From Paragordius varius (lineage: Eukaryota > Animalia > Nematomorpha), in NCBI GenBank assembly GCA_964247055.1, contig OZ176052.1:4898001-4962000 (forward strand): a stretch of DNA of 64,000 nt, written 5' to 3'. Shown here in pieces: positions 1 through 64,000 of this stretch. The notes under the pieces were generated by a model. The model was not told the origin of the DNA and ran no database searches. It was given only the letters and a program-made list of their open reading frames with translations. Both the position numbers and the translations under genes were made by a program. The number at the start of each line of letters is the position of its first letter. The stretch's first letter is position 1.

Positions 1-1883
1 GTTCCATAAACCTAAAAAGTTTAAATTTATTTTTTTGTATATTATAAATTCAATGAACTTAAATGGATTTAGAAATATTTTATGCAATTATTTGAAATGC
101 TAACCATTTCTTTTCGGGTATCGGTCTAGGTACTGCATTAACCCGACAAGGGTAATGAGGTTGACCAGAAATATTTTTACCCAACACTGAACCAACTATA
201 TTGAGTGGAAATATCACAAAAAAGCAAATTGAAGCAACGGCAATCTACAAGGAGATTAGAATAGGTTTATTTTTTAACTGTGATATATATTATAAATAAA
301 TACCAAATATCCAAGCCTTTCAAAATTCAAAGTAAAATAGAAACTGTAAAAAATAACTAGATTGTTTTTCAATATATTTATAAAATAATGATTATATTAA
401 CGCTAAAATTGAAAAATATTATTTAGGCAAATTGTTAGTCTTATAATTATGATTAATTTTAAACAACTAAAAAGTTACCATGGACACAAAGGGAATACTC
501 TTAGACGCATGATAGTAAAGGGAGAAAAAATTGATGAAAAACGCCGTACCGCACACTAGATTAGGGAATAGGAATGTTGAAAAGAGCATTTGACGAACCC
601 AATTTTTCCCTAATTAATATATTTATATATACCATTTACAGTTCAAATTCACCCTTAAATTCAAATTCACCCTTGAACAATTCAAATTACCTTTGAACAA
701 TTCAAATTCACCCTAAAATAAATTATGGGTTTAGGTTATATATTACCTATATTTTTTTATATTTTTTTAAAAAAAATTGTATGCAATCGAAACAATGAAA
801 AAATAATATACTTTGCCATAAAAATATATTTAATTTTAATGATGAATTATAATAGACTGAAATTTCATAATTTATTTTTAGGGTGAATTTGAATTGTTCA
901 AGGGTAAATTTGAATTGTTTAAGGATGAATTTGAACTGTAAATGGTATTAATATATTGCAATTTAAGTAAATTATTTAACATCAAAATTCCATTTTTTAA
1001 ACTAATGAGAACATATATACCGCCATTTTTGGTATACAAGCTTGTTCCAATATAACCGTTGATTGGTGAAGTGATTGAAAACAAGAAAATAGCTGTGCTT
1101 AACAATGAAGCCCGTCTTTGAAAAACATAACAAAAATAGATTATATTTATATTATTTTGTTCAGTTTTAAGTACATTAACTGCTAAAATATTATAATAAC
1201 GTTTGTATACAAAATTTTATGATACGGAAAGTAAATTTATATTTTAAGTTAAAACAATATTTATCCATTCTTTATATAAAACTAAAAATTAAAGTTTTAA
1301 TCCAAAAATAACATTATAATTCGACTAAAATCTCTGTTAATTTATTATGACTAAAAATGCAACTATAAAAATTATTTTATTTTCTTGTTTCGCATGTTTA
1401 CTCCATAATTATTATTAACAAACATTACGTTATAATTTGACTAGGATGCTTCAATTATAATCATTTGAAAAAAACAAATGAAAATGTAAACGCAAAACAT
1501 ACTCAGTATAAAGTTCGCCCAGTATGGCAAATAGGATTAAAAGTAATGAGACAGTACATAATTGCACACCCGAACCAATGAGTGATGAAAAAAAGGTGTT
1601 GTGTCTAACAGGTCGAAACACATCTCCATGGATTTGTTTCCAACCATACTCATCGCCCAAATCTTTCTCCAAGTCGTCTAATTCATCGTCTTTACTGTAC
1701 CTTGCATAATCCTACAATAATACAACAAATTTGCAAAAATTATCTTTATAATTAGAAATAGCAATATTATTGGATAAATTATATTAAAATATGTTCTAAC
1801 AGTTTTTGCGTGAATTATTAAAATTGGTAAAAATATGATACTTTTAACCAAAAAGTATTATTAATCGGCATAAAATAATTAAA

Positions 1884-1921
<38 letters not shown>

Positions 1922-4058
1922 GAACTGCTTTTTATGTCGTAAATTAAATTAGAGAGGATATTTTGCAGAAATCTTAAAACACTATTATATAAGATGTAAA
2001 ATACATAAAAATTCTATTTTAAACATATTATACGTATCAACGATCGGAATAAATTCGGAAGATGATATCAAATATAGGATACATAGAGTTTTGCTTACGT
2101 GCAAATATGAATTTGGAATTTTTTTAAAAATATTGAATTAAATATATCAATATCTATTGCATCGTTACAAACGCTTTTTTAATACAGAGTTAAACTGACT
2201 TTGTGTGAAAAAAAACTAAGCGGGTGCAAAAAACTATATTGAATAACTGTTCCTTTAAAACATATATAGGCAAACCGCTTTAAATGTAAAACACGGCGCA
2301 AAAAATTGGAATATTGCAAAAATATGGAATAAAACCGCTTGTGAGTGGAAGACAAGGAACCCAATATATTTTACAATAAGCATTACTATTAATTAATAAA
2401 TGTAAATTAACTAGCATTGGTGGGTATAAAATGTATATAAAACTATTTTTCCATTAAAACGTACGCAGTAAAACCGATTATGTGGAAACACCACGGGTGA
2501 ATATTTAAATGTTAATTGTTTGGCATAAAATATATACCCTTTTTCAGCAAAATCCGCACATAAAAGTTTTTTGGGATAGTAAAATATGAAGAAAAATATT
2601 ATAAAAGGTTAAAAAACAATTTGTCATCCTAAAATAAGATAATTAGAGGAATTTAAAAAATATAATCGAGAATATTTTGTACATTTATATTATATATATA
2701 TATATATATCTTTATATGATTTAACAAAAATTAAAATATGTATTTGTTTTCTAGATAAAAATTTTCAATGTGACATATATATATATATACTTTTATTATA
2801 TGATTGTTAAAAATATAATTAACTCGAAAAGTTTTTTCAAAAACTAATAAAAGTTATTACTTTGCGGAGAGTTCGCATAAGAATCATACTGACCAATCCC
2901 ACCAAAAACACAACCATCATGAATGAATTGAATATTGAAAACCAATGGATCTATCATACAAAATTTGTGGATATGTTAATTAAGAATTTTTTCACCCAAA
3001 ATTTGCACTAATGAAAAAATAATTAAATTCATACCCGGTGTTGGAAAAAAGCATGGTCAAGATATTTATTGAAACGGTCTTCAAACGGAATATCTGAAGG
3101 TATCCAATTAACCTTATTATACATATGAAAACATATAACTAACGGAAGTTTAAAATGCATAAAAAAGTTATATGCTAGATTTTATAATATAAAATAAATA
3201 ATCAACTAAGGCATATATAAATCTGTAAACATTGATTATTTTGATATAAAAAAATAATAGGTTACACCTACTTCATAAGTGAAATTGATTGATTTGCCAG
3301 GCAAAATTTGTTCCTTGTTCAGACTGGTTAAATTTACATCGACTATACGTTGGCCATTATAACCAATATCAAACTTTTTATGGGTCCACAAATAAAAACT
3401 TCGATATTCGTCTCTCTCACCAACGATTCCTTTTAAAATTCAGTAAAAAATGTATCATAAACAAGATAAAAAATAAAATATTACAAAACATATCTTGAAA
3501 GATCAGCTATATAAAAAATTGTATTTTTAAATATCCCAAAGAATAAATCTTTTACTGAACTTACCCCAAATCGGTAAATCATCCAAATACATTTGGTACC
3601 AAAAATTTTGTAAAATCGCCTTGGCAAATTGTTTATAATCATCTTCGCTAAGATCTCGAATCTGACATACAAATTTGGTGGGTGTGTTTTCTAAAAAGAG
3701 CAATATATTTATATGATTTTTAGATTAAATAAATAAAAATTTCCTACCCATAAAATGAATATGCATCCCACTCAATTCCAGGTCGTACCCTTCCAACTTT
3801 TCTGCAAAACTTTGTGCATATTCCTGTTCGTGCTTGTCGTCTGCCGAGGGTTCGGGACGACAAAAAGGATATTGAAAATATTTGTAGGTTTCTTGCCTAT
3901 TGTGATATGGACTTAATGTGTTAACGTATAAAACGACTTCTTCATCTGGTTGATACTACATTGCATATAAAAAAATTATTTACTGTGTGACTAATTCGGT
4001 TTGAAGATATGGGTAAAGTAAAAAATAGTAAAATTAAATAGCTATATAAAAGTCCCAT
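1..4058 (-). CDS. TM9SF3: Transmembrane 9 superfamily member 3 (3' end beyond window start)
   Basis: GT-AG exons, read on the minus strand: 4058-3984 (signal peptide [19 protein letters not shown]), 3955-3748 ([27 protein letters not shown]), 3690-3565 ([14 protein letters not shown]), 3429-3272, 3112-3035 ([17 protein letters not shown]), 2950-2861 ([30 protein letters not shown]), 1711-1503 ([18 protein letters not shown]), 1115-1021, 609-479, 244-105 ([20 protein letters not shown]), 11-1 (FMEP). Phases are compatible and the motifs match TM9SF3 as I recall it. Confidence 0.96.
628..947. mobile_element. MITE family A (TA-flanked, TIR starting CCATTT, tandem ~21-bp subterminal repeats) in a TM9SF3 intron
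   Basis: Left arm tataccatttacagttcaaattcaccctt is the inverted repeat of right arm aaggatgaatttgaactgtaaatggta. Each arm has several copies of ttcaaattcacccttgaacaa. Related copies at ~10149-10460, ~19165-19274 (partial) and ~40662-40959. Confidence 0.85.
1886..1918. repeat. (AT)n microsatellite
   Basis: Uninterrupted AT dinucleotide run of about 16 units in a TM9SF3 intron. Confidence 0.95.
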
Positions 4059-6995
4059 AAATTCTTAAGAGACGTATGCTCAATACATATTATCCACTAA
4101 ACATGTGAAAAATATGCACGTTCCGTAAATAAGGAAAGTAATAATTTCCACTGAACAGAAAATATATCATTATTGATTATATTATCATAGATATATTTTT
4201 AAAATTATATACATAATATATAGTATAGATAAAATTCAATAGGAAATCTTTTATTATATCAATGATATTAGAAATTTATTACATTTTTACCAAATTATTC
4301 AAAAAATAATTTTTCGCATCTTTTATCACCTTTCGGTACGAGAGAGTAAAGGGTAATTTATCTATTTCAGAAAATTGCGCACATTTTGTTTAAAATATCT
4401 TTCGTGGCCCAATACTTAATTCAAAAAAAATCACTGAAATATCAACTACATATATAAACAAAACATTGTAATAAAATTTTAAATGTGGCCATAAGCCTTA
4501 AATTTTTAAAGTTGTTAAAATGGGCCCGTTCTCTTAAATAAAATCAACTCCCGAGATTGCTTTGTAAAAATTAAATATACATATATGCTAAATTTTCATA
4601 TCGAAATTTTTTGCAAAATGCATATTGGCAAATATTTAACATAATCAATTAATATATTGACATTAATTGTTTCTAAATTCTGGGGAACGACAAAGACGAG
4701 CATCATTAGACTTCATGACCTTTTGGAGTAGTTTTATATTCCAGAGCGATCTAAAATTTGATCTTATAAAAGTATTTAAGGTATAAGGCCAAATTAAATA
4801 TGCTTTCTTTAGCTTTTAGGGGACTAATACAAATTTTTTTTAGCACTTCGATTAAATTTACATTTAAGTTGATATTTTCAAAAAACTACAAAAAGAAACG
4901 GTTCCAATTTAAATTTATGCTTATTTCTTATCAAAAATTATATAAATAAGCCAAAATAAATAAAATTTAGTTTTGAAAAAAAGCTTGTATCAAAGCACTG
5001 GACGCCATTTTATTTTAAAACATTTTTGCAAAATATCGGTTTATTTGAATCTAAGCCTATTATTTAGTCATTTTTATTAAAATCACAATTAACATTGATA
5101 TAAAAAGAAAAAGTGGTATATTTTGCATTATTTTTATATTTGGCTTATGCATTCATGTGATGTTGGCTAATTTTTTATCTTTAGGTTTACCTCTAAATAA
5201 GTAATATCAAGTGAATAATTTTTTGTTTATATTTCGGTTCATTAATGGTATTTAAGTGCAAACTTTTGCAACGGTTTCAATTTATTTCATATTTTTGAAA
5301 TATTTTATTTTAAACAAGCCTATATCTTACTACCCCAATTTGAATCGTAGACTGAAATGAATGTGTTGTATCCAAGCGTTAAAATACTAGAATTGACTTT
5401 AAAACAGTAATATTTTTACAAGATTCTGGGATATAAAACGACTCTAATATGTCATCGAGACAAAACAGTGAAAAGCTCAAGAAGTGTTACATAGTAAAAG
5501 CTTTTTTTATAATATCGAGCGTTTTTATACCATTTTTAGTATGAAGTATGCAACAAAATTTTGATAAAAATTGAATTATTGAGCAAATGCAATTTTTTAA
5601 AAATATGATTTAAATTTTTTAATTCAAAATTGCATTCGTTTAAGAGAACTCCATTTTAGAAGGCAAAAAATTTGGAAATTTTGAAGTTCACAGCTAAAAT
5701 AATTTTTATCAAAAATATTGTTTTCTTTCTTAAATGCAGTATATCACATATTTTAATTATATTTTTTGAGGACCATTTAGCTTTACCAATAAATTTATCA
5801 TTGGCCAATAATATTCATTTATAAAATTTTGATGCAATATGCACGAAACCTTACTGCCAAATATTTTGGTTCAGTTAAATAGCTTAAAAATTTAGCTGAC
5901 ATTCACTATTGGGATAGTTTTCTGCTCGGGTGCTATTTTACAGAGATAATTCTTATAGTAAATATTTTAAAATATACATTCTAGGCGGCTTCACTTTTAA
6001 AAATATACAAAAAACCTCGCCTAAATTTTTTTGAAATTTGGTATCGCTAAAAAACTGACAAAAACAAGATATTTACGGCTTAAATAGAATCAACTTTTAA
6101 AGTTAAAAAGAAAATTTTTTTAAATTGACCCGCCGTCCAAAAAGGTCACATATGAAAGGAGGCTCATATACATTTTATTGATTAATATGGCCTTTTTGAT
6201 GAATTGTGCAAAAAATATTTTAAAAGTTTTGAAAATATCCTCATTATCCTTTATTTTAATTATCTAGAACGCAAATAAATATTATTATCGTAAAAATACA
6301 TTAATTCAAATTTGAGTGCATATGATTACATTAATACAGTATGAAAACTATTAATTTTTATCATATTTTAAACTCGATACATAATTAAAAAATCAAAGCT
6401 TCATCCAATATAGATGAATGATTGGTTATTATATATTTTAGCATACGTTTATATTAATATTTATTACAGCCATGGCGTGCCAAAAAAATTCAATAAGTGT
6501 CCGTTTATAAAACAAAGAGTGTATCGTTTCCATAAACATTTTTCAAAGCCATAACTGATAAGTAATATTCTTATTTTTTTCTAATGCTAAAAAAGAGTTG
6601 GTAATTAAACTTCTAAATCAAATTTTTGATATGTTAGCTAAAAATCAAAAATAAGATAAACTAAAAAAAATGCTTCACCCAAAGAGGATTATACACGCTT
6701 ATCTAGCTTGTTTAAAATAATTTTTTGTCATTTTATTGAAGTTTCGAGTTTAATTGGAAAAATGTTGACAAGGTTTTAGTTCGAAAAAGATATACAAAAA
6801 TAGCAAAAACAATAAATCGTAATAATTTAATAGTCTATTCTATAAATATCCGTCTCAATGCAATTACTATTAATTTTTGAGAATTTATATTTTTTGTCTT
6901 TATACGTTCAAATATTTATAATTTAATTGTAACCTTATTTTTGATTGTTTAATCACTCAATAAATATATTGGCTTAAAATTAATAAGTAGTTTAG

Positions 6996-8769
6996 ACAAT
7001 GCAAATAACTTTAGAAGAATTATCCATATACTATGCACGCTCTGATACTTTGGATCCCAATTTATCCACATTTGTATTTCGATACCTACTTGATAAATTC
7101 GATGAAGTGTCCGAAAATTATAGAGAATCTTTCACTCAAATCCCCATTCAAAAAATGCAACAACTATTGAGTTCTGATGAATTGCGGACTAAAAGTGAAA
7201 TGAACGTTTTCCGAGCAGCTGCGAATTGGCTAAATTTTGATTTTTCGACCCGGTCAAAATACGCCTATCAAATACTCCAATATGTCAGAATGACCCATAT
7301 TAAACCTTGGGAAATTATTGTCCATATTGCTTCACAAAATCATCTATTTCAAAGTGCGAACTGTGTGAAATTGCTTTACAACGCTATGGCATATCATGCA
7401 TTAAATCCAATTACAACATCCGGAATAAATGGTAAGCGTTACAAAATATATTTCATAGAGCAGGGGACCAATGGCTTCGCAGGCCGCATTTTCGACTCAC
7501 AGAAAACAGGCCGCCCGCATTATATAACGCACACGAATAAATATATTAATGTATTTTCATGGAACTGAAAAGAAGCATTACAATCCGATATAACTACTAA
7601 ATGTTTTAATTTTTGTTCATTCCGTTGGTAAAATTTGGAAATAAATCTATTTTTCATGCCACCCGCCAAAAAATTTACAAGATTATTTATTCGGTTAATG
7701 GTTAGATTTTATACACTAAATAGCGTGTTGGGCCTTCTTATTATAGAGTGTCAGATTTGTGGGTGCCTTTTGTACATTTGATGAAACTCGATTTTTAATA
7801 GAGGTGATTTGCATTCAAAAAAAGATTAGGATCCGATTTTTTTAAAAACAGTTGTTGGTATTGCTATAACTTTTTAGCTCAAATTCAAATGCCCCAAAAT
7901 ACATATTAAAAAAAGCTCTGCTAGCAAGCCCTTAATTTTGCCGATAACATTTTAATTATAAAACTAGTGACTTAGAACAACACTACCAAATTTCATGAAA
8001 TTCAAAGCGTTGTAAATCAAAAAAATTTGAGATAAAATATAGATTAATAGTTATTTCTATTGGGATAACTCTCATCACACATAAAAATAAAATAATACTT
8101 AAAGGATTAGTCTTTGGACTCACGACATCATGAAAATATATAATATTAATTTGATATGTTTAAAATTATTATGCAATTATAGATGGCATTCAAAATCAAT
8201 CATCATCTAATTCCAATGGCAGAAGCCCATCTTCAAGTCACGATAAAGCGTGTCCTAACGATACTATAACCTATTTGCAGAAAGTTATATGCAAAGAAAA
8301 AGTTCGATGTCCAAAATTATTTATTCCAGACATAACACCAATTATAAATTTAGCATCGAATGGTGACACAAATACAATATATAGCAATAATAATAATAAT
8401 TATATCATGTCCACTCCATATAATTACAACAACAATGGTCCTGGTTACCCAATAATCAATCATCTAGCAACGTATACTAATCAATTACCTATTTTTCAAT
8501 CTTTTCAATCGAACAATAATGTACCTTACACCAACAATAGGAATAAAGTACCTTGCTATAATTTTAGATATAACAATTTGAATGCCCAATCTATTTACAG
8601 AGGTGATCATTTCGTACAGAACAACAATAAACCATATACGAAAGATGATCCTACATTCATTAGTGAGGTGAAGTTGGTTAAAAACAGGAATGATAACAAA
8701 AATCCTAATGACAAGAATAATGGTGATTTAAATAATAATTTTAATGTTCAATATTTTACATCGTTTTAG
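6996..8769 (+). CDS. BTB/BACK-family (KLHL/KBTBD-like) protein: BACK-domain exon plus Asn-rich terminal exon; 5' exons unresolved
   Basis: Exon 6996-7431 encodes FTQIPIQKMQQLLSSDELRTKSEMNVFRAAANWLNFDFSTRSKYAYQILQYVRM, the BACK-domain pattern. The phase-1 donor G|gtaagc at 7431/7432 fits acceptor tatag|AT at 8183, which is in frame with ORF 8275-8769. A possible BTB remnant exon (FEFNWKNVDK) near 6743-6772 is weak. Confidence 0.7.
7461..7740. mobile_element. hAT (Charlie/Buster-like) MITE
   Basis: Begins cagggga..., carries gcaggccgcatt, and ends in a decayed TIR (gtgttgggccttctta). Flanked by tcatagag / ttatagag, an 8-bp duplication with central TA. Confidence 0.65.
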
Positions 8770-8896
8770 AGAAAATTATTGTGAATACGTAATAAATGTT
8801 TTAGCTGAAACAACCATGCTGTAAATTACATAAAATTGTCAGATATTGATTGATTGTGGCTTTGGTAATGTGCGTAATTAAAACCAAATCCAAAAC

Positions 8897-9394
8897 TATA
8901 CCATTTGCACTTCAAGAGTGTCCTTGAACACTTCAAGTTGGTCCTTTGACTTTTTTGTTTTCTTGTTAACTTTTATCAATCAGATCGTATATCATTCAAT
9001 CTATTTTATCGTTTTTAACCTATTTTTTTAATTTTAACATAAATTTTAAATCGATATCAACTTTTAATCATTCACAAACCGTATATCTTTATTAATTTCT
9101 TAAAACTATTTTGGATATTTATAAGATATAAAACGTAATAAAAAAAATATATAAGTTTTCTGGGTTATTATTAACAATTATTCATTTAAAACAACAAAAA
9201 GTTAATAATTTTGTTAAATTGGAAAAAAATTAGTTTAACACAAAAAAGTGAATTGAATAAAAAATTTAATTTTTAAATGTATAAATATATATCAATTAAA
9301 GAAAATTAGGTAAAAAAATGAATTTAAAAATTATGGTTAAATTAGAGGACCAACTTGTAGTGGTCAAGGATACTCTTGAAGTTCAAATGGTATA
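8897..9394. mobile_element. MITE family B (~49-bp TIRs, TA-flanked)
   Basis: tataccatttgcacttcaagagtgtccttgaacacttcaagttggtcct (8897-8945) is a near-perfect inverted repeat of aggaccaacttgtagtggtcaaggatactcttgaagttcaaatggtata (9346-9394). Confidence 0.88.
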
Positions 9395-9650
9395 TTACAT
9401 GTAGGGTTAAATCAAATTTCTCAATTGGCCTGATTTCTGATGCGTAATACTAGTTTTTTAGATAAAGTGGCGCAAAAAACTATATTGCTTAAAAGTCATA
9501 TAAAATTACAAAAATATGTAATGCATCTTGATTAATATTAGTTTTTCAAAAACAAAGTAGATTTAAAAATTTGGTAATTTCTAAATTGTGTAAAAAGTAA
9601 CGAAAAAATATGGTATATTTAGTTTCGGCAAAGTTGTTATATGTATAAAA

Positions 9651-9880
9651 CAGGGCTGTCCAACATAAATAGCTTCGCAAGCCGCATTTTTGGATCAAAA
9701 AATCCGGCGGTCAAATATTTTTTTTAAATCTCTTCAAGTAAAATTTCTGGTGCCAAAATTCCGAGAGTTTTATCAGAAGGTTTGATTAAGAAAGTAATTT
9801 TTTTCAGATTTCGTAATTTTTTTTAAATTTGTTGCAGGCTTCAGAAATATTTTGGAGTGCCGCATGCGGCCCTCGACTTG
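9651..9880. mobile_element. hAT (Charlie/Buster-like) MITE, right end decayed
   Basis: Starts cagggctgtccaac...aaatagcttcgcaagccgcatt and contains gccgcatgcggccctcg. Preceded by gtataaaa (nnnTAnnn). Confidence 0.65.
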
Positions 9881-10148
9881 CGTAAGTAAATAACGTTGAT
9901 TTAAGATATAGAAATACTGAAATTCAGCCAAGTATTAACTAGATTTTATATGTCCTAATTTGCTCTAATCAAATTTTTTACTTTGAAAATAATTTTTTTT
10001 ATATTTTATTCACTAAGGCTTTCAGCTATTTTGTAGGCACTGTGCCTCAATTAGCAGAGAAAATATTTTATTCGAGATATTAGTAAGAATTCAATATTAT
10101 AACAAACATTATAAAAAAACTATAATTTAATACATATAAATAAATATA

Positions 10149-10460
10149 TGTGCCATTTAAAATTCAAATTCACCCTTGAACAATTCAACTTCACCCTAAC
10201 AATTAAAGCCCTTTAACAATTTAAATTCACCCTAAAGATAAATTATGTTTTTTCGGCTATAATATATATCTTTAGGGCATGGTTTATATCAGTATTGTTT
10301 TATTTTTCAAGCATTTCATTTTATAAAAATTCAAAATAATATAGGTAATTTTTTATCTCAAAAAAACTAACAATTTATTTTAGTTGAACCTGAATTGATC
10401 AAAGGTAAATTTATATTGTTCAAGGGTGATTTTGAATTTTTCAGGCGTGAAAATGATATA
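10149..10460. mobile_element. MITE family A copy
   Basis: Same ttcaaattcacccttgaacaa repeat arms in inverted orientation as 628-947, with decayed ends (gccatttaaaattc / aaatgatata). Confidence 0.75.
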
Positions 10461-10990
10461 TAAACATTTAAGGTGTTTTATCCCAGTGATTTAATGTATT
10501 TAATATAAATTTACGTGTAATTTTCTATTAAAATATAATAATTGAATAACTTTCTCTAGATTTATACTCTAAAATTCGAATGAACCACAAAAAAAGTTTA
10601 AAACAAATAGTTAATTTACAATCATAAATTATTTAATTTGTTGCCAAAATGAATTCATGCATTTTAAAATAATGATTTTTCTAATCATAAAATAATATAT
10701 GCATTTTTGAATTTTAAAAGTTCCAAAAATATATGACGAAAACCAATTTAGCATGTTACAATAATTAAAATATTATTAAATTAAAGGCTTAAAAGCTGAT
10801 TGTATATATTTAATTTGACCCACTATGGATGTTTTTTAAGATATTTTGTGTACTCACTCTGGGCGGCTTAACCGCTTAAAAAAATAATAAAATTTTAAAA
10901 TCTAAAATAAATCTTTATAAAAATCTGCCTAGGGCTGACTGTAAGGGAAAAAATAAGAATTCATACATAAATACTAATATTGCAACCAAC

Positions 10991-11144
10991 TACAGTATGA
11001 CTAAGTAATTGCTAGAAAGTTATTTATTATTGCCAAATAGTATATACAACAAAGGGCAGTATTATTGGTTAATAATAGCAAAAGGTGAAAAATATTTGGC
11101 AATAATTAATAACTTTCTAGCAATGTACACTTACTCATACTGTA
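10991..11144. mobile_element. Tc1/mariner-pogo-like MITE family C (TA|CAGTATGA...TCATACTG|TA)
   Basis: Long inverted arms (ttgctagaaagttatt...ttgccaaata / tatttggcaataattaataactttctagcaa) with a TA duplication at both ends. Sister copies at 37271-37465 and 41443-41641, and a solo end at 56678-56700. Confidence 0.88.
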
Positions 11145-14100
11145 ATTCTCAATAAGATTATTTTGGTTTTTATAATAGGTAGTTAGGCGAAAAATAAACT
11201 ATATTTCATGACCGCACGGGGTGTCGTATTGGGACTAATTATTTATAGTCTTATACTCTAAAAATTTATTTTAAAAAATTTTCGTTTGCTGTAAAATTTA
11301 TTGAAAAGGTTAAATTTTATTAATTAACTTTTATAATAATAAAACTATAAATTATTATTTATGTGTGTGATACTTTACAGCATAAACGGCTTTCGTGTAA
11401 AAAAGTACGTTTCATATATACATTAATGTATCGTAAAAAACAACAAATGGTTGAAATTTAACAATTGTTCGCCTATCTTTTAACAATAATTATAATTTAA
11501 TTATGGACTATTTTTTTTACCATACGCTACCGTATTGCGAGAGTTTTTGGGTAATAAAATTTTAAAAGTTTATTTTTATGATTATTTTATACGAAAATAA
11601 AAGATATTATTTATACACATAAATTGATATGTATAAAAGTATTTAAATTTAATTTAGTTTCAAATCAAAAAACATACACTTTAATTAATTAAATAAACCT
11701 ATGAAATGGAAAGTTGCATTAAATTTTTTCATTAAGTTAAAAATTTTTAATTATGAAAATTTATTTTATACTTAGTTCATTCTTGTAAATCCATAAAAAA
11801 ATTTGGATTGTAAATTCTTTAGGGAAGAAGTATGTTTTTCTTTATAAATAAAATTTTAGAATATTTTATAATGATTTCCCAAAAAACAATTTTGTTTTAT
11901 TTTCTTAATGCAAACTGCTGTTGTCAAAAAATTCTATTTATCCCCATTTTGATTTAACTTAATTTTTCGGTTAAAATTATATTTTAATCTCAATCACTTT
12001 TTTTAAAACATATCTATTTCATGGTATCAAATATTTAATATTTTATCAAAATTAAATTAATTTAGAGGAATTGAAGTTTTTTTGAATTTGGGATTACTCA
12101 TCATATAAAATTTCTTAATGTTAAACACATTAAATGACTCTACTTCAAACTATGATAAATATTTTGGCATATATTGGCAATTAGGTTAGTGAATAATAAT
12201 CAATATTTCAAATAATTTTAATAATTATAAACTTGATTTAGATGATAAAGAAAGTTTTGGACAAAAAAACAAACCAGTTATATATTTACTCTTCTAATAT
12301 ATTAAAAATAGCGTAATTTTATATGCAAAACGAGAATGCTGGACTAATCAGAGTAATTGGTTTCAAACGGTTCTGTAACATTTTTTGTTTCGGTTCCTTC
12401 TTAATAAAAACTTAGAATCATAAAACACATAGAAAATTGTCGATAACATATATATTATAAAACATTTTTGTTCCAAAACAGATTACAGGACTGAAACTGC
12501 GCTTTCTGGTCACAGCTTCTATTTTAGGTAGAAGACCGGCTAAAAAACAGGAAAGGTTTTGATTGCAAGTTTTGATGTGTTTGATTTTAGTTTATCTGTT
12601 TATACTCCACTTCACAGGTTGGGCAACGCCAAAATGATAAAAAGATTTCATAGTAATGCAATCATTGAAAAACATTGTTGTTGCGCTATAAACTTAAAAA
12701 ATGTTAAAACTTATTTATTGCAAATAAAAACACTTTGAAATTCTTTGATTAAAGGTGACGAATAATGTGATTAATATTATATAATGCAATCTGCTGCATC
12801 AGACCAAACCTATTATCAATTCTGTTAAAGTCAGTTAAATATACAATTAAATTCGCATAATAATAATAATAATGGCGTGTGAAATTTCACATCTTTTAAC
12901 TCTTTTGAAAAACATTTATAGTCATAATAATATGTGGTATTTTAAAACATCCACACATTTCAAGGTTTTTTGAAATTTGGTTTAATTTTTATATATGAAA
13001 AAAAATACAATATAAAATCATAATATTAATTAATTTAAAAAATGAATTTACGATATTTATAATAAATAATTTATGTTAACTTAAAGAAAGGAAATTTTAA
13101 AACGTTTCTCGAACAAGAGTCAAATTTATACATTTTCAATGCCATTTATCTCATTATCAGCTAAATTGTTTAAATTTCAAACGTATATGTGAGAATATGG
13201 CCTTTTATTTAATTTAATTTTTAATTTGTAATAAATGATTTACAAAATAGGATATTATATTGTATTCTTGAATCCTATACCACACCATTTTTAAAGTAAT
13301 TTTTAAACTAACCCAAATATTAAATTTATGGACTTAAAAAAATAAATGGTTTATAAAATGTTACGTTTACGGGAACAAAAAAATAATCGAAGGTAAATTT
13401 TGCATAAAATCACATATAATAAATTTGTTCGTATTGGACCCCGTGTTTAACTTTGAAAGGAATTGAATTAAAACACATTAGTAATTATATGGTTTTTCAT
13501 TTTGTGGAACTATTGCAGTCGTTAAACATTAACACCTATATGTTAAATTGTGTGCCACATAATGAGATTGTACGAAATTAAAGTTAAATACATCTAGATA
13601 AGCTTATTTCAAAACACAAATATCAGAGTATTTTACCTTAAAAAACATTTTTTGGGGAAGAATAAACTCAAAACGCGTATATATATTTTATAAAGTTCAA
13701 AATTTTAACACTTAAATTATATTTTATCATATCTATCTAAACAAGAATAAGCACAAAGCACATCCATTAATTTTAAAACTGAACGAATTTTTTACGTGAA
13801 AAATTCAGATGGTTAAAACTATATCCATATTTACATCATCAATTATTATTATTATTTCATATTTGCTTACATTTATTATTTTTTAATGTAAAGCCAAAGA
13901 AATTACTAAATAGCAAAAACCAAATTATTTTTTTAACAATATATACTTTTTTGCTTTGTGTTTTCCAAAAATCTCTTCTCAGTTTTATTTATAACTTTGT
14001 AAATTTAACCATTAAATTTTTTATCTTAAACTATATTCACGAATTGTATAATTTTTAGCTTTTACTGTTTGGCTGAAAAATGCTAAATACAATTATTTAA

Positions 14101-14217
14101 TTTAATTAATCCGAGATTGATGAAAGTTAACTATTTGCGAAAAACCTATAAACTTTATTCGGTCTAACTGCGAACAATGGATAATAAAATCTTAGGCCTA
14201 TTATTCAACCGAACATA

Positions 14218-17200
14218 ATGGAGAATTTTTTTCCTCAAAAAAGTTTTCCTTCTACCGTAAGTTCAACAAAACTAATCTAAAGCAAATCTGTAAACCACAT
14301 CATACATTGTTTATGCGGTCATTCACCATATCGTTCTCTCTATATTCCCAAATAAACGGCCAATCAGCCCCACAATTATTAAAAATAATTTTTTATTCGA
14401 TTTTAATATACCAAGAATATGGCATAACTACTAAAACATTGTATTATATTATATTAAAAAAAAGTATTATGCTGGTATTCTTGGGATATTAGAATTTCCT
14501 CAACATCCCATATGAAGGTCTGATGATAATGCGGTTTAGCTAAGATTAGTACAAACAGATGACATTTAGGATGCATGGTTATAACAGCGATATACTTCGC
14601 ATTCAAAATGAAATAAACCAATTATTGGAGGGTAAAAACGCTAAATTAGAAGAAGCGAAGCTTCAGTTCACCCATGAATACGAGGTAATTACAATTGTGT
14701 ATTTACAATGTTATAGGAAAGGCTTTTGTTGATTAAAGCCTTATATGACAAAAAGGCGCATGATTTACAGAACGAACATAAAGCTTTAAGGGATAATGCA
14801 TATAAAGAATTCGAAGTACGTTTTATAATTATATTACAGGATAAAAAATTGGCGTTAAAGTCCAATCTTCAAAAACAATTGGAAGAAGAAAGGAAAAATG
14901 CCATACATGAATGCCAAAATATTGAACTTAACCAAGGTTATACATTTTAAATAGGATCCAAAACATTGGCTTTGCTGGCCACATATTTGATTGAAAAAAT
15001 TAGCGCCGCATTTTTTATATATATGGGCATTCACAATTAATTTATTGATTTCAAAGACTGAAAAATGACAACGCAACATTAATCTTAAATAGTTCTAGTA
15101 AATTAGATAGACTTATATAAATACATTTGCTAAGATGTGAGTATATTTTGCAATTTATTTCCAAAATTTTTGCGCATGTTAGACATCACTGAGTAATTAT
15201 TTTCTAAATTTAATTTTTAGAAATAAACGAAGTTAAGCCAGCCTACACTCGACGGATGTTAAGGCGACGAATGCCAAACGATTTACCATGTAATGGTGCA
15301 GATACAAAGCGCAAAAAACAATCCCTACCTGATATCCTTTTTAATATTTTAATAAAATTTACCCAAATATATTATCCTTAACTCTTTCAACACATATTAA
15401 ATTTAGTTTAGATGAAAAATGCATTGATGAGGATTTAGCAATGGTTAAAACCATGAAAAAAGATTATGCCACCACTTTAAAAACAGGTTTTTTATTTAAT
15501 AATATTTACATTCATAACCTAATAAGCATATTTAAGGCTTTTTTGTGAGCAAGATTTCCAAACTACATCTTTTTATCAATACTGTTTTTCTCTAAAAGAT
15601 GAGTGTTAAAGTTTTAATTGATTAAAATTTAAAATATTAAAATCAACATCTGTTATATTGAATTTATGAATATTTATTTGCTTTTACTCAAATAACCCGT
15701 TTGAGAATTCCCATTTAAGTATTCGAAACTAGTTACTGATATTGTGCTATTTTATAATTTGCTATTCCAATAAATATTTATTAAATTATTAATTAGTTTT
15801 TAACACAAAAAACTAAATTTTGGTTTAAGGTTATTTATATGGTTATAGTGATTAGATATATAATTCATCTAATGGCACTAAAATAATATATGGCGAAAAT
15901 GTTCGTAAACCCATCTATATGTAAATCGGTATCATGGCTATAATTATTCTAAAGTACAATATAATTCGCAATTTTAGTAAATTTTCATATTAATTATAAA
16001 ATCTGGCAATATTAAATATGCCTTTTCTCAAATAAAACCGATTTTATCTAATTAAAATATGGTTTTTAAATAATTTTTTAATTCACAAGATACGCATGTG
16101 CTTACACACTTATTATTACAATAGCAGCTGTAAGTATATTCATTGTGTTAAGTACTCTCCGTGTTATATTATGTCGCTAATTTTTGGAACATTTCTTAAT
16201 TTTTAATTTTACCCAACAATAAAGAAAAATTCTTTCAACAAAGTTTTCATATACCTAATAATTAATTTTAACAATCTAATAACTTTGACGTATTAGAAAC
16301 AGAAATCAAATACAATGTTATAAAATTTACGCCATCATTTATGCTTAAGAAATATAAAAACTATTCCCAAGAAAACGCATAGTGTCTCATTTGAATAATT
16401 GTGAACTAGGCATAGGTAATATCGCAAATTATAATGCTGCTTAAAAGCGAAAAATTATTTCGATAGATGGTAGTTAAATCAGAGTTAACTTTTTTTGTAA
16501 ATTTTAAAGCTTTACATAATGTTATTAGGGTTAGAATAGGGTCTGCCGAAAGCGCATTTTGACCAATTTAGCATAAAGTTTAATAATTTTTGTTGAAAAC
16601 TAAAGTAACCAGATAGTACCCAAACCTTGTTTAAAACTAAACATATGGTGTGAATCTATGAAAGCTCTCACTAACGATAATATAAAGTTAATTTTATATT
16701 TATTTTGTAAGTTTAAAATCCTAAAACCAAAAATAATGTTAGAAAATAGTGACTATAGAGCGTATAGGTGTATTTTTATTAAATTTTTTACAATATTTAT
16801 CCTTTGGCAATTTTTATATATTTATGGACAACTGCTTCAATGGTTTCTTTACATTTGATTATATAAAACAAACACCTTTCTAAATTATTTCCAATCCGTC
16901 CCATTGGAATATTTAATTTTATTAAACTTACATAGTTCATGAAGGAGATAAATATGAGTTTATGTCAACTATGAAATAAAAATATAAACCTTAATTTTGA
17001 ATAGCAGTAAATATAAAACGAATAAGGAGTATGATTTTTTTTGGGTGGTCAAATATATTTTGTATATTAAGTTTTCTTATCCCACGTAGATCAAATCAAA
17101 GTTGTCTCCAACATAGTAGATGGTAAACTATATTATGACAAACGATACTATTATCGAGGCCAGGCTGTTTATATTTCTGGTCCTCATTCAAACGCGACAA

Positions 17201-17391
17201 AACTCGCTATGATGTCACCACCTTCGGACAACTCAAATAGCGAAGAAAATAGTTATGCAGCCATCATACAAAGCATTGAACATAACAAAGTCTGCCTTCG
17301 AAAATTAATCGATAATAATCGTATATACGTCACCTTGGCTCATCTCCAATCTGGAACATATCACCTAAGGAAACGGATAATTAATCATTGA
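14218..17391 (+). CDS. SUDS3: Sin3 histone deacetylase corepressor complex component SDS3
   Basis: Exons 14218-14256, 14493-14533, 14570-14684, 14717-14815, 14840-14936, 15221-15331, 15394-15486 and 17090-17391 join in frame. Motifs KEFE|DKKLALKSNL, EVKPAYTRRMLRRR, IDEDL and [21 protein letters not shown] match SDS3 (human [21 protein letters not shown] as recalled). The first two exons are less certain. Confidence 0.92.
15332..15393 (+). other. U12-type (minor spliceosome) AT-AC intron, 62 nt
   Basis: 5' site ATATCCTTT, branch site TCCTTAAC at 15375-15382, and AC terminus 11 nt further on. Removal gives the in-frame junction LP-D-IKFSLDEKCIDEDL. No GT donor is available there and read-through hits a stop. 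Confidence 0.93.
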
Positions 17392-18183
17392 TTGATTGGC
17401 TGATAAAAACTTAAATGAATTGTATAGAACTCTAATTTAAATAAATATTTATTGTTTACCCCTTTTTAAAATTCGTATGTTGGATATTATAGCTTAAGTT
17501 GTTAATTTCAGATAATTTGTTTCATATTAAAAAATACATTAAAATATTTCTAGAGTGTTAAACTATAAATGAATATATGTATATATAAACAATAGATTTT
17601 AAACCATTTAAAATAGTTAATGTGTGTGCAGAATGAAAAGAATAAAATAATTTTCTTTTTACACATTTTGCTATTATAACATACAAATATTTTATAAATT
17701 GAATTGATAATTAAATGTCATTATTTAGCAAATTAATTTGAAATATGAGATACTAGAGTATATGTAATGATTTAAATCTTTCTTTGGTTCAAAACGCTAA
17801 TATGATGCTTATTAGTAAATTTGTTTTGTAAATATTTCATAATTTATCAATAATCATTCAGAAAGTAATATGTAATGTTATGTGATCATTCTAGGGAAAT
17901 TTCGCTCAAGTCGAAGTTAACTTTTTGCTTTTTGTAAATATTTCTCCATGAATTGCTGTTACTAGAGTTTTAAGGTTTTGGATCTGACCTTTACATATAT
18001 TTCATTTTAATGATGATATATAAGATACAAGTTTATAATAAACCCTTGTAAAATAAACTGAAAAGATTATCATAAAATTTATTTTGATTAAATTAATTTT
18101 TACTATAATAAATATTTTTTCCCAAAGATAAAAATTGTATATAAATTTGATGGAATAGACCCCATTTCATAAATAGAAGCATC

Positions 18184-21100
18184 TCATATCCTTTTAAACA
18201 TTGGTTTGAACGTTCTTGGAGCATAAGATCTCAATAAATGCACTAAAACAGCCTATTATATAAAATATTGAGAATAAATTAATGACGAGATTAAAAAATA
18301 GAAATAATCATTTTGTAATTAAAAGTTAATTATCCAGTTACATCCAATATTTTTTATATAACAATAATATCAATGTACCATAAACGTCCATTTTCTATTT
18401 TCCGCTTCATTCCACACCAATGATTTTTTGTCATAAAAAATTTTGTCCGTAACCTCCTCTTGTTTCCGAGGTAGGCAATGCAAAAACACCCAATCTTTGG
18501 GTGCATGTTTAACCATCTAAGAGAAAACATTAAAATTTTAATATAGTAATTAGTTGGAAAAATCTGCTAAGAATAATGATAACTTTTAATTGGGAAAAAA
18601 AATAATACATACAGTTTAGAGTCTCTTTTATCCTTTTTAATTAAAGGGTAAAGACTTAATTTGTCTTTGGACTTGTGAAGGCTTTAACACTCACCTGCCC
18701 AGGGCTGACAATAATGGTGGAAAAACTGCGTAGTTTCGGGGTAGGAACTCTGGAACGCAGTGTAAGAGTTCAGCGCCCTACCTACTATAACATCACATAA
18801 ATAATGATTTAAGTGTTGCCAACATTGATGATAACCCCTGGCAGGATCACAAATATTACAGGCACAGCTTCTATACGGTTACAATGACTAGTCATCATAC
18901 AAAGACGATACATATAAACCGTAAATGAAATGTCAAAATGTTATTAAAGTTATAATTTTGTCCTTTCAAATACTGACAATTAAAAAAATTTGTAAAGAAA
19001 TATACTTATAACGAGATTTACGCTAGTATACCAATAAATATATATTTAAAAAGATACGATTACAGTTTAAAAATTGTAGAACTTCGGAAAAATTATATCA
19101 TTAAACATGTGCAAATTTAAGAAAAAAATCAATAAATGAATTTTCGTTTAAAATTAATATAATACAGAAAAAATAATAAACTATGCCATAAAAATATATT
19201 TCTTATCAATGGTGGGTTATAATAGCCCGAAAACACATAACTAATTTTTAGGGTGAATTTGAATTGTTCAAGGGTTTATTATTCGAGCAATATTGTTATA
19301 AAATGCCTCGCCTCAACAACTCCAAAAATAATTGATTTGTATAAAACGGAGCAAATCAATATGTGGCCTAATAAAAAAACCGTTTTAAAAACGTACGTTA
19401 GAATCAATCTGGTATCCTTTGAAATCTTTTAATCTTTGTGATTTTTCACTTTCTTGTCCCATGCTTATCCATGTATCAGTTACGATAACTTGAGCGTTTT
19501 GTATGGCTTCTATCGGGTCTTCGGTATATAAAACTTTCGTTCCATTCTAAAATAAAAAAAATTGGCTTTTGCGAAAAAAGTATTTAGAAGAAAATTTATT
19601 TTAATATGTCAAAAATAGATATGAAACATAATTTTGTTCAGTAAGGCGAGCGAATTATTTAGATTTTTAAGGGCAAAATAATGCTTAAATAAGAAAAATA
19701 TAAATAATTGATTTAGGGATTCCAGATTCCGTTTAAATTAAAATGAAAAAATTTAGTTTTTATTATACTTGTTGAGCCAAATTTTGGGATTCCTTAACAA
19801 CATTTTCATTAGGTTTGTAATTCTAGTAATTAAAAAAATATCAATTGATAAAATAGTGCAGTCGAAGGACATGAAACAACACAAAAATGAATAATGAATA
19901 AAATATGTTGAATTAAAAAAGATTTCTTAACTATTGACATATACTATATTTTAATGAATTTGCAATAAAAAAAATTTTTTATTCTTTCATATACCTCTGA
20001 TACAGAGTTGCCCAAAACAAATAGCTTCACGGGCCGCATTCAAAAAAAATTATGAGTATTAATAAATATTATTTAAACCTAAAAATTTCGAACAAATCTA
20101 TTTTCCCTAGTTCTTTGTCAAAAGATGTCAGATTTTGTTTAACAAAACATCAATATTACTGAGATCTATTTTTTGAATAAAAATTTTGCAATTACGAAAT
20201 TCCGTAATTACATGGAAATACTCCAAATTTTTCGTAGGCCCTGTGTTGAACACCCCTGCTCTAATATGTATATTCCTTACATTTTTTAAAATAAATGAAA
20301 ATAATTTTATTTTATGCATCATATTTGTTCAAATACTTTATTCAACATAAATTTATTTAATGATAACAGAATTAATTTTATAAAACAGTTTATTCTTTAC
20401 ATTCATCATATCTTATTCTAAAAGTTATTATTTATAAAATTACTAAAATACCACCTTTGGTGTTGCAAACGATATATTAATTCCCATTTTTGGTGCGCTA
20501 TATAAGAGAGAATGCAGGATATTATTGCCATCTCCAATCCATGCCAAATTTAATCCGTGTAAATATCCAAAATGTTCCTAAAAAATTATTTTTATAAATA
20601 TATAAAACTACATTTATATAGCGCGTAAAATTTTATTTTATACACATTATATGAATATATAATTTAATGAGTAATAAAAAACGGAAAAGAAGTTTTATTT
20701 GTTCAAATTTTATTGAAAGGCGCGATTAAATTATTTTTTTATTGGAGAAACATATAATTTTATCGCTTAATAAATATTTGATTATATGCCAAAAATATGA
20801 AATTTATATAAAAAACAATTACATTTTTTATAAAAAAAGATTTAATATTTGGTAAAAGTTACAAAATTAAAAAACATTAATATGAAAACTCTATTATACG
20901 AAATAAAAAATTAGGGGCCTACGAACTTGAAGAGTCAGGTAATCGGCAAGAATTTGTAATGGATGCGTAAAATCCGATAAAGCATTAATAACGGGAATAT
21001 CGGCTTCCTCAGCCAAAGTTTCTAAATCTTTTTGATCAAACACTCTTGCGACTATTGCATCCGACATGCGGGAAAAAACTCTGCATTTAATGAATTTAAT

Positions 21101-21623
21101 AATGCATTGACATAGTAACGATAATTTTAAAATAGTTCTGGAATATAGGGGAAAAGTGTTCATTTGCTTATATAATCTTTTATCAATATTTTATATTCCT
21201 TTAGTGATAATGAAAGTAAAAAAAATTGGTACTTTGCACTATCTTTTAAAGTTTCATTAACTCCCAAATGAATATCATCACGGCCCAAAAATATTGGATA
21301 GGCCCCCAAATGATTGCAACCTTTCATGAATTATAAAACATATACATACCAGTTTCTATCGACAGACGAGTGCGGGTACTTTTCTTTTGAAACAACATTA
21401 TTACAGATTTGCCATCCAGTATTTTAAAAAGCTAAATTTATTTTTTAAGCCAAACTTCTTGACTTTCTTTAATGCGGATTTTTAAATCAGCAGCCGTCCA
21501 TAATAACTGTTCAATATCATTACCTGATAATTTGGCTAATGATAAAAAATCTTTGCCAATCAAACAAATAAATTATTTTATAACTAACTTGTTGCTAAAT
21601 TTTCGGACAAGTAATTTTAGCAT
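18184..21623 (-). CDS. OTC: Ornithine carbamoyltransferase, mitochondrial type
   Basis: Exons 21623-21589, 21564-21456, 21431-21350 ([11 protein letters not shown]), 21320-21233 (DIHLGVNE), 21080-20927 ([13 protein letters not shown]), 20577-20455 ([11 protein letters not shown]), 19822-19769, 19546-19397 ([10 protein letters not shown]), 18516-18379 (FLHCLPRK...EAENRKWT), 18252-18184. The carbamoyl-phosphate and ornithine-binding motifs are intact. Confidence 0.96.
18644..18785. repeat. Unclassified dispersed repeat in an OTC intron
   Basis: aaagggtaaagacttaat...taacactcacctgcccaggg...gtagtttcggggta aligns by eye, as an inverted copy, to 55600-55695, and partly to 55810-55840 and 58015-58080. 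Confidence 0.55.
20003..20258. mobile_element. hAT (Charlie/Buster-like) MITE in an OTC intron
   Basis: Ends cagagttgcccaa... and ...gttgaacacccctg, flanked by ctctgata / ctctaata (8-bp duplication, one mismatch). Confidence 0.8.
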
Positions 21624-24600
21624 GCTTTTCAGTTGATTTTATGATCTAAATATAATGATAACACTTGGATACACATTGGTCAATCCTTCGATTCAAATTG
21701 GGGTATAGATAGACCTTCTTTGTGTAAAATTAAATATTTATAAAAATATGGAATTAAATTAAAACCATGGCAAAAGCTTGTTATATACCATTAGTGAACC
21801 GAAAAATGAAAAATTTTTTCAAAACTTGATATTTATTATTCGGTTAAACCAAAAAGATTTTTTGAAACGTTTACTTCATTAGTTTTTTAAAAATATTAAC
21901 TTAAATATTTTAAGTATTTCAATTTAAAACAATGTGTTAATTTGTAGTAATCTTTCTATATATTTTAACAATACAATGATCCATTTTATATAATTTTTTA
22001 AGGAAATAAAGTTTATAACAGATAGATATTAAGAAAAGGGTGTGACAGGCATGGCCTCAACCGTTACCGTCCTCACGGACGATCCACAGACAGATATTAT
22101 TATAAAATTTTTCAAAATATACATAGCACACAACAAATATGATGAAAAATATATACTGATAATTTAAGCTAACGAGATTCTTATAGTGTTTATAAGGGCA
22201 TGAGTCATTAAAACACTTCTGCCTTTTCATTTTTCGCTTTACATATTGGTTCCAACATTTAAAAATTACTTAGAAACCATTGTTCTTATGTTATAGATAT
22301 AAAACATATATTTTTACAGTTTTATGACTTCTAGCTTTTGGGACAGCTTCCACGTTTACGAACAGTATTAATTATCAAGTTTTTTCTGGTTAGATGTAGC
22401 CTAGAAGACTTTTTATTTACATTTTTTAACCATAATACAATTTATTTGCCTGTTAAATAAAAATGGCGGCATTCCAGATAAGAATATTTTAAAATTTAGC
22501 TTTTTTTAAAATTTGTGTAGTACGCCTTACATAATTTTGAATTTTAATCTCTCTCTGTGATATAACGACAAAAGGTAGAGTGATAATATTTAAAATTATA
22601 TTGCTCAATATCGATTGATTGTAAAGTTTTCGCATATTCAGCTAAATAAGAAAGGATACTTCAAAATATTAATGAAATATATCAATAATATTTAAAAAAT
22701 ATTTATAACACTACAATTTTCGCATGTGGCCCCAAAAATCTCAAATTTGTAACCCCCTTTAAAATGGGTTAGTTGTTTTAATAATTCTAAACGGCCTATA
22801 AGACAATTATATATAAAATATATGCCTGATTATGAAATCAATTAACATTACAAAAAGTAATATTTTTATTTAAAATTTAATGACAAAATTTTGTTAAGGA
22901 TTTCATGGTATTTTAGAGCATGTTGTAAAAAGTATTGAATTATTTTATTATATTATGAAAACTTTTTTATATAAATCATACTAAACATTATCACCTAAAT
23001 TTGATTTGGTTTTTAAATTGGGTGAAATGTCAAAAACACAATTTATATCGATCTAATAATCGACATGCATTTGAATGTATCGGTAAAATTTTTTGATACG
23101 ATTCGGTTGAAAATGAAAATTGTCGAGCCGAAATGTAAGCCGTCACAAAAGGCGGTAAACTTCTTCGGATGATTTGGTATAACTTATAATTTATTGCAAT
23201 AAATAATGCTGAATTTGAATATTAAAAATTATTAATTAATCGCGTAAATTTTATGGGCATTTTACGAAATCAACACTTAAATACAATTTGGGGTAGTTTG
23301 TAAATTCAAAAATATATATAAAGGATATTGGATTTTAAATTATGCATACTTTATCTTTTAAGGTGTATGATTTAAATATGCAAAGTAAAATAAAATTTTA
23401 TCTCAAACTTTTTCACCATTTTTTAGATCTTTTTAATAACATAACAACCGACAAATCAGGTTTTGGTTAATTTGGTTTTAGAGAAAATCGTCAAATACAT
23501 AAGCTTTCTACCTTATGTTGTATAGCAGTGTTTAATAATTTAATTTTAAATTCATTCAAAAAAGTAGTTAGACAAGTTAGATCTGTTGGATACAAAACTA
23601 TTCAATATTGTCATCGACTACGAAAAAATGAAAATCATTCCGCAAGTCTATTACTGTTTTATTAAGACCCAAAAAAGAATTCTTTAACATATGATATTAA
23701 AAATAAATTCCATGTAAAACGTTTTTGTGTTTTTGTATATTTCAAAAATGCTGAGTAATAGGATTGCTTAAACTACATACTTGTTTTTAGTAACCTTTAA
23801 AGCAATGTGACTCTATTTAATTTTATCATTTATTACTATCAACTTAAAATGGAGCATCATAACAATTATATAAGATTAACTTGATGTGCAGAGCGATTTC
23901 CATAAAAAATATTTAAATCTTGTTAAAGGACAAAAACGTGTCACATCAAGTTTGATTGCAAAAACTTAAATACTAGAATTTAGACATACCAAATGTATCG
24001 AATCGATTAGGATAACTTAATTCTTAATGATATCAAATATTTTCTATTCATATGTATCAAATATAGCTTGTTTTTTATTAAAGTTTTAAATGCGATTCTT
24101 ATCATCGTTATTTAAATGTAAATGTTTTAGTGCATAAACTTCGGTTTTAAGGGCTTTAATGGAAGTGACATATAAAATTTATCAAAAAACATATATAAAT
24201 GAAAAACAACAAATTATACGCATACCGCGGCCCATGGGCCCATGCGGCCCTTTTTTGGGCCCTTATTTTAGTCTAAATTTCTGCAATTTACAGCCATAAA
24301 ATTTTTTCGGTATTATATGGTCGGGCCTTGAGACAAAGTAAATATTTTTTACGTCCTGTTTAAATTTTTTGGTGAATACCAGTGCCATAAATTAAACTTC
24401 TCCTTGGAAAAAGAATTCACTTTCATCTGAATATAAAAATGGCATCTAAGGAAAACCAACAGGAGATATATGTATTTATTCATATTTACCCGTTTCCTAT
24501 TCTGTTTTCTTGATAATTTAAATTTATAAATCATGATTATAGCCAATAATTATCCTATAATTTTTTTTAATATATAACACTTGGCGTCAATTTTTTTACA

Positions 24601-27600
24601 TTGTTCAATGATCCGTTAATAATAATTTGGGATTTATATATGCTGTCATGCGGATATGACAATATGTCAAGTTTATTCGTTTTTTAGGATGAAAACTACT
24701 TTTGTACAGTATGGCGTCTTTAATATTTTTTCGCTTTATATTTTCCTTATTTGATCTTAATTAATTAATTAATGAATTGTATTATTCCCATATAAAAATT
24801 TTAATAATAAATTTTGATTTGATTATTTATTTATCATATATAATATGTTATATATCTATTTTAGAAACAATAAAAGGTGTTAATCAAGCGCACCTATCTT
24901 ACATACATACACACAAAATTCCACAAATACTACGCCTTACTTTAGCATGTAAAAAAGTGAATTACACAATCAATTTAAAACAGTTAATTATACATTTTTT
25001 ATCTCTCACAGTTACAAAAAAAATTTATTTTAACTTTTACATTTTTACTTACCTGTCTCTATTGTTTTCACTTCATATGACTTTTTTTTTCTTTTAACCA
25101 ATTAGTTTTTTACTTAAATTTATTAGAATGAATAAATAATTGCAAACGAAAAATGAGGAAAATGTTTGATCTGAAACTGCTTTTTATTAGAATTTTCTGT
25201 TATTAAGTACTAAAAGATATTAACATAACTTTATTATTTAAATCTTGATTTGGAAGGAATGTAACGGAATATTGAGATTTTTTCACCATTTTTCTGATTA
25301 TTCATTATTCATACATATTATTAAATCACAACACAAAATATTGTTGATATTATCAAACATTTAAGTGTGCTTGCTTACTTACTTACCTAAATTACATTTA
25401 AAAAAAGTTTCTTATGCGCGAAAAGACAAATTTTCATTTGTAAAAATATTCATTTTTGGTTTTAATGAAATTATAACTTACATATAATAATTTCAATATA
25501 AATAAATGTTTTAAGTAAAACAATACATTTTATTTAATTATAAATTCATATTCTAACTATTATTTTATAATTTGGTTGTTCAGTTAACTATATGTTCCAA
25601 GATCATCAATCAATCAATTTTATCCTGTACCAATTATATATAAAAATATTACGTTTGACATATCATTCATTATTTTAGATAACTTTGTCCTGGAAAATAT
25701 TTCCCTTTGCTAAAAATTAATTTAATTGAAAGTTAATACGCTATCGATACATTAAAAATAACCCTAATCTCACATTCTTAGCCTATTTTATCCATTTTTT
25801 TGACTTCCTCCCATCTTTATTTGTTTGAACTCTATCAAAAAATTATACCAAACACCATTTATGCTTATGATATATAAAAATTATTATATCATGAATAAAT
25901 CTTATAATAAAACAATGATATATGGAAAGGGATTAAATCACTAACGATTTCGTAATAATGATATGATTTTAACCAAAAAAAGGGAAAGGCGAAAAAGTTA
26001 AACTACTTATAACAATAATACTTAACCACTTGTGTATTATAGTGTTAGCGAAAAGGATCGTTTATTAATGAAGAGGATAAGATATATAAGTCGACAAATA
26101 TATTTATTATAAAAGCATTAACCTTTAACTAATTTATAACACTTCCCTATTTTGTCACCTCTTTGTCCTTTCCTCTTATATAAAAAAGGAGGATATTTAA
26201 TCTTTTCCACTCCCTATGAACGCTCATCAGTTATAAAAGATTTATCCATCATCCAAATATAATCCCTCGTACAATCAAACAAACAAAAAAACCTATTATT
26301 ACATTATAACTAATAATATTCATATATATTTATAATGAATACTAATATTCAAGGTGAATATACTCAAAGAATTCTGTTCAAATTATAAATCCACCATACG
26401 AAGAAAAGTACAATACCTATCTAATTCTTCGCAATCTTAATTCTACTACGGCATTATGCGGCAAACCATGTCATTTTGTGTTTGTTATAGTTAGATAACA
26501 TTCTCTTTACCAAAGTTTACAATGTATAAAAAAAGATAAAGGGATAGATAATAAAGGTGTATAAAAAAACTTTTACTTTTACTTTTATATTTTTTTCCAT
26601 GCATGATCTGCTGATCATCAGTATAATTCGATTCCACCTCGCCATGCGCATATATAAATATCGTTAACATATCATTTAATAAGTTACTATAGTGTATTAT
26701 TATCACAATGATGATTTTTTTGTTTTATTGATATAATAATATAGTATGTTAAGGTCAAATGAGTGCATATATCCCACAACTTAATACTTATTATCATCTA
26801 TTGTGCCATCATTATAATAATGCAAAGGTAGAATTATATATGCAGAAGAAAACTGTACTTTCACCACAGTTTTTTGATTAAAGCTTTTTCTTTATATCCT
26901 TTGCTATTTTCGACAAGGCACATAATTATTCAAAGACCCTTCCATTTTGTGATTCTTTTAAATTATACCCTAAAACACAAACTCAATTGAAATATATATT
27001 CGTATCTCCCCATAAATCTCAGGTAATATATGTGATTATAAGAAATTTTCCTCTTTCTTAAAATATATTATGGAAATTATGTAAAAAATTTAATTAACCC
27101 TAGTATTAAGCATTTTGAAAAACTTTAATACATATGTTTATTCATAACTTTTTTTACCTGTAAAATTTTACAAAATTTGTATTTTTTACACCTGACCCAT
27201 TTTTAAATTCACTAGCTGTCGTTTTGCTTTTTCTGTTTTTACTTTATTTAAATTTATTTAAAAAAATATATATATATATATACATAAAACTTGGATTAAA
27301 ATGAGAACTACTTATAAAAATAATAGTTAATAATAGCTAATGAGAGGAAGCACAAGGATTTTCTTTTAAAATGACTGACTGACTATAAACTAAAAGAGGC
27401 ACATAAAATAATATTTAAACATGGTTTTTACAGCAGCTGATATATGAAGGCAACTTTTTACTAAGAATTTTTTTGTTAAATTGTGAATCATTAAATTAAA
27501 TTTAAATTAAAATTACATTTAACGTTTTAAAAAAAACGCATTTTTTTATCTTCTTTACACAGGTAAGAACATTTTTCTTTCTTTATTTTACAATTTTTCA

Positions 27601-30600
27601 TTTATCAGACAACAAGTTACAAAATCGGAAAAGGCGTACATATATGTACATGTATATTAAAATTGAATAAAATATCAATGTCATATCAGTTAAATAAAAA
27701 AAGAAATTTTTTCTTGTAGATAATAAAATGTTGTTCATTGTTAACACAAAACCTAATTTCTAGTAATTTCTATTAATTTCTATTAACTAATTAATTAATC
27801 AATTATATACACGAAAATTTTTAGTATAAAATAAATATTCCAGTAGAAAAATCGTATTACGTTTTCAAACATTTTACTCCTGAAAATAAGTGCTTTGCTA
27901 AATAACCATTATAATTAATTTAAACATTTTAGAGCTGGTTAAGTTAAATTTAATATTATTTTTTTAAAATAGTATTTATTTATCCAATTTAAATAATTAT
28001 TATTGTTAATTTGATAAAAGTTAGATAACGCCCATTAATATTATGGTGAATTAAAAATATACATAATATAAATAATCCCTTTGTTTTATAATACCTGTCC
28101 TAAATACGAAATAAAGATTTTTTATATATAAATAATAAATATATATTAACCCTTCTTTTATACTACTAAATACAAGCCTTTTAATATATTAAAAAAACAT
28201 ACAATATGAAAAATGGGCATAAATGTATTTTCATATTCATAAAAATATAATTTTTTATAAATAAAAAAACGATTATTACGATTAGGTGACATTAACCTAT
28301 TATTATTATATTATTAATTATGAGATATATATATTGCGACATTTCAATTTTTGGGATTATTTTTATGGGCGTTAACAGCTAAAAACAATGATTATATATA
28401 TTATTTATGTTATATATATTTTTCGTTTAAATATTTTTTTTAAAAACAAAAAAGTTTTAATCTGATTAATTGAATATGGCTGGTTAAATTAGGTCTAACG
28501 GGTTTATATCAATTTAATTTTAAACGTAATTATGATTGTGATTGAGATAACTCTTTAAAAATACCAGTCAAGTTAAACATATGTTAATCATGTGAATCAT
28601 AAAATTCATGGATATGAAAAAAGCTTTGAAATTTTTTTTGTTATTTTTATCATTTATAATAATTTTATCGAATGATTTTATTTTGCAAACTATTTAACAA
28701 GCATAGGAATTCCGGTAACGAACAGAAAGACCAATTATTTTTTGATCGTTTGAAATTTAATGTATTAATCATTGGTAAAATAGCTATAAATAATTTTAAA
28801 TGTTAAATTTTTATAAACTTTTTTGAATATTGCACACTATGTATGTATATTCAGTATTTAGCGTTTCTAGGTATTATAATGTATTACCCGTTTTTTGTGT
28901 AATAGTAGTATATTAATCCAAATTTAATGAAACTTTAATCTACAACGCCCAAATTTTACTTGTGATTTACATTATTAATACCTTAAAAAGTTATTAAAAA
29001 TGTTGCTTCTTTAATGAAATGAAAAAAAGGCGAATTTAAATCCATAAAAATTCATTAAATTATTGAATTTAAATAGAGCATGTACATCTAAAAATCGATA
29101 ACATTCACCAAATTTTAGCGTTTAATTGATTGAAAGAGCCAAGGATGTTTTTATAAAAAAAAGATTGACTATTTTTATGGTAAAATATACATTAACCACC
29201 CATGTTAACTAAAAACTCTATTTAACCATGATAATTTTTTGGATATAACTTAATTTAGCGGGGTATATTTGATTAAAAAATTCAATACAATCGATTTAGA
29301 TAACAGCAAGAGTCACACAATTACAATAGCAAATGATGGCAATACACTATGAAACATAAAATGAATATCCAATCTTTTCCCTAAAATCCGATAAAACACC
29401 ATTTTATTGATTATATACGTTTAAGAATGGGCCCATCAATTTCGGAAAAATCAATCGGAAATGAAGACGAATGGTTTTATCAAGGACATACAAAACAGAC
29501 AACTCTAGATAATCGTTTAAATTTAATGCATTACTTCTCCAATGATCCTAACAATAAAAACAATCTATCTTCATCTTTGCATTGGGTTAAAGCTTTCAAA
29601 CCAAAATTGGTGTTCACCCTTTACCTGTATCTATTCGTTTTTTGGGGCATTCATAAACATTCTCATGTCCATGCGAACATTCAAATCGAAGATGAGGTAT
29701 TTTGTCCAAATTTAAAATTCATATATCAAGCAAAACCTATTGATCAGTATAACTAAAAATAAAAAAATGATTTAAAATATTTGAGAAAAAGTTATTTAAA
29801 TTTTTTGGTATATTATCTACAATAAAATTGGCATTTTACTTGCAAAATAAATCAAATAAAAATTACAAGAGATTGAAAAAATAAATTGCTCTACTATCTA
29901 AAATTTCAAATTATTGGGTTGGTTTAAATGGTTTCACAATTAGCTATGTTCGGCTATTGATATTACTTGTACTTATTTATAACTATTTATTCTACCTATA
30001 GGAGAATGAGATTAAATAAAAGTTATATTAAAAAATCATTTTTTCCATTATTTAATAAAATTTTAATAATAAATCTATCCTGCTTTCTTTTAATTTTCAC
30101 CTTTACCTTCAATATTTTAAAACGATTTTAAGTAGTTTCCTATTGGCAATGTATAATTTTTTATATACACATTAAGTTGGGTTGTTTTTTTTATCATATT
30201 ATTGTTAATTTTTGGATTATTTTTCTTCTCTTTTCGTAGTACGGTCGATTATACCGTGTTGTAATAGTATTTAGATGCTTAATTAGTCTATGCTATAATA
30301 TATTTTAAGTTTTATTAAAATTATCATATACTAATTGAATTAACTCATTCATATTTTAATATTTTTATCCAATTTTCTGTTTTGAGAATTATTTATAACA
30401 GGTTATGAGATCTTTGGATTTAAAACGTTGTCGTAAAATGCGATACTTAGTCAAAAAATATCAAATAATTTTTATGAAAATTTTTAAGTTATACAGGACG
30501 GGGAATTGATGGTTTTCTTCCCACCATGAACTATTTTTTAGAAAATTTCAGGGTTATCAGGATATATTTGAGATATAATCGAAACAAAATGTTAATTTTT

Positions 30601-32774
30601 TTAACAAGCAAAGCTGTTCAATATCACCCACTACAATGCAAAAATCGTTTTTTAAAATTTTTTTAGTTAAACGACAAAAACCTTTCAATTTTAGATTTTT
30701 CTAATAATCCCAAATAGAAAAAGGAATAATTCATAAAAATTTGATGCATAGAGATTATAAGAGCTAAAAATGTAAAATTTAGTTGCAAAAACATTTTACA
30801 TTAAAAATCCATCCTATCTAATAATTTTTTTTAGATATATAGTCCCAAACACGGTAATCTCTTTTAAACGTCGGCATAATATCCTCCACAATCTAAAAAG
30901 AATCTAAAATATCAGTAGTGGGCTGATTTGGATTCTCTTTAAAATCGCTAAACTACAAATTTTATTTATAATTCGTTGATTGATTTTTACGGATCCTTTT
31001 TAATTTGAGGATTTGTACATTTGAGACTGTAGATGTCATATGGCAACGACTTTTGTTATAATATTTTACTAGATATTCAAACCCTAAAAACATTCCAAAA
31101 ATTTTTATGTAAAAATTTATTTATGATATGCAATGACAAACGTGAGGGGGAACCATTATTTCTTCAAATTTAATATTTATTTTATTATAGGTTTTTATAA
31201 CATTTTGGCTATGGCACATAATTTTATTAAAAACGTAACAATAAATTTAGGCTTACAATTTCTTAAATATTTATCAACTGCATCTAAGATCACTAAGCGG
31301 AATTTAATCAAAATACTTGGTAATGTCGCCCTAGTATCAATAATATATATATATATATAAAGCATATGGTAAAACTTATTAATAATAGTTAATTTTATCA
31401 GAATCAATAAATAATTTTGCTATAAGCTATCGACACAACTTTAAATTATTTAAAAATTTTATTAACATCTTTATTGGCTCAACTAGAAAAAAACAACCGC
31501 TTCTTTAAGGATTGTATTTTGATTTATTTTACAGATAAAATATATGTCTATTTGATTGCCATAAAATTATTATATTACAATGAAATTCCCATAGAATTTT
31601 CCGATTTTTTAAGGAATAATCATGATAAATGTTATGAAGGAATTGTACTCGGTGTGCATCATCAATATTGATGTTTTAGAAGAAAAGGAATTCACTTTCT
31701 ATCTCACACATTGTTAATAATTGTTTTGCTCTAATTTAAGTTTATTCTTCTTTAAGTTTTTTTAATTAAATTTTTTTCTAATAATAAATACTTTCTAATT
31801 CTTTAATTAATTTAGTAGATCTCTCGACTCAACGAAAAAAAAATTGTTAAAGTTTTTTTCATTCACATATAACTAAAACTTAGAGGATCTCTAAAAGAAG
31901 CACATACATCTAAAAAGGGAAAATATTTTTATTATAACATGATGACAATGATAATATATAGGCTGTGCACAATAAATCGATAGAAATATCTATTGTTTTG
32001 GTGAAAAATCTATGAATACAAAATAAATTACACATCTAATTTTGATCGTGAAAACTCGTGAATAATATTAACATTTTATCATTCAATTTGAGATAATGAC
32101 TTTCAATCTGAAATAAAAGTGAAATTAAGAATTAAAGGAATATCCATGATTAGAGTGTCCTCTTGTGAAAGATCACAATCAAAAAAGTTTTGGTTTAGAG
32201 AGTCTAAGCGTCTATCTAAAATAATAATCCTTATTTCTACCAAAAGGTTAATTTGATGCATCCATTATTATAAGCATATTATTTTCAATTATATATGGTT
32301 GATTTATTTATGTGAAAAGATAAGTTTTTAGACCTCCATAATTATTTTTCAAAACAATGATCTCTGTGATCCATAAAAATATTGTTAAAACCAATTAAGT
32401 TCAAGGTGACAATTTTTACTAATTGCAACATTGGAATGAACTCTTCTATGAGTAAATTATTTTACACCTCGCATTTTCAAAAAGATGTTGGGCCGTCCGC
32501 CGCATTTCAAAAAATATATAAATAATTAGGTGATGATGTGTTTTTGTAGACTAAGCATGCGTATTAATTAATTTATTATATTTGTATAGGAAAAACTGAT
32601 TTTACTTAATAAATTAATTATTATTTATATAAAGCTTATGAGACCTTGATTTAAAATGATTTATGATGTACCAATAAAGTGCTGAAGACGGACATCGCAT
32701 TTTGGTTATTTAAACATCTGTTTTTTTTACAGGTTTATATACCACACATTCAAATAATTAATTACCTTTTAAAT

Positions 32775-32982
32775 CAGGGGTGTCCACAAATAGCTTTTCA
32801 GGACCTAATACACGAAATATATGAACATTATAAATGCTTTATTAGATTTCAAACGTAAGACTGTAAAAAATACTGTATATTTTGACAATTTTTGCTAGTT
32901 TTTGCCCCAATTCGAAAAATTATTTTAATAAAATATTTTATTAAATGATCATTTTGGAGGGCCGCGCGTCGAACATTTACTG
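32775..32982. mobile_element. hAT (Charlie/Buster-like) MITE
   Basis: Starts caggggtgtccacaaatagc and ends gggccgcgcgtcgaacatttactg, flanked by ttttaaat / ttttaaac. Confidence 0.8.
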
Positions 32983-33737
32983 TTTTAAACCATTGTGACG
33001 AAATATAAGTAAAAAAGTATATTGTTAGTTTTAAATGGATATTGCCAATAGCATTTTAGAGAAAATTGCACCATTTTTGGCCGCAACAAGACACTGGGAA
33101 AAAAAAATATATTTTTTATGCACCAATAATCTGTTTTCTTTACCCTAAAAACTATCTAACAAATTAAATTAATGAAATATTAGCAATGTATTTTATACAA
33201 TCTATATTATATGCATCACATTTATTCATTCCCATTAATCGTTAAAAATTTGTTAAATACAGACGTACCAGATATTATTTTAATTTAATTATTTTTGAGG
33301 AATTTTTACGGCTAGAATCATGAATAACCGGACAAGTTTCCGCTTCCAGTTTTAATGAATTATTCATGTATTGCTAAAATATATCATATCAACTATCAAA
33401 AAGCGCCTCCTATGTTCAAACATTTTTGTTTTTATCGATTAAACAATGATTTTTTTATAATGTATTAAATTTTTGAGTTATTGCTAAAGTCTTATATCAT
33501 CCAAATATATACTGAATTATTTATAATCAATGCTTGTATCTTTTTTTATTTGTTGTTCAAGAATATTCAATTGACACTGTTACGGCATTTACACGAAGAA
33601 AATCCACACATATTTCCCTCATACGGTAACTATAACGTTTTCTTTAAAAATATATATATTTTGAAAATAATATAACCTTTTTATTTGACTTTTATACCAA
33701 AGATATTGATCATAATGGCATTTCGCTCACTGACCCA

Positions 33738-36700
33738 ATGTTTGAAATCGATGAAAATAATTTTGATTACCTTGTTATACCATCACCAAATAAGGATGGG
33801 GAAAGATCCAAAAAAATGAGAGACAACAGTAGAAAAAAACGTAAAAAACGGGACCTAGAGGTTCAAATCATTCCAGATCCAAATCAAGTCATATTACCGG
33901 ACAATATATATCAATATTTGAAACAAGAAGAACGGAATAAACTTAACCTATCTTCTACGGGCACGAATAATGATGATGAATACCTCATGCATCAATTACA
34001 TCCAGATTCGATCGCTAGTAATCAGGATCTCCCCAAAAAGTTTATATATGAGTATCATCAACAACAACAACACAGTTCCAATAACAACAATAAAGGCCGC
34101 CCTCTAGACCACTTGAACCCCAATATGAATATAGGTGATTCTATCGTATATCAACCCGATTTAAATCAAAATTTACATTCGTACACCAATCTTAGGCGTC
34201 AAAAACCGTTAGGTTTTAAGGCTGAACTTAAAGGACGAAAGGCTAAATCAATGAAACAACAACAACATAAACAATCATCTTCTGGTATGACGCCGCACCC
34301 GCCAACCTCTCAAAGAGTTAACATCAAAATTTTTGATAAAGATTTCAATCTCACCCTTCACCAAAATGATAAGTTAGTTGGTCCAAATTTCATATATGCC
34401 CTGCGTAATGGTAGCCAAGTGAAACAATTGGCCGTTAGAGTCCCAAGCTGTTATTATAAAGGATATAATTCAAATGCCAATAGTAACAATAAACTTCCAT
34501 CCTTATCCATCAATGATAATATTGCTGTTCAGCAGAATGGGAATGGAGGGAATTTATTTTTCGATGGGCAAAATGCCGAAGCGCTTAGCATCAATGTTCA
34601 AAATCAAAGTTTTATTTTTCCGGCTGACGCTCAACTAGATATAATAAATAATGATGGTACCACTGAACATATGGCCGCCTTAAGCACTTGTAGGGGAGAA
34701 TTGGTAATACTATTAATAATCAATTCATATTTTTTGACTGATGATTCTAATTTAATGTTTTACTACTTTTTTGTGGGCTTTTATAAACTTATTGAGTTTT
34801 GAAACAATTTTTTTACTTTTTAAAATGTCAAGGAATTCTAATTAAGGTCCGGAATGCTATTTAGGATATTGGTCTTGTTTTTGTATTTTCAATAATATGG
34901 CCCAAACATAACAAAAGCACGTTGGAAATAGTTCCTTTTTTGTGTGTAGTTATGGCAAATAGAATTTATTATTTTCGAAAAAGGATAATCAATAGCTATC
35001 GTCGGAAATACATATAGTGGCAATGTTATGGTTCATCCTTTTCATGTCTTTCTGTTTCAGTTTTTTTATCAATGCAAAAACTTCAAACAAATTATTTTGT
35101 AATTATATATACATTTAATTATTTTATTTTTTTACATAATCTATAAAAAAACTACGATATATCAAAATTTTGAACTTAATATAATTATAAATGACTAAAA
35201 TTTATGCATTTTCAGTAACAAGATTCACATGATTTTAATTTTATGCAATCTTTCTCGTAACTTTCATAGCGCGGATATGTAAGAGATGACAAAGATGGTT
35301 CCCACTATTACATACACCCCATGAATCCGCAAATTATTCATAGGACAAAAAGATCCCTAAAAAATATATATTATAAACTCAACTCAACCAATAGTTCAAG
35401 CCAACACAATTCCAGTAAACTTTATTCGCCTTCTCCCAATCAACATCACAAAAATATTCACGCATTCCTTCGTAACACGATAAGGCCACACATAGTAATA
35501 AAATTGACCAATTTTATAAAGCATCCCTCTCACGACGATCATCATCACGAAAGTTCTGCAAGCTCTTACTGCCCTTTAGGTAATATTTAAATTTAATGAA
35601 AATAAACTAATAAAGTTATATCCAAATAATTCTATTTGAGGTGGAATTTCATAAAAACTATATAGCAATAGAAAAGATTAGTTTTAGTGAATAGTAATTG
35701 GTGTTATATAAAATGATATTCCATTTGTATTTCCCGTTGGAAAAAATTTATTTCTAGGTTTTGTCAGGCCCTCAGCTCTATACAAAGAGTTAAAGACTTT
35801 TTTAATGTTTTTTTTTTAAAATAAAATTTATTTACAGAACTTGTCATAATTGAAAAAATATGTATGTGTGAGTTAACTTTTAATTAATGCAAATCCCTAC
35901 ATAAATAAAAATTTTAATTTTAAAAGGACTAAAAAATAGATAAAAGATATTATATAAAATATATCAAAAACATTTTGACAGTATTCTTAAAAAACGTTAG
36001 ATTACGGCGCGTATATCATTTATTTAGTAAAGATAAATAATATTATTTTAATTAAAAAAAAGGGTATTGAAAGCGTTAGTTTTTGCTATTCACCAAAAAA
36101 GGGAACTAATCATTTGTAAAAAAAAATATTTATTTAGATCACTTTACGCATCATCAAGATCACATTGTGGATCCGCTAAATTTTAGAAAGACTATCCTAG
36201 AATCGCCTCGCCATAACAGAGTAAGGCGGGCCCCTGAAGATAATACGCCAGAATTAGAGACTGACGCAACTGTAGAGATTGGATTGTTTTATGACGAAGA
36301 TCTTTACATGCAAACACAAATGGCCAGTAATAGGGAAGAAAAAATCATGGATTACGTCTTGAACATTATGAATGCTGTAAATTTTTGCTTCTCTATTTCT
36401 TTTGGTTATTTATTCTGTAAAAAAATAGATAAATATTGTTTCCATCCAAATTCCAAACCTTTTAACATATTTTCGAATTCTTATTCAATATCCATAAAAA
36501 TTTCAGGTTGGATTATTGCTAACGCATCCCTCATTGGGCAAGTCACTTGATGTCTCGTTGGTTCGTCTAGAAATCTTTGAAAAACAACCGGTAATTCCTT
36601 TATTTCCCCGCTAAATTTTAGTTTCTACATTACATTATAAAGATTAATAGACCATTAATTTTCAATTATTACAAAGTAATTATATGAATTATGACGATTC

Positions 36701-39700
36701 TATATGATAAATTTGTAGGATTCCTTAAAAACCAAAGATGCAACTGCATTACTTGAAGCATTTAGAGAATTTCAGATGGATAGCAATCCGGCATACGAAT
36801 TGGCAAACAGCAAAAATTGGGACAATGCCATTTTATTAACCGGGTAGTAATGCAATGCTAATAATAATCCTTAAAAATTTAATTTAGTTTTAATATAATG
36901 CTAGATAATTTATATACGATTGATCGTGATTTTTAGAATGAACATGTATCAAAATATTTATGCCAATGGTCAATTACAAAAAGTTCAATCAATAGCTGGT
37001 ATAATCTATTTTTTTCCTCATTAATTTATATGAAAGAATGGCTTTGCTCAATTTTTTTAAACTGCTAGCAGTTAATTCAGACTGCAGCTATATTATAGGA
37101 GTCTAAGAAGTGAATGAAGAAGCGTTTTTATATTGAGTCTAAGCTCTCATTTTATCGGAATCAAAAATGACTTTAATGTAATTGGCAGAGGGTCTCTGTA
37201 TATGAATATTATTTTTTTGATTTTCTAATGGTACTTTAAAATTTATCCTCGCTTTTAACATTTTTCCGAATACAGTATAAGTAAGTAAGTATACATTGCT
37301 AGAAAGTTATTAGTTATTGCCAAATAGTAAATAAGGGCAGTATTATTGGCTTATAGTTATATTTTTTACTTTTTACTATTATCAGCCAATAATACTGTCC
37401 TTTGTTTTATTTACTATTGGCCATAATTAATAACTTTCTAGTAATGTATACTTACTCATATTGTATTTAACAACAAATAATGTTTCAATCTCCTACGATG
37501 TATTTTTTTACCATGGTTCAGTTCAATTTTTTTGGTTTACATTATATGATATAACCTTAGACATGAAATTAAAATTAACCTGTAATAAACCCGCCATATA
37601 TCAGTTTTGATTTATTTACTGTATATGCAAATATTTTCTAGCGAATACCATATTATAACTACTACACTAATTTTTAGTGTTGTTGATTTGAGTAAAAAGT
37701 TATTAAACATTTTTGTTATTACATATTTTAAAGGGTTGGCGGGCATTGGAACGATGTGCCACAATAAATTTTCAGCAAGCATTATTGAGGCCAAAGGTTA
37801 CCGAAGTGCTTACAGTATTGCCCATGAAATGGGACACAAGTATTACTAAATTCAATAAATGAAATAAATTATTTTTTTGATAATAATATATATATGTGAT
37901 GTTTATAATAAAAATTTGGGTTTGGATTTGGTTCAATATAATATAAATTATTTTTGGTACTAATTTGATTTATTTTGATTTTTTAAAAATAAAATTCCTT
38001 CCACAAATCGTGTGACTAACACCAACAGCCATAAAAGGTCAAATTCTAAAATTTTGGCACTTTAAAGAAAGGCGACCGTTTTCCATATATGATTGCTAAA
38101 ATCATCTTCTTGATGACTTCTATATCTGAATATATTAAAGTTTCTAAATTGATATATTGATTTCGGGAAGCTTGGAATAAGATTCCGGAAAATTTACTCT
38201 TTCGGATTGTGATTTTTGACAACCATATTTTTCAAGTTTAATCCAATTCTACCAAATTAACCGAGTTTGGTTTCCTTTTTCGGATTGATTTTTTGAAACA
38301 TATATTTTTAGTAAGGTGTTTATACCATAAATATATATTGTAGTTTTGGGATGGTTCATGATGGGGTAAGTTATGCTAGTCGGTGCGAAAACGAAGGATA
38401 TATTATGTCACCTCATACCGGTATGGGAACAAATAAATGGTCGGAATGTAGTCGAGAAATTATAAGTGATACTCTCAAGTAAATAATCCTATTAACAAAA
38501 CCTATTTAAATCAATATGCAATAAATGGCTGATTTTTTCCTAATTGTAAATTTTGAATTAATACTTATTCTAAGTAATTGCTAAGATTGTCCCTAAAAAA
38601 CAACGTAATATATATATTTATTTAAATTAATCAACAGTTATGAATTTTTAATATAAAAGTACGTTTAATGTTTTACAATATTTACGAAGATATTTCACTT
38701 GTTTGTATGAAACATCGGACACTCCGTGGAAATTAAGTTTTCCAGTTCAAAATGTCTTACCTGGTCAACGTATTAGTGCCGACCAACAATGCGAAGCTTT
38801 TGTCGGTAAAGGTTCTAAAAGATTTAAAGGCACACAAATTGAGGTATATAAGCTTGATTTTTTTATGGTGTGCAAAACTATCATTACAATAAACCCATAA
38901 AATGTGTGTGTAAAAATTCGAAACAATTTTTTATAGACTATTTGCTATTATTTATGGTGCACTCAACCCAACAACGATTATTTTGCTTATGGAACTCATC
39001 CAGCATTGGATGGCACATATTGCGGATGGAATAAGGTATCTTAATATAATAATAGAATAATTTTATTATACATTAAAATTTAATTGCAAAATTTATTTAA
39101 ATTTTCCTTTGCACTAAAATAGTGGTGTAGAGCCGGCACCTGTACAAATTGGCCCTATAATCATGGTTCAGAAGTAGTAAATGGAGGTTGGACGCCTTGG
39201 GTCGAAGACACAGGTTGCAGTTATAACTGTATGGTCGATGGCAGCGGAGTATATCTTTGGTCAAGAAAATGCGAAAACCCATAGTAAGTATCTGGTCAAA
39301 CCAAATTAAATTAAAACTATCCCAATAGTTTTTTAAATATACTAATAAAAATAATTTTCGAATTCAAAAGTCTGTTTTAGATTCGAACAAATAATATATC
39401 ATCAATTATTTTAGTCCATTGAACGGAGGCGATGAATGTTACGGTGAAAATGTTGCTTACGAATTATGTGATCCGGATGCTCATGTTTTTGATGTAAGAA
39501 TACTTTTAATTTTTTACAAATACTTATTTAATTTAACTAAAAATTTGGATTAAATTTAAAATTAAACTTGCGATTCTATTGTTAACCTTAAATTAAGTTT
39601 GGGATTTTTTATAAGTTTTTTTTACTATCCCATATAAGAATGTTATATATGATGAATTACCTTTGATTTTACCAAATGTTTAGTAATAGTATTTAGATTT

Positions 39701-42133
39701 AATGCATCGTTTTATTTTTGAAATCTCAATTATTTATACTGAATGGAATGATATATCAAAACTCCAATAGATATTATTTCTATGCTCATTTAGAGTTGCC
39801 ATAAAATATCAGTACAAGATTTTATTGATGACACATGTAGTAAAAAAAGTACCCAAGCTATACCATATATTGGTGGTTCTCAATATACACACAATGAAAA
39901 GGGTAATTAATTAGGTTTTTTAAACTTTGATTACAGTTTTGCTATGAACCTTCGTTATTACAGTATTTATTATAATGGTTGCTTATTTCACACTATAGTA
40001 GGACAATAAACAAAATAGGTGTGTGTGAAAAAAAGAAAGGAAATAATTGTTTATTCAACATTTTGTTGTTTTTTCCAAACGCTACTGTGTTGCAAATTGC
40101 CTAACTATAGCGCGAAATAAGCAACCATTAAAATGCATACTGTAATTGTAGAAACTAAGGTGTCGCAGTTTGATATCTGTATTTTTTATAAATCGTGATA
40201 AATGATATATCTAAAGCTAAACTATCTCGCTATAAACTAAAAATTAAACTTATCATTTTTACTATGCCGTCGATCCTACTTAAACACTTTAAAAACATAT
40301 GAAATTTGGCAAATTTATATGGGAATTTGGAAATTATTATTTTCAGTCAGTTAATCATTATTTTATGAGTTTGAGAGCGCAAGTCAAAAAGCAAAAACTT
40401 AAATGATAAATACTATAAGTATCTATAAACAGCTTTATAATTTTAATTTAAAAATAGACGAATTTTATTTAAATCAGAGCAAAGTAAAAAATAATTGAAT
40501 ATAAAATGTTAAAAAATATTTTGGCCTATCGCGCATTTTATACCATGGCTATATGTTTCGAATTTACCAAATATTATGTAAATAAATTGTGTAATAATTA
40601 AAAATTATTACAATAAGTAATAAAAAAGCATTCTGCCTGCATTTTTTATTGGTTTAAGATATATACTGTTTCTAAAACTCAGAGGTTCAAATTCATCCTT
40701 GTACAATTTAAATTTACCCTTGAACATTTCTATTCACCAATAAATAAATTATGTGTAAGATTATAAATACCTATATTTTTATATTTTCAAAAAATGAACT
40801 TCTGTTAAAATTCAACATAATACTAAAAAAATAATAAACTAAGCCATGAGAATATATTTCTTGTTAATGATGAGTTATGAAAACACACAATTTATTTTTA
40901 TGGTGAAATTGAAGGGTGAATTTGAATTCTTTAAGGGTATTTAAATTGTAAATGGTATATATTATATTTATTTAAATTCATCACACTTATTTAAAATCAG
41001 GAAATTTTTTCCTATTTTTCAAATAAATACAAAAGACTTCTTTTTATATGAGCGATAAAAGTTCATTTACAAAAATCATTTTATTTTTTACTTGTAATAA
41101 AATACACATATAACACAGAACAAAACAAACATTTATAATAAATTCATTTTTATATAAGTTTATTCAACAATTAATTGTTTTATAAAAAATATTTAGCTGG
41201 TATATGGTCTCTTTTCGAAATATAATTAATTTTAAAAATTTTTCGCCTCTATAGTTCCGACCCATGCATGTCATGTTTATTGTCAAAGAGCTGACACAGG
41301 CGAATATGTCCCATCTGGTCTTTTACCAGATGGCTCCCTTTGTCACATTGACGATGACGGTTTGGCCTTTTATTGTGTACACGGTATGTGCAATAAACCC
41401 ATCTCTGGAGCTCATGTAATGAAAATTTCTAAATTTTATTTTTACCCTATGATTAGGTATACATTGCTAGAAAGTTATTAATTATTGCCAAATAGCATAT
41501 ACAACTAAGGGCAGTATTATTGGCTTATAGTTATTTTTTTTTACTTTTTACTATTATTAGCAAATAATAATTCTCTTTGCTGCATATGCTATTTGGCAAT
41601 GATTAATAACTTTTTAGCAATATATACTTACTCATACTGTAATATCTCTCTGGGGAAAAATTTGTCATTTGTTTAAAAGAGTGTGTGATCTTAATAAGAT
41701 TAATTAATTAATTAAGTTTTGCATAATTATTTTTATATATATATCCAAAAATTGTGATAGAAGTTTTTATATGGAAAGCTTAATAATAATAAAATTCACA
41801 GGGAACTAGAAATACGATATTTATAAGTTGATAGCGTAAAATTATGGCTCTCAGCTCTTTTACGTAAATTAGCCAATGAATGCGTGAAAATGGTTGATGA
41901 CATTTCAAAAATATTATAACTAAATTTTTAAAATTAATAAAATTACAAAATGAATGTTTTTTTACCATTTGTCCCTTTACACCCAATATTTGTTCCGACG
42001 CTAATATTACTGAATAGTCATCTAGATAATAAATATAATTGCAAACCTTAAACTAAAAAATTATTTTGACATTATAGATTTGTGTAGTGCTATAATATCC
42101 TTATTTTTTCTATGTTAGGAATTACCATATTAA
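33738..42133 (+). CDS. ADAMTS-type reprolysin zinc metalloprotease (prodomain, M12B catalytic, disintegrin-like, one TSP1, Cys-rich)
   Basis: Prodomain motifs KIFDKDFNLTLHQNDKLVGPNF, CYYKG and AALSTCRGEL|RGYV; furin-like RVRR at ~36219-36230; zinc motif HEMGHN|FGMVHD split by intron 37840-38343; Met-turn YIMSP; LPGQRISADQQC; CYYLWC...HPALDGTYCG; TSP1 GGWTPW...CSYNC; Cys-rich exon 41255-41415. The start (candidate upstream exon ~33481-33625) and last exon (42119-42133, ELPY*) are uncertain. Confidence 0.9.
37271..37465. mobile_element. MITE family C copy in an ADAMTS intron
   Basis: tacagtataagtaagtaagtatacattgctagaaagttatt ... aataactttctagtaatgtatacttactcatattgta. Confidence 0.88.
39959..40144. 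mobile_element. Tc1/mariner-pogo-like MITE family D (TA|CAGTA...TACTG|TA) in an ADAMTS intron
   Basis: tacagtatttattataatggttgcttatttcacactatagt is the inverted repeat of actatagcgcgaaataagcaaccattaaaatgcatactgta. Confidence 0.82.
40662..40959. mobile_element. MITE family A copy in an ADAMTS intron
   Basis: gttcaaattcatccttgtacaatttaaatttacccttgaaca on the left and gaagggtgaatttgaatt...tgtaaatggtata on the right; the internal spacer resembles 628-947. Confidence 0.8.
41443..41641. mobile_element. MITE family C copy just after the ADAMTS Cys-rich exon
   Basis: gtatacattgctagaaagttattaattattgccaaatagcata ... tatgctatttggcaatgattaataactttttagcaatatatacttactcatactgta. Confidence 0.85.
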
Positions 42134-42547
42134 ACACCGCATTTATATCAAAACCTAAATTATCTCATGGTAGCAATTCAAAAGTGGACAAACAATGCAA
42201 ATTCCAATTTATGAATTAACCCGATTCTTATTTATATTAAATAACAAAGATTATAGAAAATATAATAAATTATTTATATTGACCATTAAAACAATCTATC
42301 TATAACCCTACTTAGTTTTAAATGTACTTTGGGTTAAATTTCTGTTGTTTTATTATTTGAAAAAGGGCTATTAATTTCTAAACCGGAAAACGTAAATATG
42401 ATGAATATAAACCCAAGTAAATTTATTTCTCTACGAACTAAGTCTCATATTTAACACAATCAGTAATTACACTAAAAGTTCATTATTATTACAATTAAAA
42501 CATATTTTTAACATAAGATGTCCTAAATCATTCAAATTTAACAAAGA

Positions 42548-44641
42548 TCACATATTAATTGAGGATAACGTAGAATCCTTTAGAAAACGCAATATTATTA
42601 GAGCCATACTTTTCATTTTATCGTTTTTCGAATTGGTAATAAATTGATTAAATAATATTATGATCAAATCCCTTAAATTTTCATCTGTTAGTATAAGCTC
42701 TAATGTCATCCGTTTTAAATAATCATTGTCGTTTTTTGTCCCATCTAATAAATTGTTTGATTTAGAGTTGCTCTTACACAAAATATTATGAGGGCATTGG
42801 AGTGTCATCAAATTTTCCATCCAATCAAGATACAAGTTTAAAGAGGCCTCATACTCTTCTATAATAACTGGTACGTTATCCTTGAGAATGTCAAATTCTG
42901 CATTCGTATTACGCAAATCAGGCATCATAATTTCCGTAAGATTGATTAGATATCTGGTGATTGTTGTCAAAAATACTAAGAGTGCGTCAAAATTTGGTTT
43001 GCTATTTCCAGGCTTATTAAAAAATGTAGTCTGTAATCCAAAAAAGGATATATCGTCTACCGCATGACTATCCGAGTTTAAAAGGTAGAAATGAAACAAT
43101 AAACGAACATAACATGGTGTAAGGCAAGCTTTGTCATCACTGTCATAGTATTGTAGATATTTGTGCAATTTTTTTAGCAAAAGATTGCGGATAACTTCAT
43201 TGAACACAGAATTTTGAAGAGATAGCATTTTAAAGTTTTTTCTATTGCTGACATAGAGCACATCTAAACAAAGATAAGCAAAATCAATGGCCTTTTCCAC
43301 ATACAATGGGGTACATTCATGCTGAAAACGAACCCTTTTGTGATTATTAACTATCATTTCTGTGGCGGCATCCTCCTGAAGAACAGAAATAATATGTTCA
43401 TAAAATTTGTGATAAAAAACGTTTTTGTGTAAACATAATTCTTCGCTCTTCTTATCCGAAATATTGAGATTAAAAAGGCAAACTAATATCCTATATCTGA
43501 TGTCATAACATTCGCTTTCGATGTAAATATCTAAAAGCTTTGCATTTGTTGCATCTATCATATCTAAAAAATTGGTGATTTCATTTCTATAAGGTTTATG
43601 GCCCGTTAATTTTGCCAAAAAACCTAATGTGCGAATATAATAGTCATTGTTATGATCCATAATTTTATTTTGGTAATCTATTTTTGTTAGGATGTCCAAC
43701 TGCTTTGCAGACAATTGTAAGAATTTTATAAGATCATTTCTCTCAAATATAAAGACGTCCTCAGTGACCATTTCATTATTTGGAATCGCATTGCACAGGA
43801 TCGATAAAGCACTAAGGTGCTTATTTTCAAAAGCCAATTCTATTATTTTATCTTTTATGGTTGGATTCCAAGACAAAAGTTTGCGGATTAAAGTTTGACC
43901 AATTATGAAGTTACTCATTATACTAAATAGCTGAAGAATGGCTTCGACAGTTTCAGATGTATTGAGTTTAGAAAAGGAATCATGGGTGAAAAAACTCCAT
44001 AGTAAATTTATCAGTGCTGTACCATTTTCCGATAAAAGCCTTTCAATATTATAAATCAAAGAGGGGGATATTGATTCACCAATCATTAATGACAAATTAC
44101 GAATGTATATCTCTTCATCCTGAAATATATCAATCTTTTGTCTGATTAAACTAAGATAGTTAAACAGTGCTCTATCGATTTTTAATAGTTGATACCCTCC
44201 GAGTTTCGACCATACTATTTTACCTTCAGTTTGATGCTGTTTTAAGTCTTTGTGTAATTCTTCCAATAAAAAATTGATATGCTTCAAAGGTTTTACGTTT
44301 AAATCAAGATTGGATATAGTCGTAATATAATATTTAAATTTTGTTACAATATCGTCATAGTTTGTTTGAGATATTTTTGTGTTTTCAGATTTATTATGTT
44401 CATTAATACTGACTTTTTTATCAGATTGATGAGTAAAAGTTTCGCCATAATCCCCAACTGTTTCATATTTATTGGAATATTCTTCTTTCAAAATAGATTT
44501 TGGATTAGGAAAATCTTTATTTATTGTTACGGTGGAATTTATTACATTTTCAGAATCACATTTTGGTTGTTTTACGCTATCTTTTGCATTTTGTTCCTCC
44601 AGTAACTTTAATTCATTGATTATACTATCAAAGATATTCAT
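42548..44641 (-). CDS. Intronless 697-aa protein of unknown function, predicted alpha-helical repeat-like
   Basis: A 2094-nt stop-free frame cannot arise by chance at this AT content. It has an ATG start, a charged low-complexity N-terminus and Leu/Ile-rich amphipathic segments. I recognise no family. Confidence 0.85.
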   Translation of the reverse strand: MNIFDSIINELKLLEEQNAKDSVKQPKCDSENVINSTVTINKDFPNPKSILKEEYSNKYETVGDYGETFTHQSDKKVSINEHNKSENTKISQTNYDDIVTKFKYYITTISNLDLNVKPLKHINFLLEELHKDLKQHQTEGKIVWSKLGGYQLLKIDRALFNYLSLIRQKIDIFQDEEIYIRNLSLMIGESISPSLIYNIERLLSENGTALINLLWSFFTHDSFSKLNTSETVEAILQLFSIMSNFIIGQTLIRKLLSWNPTIKDKIIELAFENKHLSALSILCNAIPNNEMVTEDVFIFERNDLIKFLQLSAKQLDILTKIDYQNKIMDHNNDYYIRTLGFLAKLTGHKPYRNEITNFLDMIDATNAKLLDIYIESECYDIRYRILVCLFNLNISDKKSEELCLHKNVFYHKFYEHIISVLQEDAATEMIVNNHKRVRFQHECTPLYVEKAIDFAYLCLDVLYVSNRKNFKMLSLQNSVFNEVIRNLLLKKLHKYLQYYDSDDKACLTPCYVRLLFHFYLLNSDSHAVDDISFFGLQTTFFNKPGNSKPNFDALLVFLTTITRYLINLTEIMMPDLRNTNAEFDILKDNVPVIIEEYEASLNLYLDWMENLMTLQCPHNILCKSNSKSNNLLDGTKNDNDYLKRMTLELILTDENLRDLIIILFNQFITNSKNDKMKSMALIILRFLKDSTLSSINM

Positions 44642-46197
44642 ATATTTTTAACATTTACACATATATTAGAACCATTCTAAACCCTATGCTAAATTATAAT
44701 TTTTTTATAATATTGTTTGGTTATAGTAAATTAATTCTAAAATATTAGTGGTGGCATCTTTTGATTTAAATTGATTAAACAATTTATGGATTTCTTTTAT
44801 ATTTAATTGAAATAAGCAGTGTGATCAAAATATAATGACAAATACTATCCTTATAAATCAACACCAATGCGGGAGAATAAGTAAAAGTTAGCTCAACCGA
44901 AGAAATATTTTCGAGTACGAATAAGAGATGGAAAATTTAAGAATCGAGTATGTGTGAGTTAATCGGTCATATATGAACTTTTAAATATCCCAGTCTGCTA
45001 TTATTCTGTACAGCCAAGCAAAATTATTGTTAAACGGAAAAATCATTGCCAAAATAAGCTATAAAGTATAAAATTTGAAACTGACATAACATCCTTTATT
45101 AATTATATTAATTAATTACAAACAAATTACCGTAACTAATTTCAAAATATACATTTAAAAAAATTATTTTAAAAACATTTTTCGTTCGACAAAAACAGAT
45201 GACGAAGTCATAAAATAATATAATTTGAGATTAATTGTCTAACGATTTGTTTCAAAAAGTTGTGTTTGAGAGGAAAGGACAAATCTTATAACCCTTCTGG
45301 AAACAATTTTGTAATCATTTCATGCCAATGTTCAAAACTAGTTGAAAACTATTAATTAATTTGTGGCAATAACCCTTTCCTCTTAAACAGGGGTGTCCGC
45401 ACAAATATCTTCGCGGCTGCTATGATTTTGTTTTTATTTATTAGCCTAATTTTTGATTATATATCATAATGGTAAACTTTTGATTGAAATCCAATTTATT
45501 TTTTTCACATTTTTTAAAACACTTTTGCATATCGAAAAGCCATGATCGTAGACTTTGCATATAATTTCGTAAGCTAATTGTAACTATGGGGAATTGGTAT
45601 AAATATAGAATAAAATGTGATTTTTCTTTTAAAACATATTTTCACCCATTAAACCATTATAATCAATCTATAATACAGTTAAAATACCTTAAATGAAAAC
45701 ACTGAACAATACTGTAGCGACCATTAACTTTAGTAGCCGAATAACCAGATTATTTATGCTAACTATATCCCATGGTCATTTTTCCTCAAATCTTTTGAAA
45801 CGTAAAGACTGTGGAATAAAATATAGCTTTCTTTTAACCGTTTATAATATAAACACGGAAGATGTACCAGACTGATGTTTTTGGAGAGTAGCATAGTGAA
45901 TTGGTAACTTCTTGTTAGGAGAAAAAACGCTCGATTAAAGGTTATAAGAGCTGATAAAACCAAAATTTTTTGTCAAAAAATTATTGACATTTACAAACTC
46001 TGAGCCGAATATCTAAAAATGATAATCCCATGAATTTAGTAAAGAATATGAATAATGCAAAAAGATTTGAAAACATTTATACTTATTAAAATTCACATAT
46101 ATGTGATAAAAAAACAAGATTTGGATCCTAATATATTTATTTAGCCGTAAAATTTAATCATATTGCATTTGATAACAGATGGAAAACAAGTATTAGT

Positions 46198-49100
46198 TTA
46201 TGGGAAGAAGCATATTTGACTGTCATACACCATTTGTAAATTAACTTTATGCCCAACCAATTCCCGAATGTTTGATATCCCATATAAAATCATAGTTGGC
46301 CTAAATTATACAAATATTAAAAGAATATAAAATTTATTAAATACAGTAGCGTATGGCATAAAACAATGGTCCATAAAAGAATAAATAAATATTTTTTAAA
46401 TAACAACCCTAATTGTATATCCATATATCCCCTTATTTTTTTAATAAAAAACATTTGTTTATTCTTTTGTGGACTAATATTATTCCATACGCTACTGTAA
46501 TAAATTAAGTCCCGATACAATAAATTATATATTTTACAACATTTATATAGTTTACAAATAGCTATTTTTTAAATCTACAACAAAAAAATTAAAAACACAT
46601 ATATAGATTTTACCTTTCCAATGATAAACCCCAAGCTATAACGCTAATATCAGGAGGTAGACCCATAGGCATAAGCATCTCAGGCCTAAAAATACCAGAA
46701 TTCCCAATCTCGACCCATTTCTTTAAGCCCTCATGAAAACTGTAAACTTCCATACTTGGTTCAGTGTAAGGATTATACGTTGCCTTAAATCTTAACCGGG
46801 TTATACCTAAACATAAGCCCCATTAAAATTAATCACTAAATGTAAAAAGATATGATAAGTGTAAATTTTGGTGGACAATTACGCAATCTGAAAAATGTTG
46901 TGCATAATTCGAAAAAATAAATAAATAAAAAGTTATAAAAAAATATTACCAAGCTTTTTAAAAAATTCGGTTAAAACACCCTTCAAATCTCCCAAACTTA
47001 AATTACGATCGGCTATAACGCCTTCAATTTGATGAAATTCTGCCAAATGCGTTGCATCTAGGCTCTCATTTCTGTAAACTTTATCAATGCTGAAATATTT
47101 GCAGGGTTGGAATCCTCTCTAATAAAATAAAGTATCAATGATAATAAATTAAAATCATAAGTTTATAATACATATAAATCGATGCTTTGAACAATATTAT
47201 ATATCCCTTACTAACAAATATAAAATGGACTATAATAGGAATTGTTAAAAAAAATTCAACCCATTTCACGTTAAACTATTAACAATCGAATGATATTTTT
47301 AGGATGTATTTCGAGAAACGAGCCTTTAGAATCATCTATTAGGATTGATCAATGGGCACCGACCTTGTAATAAACCACGTACAATAAACCTTGACCAAAT
47401 TCTAAGATGATGCACGCTATTGCAAATTATTATGCATAGAATGCTTTATTAAAACCACAGATGTTGTGAATACGGGGATAGGGATATAAAGTAAGCTGTT
47501 TCGAAAATTACCTAAAAAAGATATACGGATGATATCTCCAATCTTTAGGTTTTTTCTCAAAATGTTAAGCATACTTTTTGGCATAGCTTGTGTAACGTTT
47601 GTAATGGTATAGATAAAACATAAAAACCCCAGGAATATTGTGTTACCCGGCTTTTGGCATGAGTTTTAGAACTAATTCGATTTCATTTTATACATATTTT
47701 CGCCATTCCCATTTTAATTATATTGGTTTGATACAGACTGCAAGCGAAATATATCCACCTTTTTCTTACATTAATTTGTTTGCAGAAAATAGTTCCAACC
47801 TATGCAATTTTATTGTTGATGTAAACTGTTTTTAAATGACGTGTTTTAATTCTTAAAACATTGGTTGCATTCTTATTATTCTTTTACTCATCTTGGCATT
47901 TCCTATTATTCGTAATCTTTAGTCTTTGGAAAAGTTTTGCGTATTATAGCTATGTATAATATCATCCCAGTTGTGCAACTACTGCACTTTATATAGTCTT
48001 TAAATTTTATGTTTTGTTCCTTTTTGCCATGCAAATTTAATTAAAAAAACATAGTTCTAATAGATTTTCCACAAGAAAGTGTATTTCATTTCCAATTATT
48101 TTTTTTTCAAAACTATACGGGTGTGTCTTAAACATATCAGCGATTATACTGTAAAGCTTATGTCACCAGCTTGAAATCGTTAAAGCAGCCGTGTTTTTCA
48201 TTCAATAAAGAATGACCAGATTTTTGTTCCCACATGGGAAATATGTGGGTAATATTCTGTAGTATTACAACCATCTTACTTTATTAAAAATCAATAATGT
48301 GCCCCCTGTTTTATTTCCTTAACCTAAATCCAACAATTTGATCTAAATTAATATATCCTTTCGATTAGGTATATATGAAGATTAGCATTCATATTTTCTA
48401 TATCCTCTTAGGAGAATTTAACATAGAAAAATCCACTATTAATTTTGGTTTTGAATTTAGTCAAAACACATAATTTCTAGATGTAAGGTGTGATAGCTTT
48501 ATTTAATATTGATTTTTTAATTATAATCTTTTACAAAGGTTTATTGAAAATATAAAGAAAATATGATTTTAGCATTGAGTGTTATAATTTTCCATTTATC
48601 CACCATGGTAAAAAGATTTAATAGAAAGATAAATAGCGTGTACCATTAGTTTTAACATAAGAGATTATTGGCTAAATTTTTTTATAATTTTGTAATAAGA
48701 ATAAACTTAAATTTTTCCAAAACATCCATTTTAGATGTATGTTAAATTTGGAGTTATATAGTTATTTACATTAAATAAATGATTTACTTTTGCCAATTCA
48801 TACAAAGTCCTTGAACTGATTGCGGTTGTATGTGTTCTCAAAATGTTTTTTTGGGCTTCCTCAATTTTCCAATCATAATTATAACTATAAAAATGAAAAA
48901 TAATATAAAAAAATAATAAAAAGGCTATTTTTCAAATGAAATAGTGTTGTGAACGCGTATTGATATATAAAATCAATTGCGCGCCATCAATCAGAATAGT
49001 ATATTCGTAGAGTCCATAAATAATAAAAAAACATAATTTCAATTATATTTTGAATAAATAAATTGATAAATGCTTGTACACAATAATTTTTGTATTTTAA

Positions 49101-50888
49101 AACTGATATGGTGTAATCGGCCGAACGTTAAAGCGGTTTAACCAATTAGAAAATCAATTAAATACCGATAATTAATGGAAGTTTATTATATTTGTTTGGT
49201 TATTATCAAAAATTTTAACATTTTAAAAAATATAAAATTTATAAAACCCAAGAGATCCATGTCCACCCTTGGAATGTATCTGCTTGACTCTTTCCAAATA
49301 ATCTTGGGGAAACTTGTGGCTTGTCTTAGGATCTAAAAAAGAAAAAAAGTTTGCCGTAAAATAAATTACAAATAAAACGAATAATTTATTAATTTTTCAA
49401 ATATTAATGGACAATCATTTAAAAAAAATAACTATAACACATATTTATTTTGATTTAAAATATATACCACTCATAAAAAAGGTATCATGTTCATCGCGTG
49501 CCGGATGATTTTGTGGCTGAAACAATGCATCGAAATTCCAGAAGGAACTTTCAACGTACTTACTTGTATCCATTTCGGAGAAACTAAACAATAGACAAAA
49601 TAAATATCGCCGTAGTTCATAAAAATTGGAACTTTTATATTTTTTAATAACTTATATCAAAGTAATTTCTTGGACTTATAACTAAAAATTTGTTTTACAT
49701 TTTTGTGTTTTTTAATAACAATTTTATAAGCAACTTTTTGGCGTATTGCGTATAACTCAAATAAAAAAACTAAAATAGCGTTTTATAGTCATTTTAGACA
49801 GCATTTAAGACTATAATGATTGTTAAATGAATAATTAAATATATTCAAAAACCATTTATAATGTGAATATTCTTTAGTTCAAGCATCAAATTAAAATTTT
49901 TAGGAAGGCACGTACCCCATCTCCAAAAATATTTGGCGAAACTGGGATTTGACTTTCATAAGGGGATGAAAATGACCACTACTTGGTTGAACACCCATAG
50001 CATTGAAATTATACTTCTTAAATTTGGTGTCTTTCCACGTGTCACTAAAAAGTTATTTGATTGAATTAAATTACTTAATAATCATTTCGGGTGTCATATC
50101 AGGTACCTCTTTTATAATTGAAGTACCGAATTGCGGACCTTTGACGATATTGAAACTTTTTACCAATGTTTCAACAATCAATTTGCGTTTTTTATATTCA
50201 GACAATGTGGAAGGAGGTATAATATGATTTTGCCTCGAATTAATACTATCAAGTTGTTTTTGAACTGTATCTTCAATTTGATTAACCTATATAAAATATA
50301 TTTGATAAATAATTTTGTTTAAAAAATAATAAAAGCTTAGATACAAAATATACCTTTTTAAAAACTTTGGGTTTGGACTTATCCGATTTATCAATTCGAA
50401 TCCAACCCAATGACATGGCTTTAGAAAAGCCAATGTTTGAATTGGGTGATAATTTCTATCATATTAGAATTATAGTATTAGATATTCATTTGATTATATA
50501 ATAATATAATTATAAAATAAATAATACTAATAAATCAATCTGAAGAATTCCGTCATCCGGAATATTGTCATAAAGATTTTTTTCGTAACTCCCGTTTTCG
50601 GCTACTGCCTTACCTTCATCTGTCAACTTTATTTGTGGTGTGGAAATGGGCTCGAGATAAATGTACTAACATGAAATTATAAATACATTTATAGTAAAAA
50701 ATGTAATACATTTACAAAATGCAATATACAAAATTTACATCTTTAACTGATTCCAGACTTTTGAGTATTCCCACAATTTTTTGATGGTCTTCATTCAAAT
50801 GATTTGCAATATCGCTGGAATTGCATAAGCTTTCACCGTGTTTGGCTATTTGATCGACAACTAGTTTTTGTAAAGCGTGCGTATCCAT
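46198..50888 (-). CDS. FARSA: Phenylalanine--tRNA ligase alpha subunit, cytoplasmic
   Basis: Exon 1 50888-50739 (MDTHALQK...[11 protein letters not shown]), then [136 protein letters not shown], and a TAA ending at 46198. All introns are GT-AG. Confidence 0.98.
47300..47620 (-). pseudogene. Possible decayed non-LTR retrotransposon RT remnant in a FARSA intron
   Basis: The minus strand reads ...[12 protein letters not shown] (~47355-47390), similar to the RT motif RGxxQGCPLSP, with a DWRY-like stretch upstream. There are many stops and no clear YADD. Confidence 0.25.
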
Positions 50889-50934
50889 ACGGTAATATGA
50901 AATGTTACGTAAGATGGTATTTTGATACTCGGCG

Positions 50935-51909
50935 ATGACATCAGGTAGCAATACAAATATTATTGTGGCCCCTATGCGGTCCATGAATGATTTCATATTA
51001 GAATCTTCTAGATTTAGCATTCCAAATAGCGAAGATTACGAAAAACTTAACAAACGTATCCTAAATAATCTTCTATACTACCAAACTAACTATTTTGCCG
51101 CATTTATTGCAACCTTTCTAATTGTGGGGTAATAAATTATGATTTAAATTTATAGTTTATTTGCCCCCGGAAAAATGGTTATTGGTATTATTACGACCGC
51201 ATTACTCGTCACCCTATTTTTGTACTGTACTCACAATAAACGAGATGCCATGATTCTAAAGCAAAAACATCCAATCATATTTTTTGTATCCATAATTCTT
51301 TTGGGATACTTTATTCTTTATTTTATACAAGCCGTTGCTGTTTTTACATTCGGGATAACATTTCCATTACTTTGTAATTATTTTTTTGATGATAAAAATT
51401 GAATTTTAATGGCATCAGGTTCTTCAAGCCAAATTTGCCGAAATTTATATTAAAATATTTGGACATTTTTTGAATAGAAATTGTTTCGAAATAGGGCGTC
51501 AACCTCTAGAATTTATAATTTTTATTGTCAAAATTTGCTGTATTTATATCGTTGTCCAGGATTTTAATGTAAAATCAAAATCACTTTTCATTTTTATTGG
51601 ATTATAATAGTCGGGGAAAATACACACAGCTTTTAACAGGGACTATTCGCATGAGACAACTACTTAATAGACAATGTTTCGTAAAAAAAAGTAAAGGGCA
51701 TATTTAAAACACTTAAACATTATAGAAATAAATTTTATTTAACAGTGAAATATATTTATACAATTTAAAATTTAGTGATCATGCTACATGCTGCCATGAG
51801 AATGCGAAACATGAAAAATAAATTGGCAAACACCATGGAATCGATGGGAATAAAGCGAACACCGATGGGCATTCTGTTGGAGGGTTTGGGCTTAGAGGAA
51901 GAGGCTTAA
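50935..51909 (+). CDS. ARL6IP5: PRA1-family protein (ARL6IP5/PRAF3/JWA-like)
   Basis: Exons 50935-51128 (APMRSMNDF...RILNNLLYYQTNY), 51156-51373 (FTFGITFPLL) and 51776-51909 (MLHAAMRMRNMKNKL...KRTPMGILLEGL*). Matches the ARL6IP5/PRAF2 pattern; invertebrates usually have a single co-ortholog, so the symbol is approximate. Confidence 0.92.
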
Positions 51910-53012
51910 CATTTTTTACATAAATTTATTTGATTCGAAATTTATGATGTATGCACGAAATTTCTTTTCTATTAATATATTGAAGCACACTGAAGATTGC
52001 ACATTACTAATCTTTTTTATCACTATTATATAATAGAGAAAAACCCAAAATTTGGCTTATAACGTTTTTTTTAAAAACTTATATATATAAACAAACCTGT
52101 TGATTAAAAGGGAGTGTATTTAAACTCTCACCGGTTTACATATTAAATAAAGTTCTTTTGTTCCCAACTAATATTTTATAAGCCGAATTTTAGGTTTTAA
52201 TATATATTATTATGCACCTTTATCATATATAGAGCACTTACTTATATTTCAATTGTTTTAATATGTGCAATATAGTATAAATTAATGTTATATATGTAAA
52301 TAAATATAGCGCTTCCGTTTACATTTCAAGCCATCTAAACATGATGATGATGATGAAATGATCAAATAAAGGAAGGGTGTTGGGTTTTTGATACAGGGTG
52401 CGTCTATAATCAAATAATAAAATATTGTCAATTTATCTATAATAATAATTTGTTAAAGAATGAAAAATATTTAAATTTGGGTAGCTTACCATTTCAATAT
52501 AGAAAAATACAATGTTTTAAGACTTTTTAGATGATTTATTTATAAACGATCGTACTATGGTATAATATAGTATTGATAATAACAATTGCAAAGTGAAAAT
52601 ATGGTATGATTGGACCTTAAATGTTACATTTATTATCATGTCCCTAATTACTAATGATATGTTTTCCATAGAGGTTTTTTATATTAAATTTTACAGGGGT
52701 CGCTTAAAATGTTTTTGGAACTGAATTTTGACGAATAAATTTATATATCAATTTTTTTTAAATAATCGGTCTCTATTATTTAAATGTGAATCGTACTAAT
52801 TTAATTTTATTAAATATGCTTCTTTTATAAAATTTTACCTTTTTGACACATATATATAGAGTAAATATCTTATAGAATCCAATTTTGACCCTTACAATTT
52901 TTTAAAAAAAAAATTATTTAAATTTTTTGCAGCTGAAAATTATAAAGAAATAAAAACTAATAATATTAAACTAATTTTAAAAATAATTAAAATTAATGAA
53001 AGTTATTAAAAG

Positions 53013-53407
53013 CAGGCGTGTCCAACATATTTGGACATTTCAAAATATATTCGCTTTTAACGCAAAAAGCCTAAAATACTTTTACAATGAACGTATATAC
53101 ATATAGCATATAATAATTTAGGAGCTAAAATAATTAACTAATTATCGAACAATAATGGTGTTTATGAAATTGAACCAATACAATTTTTTGGCAATAAAAC
53201 ATATCTATTCAAAATGCCGCTGCAATTTATATTAAACTTTTATAATTATAAATGGAAAAATATATTAATTAAATTTGGTATTAAAATTTTACCATAATTT
53301 TACAAATAATATATTTTTGCATTTTTTAGAATATTGTTTTTAAAATTTTTATCAAATTTTTTGCGGGCTGAACCAGTGGCCGCGGTAGGCCGCATGTTGG
53401 AAAACTC
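53013..53407. mobile_element. hAT (Charlie/Buster-like) MITE
   Basis: Starts caggcgtgtccaacat and ends ggccgcggtaggccgcatgttggaaaactc, flanked by attaaaag / attaaaaa. Confidence 0.7.
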
Positions 53408-56400
53408 ATTAAAAATTTAGAACATACTAGTCAAAACTTTGCAAATCTAAAGATACAATTATTATATATAATTTATAGGCTATCCTTCAATGAGCCTCAC
53501 TTATAAAGTAGTGGGTCTAAAAAGCGAAAATCAAAGTAAATAAAGTTTCATAAATATTTTAATATGGTGGTACATTAAAATATTTAAAAGCATAAAAGAT
53601 GCTTAGTTTTTGCACAGCCGCTTCCTAGCTTTCTCTATTAATAACATTTGATGAACCCGTTCAGTATCTGAGATGGAGAAATTGAATAAAAGCGCTCTAA
53701 ATAAAAGATAGAAAAATTCAAAACAATTTAAATGTAAAAATTAAATTTATAATAAAATAACAAAATTTAATGTTATGATTAAAAAAAATGTTTTTTGTTT
53801 TACCATCGAGCGGGTTGATCACACGGATTAAATATAAAAAAGCTAAGAAGTTAGTGTGCAAAAATAAGCTCTTTTCAAAATTATAGAAAAATCTTGTGAA
53901 TTAATTTTGGCATTTCAGCTATTATAAATGTCGAAGCTTATTAAAACGAGATTATATATAATCTATTTTATAAACATTATTATTGGTTCACAAAGTTTTT
54001 GTCTTTTCGATTCACAAATAATAATTTGATAAAAATTCTTAAAAACAGCTGACTTCTAATCATTTTTTTAGTTTTTTCCATATATGCAACTTAGTTTCCA
54101 TATTTCTTTTCAAATTTCCAAAACTGGTGAATATCTCGGCCCAAACAAAGATAAAAAACCACATTACTGACCCTAATGCTGGCAAACTATTCAGCATATT
54201 TAATATATTTGTGCGCGAAAACAAATTAAAAGACTAGTATAACAAGTTATGTATTTACCAGAGCTCAAATCCGCTTTCGTTCAACCAGTATTCGTTTTTA
54301 TTCTAATCGGTTTCTAATGGTTCCTAATATATAAAGTGATTTTTTCGTTTGGTGAATTTGATGGTGAAGGAATATGTGATATTTTTATTTCGCAATATAT
54401 GTACGCAAACTTAAAATAAGATATATTTATAAAAAATTTAGTAAACCCCACAATAATACACCTAGACTTAAAGTGCATAATATTAATAAACATGAAGTTC
54501 AGAAATAATATATTCATCAGGAAAAATTTATTATGTGAAACCAAATGTCTAAAGATTACAGACTAATCCATTTTTGGGAATGTTAGTATTTATCTAGTAA
54601 CTAGTTACTGTAAAAGTTGTATATACCAAAAGATCTGCTGTAAAATTATTGGTTTTTTCGCAACAAAAACTATATTGCCCTGACGAAGCATGGCTTATAT
54701 GCACACGCTATTTTAAACATTCTTATATTTATAAAATTTATCCAATAATAAAAACAATTTTTACTTTTGAATATATCTTCAAATTAAATGTTTTTTTTCC
54801 TATGTAATAAAAAACTAAAAAAGTGTATTTTATTTTAGACAATTAATACAAATTAATATTCCAAATATGTTTTTATGGTACTAAATTGGATTAATAATTT
54901 CAAAAAAGTGCGCTACACACAAGTTTTTTTGTAATATGCATACATTTTGACTAAAAATAAATACATCCATCTATCTTCATAGAAAAAACCTATTGAACAC
55001 GCTCTGTATATGTAAACATCGCTACCAATTTATAGATTTTCAACGTAATTTATTATTATGAGCAATATTTTTATGCCTCTTTCGCTTCTCATAAATCTTA
55101 TGTTTATATGAAATATAAACATATCTTGAGAAGTGGATTTGAAAAATTGTTTGGTTTGGTGAACCAAAAAAATGATCAATAAATAGAATCCGTGTTGCAA
55201 TATTTTATTTACATATAAAAAACGCATTTTTTTATCATATCGCGCACGTTCTGCAAATCTAATTATATGAACACGTTAATGTCTAGTAAAAAAACGTTAG
55301 TCGTGATTTATTATTCCAAAAATCACTCTATATCCTTTGATGATGTAAGGAACACATAAATATCGAAATTGTTAAACCGAAATATCATATTTTTTCGACA
55401 CACAAAAAGATGTAATCACTACCATCGGTTGAACAATTGACGATATTTATTTCAAATTCCGTAATTCAACATAAACTCCAAAGTAAATTCTTTTCATTTG
55501 CATATTTACATTTAGGCTATTCTTAATATGTCTGTATATTTATTACCTATCATTTTGGTGTAATTATCGACCGAACTTTCCAACTCGCACATATGTTAGG
55601 CATACTCCAGAAACTGCATATGTTTCGATCCTCCTGAGCAGACGAGTGTTACAACTTTCATGGGTCCGTATTAATATTTAATTTATTACCCTTTATAAGG
55701 ACAAAATAGACTATAGAGAAAACCATTTATTTTGACGTATTGGCAGAGGAGTTGGGGCCTTAAAATTATACTGAGCATGCTTAAAACTCCTTAAAATACA
55801 CACATGATCACTCTCAGCTCTAAGCAGGTGAGTATGTAATACCTAGGTTCAACACTTAATCCTTTAAGTTTTATGAATAAGGGAAAACTATATTTTTACC
55901 AATTTGTAATCTAACTAAATCACTTTGATAATAATATCCGATTAAATTAAATCTTTTTATTATTATAGCTAAAACTTGGGAATAAATTCACCACTAATAA
56001 GCAAATATAAATTTAAAAAGTACAAAAAATATTTTATAATTTAGAAATTCTCTTGATTATTGTATTAAACAATTATACACCAAATCAGGCTATTCATTCA
56101 TCACATGAGTGTGCTAGCAGAGCTTTCACTTTTTTACCATCACAAATGGGGATAATGGTTGTTACGGTTTTTTACTTTAGTTTCAGTAATTAAGGATTTA
56201 AGTTTCCCATGATAATGATAACTTTGTAATTTTAAAAAGTTTATTTAAAATAAAAATAATTATTAAATTTATTTATTTATTACGATTGTTTGTTTTAGGG
56301 TTCTCATGTAAAAAATATATTTAAATGTGTCATCATCCCCTTAATTTCTTAACATCTAATTGAAAGCACGGATTGATGCCAATTTAATTTTAAATGGTAA

Positions 56401-56716
56401 AATAGTTTTTAATTGGCAAAAAACATATAGTATAAATAAATATGGTTTCGGAATTGAAGTTTTGCATACATTAAATTTTCTATATAACGGTAAAGTAAAC
56501 GAAAATAAAGCATGTGGAATTTAAAATGGATTCAGATCGAAATTGGGATAAAACTTAAATAAATTATAAATGGAAAATATCTTCTCTAACCGCTTAGTGT
56601 GGGTTTAAGGTTATCATCCAAAAACACGATATAAATAACAACGTGAAAAAGTAAAATGGGGGAAAAATTAAAAAGATTACAGTATGAGTAAGTATACATT
56701 ATTTTTTAATTAGATA

Positions 56717-57774
56717 CTAGCGTAAATCTCGTGCCGCAGCACGAGGAAGTCCTTCGGACTTCTGGGGGGGTTGGGGGCTATTTGAAATAAGGGACAATAA
56801 AATGATCCACATATGTGGATTATTTCGAAACATTTAAATATGATTTTATAGGAATTTTAAAACGGTGCATTCATACTAATATATCGTTTACTTGGGGAAA
56901 AATAGATTTAAAAATTTTTGTGGACTGTTTTTTGAAAAAAATGGCATTTTACGGGGGTAGCGGGTAAAAAGAGGGCCTAAATCAAAAAAGTGAGTCGACT
57001 ATGTTCGGCGCGATCAAAAATAAGTAAACAAAAATCATATTTGAAATTGAATGGTCCAACACGTTCTCCGGAAAATTGTCTCAACCTGTTTTTTACACGG
57101 GGTAGGCCCGAACTGGGGACCTAATTCCAAAAAAGGGCGAAACTATTGTCGGGACATTTGTTAATGATTATATTTTTTCGATATTTGGATTTGATTGAGT
57201 TCACCGGTTTTCCGGAAACAGATCACAAAGTTACATGAAAAATCAGTTTTTAGCGGGTAGCTACTTACCCAGCAGCTATCATCAAATAAACGGTAGACTA
57301 AAATTTTTGCCTTTTAACAGGGAATACGTGGAATCCATATTAAATTTTTACGGTCTCATACCTAGGGCGAAAAATCGATTTAAAAAAATATTTTTGTGGA
57401 CTTTGTTTTTTGAAAAAAATGGCATTTTACGGGGGGAGCGGGTAAAAAGAGGGCCTTAATCAAAAAAGCGAGACGACTATGTTCGGCATAATCGAAAATA
57501 AGTAAACAAAAATTATATTTGAAATTGAATGGTTCAACACGTTCTTCAGAAAATTGTCTCAAAGACACGTTTTTGTGGACTTCTCTTTTCAAAAAAAACC
57601 GTTTTTCACACGAGGTGGGCCCGAACTGGGAGCATATTTTAAAAAAAGGGCGAAGGTATTGTCGGGGCATTCATTAATGATTATATTTTTTCGAAGTTTG
57701 AATTTGAATGGGTCTGCCGGTTTTCCGGTACCATATCACAAAGCCAGCATTTTCCATTTTTATAAATATATAGA
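56717..57774 (-). mobile_element. Complete non-autonomous Helitron (~1.06 kb)
   Basis: On the minus strand the 5' end is A|TCTATATATTTATAAAAATG and the 3' end has hairpin CTCGTGC-tgcg-GCACGAG, 7 nt, then CTAG|T. It is inserted at an AT dinucleotide with no TSD, which are the diagnostic Helitron ends. Confidence 0.85.
56901..57744. repeat. Diverged tandem duplication inside the Helitron (two ~330-370 bp units, period ~470 bp)
   Basis: tttttgtggact..ttttttgaaaaaaatggcattttacggggg.agcgggtaaaaagagggcct.aatcaaaaaag.gag.cgactatgttcggc... occurs at ~56915-57230 and again at ~57390-57744. Confidence 0.92.
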
Positions 57775-58459
57775 TTACTAGATAGAACATACAGCAAAGA
57801 GAATTATTATTGAAAAGTGAAAAATATAACTATAGGTCAATCATATTGCCCTTTACTAAATTTGCTATCTGGCAATATAAATAACAAATTAGCATGTACC
57901 GACTTTTGTATCAAAAGATATAATTATAATTGAAAGAAGAGAAAAAGCTAAAGCGCCGAAAAAGGAATGATTGATCAATTATTGTATTAATATGATCAAT
58001 AATAATTTGCGTGCTTCCCTGGGCAGGTGAATTTTAACCAGTTTAGCAATACAAAATAAGTTCTTGCCATTTAAATTGAAATTAATACCTAACCTAAATT
58101 TAATGGTATTTTTCTTACAAATTGTATGTCTATATGAACAATTATTTTTATATTTTTAATAAAACATTTTCAAAACCACTATTCATTTTTCTCCTTCTGC
58201 AAGCAAAAATGACCAATATTATATTAAATACCATGATAATGATTTAAAAATATACCTCATTAATATAAATGACTTTTAAAATCTACAGGTCCACACAGAC
58301 AACTTTTATTTATTAAATTTGCGTTATTTTTTTTGCATTTATATTTGGAACATACGAACGCATTTTAATATTTAGGACATTTAATAATTAATGGAACCCT
58401 ATGGATATAAAATCCTTATTAGTCAACTCAACGGCGGCTAGTGGGATTCATGTGTCGCT

Positions 58460-61400
58460 ATGTCAGACTTGGATGCTTTGACAACTCATTTTTTGAATAA
58501 AGGGATCCCATCATACGTCTCAATAATATTTCTTGTGATTGGATGTGTCCTCGCCCTACTAATTATAATGGTCACATTGATATACTTTAAATTTAAGGCA
58601 AAACAACTGTCCAAACTAAAAAAGTATGTGTTTGTTCCTAATTAAGATAAAAGATTATAGCACAGTGCGGTAAAAAAGGTGTTGTATTATCTATATTATA
58701 AACACGGTTAAAATTATGATTTAAAAATTTTGATTTTTGTTATTAGTCCTAATCGGCAAAATCAATAATTAAGGAAAGCAGAATAAAAAAAATTAAGTTA
58801 TATTTTCAGTAAAGAGCCAAAAAAGTAGGTTAAATCGCACTTTGGCGTGAAATGTGAACCAATCTAATGATTCTTGGGCGTAAAAATTTTCTGAAAAACT
58901 GGTCGGTAAATATTTTTAACATGTAAAAAAGTATTTCATAGTAAATTTAGGGTTCAAAATTAAAATTTCTATAATATTTAAACATTTCAGCTTTTTCTTA
59001 TATCGCATAGAAATTATTTTTACGCGTTATCTTACTATATAAAATAACACTGGACAACAAATTTTTCTGCCACTCGAGTTTTTTGCATTTTCTGATATTT
59101 AGTATCATTTTAACAGTAAATCTGAAATAAAAATTATAACTCGTTAAAAGAATTTTGTATAATTTGATTTTTTTCGATTATGCGCCCTTTTTATCAAAAT
59201 TTTACTACAAAATGTTTTTCTTTGAAAATATACAAGTAATGCCCATTTGTAATATATCATTCGAAAGAGTAATAAAAACTCTATAAAATGCATACTAATA
59301 TGTATTACATCGACAGTTAATATTGGACACAGAGAGCGACAAACGCGCGAAGCGAGAGCATTTTTTTTAATTATTATTTTTTTAAAACTACTGGATTAAA
59401 ATAGCTCAACCTTTGTCTAGATGGTGATGAATGTCCAAAAAAGATAACACAAGAAGTTTTATTGATTAAAACATTTTTTATTGCTTTTATGACACTCAAA
59501 ACAGCCATTTTTAAATTTTTTTGTTTTTTAAAAATTACCATCTCATCAATATTAATTTATTTTCTTTACGAGGCTGATAATTTCGAAATTTTAAAGATTA
59601 AAACAAAGTTTAAGGTATTTTTGATCTTTTATAGCCATTATGTAATAAATTTACAGTTATAACTATACATTTTAGTATCCACTAGGTAAAATATTTATGA
59701 TAATAATAATTTTTATTAAAAAAGCAAACCAAAAGCTTTTTCAAACATTTTTTTTAAATTAAATACTAATGTAACCCTAATAATTATTTTAAAATATTTA
59801 TATGATTTCCAAATTAGTTTGTCTGTGAAAATTCTTGACTTATTTAAGGATTGAAAATTTCGACCATTTAAATCTAAATAACTTTTACATACGATTGATT
59901 TAAATGACTTACTACCATTTAAAAGATGCAGTTTTTTGCGCTCATTCGAATGATATAAAATACATGGCTTCATATGTAAAACTTTTAATTTTCGAAATTT
60001 CGAGTTTAATGTTAAATCGGGGCCAAAAATTATCGATAAACTCTAATATAAAAAAATTCTTGCATGCTAGATCAATTTTCTTTTCAGATATACTAATTAT
60101 GTACTTTAATAAAATAAATTTAACATTTACAAGAATGGCAGTTAAAAAAAGTTAAAATTTGTTTTCTAGTGTTATATAAATTAAATCACATGTTTGCATT
60201 TTTCAATGTGTATCCAGCCATTTTAAATATTATTATAAATATTTCAAAAACTTTATAAACATAAACCTTGATAATATTATTTTGTTTTTGATAATCCATA
60301 TGATACATAATACGCATATTTAGCTGACGGGTTGTCAACTGTAATTAAATGGCTGCGTAAAATGCGATTTTAAGCTTTCAGCTAATAGCAGAATAAATGA
60401 AATAACTTTTTACTTGTTTTATCATATTTTTCAAAGCTATAATTTATTAATGAAAAAGCCTAAAATTTAACATTAAAAAATCCTAAAGTAAAAAGCCGAT
60501 AGAATGTCATTAAGATAACCAGATTTATGTAGCTATTACATTAAAACAATTATAATTAATAGTTTTTGTTAATTGTAAGGAAGTTTTTTATAAATTGTAA
60601 ATATCATCAGAGATTTAATTTTAGCTAAATTTTACCTATTATATTTTTGAGAAGATTAGCTACGTAGGGATATTTTGGCACATTAATATTCTAAGGTTGT
60701 AACCAAAAATCAAAAATAAACCAATTAAATCTAAAAAACTGAAAAATTAATTGCATTGGTATAAATTCCACAACCTATTTTTGGTAACTCTTTAAGCTTT
60801 TGTTACTAAAGAATACACGTCATAAATTCTGTCATAGAAAAGAGTGTTTTTTGTTTTTACATAAAATATTATAAATTACGATCAAAAAAGTCAGGTTGTC
60901 AACTTGTCCAACCTATTATAACATCTATCATATGCCAATGTCAGTAGTATTTGCCAATTATAATGAGAGTTTTATTAAGATTTATTATCTCCAAAATAAT
61001 TATATATAATATAAAATTGATATATTTATTTATTTATTATAATGCAGGAAACAAGTTACATATTTTACAGCATCTCGTGAAAATTTAAGCCTCACAACGA
61101 ACCCTCATCACCAACAAAATGTCATTACATATAATGATGATAGATTTGGTACAACCAGTGCAAAACCAAATGTATCAAATACACGCAAAGCACCTCAAAA
61201 TGTTACTACAGTAACACCTAAAGAAAAAAATGAGATGACCATAAAACAACTCTCTTTTACCAATGACAAAAGTCAAATTGAAAATGACAAAGACACTGAA
61301 AAGAAATCACTACAAAATGAAACTAAAGACTCCTTAGATTATATCAATCATGATAATACACAATTTGACACTAAGAGTCATGCCTTAGGACCAGATACAC

Positions 61401-63454
61401 AAACTACTGTTATTTGCACAGAAGCAATTGAAAGCTCACAAAACTTAAATAATGTAATAGTTGTTACTACCAGCAATAAAATACCAACTTCAACAAGGAC
61501 TCAAACAACCAACTCACCATTTTCACACAGAGTTAGCCAAGATCAATATAATAAAATTTTAGTCAGCTCGCAATTCAACGAAACAAGCAATATTCATACC
61601 AACAAAACTGAAACATTAACTCAAGTTTTTGCTCATCCAATGATGCATGATGATAGAAATCTAAATAGTCATAACACACAAAATGTTAACGGCAATACAG
61701 AAAAGGGACCTCAATCATTAATGTCATCCAATTTAGTACCAACCACAAAAACAACAACATCTAATTACGAAAATGTAAATTCTCACGCTAATTCAAAGAC
61801 CAAGAAAAACAGCAAAAAACCTACTGCTCAACAAAGCAATAACAAAAGATTCGGGAATGACACCACAAAAAGCAGTAATAAGTTAAAAATTCCATTAGTT
61901 TGCAAAGGTGCTGGTAATTATAAAAAAACGAATAATAACAAGAAAAATAATGACAGTAATGGAATTACGCATGATTTTAATAGCATTGAAATGGAAACTT
62001 CAGGCGTTTTTGCAGCCATGGAAAATGTTACTAATCGCATCATCAAAGAAATGTAATAAACTTAACATTCACTAAAATCTATTTATGCCAAGTATAAAAT
62101 AGAATATGCGATTATTGTAATTAAATTTTGAAACCTACCAAAAACACTTTTTATGAAAAAAATGTAATATATATATATATATAATTTAAGAAAGCTCTTA
62201 GGGGGGATATGGTCATAATAATCACCTCATTAGTAAATCATAATTATTATTTTTAAGCATTTTTTCTAAACTATTATTGATATGCGTAATATAGATAATA
62301 TTGAAATTAACGTTTAAAAAGTAAAAAAACACTTTTCCTAAAAACTTTAAGGGTGACATGGTCAAAATTTACTCTATAGTTTTTTATATTTAATAATTGT
62401 TGATTGCTAATAAAAAGGGAATGTCAAAACCCGTATAGTGAAGCAACTATATGTAGTACCTTAGATGATACCAGTATGAATAATATATATAACGAATCCA
62501 TCTATGATTTAACATGCTCTCCTTCAAACGATCATTATATAGTATGCAATTCTCCCAATATATCACAACCATTTCACCCCGATATAGAATTGCAATCTGA
62601 GCGACCAATATCTACGGAAATCGAAACCAATAATTTCGGATTTTTTAAGTAATAATATACGTTTTTTTCGGTATCAAATAATGGATATTACTCTGTATTG
62701 ATCAATGTTGTGTTTAAAATCTGTATATTAAACAAATTCTATACGCTTAAATATAATGGTTAAATAGATTTTTATAAAAATTATTGTAAAAAATGGCTGA
62801 ATACTATTAATTTTACAAAAAATATGTGTAAACTATTCAGAAATCATATTATGTGACTATTTGACATAAAACATAATGATATAAGCTTAATTCATTATAA
62901 ATTGTTAAAAATCTTACGGCATTTAATTTATTATTTCCTGGATTAGTTGGGTAACAAACAAGCTAACAAATCATTGATTGTGCTCAAAAAATATTAATTT
63001 TAACAACCGTCATAACCCTTTGTGATATTTGATTTAAAATATTATATATATCTAATTATAGTACTTAAGCTAAAAGTTAAAACAGATCTTTATATCCAAT
63101 ATATTTTATACATATTCTTATGATTTCTTTTGTTTTAGATGGCATGACACAAGATCCCCCTTTACAAATACATTACTTCCCATAATATCCATTCCCTCAA
63201 GCAAAAGTTTTCAAAGTGAAGACATAAAAAGCATGTCTCCAAACATTACATTGAATTTACATGAAGATGCTCCAATCATATCAGCTGATCTGGTAGATCA
63301 CAGTTCTCCCTTTTCAAGCACATCAAATTTATTGTTGTTTGATCAAACACCCCAAACTTCCAAGTTTTCACCGACCGCTCGTTTTCTAAATCAGAAAAAT
63401 TTACAGAGCGTTCATAGCTTACCAGGTATAATTGATTTTTCGATCGGTTATTAA
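58460..63454 (+). CDS. Orphan single-pass membrane protein with a long Thr/Ser/Asn/Lys-rich cytoplasmic tail
   Basis: Exon 58460-58623 has a hydrophobic helix (VSIIFLVIGCVLALLIIMVTLIYF) followed by a basic stop-transfer stretch (KFKAKQLSKLKK). Phase-2 GT-AG junctions link 61048-62052, 62418-62648 and 63139-63454, each in frame with a listed ORF (61235, 62404, 63233). Confidence 0.75.
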
Positions 63455-64000
63455 ACCGCAACTAATAGCGATGGAACACCTTAACATTTATGTACTATTA
63501 GGCTTTTTAGTGCACAGTTTTATTTTTTGAAAATATACATCCAAACTTTTGGTTTGTTTCGTTTATAATGATTTTATAGAGTTATGTGATTAATGTGAAA
63601 AATTTTTAATATTTCCCAACCATATATTTTCAACAATCAAATAATATTTGCAACAATCCAAATATGTTACCCAATAATATTTGAATGCTTCCAATAATCA
63701 AATCTTTTTCCAACAATAAATAATTTTTTATTTTTTTCAAGCACCGATTAATCACCATCATTTATTTAAAGGGTTAGAGGATCATCAGCGATTTTTTTGC
63801 TTAAAAGCGAGGTCGTCTTCCGTTTATGTGGATATTTTATTTCTCTAAATGCAGTTTATAATAAATTTAAGATCAATGAAGTAATCAACATTCTCACTCT
63901 CAATTTTATTTTCAATCATATTTCAAAAACTAAATTATAAATTAAATATTAAAATAGTATACCGTTGTTACATATTTTAAAGTAATTAATAATATTTGAT

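Follow-up and report, generated by a model that had tools for sequence, protein, structure and literature searches.

In the window, i.e., the 64,000-nt stretch of Paragordius varius contig OZ176052.1 analyzed here, positions 15332-15393 of the + strand very probably constitute a U12-dependent AT-AC intron within a single-copy SDS3 gene, most likely orthologous to intron 7 of human SUDS3, and splicing of this segment is predicted. The evidence comprises perfect consensus signals at a frame-restoring exon boundary, the position of the intron relative to conserved protein blocks, and genes for components of the minor spliceosome elsewhere in the genome.

Signals and Reading Frame of the AT-AC Intron

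The 62-nt segment opens directly at an exon boundary with the donor ATATCCTTT (15332-15340, + strand), which matches the U12 consensus /ATATCCTT(T) at nine of nine positions. The branch site TCCTTAAC at 15375-15382 likewise agrees with its consensus throughout (8/8), and the acceptor AC (15392-15393) follows 11 nt past the end of the branch motif, corresponding to 12 nt past its second A, in line with the U12 pattern of TCCTTAAC lying approximately 10-15 nt from a 3' end with terminal AC. The 5' flanking exon ends with ...CCTG and the 3' flanking exon starts with ATATTAAA. All elements named in the original prediction, that is, the donor, the branch site, the AC 11 nt downstream and the CCTG|ATATTAAA junction, are found in the sequence as described.

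Across the segment, the frames of exon 4 (translation EINEVKPAYTRRMLRRRMPNDLPCNGADTKRKKQSLP) and exon 5 (translation IKFSLDEKCIDEDLAMVKTMKKDYATTLKT) join in phase 1, with the split codon G|AT encoding Asp. The unspliced frame, on the other hand, stops at the branch motif TCCTTAAC, as the ORF 15256..15381 runs into a stop codon at 15382-15384. When enumerating all GT/GC-AG and AT-AC pairs, 15393 was the sole acceptor that keeps the frame with donor 15332 while retaining the protein blocks on both sides, corroborating the earlier claim that removal of this segment is needed for joining two SDS3 blocks. We infer that 15332-15393 is actually spliced out, and that this is accomplished by the minor spliceosome.

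The SDS3 Gene of Paragordius varius

The gene model comprises six recognized exons with 271 codons on the + strand, and the phases are consistent at all junctions. Exon 1 (14571..14684, putative ATG at 14571 or 14559), deduced from the translation and the ORF list, encodes the N-terminal coiled-coil part and is separated by a 32-nt GT-AG micro-intron in phase 0 (14685..14716), supported by sequence and frames, from exon 2 (14717..14815; ORF 14726..14950). The following 24-nt GT-AG micro-intron (14816..14839) is in frame and free of stop codons; when read through, it adds eight residues that, in the alignment to 4zqa, stand opposite a single SDS3 residue and a gap. Exon 3 (14840..14936, DKKLALKSNL...) ends in phase 1 and is followed by a GT-AG intron of 284 nt (14937..15220) whose phase fits exon 4 (15221..15331). 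The latter encodes …TRRMLRRRMPND…KRKK…LP and ends in phase 1 with the G preceding the 62-nt AT-AC intron (15332..15393), supported by its splice signals, the in-frame join and its complementarity to the U11, U6atac and U12 candidates of this genome. Exon 5 (15394..15486, IKFSLDEKCIDEDL…) also ends in phase 1, and a GT-AG intron of 1603 nt in the same phase (15487..17089) leads to the last exon (17090..17391, …DGKLYYDKRYYYRGQAVY…; stop codon at 17389-17391) encoding the C-terminal domain. The length of 24-36 nt previously ascribed to the neighboring introns is therefore correct for two of the four (32 and 24 nt) but not for those of 284 and 1603 nt.

Assignment as an SDS3/SUDS3 homologue, a subunit of the Sin3/HDAC corepressor, is supported mainly by the last exon, which matches the SDS3 C-terminal domain (PDB 7sxi_A, E 7e-10, 42.4 bits) in two stretches spanning the domain. 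Together with the perfect consensus signals, this match bears out the original classification as a U12-type AT-AC intron in SUDS3. For exons 2-3, the single PDB match is the SDS3 dimerization domain 4zqa, albeit a weak one (E 6.5). The exons flanking the AT-AC intron are recognized through short shared motifs and collinearity alone, and neither exon 4 nor exon 5, queried separately, returned a PDB match. Pfam Sds3 (PF08598), covering the coiled-coil and Sin3-interaction region, did not match either exon by exon (30-38 aa) or in the six-frame translated genome, a null result that is uninformative because the exons are too short. Furthermore, no matches among 1.84 billion representatives were obtained (HMMER) with the 74-aa ORF reading through exons 2-3. 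The homologue search with the 106-aa frame of the last exon found none in the length range covered, full-length SDS3 proteins being outside this range, and scanning metagenomes with this exon yielded no confirmed relative.

The missing exon-by-exon match to Pfam Sds3 might be taken as a sign of a decaying or unexpressed gene copy in which the intron persists as a relic. However, none of the six exons is interrupted by a stop codon, their boundaries are canonical with matching phases throughout, and the C-terminal domain is well conserved. Moreover, the last exon occurs in a single copy in the 110.6-Mb genome, so that the locus is the sole copy of the gene, and a relic is considered extremely improbable here.

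Probable Correspondence to Human SUDS3 Intron 7

The comparison with the human gene is based on short strings printed in the supplementary tables of PMC8280824, where SUDS3 intron 7 is given as a U12-type AT-AC intron of 1004 nt. The upstream human exon ends with ...CTCCAG, followed by ATATCCATT, with G as the last base before ATATCC (PMC8280824). TCCTTTAAC is given as the human branch site and ...CTCTCAACAC (...CAACAC) as the end of the intron, after which the exon continues with CCCAGC (PMC8280824). In addition, the forward primer in human exon 7 encodes RPNDPV, and the exon 8 primer, read as its reverse complement, encodes IMEDLRT (PMC8280824). Counterparts of these two blocks are present in Paragordius as RRRMPNDLP in exon 4 and CIDEDLAM in exon 5. 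Both introns thus interrupt the same interval, from the RRRPND/KRRK block to the I-x-EDL block, and both have AT-AC ends preceded by G as last exon base. The original prediction had raised the question of whether the SUDS3 intron is also U12-type in other animals, and this is the case for human intron 7 in the same interval. The human flanks are presumably to be read as P-A-P-A|Q-L, which fits the human protein and would indicate phase 1. Accordingly, phase 1 is apparently common to both introns, the human phase being read from the published flanks.

The likeness extends to the 3' part of the introns. Both have the branch site TCCTT(T)AAC, and the 3' ends are very similar, AACTCTTTCAACAC in Paragordius and AACTCTCAACAC in human (...AACTCT..CAACAC). 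When aligning 15375-15393 with the human 3' end, the difference amounts to one T inside the branch motif and a further two T's behind it. An extended pairing with U12 (CTC with GAG) could have constrained this stretch, or the resemblance could be coincidental. In other respects the two introns differ, above all in length (1004 nt in human versus 62 nt in Paragordius) but also in the donor (ATATCCATT versus ATATCCTTT). From the split codon to the L of EDL, the distance is 14 residues in Paragordius but 15 in human, which requires the assumption of a one-residue indel. Likewise, the kind of support is different, as human SUDS3 intron 7 serves as substrate in RT-PCR and lariat assays (PMC8280824; bioRxiv 10.1101/2023.10.12.562036 = PMC11039992), whereas the Paragordius intron is known from sequence alone. 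With its position compared with the human gene alone, the Paragordius intron is most likely orthologous to human SUDS3 intron 7 and would then have been inherited from the animal ancestor. Since the human intron is a standard U12 AT-AC substrate located in the same interval, the finding is one of conservation and not surprising.

Motif Frequencies and Alternative Splice Sites

By themselves, the U12 motifs occur no more often than would be accounted for by chance. The donor core ATATCCTT is found 11 times in the window (5.6 expected) and the branch motif TCCTTAAC four times (1.6 expected), and the strict pair TATCCTT-N(5-35)-TCCTTAAC occurs nine times genome-wide as compared to 12 occurrences of the reversed-pattern control. 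Two further pairs in the window, at 18186 and 19791 and, on the - strand, at 23328 and 22900, were considered as introns and rejected, both being devoid of coding context. What makes the intron call at 15332-15393 convincing is that the pair sits on a frame-restoring SDS3 exon boundary and in the interval of the human SUDS3 U12 AT-AC intron.

This bears on the possibility that the mRNA is formed with a regional GT-AG pair, i.e., one of the donors GTAATG (15290) and GTGCAG (15296) together with the acceptor at 15411, the AT-AC signals being incidental. Both alternatives preserve the frame, and the chance frequency of the strict motif pair at such spacing genome-wide is compatible with incidental signals. 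Use of these sites, however, would delete sequence to the left and right of the junction, namely the KRKK...LP and I-K-F-S-L segments, which align collinearly with the human blocks flanking intron 7. In addition, it is very unlikely that a pair arising by chance would coincide precisely with a frame-restoring boundary within the interval of the human U12 AT-AC intron. Splicing via the GT-AG sites is thus regarded as very unlikely, and removal of 15332-15393 as an AT-AC intron is clearly the preferred reading.

Minor-Spliceosome Components

Genes for minor snRNAs were detected elsewhere in the genome. U6atac and U11 score well above the respective Rfam cut-offs (66.3 bits versus 33 and 62.7 bits versus 39), while U4atac reaches 50.7 bits and hence remains 2.3 bits below its cut-off of 53. 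The Rfam model of U12 did not return a match in a genome-wide pass. However, when the genome was searched with a pattern for the conserved 5' end of this snRNA, one candidate locus emerged, which scores 34 bits against a cut-off of 53. Its first 30 nt are near-consensus, including GAGTAAGGAAAAT, and a Sm-like site is present, the conservation being confined to those 30 nt. U4atac and U6atac can form a perfect 12-bp duplex between nt 2-13 of the former (L003:1502-1513) and nt 38-49 of the latter (L001:1538-1549). Compared with the Rfam consensus, two pairs of this duplex are changed on both sides (A-U to G-C and G-C to U-A), and compensatory changes of this kind are expected of functional genes whose products interact. 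The four snRNA candidates occupy L001 1501-1643 (U6atac), L003 1501-1604 (U4atac), L002 1501-1748 and, on the - strand, L004 1528-1378.

The snRNAs also fit the signals of the SDS3 intron. The 5' end of U11 is complementary to intron nt 4-11 (8 bp) and U6atac to intron nt 4-12 (9 bp), whereas the TAAGGA/GAG elements of the U12 candidate pair with TCCTTA-A-CTC (6 + 3 bp), leaving one A bulged. The course proposed for the SDS3 intron is that of U12 splicing as established elsewhere. The U11/U12 di-snRNP would bind the donor ATATCCTTT via the U11 5' end jointly with the branch site TCCTTAAC via U12. Subsequently, the U4atac/U6atac.U5 particle would join, and U11 would give way to U6atac at the donor. 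Attack on the donor would then come from the A bulged within TCCTTAAC, expected at 15380 or 15381, and with the AC 12 nt downstream as acceptor, ...CCTG would be joined to ATATTAAA... in phase 1.

Among the proteins of the minor spliceosome, SNRNP25 (U11/U12 25K) is encoded by an intact ORF of 157 aa on the - strand (L027:1450-1920, corresponding to about 12079319-12079789 of G000:C5), with the coding part being intronless. The ORF matches PF18036 with 83 bits and PDB 8r7n_B with an E value of 7.7e-15. Beside it, two ORFs of 146 and 116 aa lie on the opposite strand. A genome search for PDCD7 (PF16021) gave no candidates, but this search misses genes of small exons and is hence no evidence of absence. 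Searching for minor snRNAs and proteins, as suggested with the original prediction, was successful for U11, U6atac, the near-cut-off U4atac and the U12 candidate, while it left PDCD7 without candidates. Overall, the implication that this genome has a working minor spliceosome is well supported by U6atac and U11 above and U4atac near the cut-off, a weaker U12 candidate and the intact SNRNP25 gene.

A few known introns with AT-AC ends are removed by the major spliceosome, and such U2-type removal might also be envisaged for 15332-15393. Introns of this type, however, lack the U12 donor and branch-site consensus alike, whereas both are complete and correctly spaced here. Considering also that minor snRNAs and SNRNP25 are present in the genome, processing of the SDS3 intron by the major spliceosome appears most improbable, and assignment to the U12-dependent class is retained.

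Length of Minor Introns

The original prediction had further proposed a separate minimum length for minor introns. For the length census, the strict donor-branch pattern was applied across the genome, an approach seeing perfect-consensus introns only. Besides the nine matches (12 for the reversed-pattern control) in the spacer class of 5-35 nt mentioned above, 13 matches (control 6) were obtained for spacers of 36-66 nt and six (control 10) for spacers of 67-97 nt, and the flanks were inspected for the first two classes. Spacers under 26 nt yielded no credible candidate in this strict-pattern census. The shortest candidate is a putative 53-nt GT-AG U12-type intron on the + strand at L011:200-252 (G000:C6:5152318-5152370), in which GTATCCTTT is followed by an AT-rich interior, TCCTTAAC and an AG 12 nt on. 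The frames fit, the upstream ORF being in phase 1 and the short ORF downstream running to a stop codon, and this intron, if real, is shorter than the one in SDS3. On the - strand of another chromosome (L015, G000:C1:7023009-7023460), a candidate AT-AC U12 intron follows an RRM-like exon ending ...RGFAYV in an SRSF10-like gene; it is of the same class and subtype as the SDS3 intron and, at 61 versus 62 nt, nearly of the same length, although residing in another gene. Additional AT-rich ATATCCTT...TCCTTAAC candidates located after protein-like ORFs would have lengths of about 86-88 nt (L019) and about 80 nt (L026). Three others (L016, L020, and L022), also AT-rich and after protein-like ORFs, lack an AC or AG at the usual distance of 8-19 nt from the branch A, leaving their length undefined; their 3' ends could be non-canonical, or these sequences could be something other than introns.

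Credible strict-motif U12 candidates thus begin at about 53-62 nt, a range deduced from small numbers and compatible with a U12 floor of roughly 50-60 nt. With major introns shrunk to 21-36 nt and minor ones apparently stopping at about 53-62 nt, it is tentatively considered that the U11/U12 di-snRNP sets a higher, lineage-specific length floor, a reading we regard as possible but on balance doubtful. The proposal of a separate minimum length receives weak support, the lower end of about 53-62 nt being marked by few cases. In Blastocystis, minor introns are mostly AT-AC and have a median length of 39 bp (Larue and Roy, 2023, PMC10639083). Like in Paragordius, these introns reside within a short-intron genome; Blastocystis, however, belongs to the protists and has minor introns by the hundreds, much shorter than the 62 nt found here. 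Because of this median of 39 bp, any U12 floor would be lineage-specific, and 62 nt is not a universal limit. If true, the length floor would represent a natural experiment, as the di-snRNP must hold donor and branch site together, and it could explain why U12 introns persist with lengths of their own in an animal with micro-introns.

Genome Context and Significance

The window has a G+C content of about 25% throughout. Outside the SDS3 gene, an ORF at 6999-7568 (+ strand) bears a BACK domain of the Kelch-like type (E 5.7e-19), indicative of a BTB-BACK-type gene, and an ORF at 33738-34802 (+ strand) encodes a reprolysin (ADAM-type) propeptide (E 3.1e-07); both genes fit an animal genome. Two long ORFs of 697 aa (42548-44641, - strand) and 273 aa (61235-62056, + strand) lack a Pfam match and are unusual for a small-exon genome.

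The SDS3 intron is an expected conserved feature and does not involve a new mechanism. The rate-limiting role for a Sin3/HDAC subunit that the original prediction had suggested is speculative and found no support in this analysis. With its 62 nt and perfect signals, it represents a compact and clean substrate for addressing the question of the shortest U12 introns in animals. Loss of the minor spliceosome has been described for nematodes, tardigrades, myxozoans, and oikopleurids (Larue and Roy, PMC10639083), and a literature search for papers joining Nematomorpha and the minor spliceosome found none. Taken together, the intron, the snRNA genes and SNRNP25 point to a fast-evolving, very AT-rich micro-intron animal that retains the minor spliceosome along with an ancient U12 intron. 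In a horsehair worm, such retention would help to date the loss of the minor spliceosome on the nematode side of Ecdysozoa.
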